NCBI GenBank assembly: GCA_050173015.1
Contig: JBFXLE010000021.1
Location: 1-19,967 of the forward strand
Direction: 5' to 3'
Source: Calditrichaceae bacterium
Lineage (GTDB): Bacteria; Calditrichota; Calditrichia; Calditrichales; JBFXGD01
DNA length: 19,967 nucleotides
The notes under the pieces are model-generated. The model was not told the DNA's origin and searched no databases. It saw nothing but the letters and a program-made list of their open reading frames with translations. The stretch's first letter is position 1; every line of letters starts with the position of its first letter. The translations under genes and the position numbers were made by a program. Of this stretch, positions 1 through 19,967 are shown one piece after another.

Positions 1-12
1 AAAAAACAATAG

Positions 13-3768
<3,756 letters not shown>

Positions 3769-3791
3769 CACCAGACAGGCAGGATATAGAT

Positions 3792-6629
3792 ATGAGCAAA
3801 CAAGAGAGTTTATTTAAGACAAAGGTCGTTCCCGGCAAACCGGGCAGCGGCAACCTTTTTGATGAAGAAATTGTGTTCAATGACGGACCGGTGAAATGCC
3901 TTGGTCTGGAATTTGAAAACGACGACGCCCGGCGTGCCCACTTTACGGAGGAACTTCGCCAAAAGCTGCAGGACCCGGAATTCCGCAAGATTGAAGGTTT
4001 CCCGATCGGAGAAGATGAGGACATCCTAAAACTGAGCGATCCGCCTTATTATACCGCTTGTCCGAACCCATGGATTGCTGACTTTATTGCCAATTGGGAA
4101 AGCCAGAAGCCAGAAAAGCCAGCGGATTTTCACTATCACCGGGAGCCATTTGCTACGGATGTGACTGAAGGGAAATATGACCCAATTTATAAGTATCATC
4201 CATATCCTACAAAAGTTCCGCATAAAGCAATCATGCGTTACATTCTCCATTATACCGAGCCTGGCGATATCGTTTTTGACGGATTCTGTGGCACTGGTAT
4301 GACAGGTGTTGCAGCTCAAATGTGTGGTAACCCCGAGGTAATAACTGCACTTGGATACCAGATAAACAAAGACGGCACTATTCTACGAGAAGACACCGAT
4401 GACTCTGGGAAAAAAACATGGGTTCCTTTCTCGAAACTCGGTAAAAGACGTGCTGTTCTAAATGATTTGTCAACAGCAGGTTCTTTCGTTTCCTATAACT
4501 ATAACACTCCTAGTAATATTGTATCCTTTGAGGCAACTGCAAACAAGTTGCTCAAGCAGATCGAAAACGAACTCCATTGGATGTATGCGACTAAACATAC
4601 AGATGGGCGTAAAGGCACAATTAATTATACAGTTTGGTCGGATGTATTTGTCTGCCAAGAATGTTCAGAGGAGATTGTGTTTTGGGAGACCGCTGTTGAT
4701 AAAGATGCTGGAAAGGTTAAGGATGAGTTTCTGTGTCCAAACTGCCAAGCCTCATTGACTAAAAGAAGCCTAGAGCGAGCTTGGACAACCGTTTTCGATC
4801 CAATGCTAAAAGAAACATTAAGACAATCTAAGCAAGTTCCAGTTTTGATAAACTATTCTGTTGGTTCTTCTCGTTTTGAAAAAAAACCTGACAATGATGA
4901 TTTGGAAACGATAAAAAAGATTGAGGAAACCGATATTTCGTGTTGGTTCCCATCAGAGAGAATGATTCACGGCAAAGAGACTCGTCGAAATGATCCTTCG
5001 GGATTGACGCACGTTCATCACTTTTATACGAAGCGAAATCTATACATTCTAGCTAAGTTAAAATCTTTATCGCCATCAGCGAAATTCAATCTGCTGATTA
5101 CCAAGGTCTCGTTTCAAATTACAAAGCTTTACCGTTTCACTTATCAAAGTGGAGTATGGGGCGCAGGAGGAGGCCCATTGTCTGGCACCCTCTATGTTCC
5201 ATCACTAATAAAAGAGCTCAACATCCTTAAACAGATAAAGAGTGCTTTGAAGCAAAGAAAAGGCATTTCCTTCCCAAAGGAATTTGGTTTTTTTGTAGGA
5301 TCAACTCAATCAAGTTCATCGCTGCCGGTTTTGCCTGATAATAGTCTTGACTATATTTTCATCGATCCACCATTTGGTGCAAATCTGTATTATTCCGAAT
5401 TGGCTTTTTTGTGGGAGTCATGGCTGCAAGTGTTGATGAACAACAAGGAAGAGGCCATTGAGAATGACGCTCAAGGTAAAGGGCTTGATGACTACAGATA
5501 TATGATGCAGAAATGTTTCTCTGAGGCATATAGGATTCTTAAGCCCGGAAGTTGGATGACTATTGAGTTTTCTAACACTAAAGCTTCTGTCTGGAATAGT
5601 ATTCAAGTTGCACTAACAGAGGCAGGATTTATTGTCGCGAATGTTTCTGCCTTGGATAAAAAGAAAGGCAGTTTTAAAGCAGTTACAACGCCAACAGCTG
5701 TTAAACAAGATCTTGTTATTTCAGCCTACAAACCAAACGGTGGATTCGAGGCGCGTTTCGAACAGGAGGCCCAGACCGAAGAAGGAGTTTGGGACTTCAT
5801 TCGCACTCACTTGAAATATCTGCCAGTTACTAAAAAACTGGGATTGGACCTCATTTCAATACCTGAACGCGATCCACGAATCCTATATGATCAAGTGATC
5901 TCCTATTACGTGCGCAAAGGCTACAACGTTCCCATCGATAGTCAGGAGTTTCAGCTTGGCTTGTCCCAGCGTTTTTCCGAGCGTGACGGCATGTATTTCC
6001 TGCCGGAGCAGGTAGCGGAATACGATCGTAAAAAAATGATCGGTGGCGGAAGACCGCTACAGCAGTCGCTATTTATTTCCGATGAAGCATCGGCCATCGA
6101 ATGGCTTCGCAGCCTGTTGCGTGACAAACCACAAAGTTTTCAGGATATCAATCCTCTGTTCATGAAGGAGATCGGCGGCTGGAGTAAAAACGAGGTCAGC
6201 TTGGAACTCTCCACTCTGCTGGAGCAGAACTTTCTACCCTATCACGGCCAAGGTCCGGTCCCTGACCAGATCCACAGCTACCTCTCCACCAACTGGAAGG
6301 ATATGCGTAACCTTGCTAAGGACGACCCGGCACTAATAGCCAAAGCCCAAGGCCGCTGGTATGTGCCCGACCCCAACAAGGCGGGTGACTTGGAGAAACT
6401 GCGTGAAAAAGCCCTTCTGAAAGAGTTTGAAGAATACAAGCAGGCTAAAAAGAAACTCAAAATATTCCGCCTCGAAGCGGTCCGTACTGGATTCAAGAAA
6501 GCCTGGCATGAGCGCGACTACGGCGTCATCATTGCCGTCGCCGACAAGATTCCGAACAACGTCCTGGAAGAAGATCCAAAACTACTCATGTGGTACGACC
6601 AGGCGGTAACAAGAATGGGAGGAGTATAA
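3792..6629 (+). CDS. pglXI: BREX-3 amino-methyltransferase PglXI (N6-adenine/N4-cytosine type), 945 aa
   Basis: SAM-binding motif I FDGFCGTG (4275-4298) precedes catalytic motif IV DPPF (5364-5375). Also a YPTKVPH motif and a CQEC...CPNC zinc-finger-like insert. AGGA ribosome-binding site at 3781-3784. Confidence 0.88.
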   Translation: MSKQESLFKTKVVPGKPGSGNLFDEEIVFNDGPVKCLGLEFENDDARRAHFTEELRQKLQDPEFRKIEGFPIGEDEDILKLSDPPYYTACPNPWIADFIANWESQKPEKPADFHYHREPFATDVTEGKYDPIYKYHPYPTKVPHKAIMRYILHYTEPGDIVFDGFCGTGMTGVAAQMCGNPEVITALGYQINKDGTILREDTDDSGKKTWVPFSKLGKRRAVLNDLSTAGSFVSYNYNTPSNIVSFEATANKLLKQIENELHWMYATKHTDGRKGTINYTVWSDVFVCQECSEEIVFWETAVDKDAGKVKDEFLCPNCQASLTKRSLERAWTTVFDPMLKETLRQSKQVPVLINYSVGSSRFEKKPDNDDLETIKKIEETDISCWFPSERMIHGKETRRNDPSGLTHVHHFYTKRNLYILAKLKSLSPSAKFNLLITKVSFQITKLYRFTYQSGVWGAGGGPLSGTLYVPSLIKELNILKQIKSALKQRKGISFPKEFGFFVGSTQSSSSLPVLPDNSLDYIFIDPPFGANLYYSELAFLWESWLQVLMNNKEEAIENDAQGKGLDDYRYMMQKCFSEAYRILKPGSWMTIEFSNTKASVWNSIQVALTEAGFIVANVSALDKKKGSFKAVTTPTAVKQDLVISAYKPNGGFEARFEQEAQTEEGVWDFIRTHLKYLPVTKKLGLDLISIPERDPRILYDQVISYYVRKGYNVPIDSQEFQLGLSQRFSERDGMYFLPEQVAEYDRKKMIGGGRPLQQSLFISDEASAIEWLRSLLRDKPQSFQDINPLFMKEIGGWSKNEVSLELSTLLEQNFLPYHGQGPVPDQIHSYLSTNWKDMRNLAKDDPALIAKAQGRWYVPDPNKAGDLEKLREKALLKEFEEYKQAKKKLKIFRLEAVRTGFKKAWHERDYGVIIAVADKIPNNVLEEDPKLLMWYDQAVTRMGGV

Positions 6630-7975
6630 TGCCAAATTGTGGGCAATTGACCTGGAAGGCAAAAGACGTTCAATCGCTCAACAGACCACACGACAACGAG
6701 GAGCTCTGGAATTTTGCCAAAGGATGGATTCGTAGGTTTAGCGAGACAGATGAGAGTAATGTTTCAGAAAAGCTTATTTACCTTTGGGTTACGGTCAATG
6801 CCTGGGCGTCGAAGAGTGTTCCGGACTTAAGCCGAAACCACGAAGATGCTTATCTAGTACATTGCATGGCCAAAGACAAAGCCTTGTCTGAGCGTTTCGA
6901 TAAACTTAATCAAGTCGAGACAGAATTCCGCGACACTGTTAAATCCTTTATGAATCTGGCTCCGGTCTTTCAGGCTCTATGGTTGAATAATAATGGAATC
7001 GGGCCATGGAATATTGTTGATGATCGTAAAACATATGTCAAAAAAGTTATTAAACGCGATCCATTTATTATTTTACTTAGAGAAGATGGAGAAAAACGGT
7101 TTCCAGTTTTTGCTCCAGCATGCGCTTTAGATCATCTTCAGGCTGGCGAACCCATACCCGCCGATTGGCCTCATTTGATTTCTATGATTTACCAGGTTCG
7201 TTGCAATTTGTTCCATGGAGGAAAAAATTACAATAGGGATTCTGATCGAAAGTTCATCGAACTAGCCTACAAGATTCTCTGGGAGGTATGGAAGGATGAA
7301 TTACCTCCAAACGTCCTTCCAAACAAATTGCCATGGGTCAGAGTTTTGATTAGAAGCGGATTTATGATCCAATCTGCAGACGATAGAAATATCTCTCTCG
7401 GGGAAGAAATAGACCAGAATGTAGAATATCTAAAGGAAATTGTTAATTATGGGCGTTTTGGGACGGTTGAAGATAAGATGTTCACGCCAGCAGATAACCA
7501 TATTGAGGAAAGCGTTTGGCTAAATGCAGTTGCATCATGCCATGGGGGGGCTGAAGGTGGCACAGCGGACGAACTCCCTATCATGGATCCGTTCATGGCA
7601 GGCCTAATTAGGTGGTTGAACCTTGTTGGAATCCAGACTACATTCAGTTGTGACGGTCACGGTCGTATCCCGGCCCAAATGGAATGCGTTGACGTAAACT
7701 CTGCTCACAAAGCAGCGTGTATTTTGAATTTTTCAGGACGGCAATTCCGGCAGCAAGGCCGACGGGTCTTCATTGTTCCAGGCCAAGAATACTATAGTCG
7801 GGGCAACTCAAACTCCAATGTTAGGCATCTTCTTGACGTCGCCGAATGGCTGTATTCCAACCAAAGTCAATTGTCATCCACCGTACAGTTATTGGGTAAC
7901 ATCAGCCCTCTGTTAGCATCTCGCTCTGATCCGGTGAATCACCACCGACGCCACGAAAACCGGCGGGGAAGATAA
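6629..7975 (+). CDS. Accessory two-domain protein: N-terminal HEPN-like (RxxxxH) domain plus C-terminal SCDGHG domain of unknown function, 448 aa
   Basis: Start reassigned from 6590 to ATG 6629, which overlaps the pglXI stop (TAATG) and follows GGAGGAG at 6618-6624. IYQVRCNLFHGGK (RCNLFH at 7199-7216) plus upstream LIYLWVTVNAW resemble HEPN-family motifs. C-terminal part has DPFMAGLIRWLNLVGIQTTFSCDGHG. Confidence 0.7.
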   Translation: MPNCGQLTWKAKDVQSLNRPHDNEELWNFAKGWIRRFSETDESNVSEKLIYLWVTVNAWASKSVPDLSRNHEDAYLVHCMAKDKALSERFDKLNQVETEFRDTVKSFMNLAPVFQALWLNNNGIGPWNIVDDRKTYVKKVIKRDPFIILLREDGEKRFPVFAPACALDHLQAGEPIPADWPHLISMIYQVRCNLFHGGKNYNRDSDRKFIELAYKILWEVWKDELPPNVLPNKLPWVRVLIRSGFMIQSADDRNISLGEEIDQNVEYLKEIVNYGRFGTVEDKMFTPADNHIEESVWLNAVASCHGGAEGGTADELPIMDPFMAGLIRWLNLVGIQTTFSCDGHGRIPAQMECVDVNSAHKAACILNFSGRQFRQQGRRVFIVPGQEYYSRGNSNSNVRHLLDVAEWLYSNQSQLSSTVQLLGNISPLLASRSDPVNHHRRHENRRGR

Positions 7976-7977
7976 CC

Positions 7978-10863
7978 GTGACATCACCCTGGCAATACAG
8001 CACCGTTCATAACAGCGCCTGCAAGGTTATCGAGGAACAGACCTTGTGGGGGCAGACAATTTGCCTTGTCTGGTTACCGAACCTGGAAGCGGTAGTGCGT
8101 GTGCCCCGCTCCATCCTGCGGCCGCTGAATGCCGACTTACAGCCGGAGATCGAGGCCGGACGTATTGCCTATGTGGCCGCCGCCGCCAAGGTGGCCGAAG
8201 TGCTCGAAGGCTCCACAAGCATCTCCGACGACCATGTGCTGTTAGCTCCTATGGAGTCCAACGTCATCCCATTGCCACACCAGATCCACACCTTGTCCCG
8301 GGCCATTTCCGGCGACCGCGTGCGCTATCTGCTGGCCGACGAGGTGGGGCTCGGCAAGACCATCGAGGCCGGTTTGATCATGCGCGAACTAAAGCTGCGC
8401 GGGCTGGTGCGCCGGACACTTGTCGTCTCTCCCAAAGGCATCGCTACCCAGTGGGTGGCGGAAATGCAGACCCACTTCAACGAACGGTTCCAACTCGTGT
8501 TGGGCGACGATATCAGCACATTACAACGACTGGCTCCAGGGGCAGACCAGCGGAGTTCAGCCTGGTCGATGTTCGATCAGGTCATCGTCTCCCTGGATTC
8601 CGTCAAGCCTATGGATAAGCGGCGTGGCTGGACGGCCGAACGCATTGCCGAATACAACCGCAGCCGGTTCGAGGACCTGATTACCGCCGGTTGGGATTTG
8701 GTGGTGGTAGACGAAGCGCACCGTCTGGGTGGCAGCACCGATCAGGTCGCCCGCTACAAACTCGGCAAAGGACTGGCGGAGGCCGCGCCACATTTACTTC
8801 TGCTTTCGGCAACGCCACACCAGGGAAAGACCGATTCCTTCCATCGCCTGTTGAACCTGATGGATGATGATGCCTTCCCGGATATAGACAGCGTCTCCCG
8901 CGACCGGGTAGCCCCATATGTCATTCGCACCGAGAAGCGTAAGGCTATCGATGCCGACGGCAAGCCGCTCTTCAAGCCCCGGCGAACACAGATGGTCCCG
9001 GTGGCTTGGGAGAGCCGCCATCAACTGCAGCGGCTTCTCTACGAGGCAGTGACTGACTACGTGCGTGAGGGTTACAACCAGGCCCTGCGTGAGAAGAAGC
9101 GCCACATCGGATTTCTGATGACTCTGATGCAGCGCCTGGTGGTCTCCAGCACCCGGGCGATCCGAACCACGTTGGAACGGCGGCTCGCCGCACTCAAGGA
9201 TGGGGAACAACAAGCCAGTCTGCGCCTGGCGGAATCTGAGAACGGTAGGGATGGCTCGGAGAACTTCGACGAGCTGTATGATATGGATGGTCAGGAGCTG
9301 CTCGATGAGCTGCTGAAATCCCATGTGTTGGCCCTGCAGAGCGAAGGCGGCCACGTGGAGAGCCTGCTCGATGCGGCGCTTCGCTGTGAGCAGGCCGGAC
9401 CGGACGCCAAAGCCGAGGCGTTGATTGAACGTATCTATATGCTGCAAGCCGAGGAAAACGAACCGGATTTGAAAGTACTGATCTTCACCGAGTTCGTTCC
9501 CACCCAGCAGATGTTGAAGGAATTTCTGGAGGCACGGGGAATCCCGGTGGTCACCCTGAACGGCTCCATGGACATGGAGGAACGTAATCAGGCCCAGGAT
9601 GCTTTCCGCAAATCACATCGAGTGCTGGTCTCCACCGATGCGGGAGGAGAAGGTTTGAACCTGCAGTTCGCCCATGTGATCATCAACTACGACATCCCCT
9701 GGAATCCAATGCGACTGGAGCAGCGGATCGGACGCGTTGATCGTATCGGCCAGACCAGGATAGTGCGGGCCATCAATTTCGTCTTTGAGGATTCGGTCGA
9801 GTTCCGTGTTCGCGAAGTGCTGGAACAGAAGCTCTCGGTGATTTTCGACGAGTTCGGCATCGACAAGACCGGGGATGTGCTCGATTCCGCCCAGGCTGGT
9901 GAACTGTTTGAAGATGTGTTTGCCTCAGCCATCCTTAATCCTGACGGCATCCAAACATCCATCGAACACACGGTGGCCAGGATTCGCGATGAACTCCAGC
10001 AGGTGAGTGAGTCCTCGGCTATTTATGGAAATTCCGGAGAACCGGATTTGCAAACCACCGAGCGTCTGCGTTCTCATCCTCTGCCCCATTGGGTAGAGCG
10101 AATGACGGTTAGTTACCTCAACTCCCACGGGGGGGAGGCGATCCGCAAGCGCTCCTGGTGGGACCTGAAATGGCCGGATGGCCAGGAACACCGCAAAGCC
10201 GTATTCAGCGCCCGGGAAGCGGATCGTCTAACCGACGCAACCCTGCTCAATCTTGAAAACAGTCGCGTCCGTGGTCTTGCCCTGAACCTGCCCCAGGTCG
10301 TGGCAGGTCAGCCATTGCCGTGCGTAACCGTAAGCGGGCTGCCAGCCAGCATCTCCGGACTCTGGGGGCTCTTTGAGATCCGCCTTCAGGCCGGAATGCA
10401 CCAGAAGACACAACTCCTGCGCATCCACATGGTGCGGCGTGGCTATGTCAGCGTGTTTTTGAGCGAGGAAGGCAAACTGTTTCTGCCCACGGCCAGGCAT
10501 ATCTGGGATGCGCTGCAGACTGCGGAAACCGAGGTGAAAGCCACCCTCGGGCAGGATGAATCCCTCATCGCCCATGAGCGTTTGCAGGAAGCAGCCGAAC
10601 AGGCCGGACAGGAGCTGTTCGACACATTGCAGCAGGCGCACATAGTTTCGGTGACCCGGGAAGAAGAACGCGGCATGGTTGCTTTAGCTTCTCGGCGGAA
10701 GGCTATTGAGCGAGTGGGGTTGCCTGAAGTACGCCAGTACCGTCTGGCCCGCTGTGATGCCGAGGAGGCTGAGTGGCGACATGAACTGCAATCAGCGCGG
10801 CAGATCGTTCCGGAAATCCGGTCGCTGCTGATGCTGCGCATCATCAAGGGAGGCGCTCAATGA
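7978..10863 (+). CDS. brxHII: BREX-3 SNF2/RapA-like superfamily 2 helicase BrxHII, 961 aa
   Basis: Motifs LADEVGLGKT (I), VVVDEAH (II), LSAT (III), STDAGGEGLNLQ (V), QRIGRVDRIGQ (VI). GTG start; lies directly before pglZ. Confidence 0.88.
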   Translation: MTSPWQYSTVHNSACKVIEEQTLWGQTICLVWLPNLEAVVRVPRSILRPLNADLQPEIEAGRIAYVAAAAKVAEVLEGSTSISDDHVLLAPMESNVIPLPHQIHTLSRAISGDRVRYLLADEVGLGKTIEAGLIMRELKLRGLVRRTLVVSPKGIATQWVAEMQTHFNERFQLVLGDDISTLQRLAPGADQRSSAWSMFDQVIVSLDSVKPMDKRRGWTAERIAEYNRSRFEDLITAGWDLVVVDEAHRLGGSTDQVARYKLGKGLAEAAPHLLLLSATPHQGKTDSFHRLLNLMDDDAFPDIDSVSRDRVAPYVIRTEKRKAIDADGKPLFKPRRTQMVPVAWESRHQLQRLLYEAVTDYVREGYNQALREKKRHIGFLMTLMQRLVVSSTRAIRTTLERRLAALKDGEQQASLRLAESENGRDGSENFDELYDMDGQELLDELLKSHVLALQSEGGHVESLLDAALRCEQAGPDAKAEALIERIYMLQAEENEPDLKVLIFTEFVPTQQMLKEFLEARGIPVVTLNGSMDMEERNQAQDAFRKSHRVLVSTDAGGEGLNLQFAHVIINYDIPWNPMRLEQRIGRVDRIGQTRIVRAINFVFEDSVEFRVREVLEQKLSVIFDEFGIDKTGDVLDSAQAGELFEDVFASAILNPDGIQTSIEHTVARIRDELQQVSESSAIYGNSGEPDLQTTERLRSHPLPHWVERMTVSYLNSHGGEAIRKRSWWDLKWPDGQEHRKAVFSAREADRLTDATLLNLENSRVRGLALNLPQVVAGQPLPCVTVSGLPASISGLWGLFEIRLQAGMHQKTQLLRIHMVRRGYVSVFLSEEGKLFLPTARHIWDALQTAETEVKATLGQDESLIAHERLQEAAEQAGQELFDTLQQAHIVSVTREEERGMVALASRRKAIERVGLPEVRQYRLARCDAEEAEWRHELQSARQIVPEIRSLLMLRIIKGGAQ

Positions 10864-12854
10864 GTAGCTGGCGAGACGCCATCCTGAATGACTTCGTTCC
10901 CAATGTCAGCAAGCTGACCCTGGTCGCCGATCCGGATTGCCTGCTGACCGAGGAAAAACTGGCTCTTGAATTACGCGGGCGCGGCTTCGACCTGATCGAG
11001 TTCAATGACCCGGTCGAATTCAGATACGCCTATGAGTCCAAATACCGCTCGATCTGGGATCGCGGCGAACATACCGACCTGGTGGTGATTCTCCGCTTGC
11101 AGGATGCCGAGTTAGAATCCCTGCCATACGACCTGCTCCAAGCGGGCCGCAAACTGTCGTTCAATCTGGGGGATCTCTTCCCAACGCTCAGCTATCCGGT
11201 TATCGAGAAGCTCGACCGAAGTCTGCTGGACGCACTTTTCGAGGCCCAGCGCAAGTCGCCGCCGGATCGCATGGGCGATAACGCCACCAAGGATTTCATC
11301 CTCCGCCATGTGTTCGGCATCGCCGCTGAGCTGATAGGGGGCGAGGTCGAACTGCTTCGCGCCTTGCTTCGCCTGCACTATGGGAAGCTTCAAATCCCAC
11401 TGATGCTGGCCGAGCGGCTTATTCAGGTTCTCAAGGGGCATGATGGCTTCAAGGCCTGGCCGCTCTCTGAAATCGTTCCGGACGATGAGGCGTTCTTCGC
11501 CTTTTTGCAGGAACGCTGGCCGCTATTTCTTTCCAGGCTCGGCAGCGCTCATCAGTTACGGGAGGATTCGCCGGAATACGGCCTCAAGTATCCCGGCCCT
11601 GATCGCCTGCCGTTCGACCATCAGGACATCAAGGTCTACATCGACAACCTGTTCCTGGAGGGGAAACTCACCCCCGTCGAGGCCAAAGGCATTGAAGTGG
11701 ATGCCGGGTCCTGGGTTCGAAGCGGCATCGCCATAGCTAGTGTGGATGACGAAGAGTTTCGTGTTTCCCGCCTGTTTGGCCTGGTCCAGAAAGAGCTGCC
11801 CACAGCGGAATCTCGTTACTTTGACTGGACCACCTTTGCGCTGAAATGGGCCGAGCTCTCTTCGCTGGTTTATTGTGGCAGCAGCGCCGAGTATCAGATC
11901 CGGCTCAGGGAAATCGGTGATGTCCTGAACACGACCTTTGCCGGATGGCTGGGTGACCACTATGCCAGCCTGATCAACCTGCCGCCGACAAATTCGGCCA
12001 TGCTACACCATTTGCCACGTCGCATGGCTCGAGATATCGAAGTTTCAGGTAGCAGCCGTACCGCATTGGTCGTGGTCGATGGACTTGCCTTGGATCAGTG
12101 GGTGACCATCCGCCAGCTTTTGCAAAAGCAGGATGCCAATCTGGTCATGCGCGAATCCGCGACCTTCGCCTGGATTCCGACGCTGACCTCGGTATCGAGA
12201 CAATCGATTTTCTCGGGTAAGCCCCCGCTCTATTTTCCGTCATCTATCAACTCAACCAACAGCGAAGAGAAACTATGGAAGCAGTTTTGGGAAGGCCAAG
12301 GCCTGTCTAGGCTGGATGTCGCTTACCAGCGCGGCCTGGGCGACGGCGATGCATCCAGCGTACTTGATTCCGTAATCCATCCCGGTAAAACCAAGGTGGT
12401 GGGGCTGGTCGTGGACAAGGTTGACAAGATCATGCACGGCATGCAACTCGGCTCGGCCGGGATGCACAACCAGATCAAGCAGTGGTGCCAGAGTGGATTT
12501 CTTGGTGCGCTGGTCGGCCAACTGTTGGATTACGGCTATAAAGTCTGGCTTACGTCCGATCATGGCAACACTCAATGTGAGGGCAAAGGCCGCCCATCTG
12601 AGGGGGTGATTGCCGAAACTCGCGGCGAGCGTGTTCGTGTGTACCACACGCCGGATCTCCGCTTTCAGGTTGCTGGGGCCTTCCCGTTTGCGCACGAGTG
12701 GCAGCCGGTCGGATTGCCAGATGACTATTTTCCTCTGGTGGCAGATGGTCGCGCCGCGTTTGTGCAACCAGGGGTGACCATCGTAGGTCATGGGGGTGTA
12801 GCCATCGAAGAAGTCATCGTGCCCCTTGTGAAGTTTGAAAAAAGGACACGATGA
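10860..12854 (+). CDS. pglZ: BREX-3 PglZ, alkaline-phosphatase-superfamily protein, 664 aa
   Basis: C-terminal PglZ signature motifs VVVDGL, IPTLTSVSR, DKIMHG, LTSDHG and HGG...EEVIVP. Confidence 0.93.
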   Translation: MSSWRDAILNDFVPNVSKLTLVADPDCLLTEEKLALELRGRGFDLIEFNDPVEFRYAYESKYRSIWDRGEHTDLVVILRLQDAELESLPYDLLQAGRKLSFNLGDLFPTLSYPVIEKLDRSLLDALFEAQRKSPPDRMGDNATKDFILRHVFGIAAELIGGEVELLRALLRLHYGKLQIPLMLAERLIQVLKGHDGFKAWPLSEIVPDDEAFFAFLQERWPLFLSRLGSAHQLREDSPEYGLKYPGPDRLPFDHQDIKVYIDNLFLEGKLTPVEAKGIEVDAGSWVRSGIAIASVDDEEFRVSRLFGLVQKELPTAESRYFDWTTFALKWAELSSLVYCGSSAEYQIRLREIGDVLNTTFAGWLGDHYASLINLPPTNSAMLHHLPRRMARDIEVSGSSRTALVVVDGLALDQWVTIRQLLQKQDANLVMRESATFAWIPTLTSVSRQSIFSGKPPLYFPSSINSTNSEEKLWKQFWEGQGLSRLDVAYQRGLGDGDASSVLDSVIHPGKTKVVGLVVDKVDKIMHGMQLGSAGMHNQIKQWCQSGFLGALVGQLLDYGYKVWLTSDHGNTQCEGKGRPSEGVIAETRGERVRVYHTPDLRFQVAGAFPFAHEWQPVGLPDDYFPLVADGRAAFVQPGVTIVGHGGVAIEEVIVPLVKFEKRTR

Positions 12855-13612
12855 TGGGCAAAAGACACGAAAAATTAGGAATTAAACAGACGATTCAGAG
12901 ACAATGGATGGACAAGACTGTTCAAATGATGCTTGCGGGTTTATCAGAGAAAGAAATCCGGTCAGAACTTGATGAGTATTTATCAACACAAAAACAGAGT
13001 GGTGGTATTGGAGAGAGAGGTAAGAAAACATATGGGATGGCAATCTCACTTTTAGCAGCTTGGTTTGCACCAAAAGAAGAATTACGCCCATTCAGTAATG
13101 ATGCGCTTTGCATTGCGAGAGAATTACCAACAGAACTATGGAAGCCTTTGCATTGGGCAGTTCTCTCAGCGTCTTATCCTTTCTGGTTTAATGTGGCTCG
13201 ACAGACCGGTCGACTTCTCAACCTTCAGTACCAGATCACGCAACCGCAGATATTTAGTCGGTTAAAGGAACAATACGGTGATCGTGAAACTGTATCGCGA
13301 AACGCCCGTTACACGGTTAGATCATTTGTTGCTTGGGGAGCCCTGAAGGATTCCGAAACCAAGGGTTGCTATGAGAAAGCCTCTCCGGTGAGAATTGTCG
13401 ATGCAAAACTGGTCATCCTGATGTTAGAGTCCGCACTCATGGCCACACCGGAGGCCAAAAGCGCATTGGGGCTACTCCTGAACAATCCGGCATTTTTTCC
13501 ATTCCAACTTCCTGTATTAACCGGTGACTTTGTATCCCAACGCAGCGACCGGATCGAACTGGTTCGCTATGGGCTGGACGACGAGCTTTTGATGTTGAAG
13601 ATAGGTGATTGA
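12851..13612 (+). CDS. brxA: Probable BREX-3 BrxA-type terminal protein, 253 aa
   Basis: Coupled to pglZ by an ATGA overlap; size and last position fit BREX-3 brxA; contains a helical YPFW...RLKEQYGDRETV segment. Assignment rests mainly on context. Confidence 0.65.
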   Translation: MMGKRHEKLGIKQTIQRQWMDKTVQMMLAGLSEKEIRSELDEYLSTQKQSGGIGERGKKTYGMAISLLAAWFAPKEELRPFSNDALCIARELPTELWKPLHWAVLSASYPFWFNVARQTGRLLNLQYQITQPQIFSRLKEQYGDRETVSRNARYTVRSFVAWGALKDSETKGCYEKASPVRIVDAKLVILMLESALMATPEAKSALGLLLNNPAFFPFQLPVLTGDFVSQRSDRIELVRYGLDDELLMLKIGD

Positions 13613-13640
13613 GTTAGCTATTCGAATGAACGGATGATTA

Positions 13641-13659
13641 GATGCGGCGCAGAAAGTCA
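13641..13659 (+). repeat. 19-nt intergenic direct repeat, copy 1 (GATGCGGCGCAGAAAGTCA)
   Basis: 18/19 identical to 15642-15660, including an exact 15-mer CGGCGCAGAAAGTCA. Confidence 0.55.
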
Positions 13660-13991
13660 GCCTGTATAGATTGTTATATATTCGTGGTCAATTCCTTATT
13701 ATGATCCTGGAATTCGATGGCTGTGACTTGGAGATTTTGGGCAGTTAAGACAAGTCGCACCAGGTTTCCAAATAGAGCTCTGGATACACTTAAAAATCGG
13801 GTCGGTGGATGAGCCATCGTGTGTGGTCTCTGGTGATGCAGTAATTTGTTTGTTTCCTCATGAAATTAAAATATTAATAAAAAAGGTTCATCGCCAACTT
13901 CGATAAAGAGTTTCTGTTCTGATGCAATGATCTTGTTTTTAATTGTTTTATGGTGTATGTTTTGCCTAAGTTTCATTATACCTGTAAGTAT

Positions 13992-14123
13992 ATGGGAAGT
14001 ATCATATTAATACTGCTTGTTTTTTTATTCGCGTTTTATTTGCTGCGCGCCAGAAACTCGTCAAGGCAGGGACTGAAGCGAAAAAGACAGTTGCAGGATA
14101 AAATAAAAAACAGATGGAAATAA
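13992..14123 (+). CDS. Putative small single-pass membrane protein, 43 aa (MGSIILILLVFLFAFYLLRARNSSRQGLKRKRQLQDKIKNRWK)
   Basis: Hand translation gives 15 consecutive hydrophobic residues followed by a very basic tail. Stop lies just before the tRNA promoter. No clear Shine-Dalgarno; alternative in-frame ATG at 13950. Confidence 0.45.
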   Translation: MGSIILILLVFLFAFYLLRARNSSRQGLKRKRQLQDKIKNRWK

Positions 14124-14147
14124 ACTCTAAATTTTAGAAAAAATTAT

Positions 14148-14176
14148 TTGACAGGAAATTAAAAAAACTTTATATT
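14148..14176 (+). promoter_or_regulatory. Sigma70-type promoter of the tRNA operon
   Basis: TTGACA (14148-14153), 17-nt spacer, TATATT (14171-14176), AT-rich upstream tract; 38 nt before tRNA-Gly. Confidence 0.85.
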
Positions 14177-14214
14177 TTGGTCTTTCAAAAATGAGTTGAA
14201 GTGTTATGTAATAA

Positions 14215-14287
14215 GCGAGAGTAGCTCAGCTGGTAGAGCACAACCTTGCCAAGGTTGGGGTCGCGGGTTCGAATCCCGTCTCTCGCT
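14215..14287 (+). tRNA. tRNA-Gly (GCC)
   Basis: Acceptor stem GCGAGAG/CTCTCGC, anticodon arm CAACC-TTGCCAA-GGTTG, T-loop GGTTCGAATCC; CCA not encoded. Confidence 0.97.
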
Positions 14288-14308
14288 CATTTTTATTTAT
14301 AGGGTTCC

Positions 14309-14384
14309 GGCGACGTACCCAAGTGGCTAAGGGAGAGGTCTGCAAAACCTTTATGCGGCGGTTCGAATCCGCCCGTCGCCTCCA
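14309..14384 (+). tRNA. tRNA-Cys (GCA)
   Basis: Acceptor stem GGCGACG/CGTCGCC, U73 discriminator, anticodon arm GAGGT-CTGCAAA-ACCTT, T-loop GGTTCGAATCC; encoded CCA. Confidence 0.97.
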
Positions 14385-14403
14385 AGATTTTAACAATTAT
14401 TCT

Positions 14404-14489
14404 GCCGGGGTGGTGGAATTGGTAGACACAAGGGACTTAAAATCCCTCGGGAGTTAAATCCCGTACCGGTTCAAGTCCGGTCCCCGGTA
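14404..14489 (+). tRNA. tRNA-Leu (TAA)
   Basis: Acceptor stem GCCGGGG/CCCCGGT, anticodon arm AGGGA-CTTAAAA-TCCCT, long variable arm CGGGA...TCCCG, T-loop GGTTCAAGTCC; CCA not encoded. Confidence 0.97.
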
Positions 14490-14501
14490 CAATAATTAAT
14501 T

Positions 14502-14530
14502 AAGGCTTACAGAAATGTGAGCCTTTTTTT
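14502..14530 (+). terminator. Rho-independent terminator of the tRNA operon
   Basis: Stem GGCTTACA/TGTGAGCC (one G-U pair), GAAA tetraloop, followed by T7. Confidence 0.85.
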
Positions 14531-14583
14531 GTTTACAGAGATTCAGATCATTTTCTTAATAAGATTTTACAGACCTTGCATCG

Positions 14584-14601
14584 TAATCAATTAATTGATT
14601 A
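14584..14601. promoter_or_regulatory. Perfect 18-bp palindrome TAATCAATTAATTGATTA upstream of galE; candidate operator
   Basis: Exactly self-complementary. Lies between a possible -35 (TTGCAT, 14576-14581) and -10 (TAAGTT, 14600-14605), about 50 nt before the galE start. Confidence 0.45.
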
Positions 14602-14652
14602 AGTTTCTTTCTATTGTTTATTTAATCATTATCTGGATCAAAGGAGGATGAA

Positions 14653-15639
14653 TTGTCACTTTCAAAACGCATTTTAGTCACCGGAGGCGCCGGCTATATT
14701 GGAAGTCATGTTGTTCATCAGTTGTGCGATGAGGGTCATCAGGTTCTTATCTTTGATAATTTCTCGCTCGGCCTGAAAGAAAATCTCGATCCGAGAGCGC
14801 AGGAAGTAATTGGGGGAGATGTAAGGAATGAAAACGATCTGGTAAAAGCCTTATCAAAAAACATAGATGTGGTGTTTCACTTCGCGGCCTGGAAAGCGGC
14901 AGGAGAATCCATGACCGATCCGGGTAAATACGCGAAAAACAATATCACCGGAACATTAAATCTGCTTAACGCCATGATAGAAAACAAAGTAAAAAATATT
15001 ATATTTTCTTCATCGGCCGCGGTGTATGGTAATCCTGAATATTTACCCGTAGATGAAAAACATCCCTTAAATCCGACCAATTATTACGGATATACAAAAC
15101 TGGCCATTGAAGAAAACCTAAGATGGTATAGCGAACTAAAAGGGATCAATTACGCGGCACTACGTTACTTCAACGCCACCGGATACGATGTGAATGGCCG
15201 TGTGACCGGAAAAGAGAAAAATCCCGCGAATCTGTCACCTGTCGTGATGGAGGTATTAGCGGGGGAGCGTTCCGGTATGCAGGTATTTGGTGATGACTAT
15301 GATACGCCGGACGGTACCTGTATCAGAGATTACATCCACGTGAGTGATCTCGCCAATGCCCATGTTCTGGCGATGAAATATATTCTTGAAAACAGAAAAA
15401 ATCTGTTGGTCAATCTCGGAACCGGGGAAGGGCAGTCGGTTATGGATGTCATACGGGCGGCAGAGGAAGTCACCGCCGGGAAAATTGGTTTTGAAATGGT
15501 CGGACGGCGCGTCGGTGATCCGGAAAAACTTGTCGCCAGTTGTGAATTGGCTGAAAAGCTTCTTGGCTGGAAGGCCCGGCATTCGGATCTGAAAACGATA
15601 TTCAAATCCATGATGCCGGTATATCTACGAAACAAATAA
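14653..15639 (+). CDS. galE: UDP-glucose 4-epimerase, 328 aa
   Basis: ILVTGGAGYIGSH Rossmann motif, FSSSAAVYG, catalytic YGYTK (YxxxK), LRYFN, DTPDGTCIRDYIHVSDLA. TTG start after AAGGAGG (14641-14647). Confidence 0.93.
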   Translation: MSLSKRILVTGGAGYIGSHVVHQLCDEGHQVLIFDNFSLGLKENLDPRAQEVIGGDVRNENDLVKALSKNIDVVFHFAAWKAAGESMTDPGKYAKNNITGTLNLLNAMIENKVKNIIFSSSAAVYGNPEYLPVDEKHPLNPTNYYGYTKLAIEENLRWYSELKGINYAALRYFNATGYDVNGRVTGKEKNPANLSPVVMEVLAGERSGMQVFGDDYDTPDGTCIRDYIHVSDLANAHVLAMKYILENRKNLLVNLGTGEGQSVMDVIRAAEEVTAGKIGFEMVGRRVGDPEKLVASCELAEKLLGWKARHSDLKTIFKSMMPVYLRNK

Positions 15640-15641
15640 AC

Positions 15642-15660
15642 GATTCGGCGCAGAAAGTCA
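15642..15660 (+). repeat. 19-nt intergenic direct repeat, copy 2 (GATTCGGCGCAGAAAGTCA)
   Basis: 18/19 identical to 13641-13659; begins 3 nt after the galE stop. Confidence 0.55.
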
Positions 15661-15751
15661 CCAATCGATTAACTCTTTCCCGGGGGCATGTTTATTTGAC
15701 GATTTAATCCGAGCAGATTAGTTTATTCACGGATCAATTTAGAAAAACAAT

Positions 15752-16747
15752 TTATAGGCTTAGATCAAAAAGCGCCTTCGAGATCAAGCCATTCCTGATC
15801 GTGGAAATCGCTTCATCATATTTATTCAAGGGGAATAATCCGATTCCTAGTTGTTCAAGGGGGATTTCTATTGAACTTAATAAGTCGATAGTACTCCGGA
15901 ATGTAAAAGGATTGATCACGGATCCGATGATTGTCAATTCCTGCCTGAAAATTTGATATGGGTTGATGCTAATCCGGCTATTTTGCGGACATACACCAAA
16001 GAAAAGGAATTTTCCCAGTGGATTTATCCATTGAAATGCTTTTTCAACAGCGGCGGGATTGCCGGTGCAATCGATTATTAGATCAAACTTTTCATGGGAC
16101 GCTTCAATATCCGGGAAATTACGAGTATCAAATCCAAGGTGAATGGCGGTTTCTTTTCGTTGTGTCGCAATTTCGCTTATTGTCAAATTTTTATAACCAA
16201 AATGGCGGAGAAGAATACCCCAAAGCAAACCGATTAATCCTGCGCCAAGGATGAGGATGGAAGAATCGGGCGAGACTGATTGGCATCGGTTCCATCCATG
16301 AATGATACATGAAAGAGGCTCTGTCAAAGCTGCCGATTTTAATGATGCGTTTTCAGGCAATTTATGGACCTGGTTTTCAGGGACAGCACAGTATTCAGCC
16401 CAACCCCCATTTTTAAAAATGCCGATTGGTTTTAGGTTTTCGCAAAAATGGACCTGCCCTTTTCTGCAAAAGGCGCATTTTCCGCAAAAATTATTCGGAT
16501 CAACTACAACCTTATCATTTATTTTAAACTCACTGATATCGCCGCCACATTGAGCTACATGACCGGAAAATTCATGCCCAAGGATGATTCCGTTTGCGGC
16601 AGGGGAGTCTTGAGCCATGATGTGGATGTCCGTTCCGCAAATTCCGGAGAAAGCAGTTTTTATCAAAACTTCATTGTTTCTTAGTTTCGGCATATCAATA
16701 TCTGTAAATGATATTCGACCGGGTTTTTTGTAGACAAGGGCTTTCAT
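15752..16747 (-). CDS. Zinc-dependent medium-chain dehydrogenase (sugar-alcohol/sorbitol dehydrogenase-like), 331 aa
   Basis: Catalytic Zn motifs GICGTD and LGHEF, structural Zn CGKCAFC...HFC, TEPLSC, NAD-binding GAGLIG. Substrate cannot be determined from sequence. Confidence 0.9.
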   Translation of the reverse strand: MKALVYKKPGRISFTDIDMPKLRNNEVLIKTAFSGICGTDIHIMAQDSPAANGIILGHEFSGHVAQCGGDISEFKINDKVVVDPNNFCGKCAFCRKGQVHFCENLKPIGIFKNGGWAEYCAVPENQVHKLPENASLKSAALTEPLSCIIHGWNRCQSVSPDSSILILGAGLIGLLWGILLRHFGYKNLTISEIATQRKETAIHLGFDTRNFPDIEASHEKFDLIIDCTGNPAAVEKAFQWINPLGKFLFFGVCPQNSRISINPYQIFRQELTIIGSVINPFTFRSTIDLLSSIEIPLEQLGIGLFPLNKYDEAISTIRNGLISKALFDLSL

Positions 16748-16772
16748 AACGCTAAATTCCGCTTATATTGAT

Positions 16773-16800
16773 ATTATAATTCAGGAAATAATATAGTAAA
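16773..16800 (-). promoter_or_regulatory. Putative promoter of the dehydrogenase gene
   Basis: Minus strand TTTACT (16800-16795), 16-nt spacer, TATAAT (16778-16773); 25 nt before the ATG. Confidence 0.5.
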
Positions 16801-16810
16801 ACGTTTAACT
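16795..16810. promoter_or_regulatory. LacI-family operator O2, AGTAAAACGTTTAACT
   Basis: One mismatch from the perfect palindrome at 16983-16998; AAACGTTT core with central CG typical of LacI-family sites; overlaps the putative -35 of the dehydrogenase promoter. Confidence 0.75.
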
Positions 16811-16948
16811 GCGTGAAATAATTTTTGAAAAAATACTAAAAATTTAGAAGACAAATGTGTATAATTTCATCGCAGTGAAAGATCTGATGATATATAAAGT
16901 TTAATGGATTAAGTAAAAAATACAATTTAAATAAAAAATAAAATTATC

Positions 16949-16977
16949 TTGACACTTAAAAATGAAAAAATTAACTT
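16949..16977 (+). promoter_or_regulatory. Sigma70-type promoter of the LacI gene/operon
   Basis: TTGACA (16949-16954), 17-nt spacer, TAACTT (16972-16977), A-rich upstream tract. Confidence 0.75.
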
Positions 16978-16982
16978 ATGCG

Positions 16983-16998
16983 AGTTAAACGTTTAACT
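16983..16998. promoter_or_regulatory. LacI-family operator O1, AGTTAAACGTTTAACT
   Basis: Perfect 16-bp palindrome with central CG, covering the expected +1 of the lacI promoter. Confidence 0.82.
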
Positions 16999-17012
16999 GA
17001 ATTTGGTGGTTT

Positions 17013-18038
17013 ATGCGTGTTACAATCAAAGATGTAGCTAAAAAAGCCAATGTGTCGGTTGCCACTGTCTCTCTGGTGATTCATGATCATCAAAGAATTT
17101 CCCCCGAAACAAAGCGAAGGGTATTAAAAGCCATTAAGGATCTGGATTATTATCCTTCCCGTTCCGCAAGAGGTTTGGTCTCAAGACAAACAAAAAACAT
17201 TGGTTTTATCATCACCGAAGATCACTTTTTGAGAACGGAACCCTTCTACACCAAAATATTTCTGGGAACTGAATTTGAAGCAAGACTTTCAGAATACTAC
17301 ATCCTTCTGACCACGATTCCAACAGACTACAAACCAACCGATCCCTTGCCACGATTTGTATTAGAGGGTAATGTGGATGGTGTCATCATCGCCGGAAAGA
17401 TCCCGGATAGCATAATTAACAGGCTAAAACAATTTAAACTGCCAATTATATTTGTGGATTATTATCCTCCTGAAGGGGATTTTTCAGCAGTTCTGATTGA
17501 TAATGTCACCGGCGGATTGCAGGCGACAGAGCACCTGATTTCATGCGGGCACAAAAAAATCGGTTTCATCGGGGGGGATATTGATCATCCCAGTATTCGG
17601 GACAGATTTCAGGGATATAAAACCGCGTTGGAAAAAAATAAGATTATTTATAATCCTTCGTATGCAGTGACGAATGAATTAGGTACAAACAGAGAGTGCG
17701 GGTATAATGCCGCAAAAAAACTGTTAAGTCAAAATAATGATATTACTTCAATTTTTATCTGTAACGATGCTATGGCTCTTGGCGCCATGCAATATCTCAA
17801 ATCCCAAAATAAAATTATTCCCGATGATATTTCAATCATTGGTTTTGATGATGTGGAAGCAGGATTGATTTCTGAGCCCAATCTCACAACAATGCGGGTC
17901 CCCAAAATAGAATTAGGGGCAAAAACCATGAATCTGATGGCGCAGTATTTGGAAAATAAAGTAACCGATCCATATAAATTATTGATGCCTGTGGAGCTGG
18001 TTCTCCGAAAATCAACATGTCCAGGTAAAAATAATTAA
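17013..18038 (+). CDS. LacI/GalR-family transcriptional regulator, 341 aa
   Basis: N-terminal HTH TIKDVAKKANVSVATVSLVI, hinge YYPSRSARGL, periplasmic-binding-protein-like core (IFICNDAMALG, IPDDISIIGFDD, LTTM). Confidence 0.96.
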   Translation: MRVTIKDVAKKANVSVATVSLVIHDHQRISPETKRRVLKAIKDLDYYPSRSARGLVSRQTKNIGFIITEDHFLRTEPFYTKIFLGTEFEARLSEYYILLTTIPTDYKPTDPLPRFVLEGNVDGVIIAGKIPDSIINRLKQFKLPIIFVDYYPPEGDFSAVLIDNVTGGLQATEHLISCGHKKIGFIGGDIDHPSIRDRFQGYKTALEKNKIIYNPSYAVTNELGTNRECGYNAAKKLLSQNNDITSIFICNDAMALGAMQYLKSQNKIIPDDISIIGFDDVEAGLISEPNLTTMRVPKIELGAKTMNLMAQYLENKVTDPYKLLMPVELVLRKSTCPGKNN

Positions 18039-18156
18039 TAGTGAATAGTTAAAAAATCTTTTTCGTTTTAATCTATTAGGAAAAATGGAAAGGAGGTTAA
18101 AGGAATTTAAACCGTCAATCCGGTTATATCAATTAACTATTAATCGCGGAGGTTCT

Positions 18157-19967
18157 ATGAGCAATTTTAGAAAAAACATAATGGCCGGCATTTCCATTGT
18201 GTTTTTTACTGTATTAGTGAGTCCTGTCCTTCTTCTGGCTGATATCAATTCGATTGGCAGCTTTGAAGGCGATATGCCATCGTACTGGACAAAAGGCAGT
18301 GTTCCCGGCGGTTCCACGCTGGAATGGGCAACGGATGCTTCCCGTAACATGGGTCGTTCGTTAAAGATCACGAAAGAAGTGACCGGTGATTCAGCAGCCT
18401 GGATCTCAGAGAACATGCTTGATTTATGGTCACCACAGCATTACAAAGACGTGGATATTTTTGTTGGCGCCTGGGTAAAGACAGAGAATGTGAATGTGAA
18501 TCCCGCCAATGATGATGAGAAGTGGTATGTATCCTATAATTTCTACAATGAAAGCGGCGAATTTATTGGTGAGACCAAACTGCCGATCGATCAGAGTGTT
18601 GCCAGCAGCCTCGGCTGGGTGGCAGATACCAACGCGGTAGGCGCCACGATTCTGCCTGAAGATTCCTGGAAGACGATAATAAAATTTGTGGGCGGAAAAA
18701 ACGCGACCGGTACCGTTTGGGCCGATGATTTTATGCTCTATGGCCGTGACGGCGCCTGGGCCGGACAGGACTGGAATTCATCTGTAGGTGTTCCGACCGG
18801 CTGGAATTACTGGTTACCGCCGGTTGGTGGAAATGACGGTGAACTGGCCAATGGTTATGAGAATACGGTAATAACGGATGAAGAATCTTATACCGGTTTA
18901 TATTCATTAAAACTTGATCTGCCTTTTGACCGCGCCCCGCATGACGGCTGGATTGGCACAAAACGGTATCAGCTCACTGATGTATCGGCTGGAGATGTAG
19001 TCAGAATCAGCGTTTGGATCAAAGCCAGTGATCTGGTGCCCGATTCCGCCGCCGCATATCCGGGTACATGGTCGGTTGGAATCACCCCGATCTTCCACAG
19101 CGGCTACTTAAGCAACGATTCCTATGATGAAATCGGCGCTCAGGATCTGGTGTTCAAATTCCCCGCCGTGACATCCTTTGACTGGACTGAATTTTATGTT
19201 GATGTGACAGTTCCGGCTGACGCGAATGCAAAAGCGCTGTCCGTAAGAATTCATCCCTACGCCAGATTTACCGGCACTGTTTATTTTGATGAATTGACAG
19301 TCAGGAAACTGGATATTCCCGAGATAAGCGGGATTGGCAGCTTTGAAGGCGATATGCCATCGTACTGGACAAAAGGCAGTGTTCCCGGCGGTTCCACGCT
19401 GGAATGGGCAACGGATGCTTCCCGTAACATGGGTCGTTCGTTAAAGATCACGAAAGAAGTGACCGGTGATTCAGCAGCCTGGATCTCAGAGAACATGCTT
19501 GATTTATGGTCACCACAGCATTACAAAGACGTGGATATTTTTGTTGGCGCCTGGGTAAAGACAGAGAATGTGAATGTGAATCCCGCCAATGATGATGAGA
19601 AGTGGTATGTATCCTATAATTTCTACAATGAAAGCGGCGAATTTATTGGTGAGACCAAACTGCCGATCGATCAGAGTGTTGCCAGCAGCCTCGGCTGGGT
19701 GGCAGATACCAACGCGGTAGGCGCCACGATTCTGCCTGAAGATTCCTGGAAGACGATAATAAAATTTGTGGGCGGAAAAAACGCGACCGGTACCGTTTGG
19801 GCCGATGATTTTATGCTCTATGGCCGTGACGGCGCCTGGGCCGGACAGGACTGGAATTCATCTGTAGGTGTTCCGACCGGCTGGAATTACTGGTTACCGC
19901 CGGTTGGTGGAAATGACGGTGAACTGGCCAATGGTTATGAGAATACGGTAATAACGGATGAAGAATC
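18157..19967 (+). CDS. Large secreted protein with tandem carbohydrate-binding-like beta-sandwich modules; partial, at least 603 aa, runs off the window and is missing from the ORF track
   Basis: GGAGG at 18148-18152, ATG at 18157, frame open to the window end. Signal peptide MSNFRKNIMAGISIVFFTVLVSPVLLLA followed by DINSIGSFEG. Trp-rich modules with SFEG...SLKI...GAWVKT...GTVWADDF and SLKL...SVWIKA...GTVYFDELTV, resembling CBM4/9 or CBM16-like domains. Confidence 0.85.
   Translation, partial: MSNFRKNIMAGISIVFFTVLVSPVLLLADINSIGSFEGDMPSYWTKGSVPGGSTLEWATDASRNMGRSLKITKEVTGDSAAWISENMLDLWSPQHYKDVDIFVGAWVKTENVNVNPANDDEKWYVSYNFYNESGEFIGETKLPIDQSVASSLGWVADTNAVGATILPEDSWKTIIKFVGGKNATGTVWADDFMLYGRDGAWAGQDWNSSVGVPTGWNYWLPPVGGNDGELANGYENTVITDEESYTGLYSLKLDLPFDRAPHDGWIGTKRYQLTDVSAGDVVRISVWIKASDLVPDSAAAYPGTWSVGITPIFHSGYLSNDSYDEIGAQDLVFKFPAVTSFDWTEFYVDVTVPADANAKALSVRIHPYARFTGTVYFDELTVRKLDIPEISGIGSFEGDMPSYWTKGSVPGGSTLEWATDASRNMGRSLKITKEVTGDSAAWISENMLDLWSPQHYKDVDIFVGAWVKTENVNVNPANDDEKWYVSYNFYNESGEFIGETKLPIDQSVASSLGWVADTNAVGATILPEDSWKTIIKFVGGKNATGTVWADDFMLYGRDGAWAGQDWNSSVGVPTGWNYWLPPVGGNDGELANGYENTVITDEE
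18252..19331 (+). repeat. Intragenic tandem repeat unit 1 (1080 bp, 360 aa)
   Basis: 18252-18887 matches 19332-19967 with no mismatch found in line-by-line comparison; the offset of 1080 preserves frame. Confidence 0.95.
19332..19967 (+). repeat. Intragenic tandem repeat unit 2 (partial, 636 bp to the window end)
   Basis: Identical to 18252-18887. Confidence 0.95.

What the first reader, a model, noticed from the sequence alone, without database searches (positions are those of the whole stretch)
6629..7975. HEPN-like RNase gene embedded in and translationally coupled to a type 3 BREX operon: candidate backup (abortive infection) effector
Seen: an AT-rich gene (line 7021-7080 is 15/60 GC) sits between pglXI and brxHII, overlaps the pglXI stop by TAATG, ends 2 nt before brxHII, and carries an intact RCNLFH motif (7199-7216). 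Established: canonical BREX-3 has no gene at this position; RxxxxH is the HEPN RNase catalytic motif; toxic nucleases nested in methylation-based systems can act as guards (PrrC in type I R-M), and accessory defence genes such as brxU occur inside type 1 BREX loci. Inference: this protein is a latent RNase co-expressed with PglXI and activated when a phage inhibits BREX (for example by DNA mimicry or SAM depletion). No separate antitoxin such as an MNT gene is visible, so control would come from its own C-terminal domain or from the BREX complex.
Basis: partly seen in the sequence, partly recalled or inferred. Interest (0 to 1): 0.82.

Follow-up and report, generated by a model that had tools for sequence, protein, structure and literature searches.

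The report
HEPN-type RNase cargo inside BREX-3
A gene wedged between the methylase and helicase genes of a type 3 BREX phage-defence operon encodes a likely RNA-cutting (HEPN) domain joined to an undescribed second domain, one more example of the already reported habit of BREX operons to carry backup effectors.

Summary
A 448-codon gene (6629-7975) lies between pglXI and brxHII of a type 3 BREX operon. Its ATG overlaps the pglXI stop (TAATG), it ends 2 nt before the brxHII GTG, and it carries RCNLFH at 7199-7216.

The N-terminal 230 residues are best read as a HEPN-superfamily domain. The AlphaFold model has the four-helix core, a large insert between helices 2 and 3, and Rx4H at the end of helix 3. 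HEPN structures head the structure search, though only at Z 6-7. R191 is kept in 49/51 and 75/75 homologues, H196 in 50/51 and 74/75. No Pfam, NCBIfam or PADLOC model matches.

The C-terminal half is an undescribed alpha/beta module. Elsewhere it is fused to another HEPN family, fused to DNA methylases, or encoded beside SNF2 helicase/methylase operons.

Close relatives (63-75% identity) occupy the same BREX-3 slot in four other contigs. More distant full-length relatives stand alone outside defence loci. Other loci hold AbiU, AbiL or AbiE in this slot.

The gene is most likely a mobile HEPN RNase backup or abortive-infection effector. The specific "guard of BREX" reading is untested. HEPN effectors embedded in BREX are already in print (NAR 2026; Payne 2024), so interest is moderate.

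The parts
3792..6629 (+). pglXI (type 3 BREX adenine methyltransferase), the upstream neighbour. Its last codons carry the ribosome-binding site of the extra gene.
   Evidence: PADLOC PDLC02541 PglXI E=0, Pfam N6_N4_Mtase. GC 44.6%; middle part 39-42%, last ~600 nt 52-53%.
6617..6631 (+). Coupling junction: GGGAGGAG, then TAATG (pglXI stop overlapping the start of the extra gene).
   Evidence: Read directly. The same junction occurs in L055, L001 and L080 (TAATG) and in L057 (TGATG).
6629..7975 (+). The extra gene (protein P0001, 448 aa): an N-terminal HEPN-like domain plus an undescribed C-terminal alpha/beta module.
   Evidence: ORF and translation. 93 near-length homologues including the query, and 392 cluster representatives at E<=1e-3. 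AF2 model pLDDT 88.2.
6629..7318 (+). N-terminal domain (residues 1-230). Core helices are 24-39, 45-63, 180-196 and 204-224, with a 115-residue insert (64-179) between helices 2 and 3.
   Evidence: DSSP of the model. VIA-align top rows are HEPN structures at Z 6.2-7.3 over residues 20-228. The domain occurs on its own as proteins of about 160-280 aa in many genomes.
7199..7216 (+). RCNLFH = Rx4H motif (R191...H196) at the C-terminal end of helix 3, followed by GGK.
   Evidence: R191 49/51 and 75/75, N193 51/51 and 68/75, H196 50/51 and 74/75, G197 all, K199 47/51 and 75/75. The motif position matches the HEPN description in PMC3710099.
7319..7903 (+). C-terminal module (residues 231-425). Two small alpha/beta subdomains (about 232-309 and 310-424), with conserved AEGG...IMD...G..RW.N..G..T..SCDGHG.
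   Evidence: Separate AF2 model pLDDT 89.0, pTM 0.85. No clear known fold: best Z 6.7, no Foldseek hit at E<=0.001. Occurs alone, fused to PF18736 HEPN, or fused to methylases.
7646..7663 (+). SCDGHG motif (S340-G345), the most conserved stretch of the C-terminal module.
   Evidence: S340 is invariant; C341, G343 and H344 are kept in >=90% of A1. S, C and G are >=90% in A2. H is not kept in P0186.
7904..7972 (+). Low-confidence, basic C-terminal tail (residues 426-448).
   Evidence: pLDDT about 44 for the last 20 residues. Not conserved in the alignment.
7978..10863 (+). brxHII (SNF2 helicase), the downstream neighbour. It starts 2 nt after the stop of the extra gene.
   Evidence: PADLOC PDLC02500 E=0. 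L055 has the same stop-CC-GTG junction.
28..3768 (+). brxC (DUF6079 ATPase). The contig starts at window base 1, so brxF, if present, is off the contig.
   Evidence: Pfam DUF6079 and PADLOC BrxC, both E=0. The window is C21:1-19967.
10860..13612 (+). pglZ (10860-12854) and brxA (12851-13612), the end of the operon.
   Evidence: PADLOC PglZ E=0, BrxA E=8e-94.

Best explanation
The gene encodes a two-domain accessory effector carried as cargo in the pglXI-brxHII slot of a type 3 BREX operon.

Shown:
- It is a real, conserved gene.
- It is co-oriented with pglXI, and its start overlaps the pglXI stop.
- The same arrangement recurs in four other contigs.
- Its N-terminal domain has the predicted architecture of the HEPN superfamily, with a strictly conserved Rx4H.
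- Its two domains are separable modules. They recur next to, or fused with, DNA adenine methylases and SNF2 helicases of RM-like defence operons.

Inferred:
- The HEPN domain is a metal-independent endoRNase, as in other Rx4-6H HEPN proteins.
- It acts as a backup or abortive-infection effector that cleaves host and/or phage RNA once infection is sensed.
- The C-terminal alpha/beta module keeps it in check or supplies recognition, either of a nucleic acid or of a protein partner.
- The gene is made together with PglXI simply because it rides in the operon.

It is a mobile cassette rather than a core BREX part. It keeps about 41-45% GC in every context, and its relatives also work outside BREX.
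For: Gene and junction:
- Coordinates and overlaps were read directly.
- TAATG or TGATG overlap with the pglXI stop in 4 of 4 other pglXI-adjacent loci (L001, L055, L057, L080).

HEPN reading:
- AF2 model pLDDT 88.2 has core helices 24-39, 45-63, 180-196 and 204-224, with a 115-residue insert between helices 2 and 3 and R191-H196 at the end of helix 3.
[quoted passage not shown] Here that residue is E47, kept in 49/51.
- In the full scan of 48,161 PDB representatives, 9 of the 10 top rows map to residues 19-229. Eight of those nine are HEPN proteins or HEPN-bearing nucleases: AbiA 8oz7 Z 7.3, 2hsb 7.3, 7ae2 6.9, 1wwp 6.7, 8xdj 6.7, Csm6 8jbc 6.5, 5yep 6.5, 1ylm 6.4. The ninth is 1jog (Z 6.2), whose entry title reads 'substrate binding domain of a nucleotidyltransferase'. 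The HEPN label for AbiA, Csm6 and 5yep is partly recalled.
- Conservation: R191 49/51 and 75/75, H196 50/51 and 74/75, N193 51/51 and 68/75.
- Divergent members carry the canonical RN...H: P0188 VRNNIFHG and P0092.

Defence context:
- Relatives of 63-75% identity lie between pglXI and brxHII in L055 and L057 and directly after pglXI in L001 and L080.
- In L057 the slot also holds AbiU and a 23S-IVP/bAvd-like gene. In G019, a genome of the same order, the slot holds AbiL plus AbiE.
- A minimal N-domain gene follows a methylase by 2 nt in a helicase-methylase operon (L036). Another precedes an HsdM-like gene (L085).
- C-only genes precede an SNF2 helicase in L087, L089 and L099, followed by an adenine methylase in L087/L089. 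In L019 a C-only gene follows an SNF2 helicase and an X-like gene.
- The C-module is fused to methylase-like proteins (P0150 = L025, and L100) and to Pfam HEPN pEK499_p136 (P0186, P0198).

Mobility:
- The gene is found in 1 of 39 genomes of the host's order, the host itself.
- It is 41-45% GC against 54-61% neighbours in L055, L057, L001, L080 and L056.
Against: - No sequence model of any HEPN family matches: 0 of 51 full-length and 0 of 75 N-domain homologues in Pfam. hhalign against a two-sequence pEK499_p136 profile gave probability 0.07.
- The structural Z-scores (6-7) lie in the range the tool itself calls common for helical bundles. Foldseek found nothing at E<=0.001.
- The residue after R is Cys (30/51) or Arg (16/51), not the usual N, D or H.
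- Most full-length relatives (41-47% identity) in the Aminicenantes-type MAGs examined have no BREX genes within 10 kb. The annotated flanks of three of them hold an amidohydrolase, peptidases, an ECF sigma factor and a glutathione peroxidase. Those relatives have the GC of their hosts. They were found in 13 of 72 genomes of that order. This fits a resident gene that may not be a defence gene.
- No toxicity, RNase or phage data exist. No RNA data were found.
Confidence: 0.55

Rival explanations
1. Dedicated guard of BREX. The protein is physically tied to PglXI or BrxHII through its C-terminal module and is held inactive by the intact complex. It is released as an RNase when a phage inhibits the methylase or helicase, for example by a DNA mimic or by SAM depletion, in the way PrrC is held by EcoprrI.
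For: - The overlap with the pglXI stop is conserved in 5 of 5 pglXI-adjacent loci, the window included.
- Both domains recur right next to or fused with adenine methylases and SNF2 helicases in at least three system types: BREX-3, SNF2-plus-methylase operons (L036, L087, L089, L099, L019), and methylase fusions (L025, L100).
- Weak hints of SAM- or tRNA-related folds for the C-module, as leads only. TYW3-like structures score Z 5.5-5.7. The nearest named Atlas cluster carries the MTHFR SAM-binding regulatory domain at score 0.77, which is in the chance range.
Against: - Full-length relatives exist without any BREX, methylase or helicase neighbour.
- A 65%-identical relative sits outside BREX (L056).
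- The slot is a general cargo site that also holds AbiU, AbiL and AbiE, so position alone does not show coupling.
- No interaction was tested.
Confidence: 0.2
2. Resident RNA-processing or regulatory protein, not a toxin. The family has a housekeeping-type role in RNA metabolism, as some HEPN proteins do, and the BREX-embedded copies are passengers or were co-opted for regulation of the operon.
For: - Aminicenantes-type MAG copies are single-copy and GC-adapted.
- In 8 of the 11 loci listed, a 554-571-aa ORF lies upstream on the opposite strand. It was identified as an amidohydrolase in L007 only.
- The annotated neighbours there are housekeeping-type genes.
- The C-module has RRM-like and RNase M5 RNA-binding-domain-like similarities at Z 4-5.
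Against: - Patchy distribution: 13 of 72 genomes in that order, and 1 of 39 in the host's order.
- Repeated embedding in defence operons, next to Abi cargo.
- Compositionally foreign in all BREX contexts.
Confidence: 0.15
3. The N-domain is a HEPN-like helical bundle that binds a ligand or nucleic acid without cutting it, as in the nucleotidyltransferase-associated HEPN substrate-binding domains. The conserved C, H and D residues, or the SCDGHG site of the C-module, carry the real activity.
For: - Several nucleotidyltransferase-associated helical domains are among the structural matches: HI0074, GlnE, DrrA, LinB.
- The family has further conserved residues outside the motif: C4, R133, C165, H169, D179, W180 and H182, each in at least 90% of sequences. 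They could form a metal site; that is inference.
- S340 is invariant and C341 nearly so in the C-module.
Against: - According to PMC3710099, HEPN domains that lost catalysis have typically lost the Rx4-6H motif. Here it is almost invariant.
- No nucleotidyltransferase partner is present.
Confidence: 0.1

Closest known systems
HEPN endoRNases as auxiliary/backup effectors embedded in BREX and BREX-related operons (Rakesh & Krishnan, NAR 2026, PMC12839542; sections 25 and 35 read, HEPN passages searched)
   Same: A HEPN-type gene lies inside the core operon, flanked by BREX genes on both sides. That paper proposes such genes as suicidal backup effectors for when phage counter-defence neutralises the primary system.
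   Different: The paper describes HEPN as mostly stand-alone or MNT-fused. I saw no description of a HEPN joined to this alpha/beta C-terminal module. Its Supplementary Data S4, which lists the neighbourhoods, could not be opened, so I cannot say whether this family is in their catalogue.
HEC-08 (Hma-embedded candidate 08; Payne et al., bioRxiv 10.1101/2024.01.29.577857; passages read)
   Same: A single protein with an N-terminal HEPN and an unrelated C-terminal region, embedded in a helicase/methylase/ATPase defence operon. Defence was lost on mutating the H of Rx4-6H.
   Different: HEC-08 has a DUF3644 HEPN and zinc-ribbon-like C-terminal domains. The protein studied here matches no PADLOC 2.0.0 model at E<=0.01 and has a different C-terminal module. 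It has not been tested experimentally.
pEK499_p136-like HEPN family (Pfam PF18736; Anantharaman et al. 2013, PMC3710099, Table 1 passage read)
   Same: That family is reported in operons with R-M genes and 'the Pgl components'. Two proteins, P0186 and P0198, join a PF18736 HEPN to the same C-terminal module as in this gene.
   Different: The N-domain here does not match PF18736. It shows no profile similarity to P0186/P0198.
PrrC / RloC anticodon nucleases in type I R-M loci (as summarised in PMC3710099 and in Payne et al.; mechanism partly recalled)
   Same: A HEPN RNase gene nested in a methylation-based defence locus. PrrC is the precedent for the guard idea.
   Different: PrrC and RloC carry an N-terminal ABC-ATPase. 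This protein has no NTPase domain, and no evidence of latency or of a trigger exists.
ApeA-like HEPN (Pfam PF18739)
   Same: One source (UniRef) names the 65%-identical Desulfomicrobium macestii homologue P0007 'Apea-like HEPN domain-cont...'. ApeA is listed as embedded in R-M operons in PMC3710099.
   Different: No A1 member, P0007 included, matched PF18739 at E<=1. The roughly 300-aa beta-rich ApeA-NTD1 described in PMC3710099 is absent.

Membership tests
HEPN superfamily (Anantharaman et al. 2013) | [quoted passage not shown] | tested here: met
   The AF2 model (pLDDT 88.2) has helices 24-39, 45-63, 180-196 and 204-224, with an insert at 64-179. VIA-align aligns 106-118 residues spanning 19-229 to HEPN structures at Z 6.2-7.3. 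This rests on a predicted structure and modest Z-scores.
HEPN superfamily (Anantharaman et al. 2013) | [quoted passage not shown] | tested here: met
   R191-H196 close helix 180-196. R is kept in 49/51 and 75/75, H in 50/51 and 74/75. The position matches the text found.
HEPN superfamily (Anantharaman et al. 2013) | Polar residue (N, D or H) immediately after the R (typical, not obligatory) | tested here: not met
   Position 192 is C in 30/51 and R in 16/51 (A1), and C in 69/75 and N in 4/75 (A3). An invariant N sits at +2 instead. Divergent members P0188 and P0092 do have RN.
HEPN superfamily (Anantharaman et al. 2013) | Conserved acidic residue in helix 2 | tested here: met
   E47 lies in helix 45-63. 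It is E in 49/51 (A1), and E or D in 54/75 (A3).
HEPN superfamily (Anantharaman et al. 2013) | Sequence-profile match to a described HEPN family | tested here: not met
   Pfam: 0 families for P0001 at E<=10. 0 of 75 N-domain homologues at E<=0.01. No HEPN family among 51 full-length homologues at E<=1. hhalign against PF18736-bearing proteins gave probability 0.07.
HEPN superfamily (Anantharaman et al. 2013) | Metal-independent RNase activity | not testable with these tools
   Needs biochemistry.
ApeA-like HEPN (PF18739) | Match to the family model; beta-rich ApeA-NTD1 in front of the HEPN domain | tested here: not met
   0 of 51 members match at E<=1. The HEPN-like domain starts at residue ~20, with no N-terminal beta domain.
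Type 3 BREX core gene set (brxF, brxC, pglXI, brxHII, pglZ, brxA) | Being one of the six conserved components | tested here: not met
   No PADLOC BREX model matches. The slot is filled by other genes in G019, and no brxHII follows pglXI on the short contig L051 of G066. Relatives occur without BREX.
HEPN-MNT type II/VII toxin-antitoxin pair | Adjacent minimal nucleotidyltransferase antitoxin | tested here: not met
   The operon genes are BrxC, PglXI, X, BrxHII, PglZ and BrxA only. No recurrent partner gene was found beside 35 N-only loci.
PrrC/RloC-type guards | ABC-ATPase domain fused N-terminally to the HEPN nuclease | tested here: not met
   No ATPase domain by Pfam or in the model.
TYW3-like fold (for the C-terminal subdomain) | Structural and sequence match to TYW3 | tested here: inconclusive
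   Four TYW3-type PDB entries align at Z 4.2-5.7 over 78-105 residues. These rows tie with aminotransferase and ArgR rows. No Pfam TYW3 hit. No TYW3 sequence could be fetched for a profile comparison.

The most novel reading that the evidence does not exclude
The C-terminal alpha/beta module is a previously unrecognised adaptor or sensor domain of methylase/helicase-based immunity. It would dock different HEPN RNases (this family and pEK499_p136) onto adenine methylases or SNF2 helicases of BREX-3 and related operons, or read their state, possibly through SAM. The RNase would then fire when the methylation machinery is blocked. This would be a modular, PrrC-like guard principle spread over several RM-like systems.
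Probability: 0.15. Interest if true: 0.75.

Novelty: new variant of a known kind. Interest (0 to 1): 0.45.

Why it matters
Type 3 BREX has, as far as the papers read here say, not been dissected experimentally, and how BREX copes with phage inhibitors is an open question.

This gene adds a compact, single-protein candidate backup effector. Its catalytic motif (R191/H196) is easy to mutate, and the family has no model in Pfam, NCBIfam or PADLOC, so current defence finders miss it.

The more useful lead is the C-terminal module. It recurs with two different HEPN families, as a fusion to methylases, and as a separate gene beside SNF2 helicase/methylase operons. This makes it a candidate link between RNase effectors and methylation-based immunity.

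If the gene is only passenger cargo, it is still one more instance of the documented 'defence genes embedded in defence operons' pattern. It also shows that the pglXI-brxHII junction is a cassette site.

Tried and rejected
- **Sequence families.** Pfam, NCBIfam and PADLOC gave nothing for P0001. PHROGs gave only phrog_6638 (unknown function) at E 0.0015 over residues 319-359.
- **PDB by sequence.** Single-sequence and three profile searches gave no credible hit.
- **Foldseek.** Searches against PDB with the whole model and with the C-domain model, and against BFVD with the C-domain model, gave no match at E<=0.001. BFVD showed only weak rows to uncharacterised phage proteins.
- **hhalign.** The N-domain profile against P0186/P0198 (PF18736 HEPN) gave probability 0.07.
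- **ESM Atlas.** The N-domain's neighbours are unnamed clusters, and the nearest named one (HEPN_RiboL-PSP) scores 0.75. The C-domain's nearest named cluster (MTHFR_C/DUF6919) scores 0.77. Both are in the chance range and are kept as leads only.
- **TYW3 lead.** A search for PF02676 in the one archaeal genome reachable through L037 found none, so no TYW3 sequence was available for profile comparison.
- **Homodimer prediction.** Two copies with alignment A1 gave the verdict 'no answer' at score 0.00. This is neither for nor against dimerisation.
- **Expression.** No RNA holder was listed among the sequencing runs.
- **Phage and plasmid records.** tblastn of the C-domain against phage records found no match. 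tblastn of the whole protein against plasmids found 3 weak N-domain hits (25.6-26.2% identity) annotated as hypothetical proteins.
- **UniRef name.** The origin of the 'Apea-like HEPN' name stays unchecked.
- **Partner-gene search.** Clustering ORFs within 3.5 kb of 35 N-only and 11 C-only loci found no recurrent small partner for the N-only genes.
- **L113.** The 1444-aa protein in front of the N-only gene has no PDB relative, so I do not call it a methylase.
- **Rejected: a wrong-frame or chance ORF.** Rejected because of the 93 near-length homologues (query included) and the high-confidence fold.
- **Rejected: the gene is AT-rich relative to its host.** Rejected by the genome GC of 41.9%.

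Full report
**1. The observation**

The window opens with a type 3 BREX operon on the + strand (PADLOC and Pfam):

| Gene | Coordinates | Evidence |
|---|---|---|
| brxC | 28-3768 | DUF6079 |
| pglXI | 3792-6629 | PADLOC PglXI |
| extra gene | 6629-7975 | no family |
| brxHII | 7978-10863 | PADLOC BrxHI/BrxHII model |
| pglZ | 10860-12854 | PADLOC PglZ |
| brxA | 12851-13612 | PADLOC BrxA |

The window is the first 19,967 bases of contig C21, so brxF would lie off the contig.

- The pglXI stop TAA (6627-6629) overlaps the ATG (6629-6631), with GGGAGGAG 5 nt upstream.
- The ORF ends at 7975, and the brxHII GTG is at 7978.
- RCNLFH is in frame at 7199-7216 (residues 191-196).
- Line 7021-7080 has 15/60 G+C.

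The alternative GTG start at 6590 is not used by homologues, which begin at the MxNCG of the ATG start.

**2. Composition**

The gene is 44.8% GC (GC3 43%). brxC, brxHII and pglZ are 57-59% (GC3 67-76%). However, pglXI (44.6%) and brxA (45.7%) are as low as the gene, and the genome is 41.9% GC. Only 0.07% of its 3-kb windows reach 58%. In this genome the BREX backbone is therefore the foreign-looking part, and the operon is a mosaic.

In the other contigs that carry the gene, it is 41-45% GC beside neighbours of 54-61%. The neighbours measured were the pglXI 3' end, brxHII, or non-BREX flanks in L056. The gene behaves as a compositionally distinct cassette wherever it occurs in this subclade.

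**3. What the protein is**

P0001 (448 aa) matches nothing in Pfam (E<=10), NCBIfam or PADLOC. It has one weak PHROG hit of unknown function. PDB sequence searches give nothing.

It has many homologues:
- 93 near-length proteins including the query at E<=0.001.
- 392 50%-identity cluster representatives at E<=0.001, of which 215 are at <=1e-10.

The second search shows that the two halves are separable. Many proteins match only residues ~1-230 and many others only ~233-430.

AlphaFold2 with a 51-sequence alignment gives pLDDT 88.2. The C-terminal half alone gives pLDDT 89.0 and pTM 0.85.

**4. The N-terminal domain**

The model has helices at 24-39 and 45-63. A 115-residue insert follows, made of helices and a beta-hairpin. 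Then come helices 180-196 and 204-224. R191...H196 sit at the C-terminal end of the third core helix.

Anantharaman et al. 2013 (PMC3710099, passages read) describe the HEPN domain as follows:
[quoted passage not shown] - a conserved acidic residue in helix 2.

All three features are present; the acidic residue is E47, kept in 49/51.

An alignment of the model against 48,161 PDB representatives puts HEPN proteins at the top for residues ~20-228:

| Entry | Protein | Z |
|---|---|---|
| 8oz7 | AbiA | 7.3 |
| 2hsb | AF_0298 HEPN | 7.3 |
| 7ae2 | HEPN toxin | 6.9 |
| 1wwp | HEPN (named as such in PMC3710099) | 6.7 |
| 8xdj | HEPN toxin | 6.7 |
| 8jbc | Csm6 | 6.5 |
| 5yep | SO_3166 | 6.5 |
| 1ylm | YutE | 6.4 |
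| 1jog | HI0074 | 6.2 |

Further down are 4nqf, AbiV 9bj5 and sacsin HEPN 3o10.

These Z values are modest, and the tool warns that helical bundles below Z ~13 may only share a common arrangement. Foldseek found nothing at E<=0.001. The fold call therefore rests on three things together: the ranking, the motif position, and conservation.

Conservation:

| Residue | A1 (51 full-length) | A3 (75 N-domain) |
|---|---|---|
| R191 | 49/51 | 75/75 |
| N193 | 51/51 | 68/75 |
| H196 | 50/51 | 74/75 |
| G197 | all | all |
| K199 | 47/51 | 75/75 |

Points against membership:
- No Pfam HEPN model hits any of the 51 full-length or 75 N-domain homologues.
- hhalign against two PF18736-bearing proteins shows nothing.
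- The residue after R is Cys or Arg rather than N, D or H. Divergent members do have RN (P0188 VRNNIFHG; P0092).

UniRef calls the 65%-identical D. macestii protein 'Apea-like HEPN'.

Further near-invariant residues are C4, R133, P163, C165, H169, D179, W180 and H182. They suggest a metal or structural site linking the N-terminus, the insert and helix 3. This is inference only.

**5. The C-terminal module**

Residues 231-425 fold into two small alpha/beta subdomains. The conserved signature is AEGG...IMD..M.G..RW.N..G..T..SCDGHG.

No known fold stands out:
- Best Z is 6.7, to the C-terminal subdomain of an aminotransferase.
- ArgR C-domains follow at 5.7.
- Four TYW3-type entries score 4.2-5.7.
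- RRM-like domains score about 4.
- For residues 232-309, the RNA-binding domain of RNase M5 scores 4.9.

BFVD gives only weak rows to uncharacterised phage proteins. I treat the TYW3 match and the Atlas 'MTHFR SAM-binding' neighbour (score 0.77) as untested leads.

The module's company is informative:
- Of 48 C-module proteins, 2 (P0186, P0198) have a bona fide Pfam HEPN pEK499_p136 domain in front of it, E 1.6e-23 and 7.4e-22, with RNAVAH.
- P0150 (= L025), and a second instance in L100, join it to a methylase-like protein with weak N6_Mtase/Methylase_S hits.
- C-only genes lie directly before a ~1100-aa SNF2 helicase in L087, L089 and L099. In L087/L089 a ~1260-aa adenine methylase follows.
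- In L019 an X-like 445-aa protein plus a C-only gene sit between an SNF2 helicase and a RecD-like helicase.

**6. Genomic contexts of the family**

I examined 126 loci from two collections. Of these, 74 have at least 2 kb on one side or more.

BREX-3 slot:
- L055 (70% identity): pglXI - X - brxHII.
- L057 (63%): pglXI - X - AbiU - 23S-IVP/bAvd-like - brxHII - pglZ - brxA.
- L001 (75%) and L080 (68%): X directly after the pglXI 3' end.
- In all four the start overlaps the pglXI stop (TAATG three times, TGATG once).
- L055 repeats the stop-CC-GTG junction to brxHII.
- BrxHII is 85-89% identical between these loci and the window. X is 63-70% identical and the PglXI C-terminus 76-77%. The backbone is therefore more similar than the cassette.

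Outside BREX:
- L056 (65% identity) lies after an RmuC gene and 3 kb from a type I HsdM gene on the other strand.
- Full-length relatives of 41-47% identity in Aminicenantes-type MAGs have no BREX gene within 10 kb.
- The annotated flanks of three of them (L003, L006, L007) hold an amidohydrolase, peptidases, an ECF sigma factor and a glutathione peroxidase.
- Those relatives have host-like GC and occur in 13 of 72 genomes of that order.

N-only genes:
- A 163-aa minimal version (IRCNLFHGGKN) starts 2 nt after a methylase gene in a helicase-methylase operon (L036).
- Another lies in front of an HsdM-like gene (L085).
- No recurrent small partner gene was found.

With my small query set, 15 of 126 loci have a DNA methylase or SNF2 helicase within 5 kb or fused. 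This is a lower bound and not an enrichment test.

In the host's own order the gene was found in 1 of 39 genomes, the host itself.

**7. The slot**

PglXI was found in 3 of 86 genomes of the host's phylum.
- In G019 the pglXI-brxHII gap holds four genes: AbiLi/AbiLii (AAA_21 + RloB) and AbiEi/AbiEii.
- In G066 pglXI is followed by pglZ on a short contig (L051).

Together with L057, this shows that the slot takes various abortive-infection cargo. Earlier notes of this scan said the same of other genomes (e1-4962312, e1-4962314); I tested that claim only on these loci.

In L080 only the last 27 codons of pglXI (85% identical) precede the gene. Upstream are unrelated ORFs and a short helicase-like fragment. 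This resembles the recombination scars described in e1-4962314.

**8. Mechanism**

Most likely (0.55): a mobile, single-protein HEPN endoRNase effector that rides in the BREX-3 cargo slot and is translated together with PglXI. The C-terminal module would restrain or direct it. On infection it would cleave RNA and stop growth of the infected cell or of the phage.

The steps shown are gene reality, embedding and coupling, HEPN-like architecture with conserved motif, modularity, and recurrent RM-like neighbourhoods. The steps inferred are RNase activity, toxicity, the regulatory role of the C-module, and the defence phenotype.

It is weakened by stand-alone relatives and by the generic nature of the slot.

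A housekeeping or regulatory role (0.15) and a non-catalytic HEPN-like binder (0.1) remain possible.

**9. Comparison with what is known, and novelty**

The kind is already known:
- PMC12839542 (sections 25 and 35 read; HEPN passages searched) catalogues HEPN, Schlafen, PIN, TOPRIM and other nucleases embedded in BREX operons and proposes them as backup suicidal effectors.
- Payne et al. [quoted passage not shown] They also showed that the embedded HEPN protein HEC-08 needs its motif histidine.
- PMC3710099 already listed a HEPN family with 'the Pgl components'.

Not found in what I could read:
- This family, which has no Pfam, NCBIfam or PADLOC model.
- Its C-terminal module, and that module's recurrence with methylases and helicases.

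Two full-text searches returned no paper describing either (terms BREX/HEPN/'type 3' and HEPN/BREX/embedded/'abortive infection'). The supplements of the NAR paper, which may list this neighbourhood, were closed.

I therefore rate it a new variant of a known kind, of moderate interest.

**10. Verdict**

- Observation: confirmed.
- Interpretation: partly supported.
- Interest: 0.45.

Noticed in passing
window 28-13612: The BREX-3 operon is a GC mosaic. brxC, brxHII and pglZ are 57-59% GC (GC3 67-76%) in a 41.9% GC genome. pglXI, the extra gene and brxA are 44-46%. Within pglXI the middle (about 4200-5600) is 39-42% and the last ~600 nt 52-53%. This suggests exchange of the target-recognition part and of cassettes within a recently acquired backbone.
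   Followed up: partly
window 14215-14490: A cluster of three tRNA genes (Gly-GCC, Cys-GCA, Leu-TAA) lies about 600 nt after brxA, in a 1-kb stretch without ORFs of 80 aa or more. It may mark the border of the defence island or an integration site.
   Followed up: no
window 18252-18551 and 19332-19631: A perfect direct repeat of at least 300 nt, spaced 1080 nt, lies inside the open-ended ORF 18085-19965, whose translation repeats a long block. It could be a recent internal duplication of a secreted or surface protein domain, or an assembly artefact.
   Followed up: no
L080:1-2053: Only the last 27 codons of pglXI (85% identical) precede the gene here. Upstream are a 5'-open ORF with a short BrxHII-like stretch (42% over residues 98-192) and two small ORFs. 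This looks like a recombination scar from stacked cassettes, as earlier scan notes described for other genomes.
   Followed up: partly
L054 (G019:C31) 7924-11700: In another genome of the same order, the pglXI-brxHII slot holds AbiLi/AbiLii and AbiEi/AbiEii, four genes on the operon strand.
   Followed up: yes
L036:290-7532 and L087:1581-9522: These are compact operons of an SNF2 helicase (~1100 aa) plus a large adenine methylase (~1150-1260 aa). One has a minimal 163-aa HEPN-like gene after the methylase (L036). The other has a C-module-only gene in front of the helicase (L087).
   Followed up: partly
L019:231-15573: A five-gene operon: a 1906-aa protein, an SNF2 helicase, an X-like HEPN-plus-C protein whose C-module has lost SCDGHG, a C-only protein, and a RecD/Pif1-like helicase. 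It may be an undescribed composite defence system.
   Followed up: partly
L056:11490-12691: Directly after the non-BREX copy of the gene come a DSP-PTPase-like protein ('polymorphic toxin system' Pfam family Tc-R-P) and an HATPase_c_2 protein. RmuC and a type I HsdM gene lie upstream.
   Followed up: no
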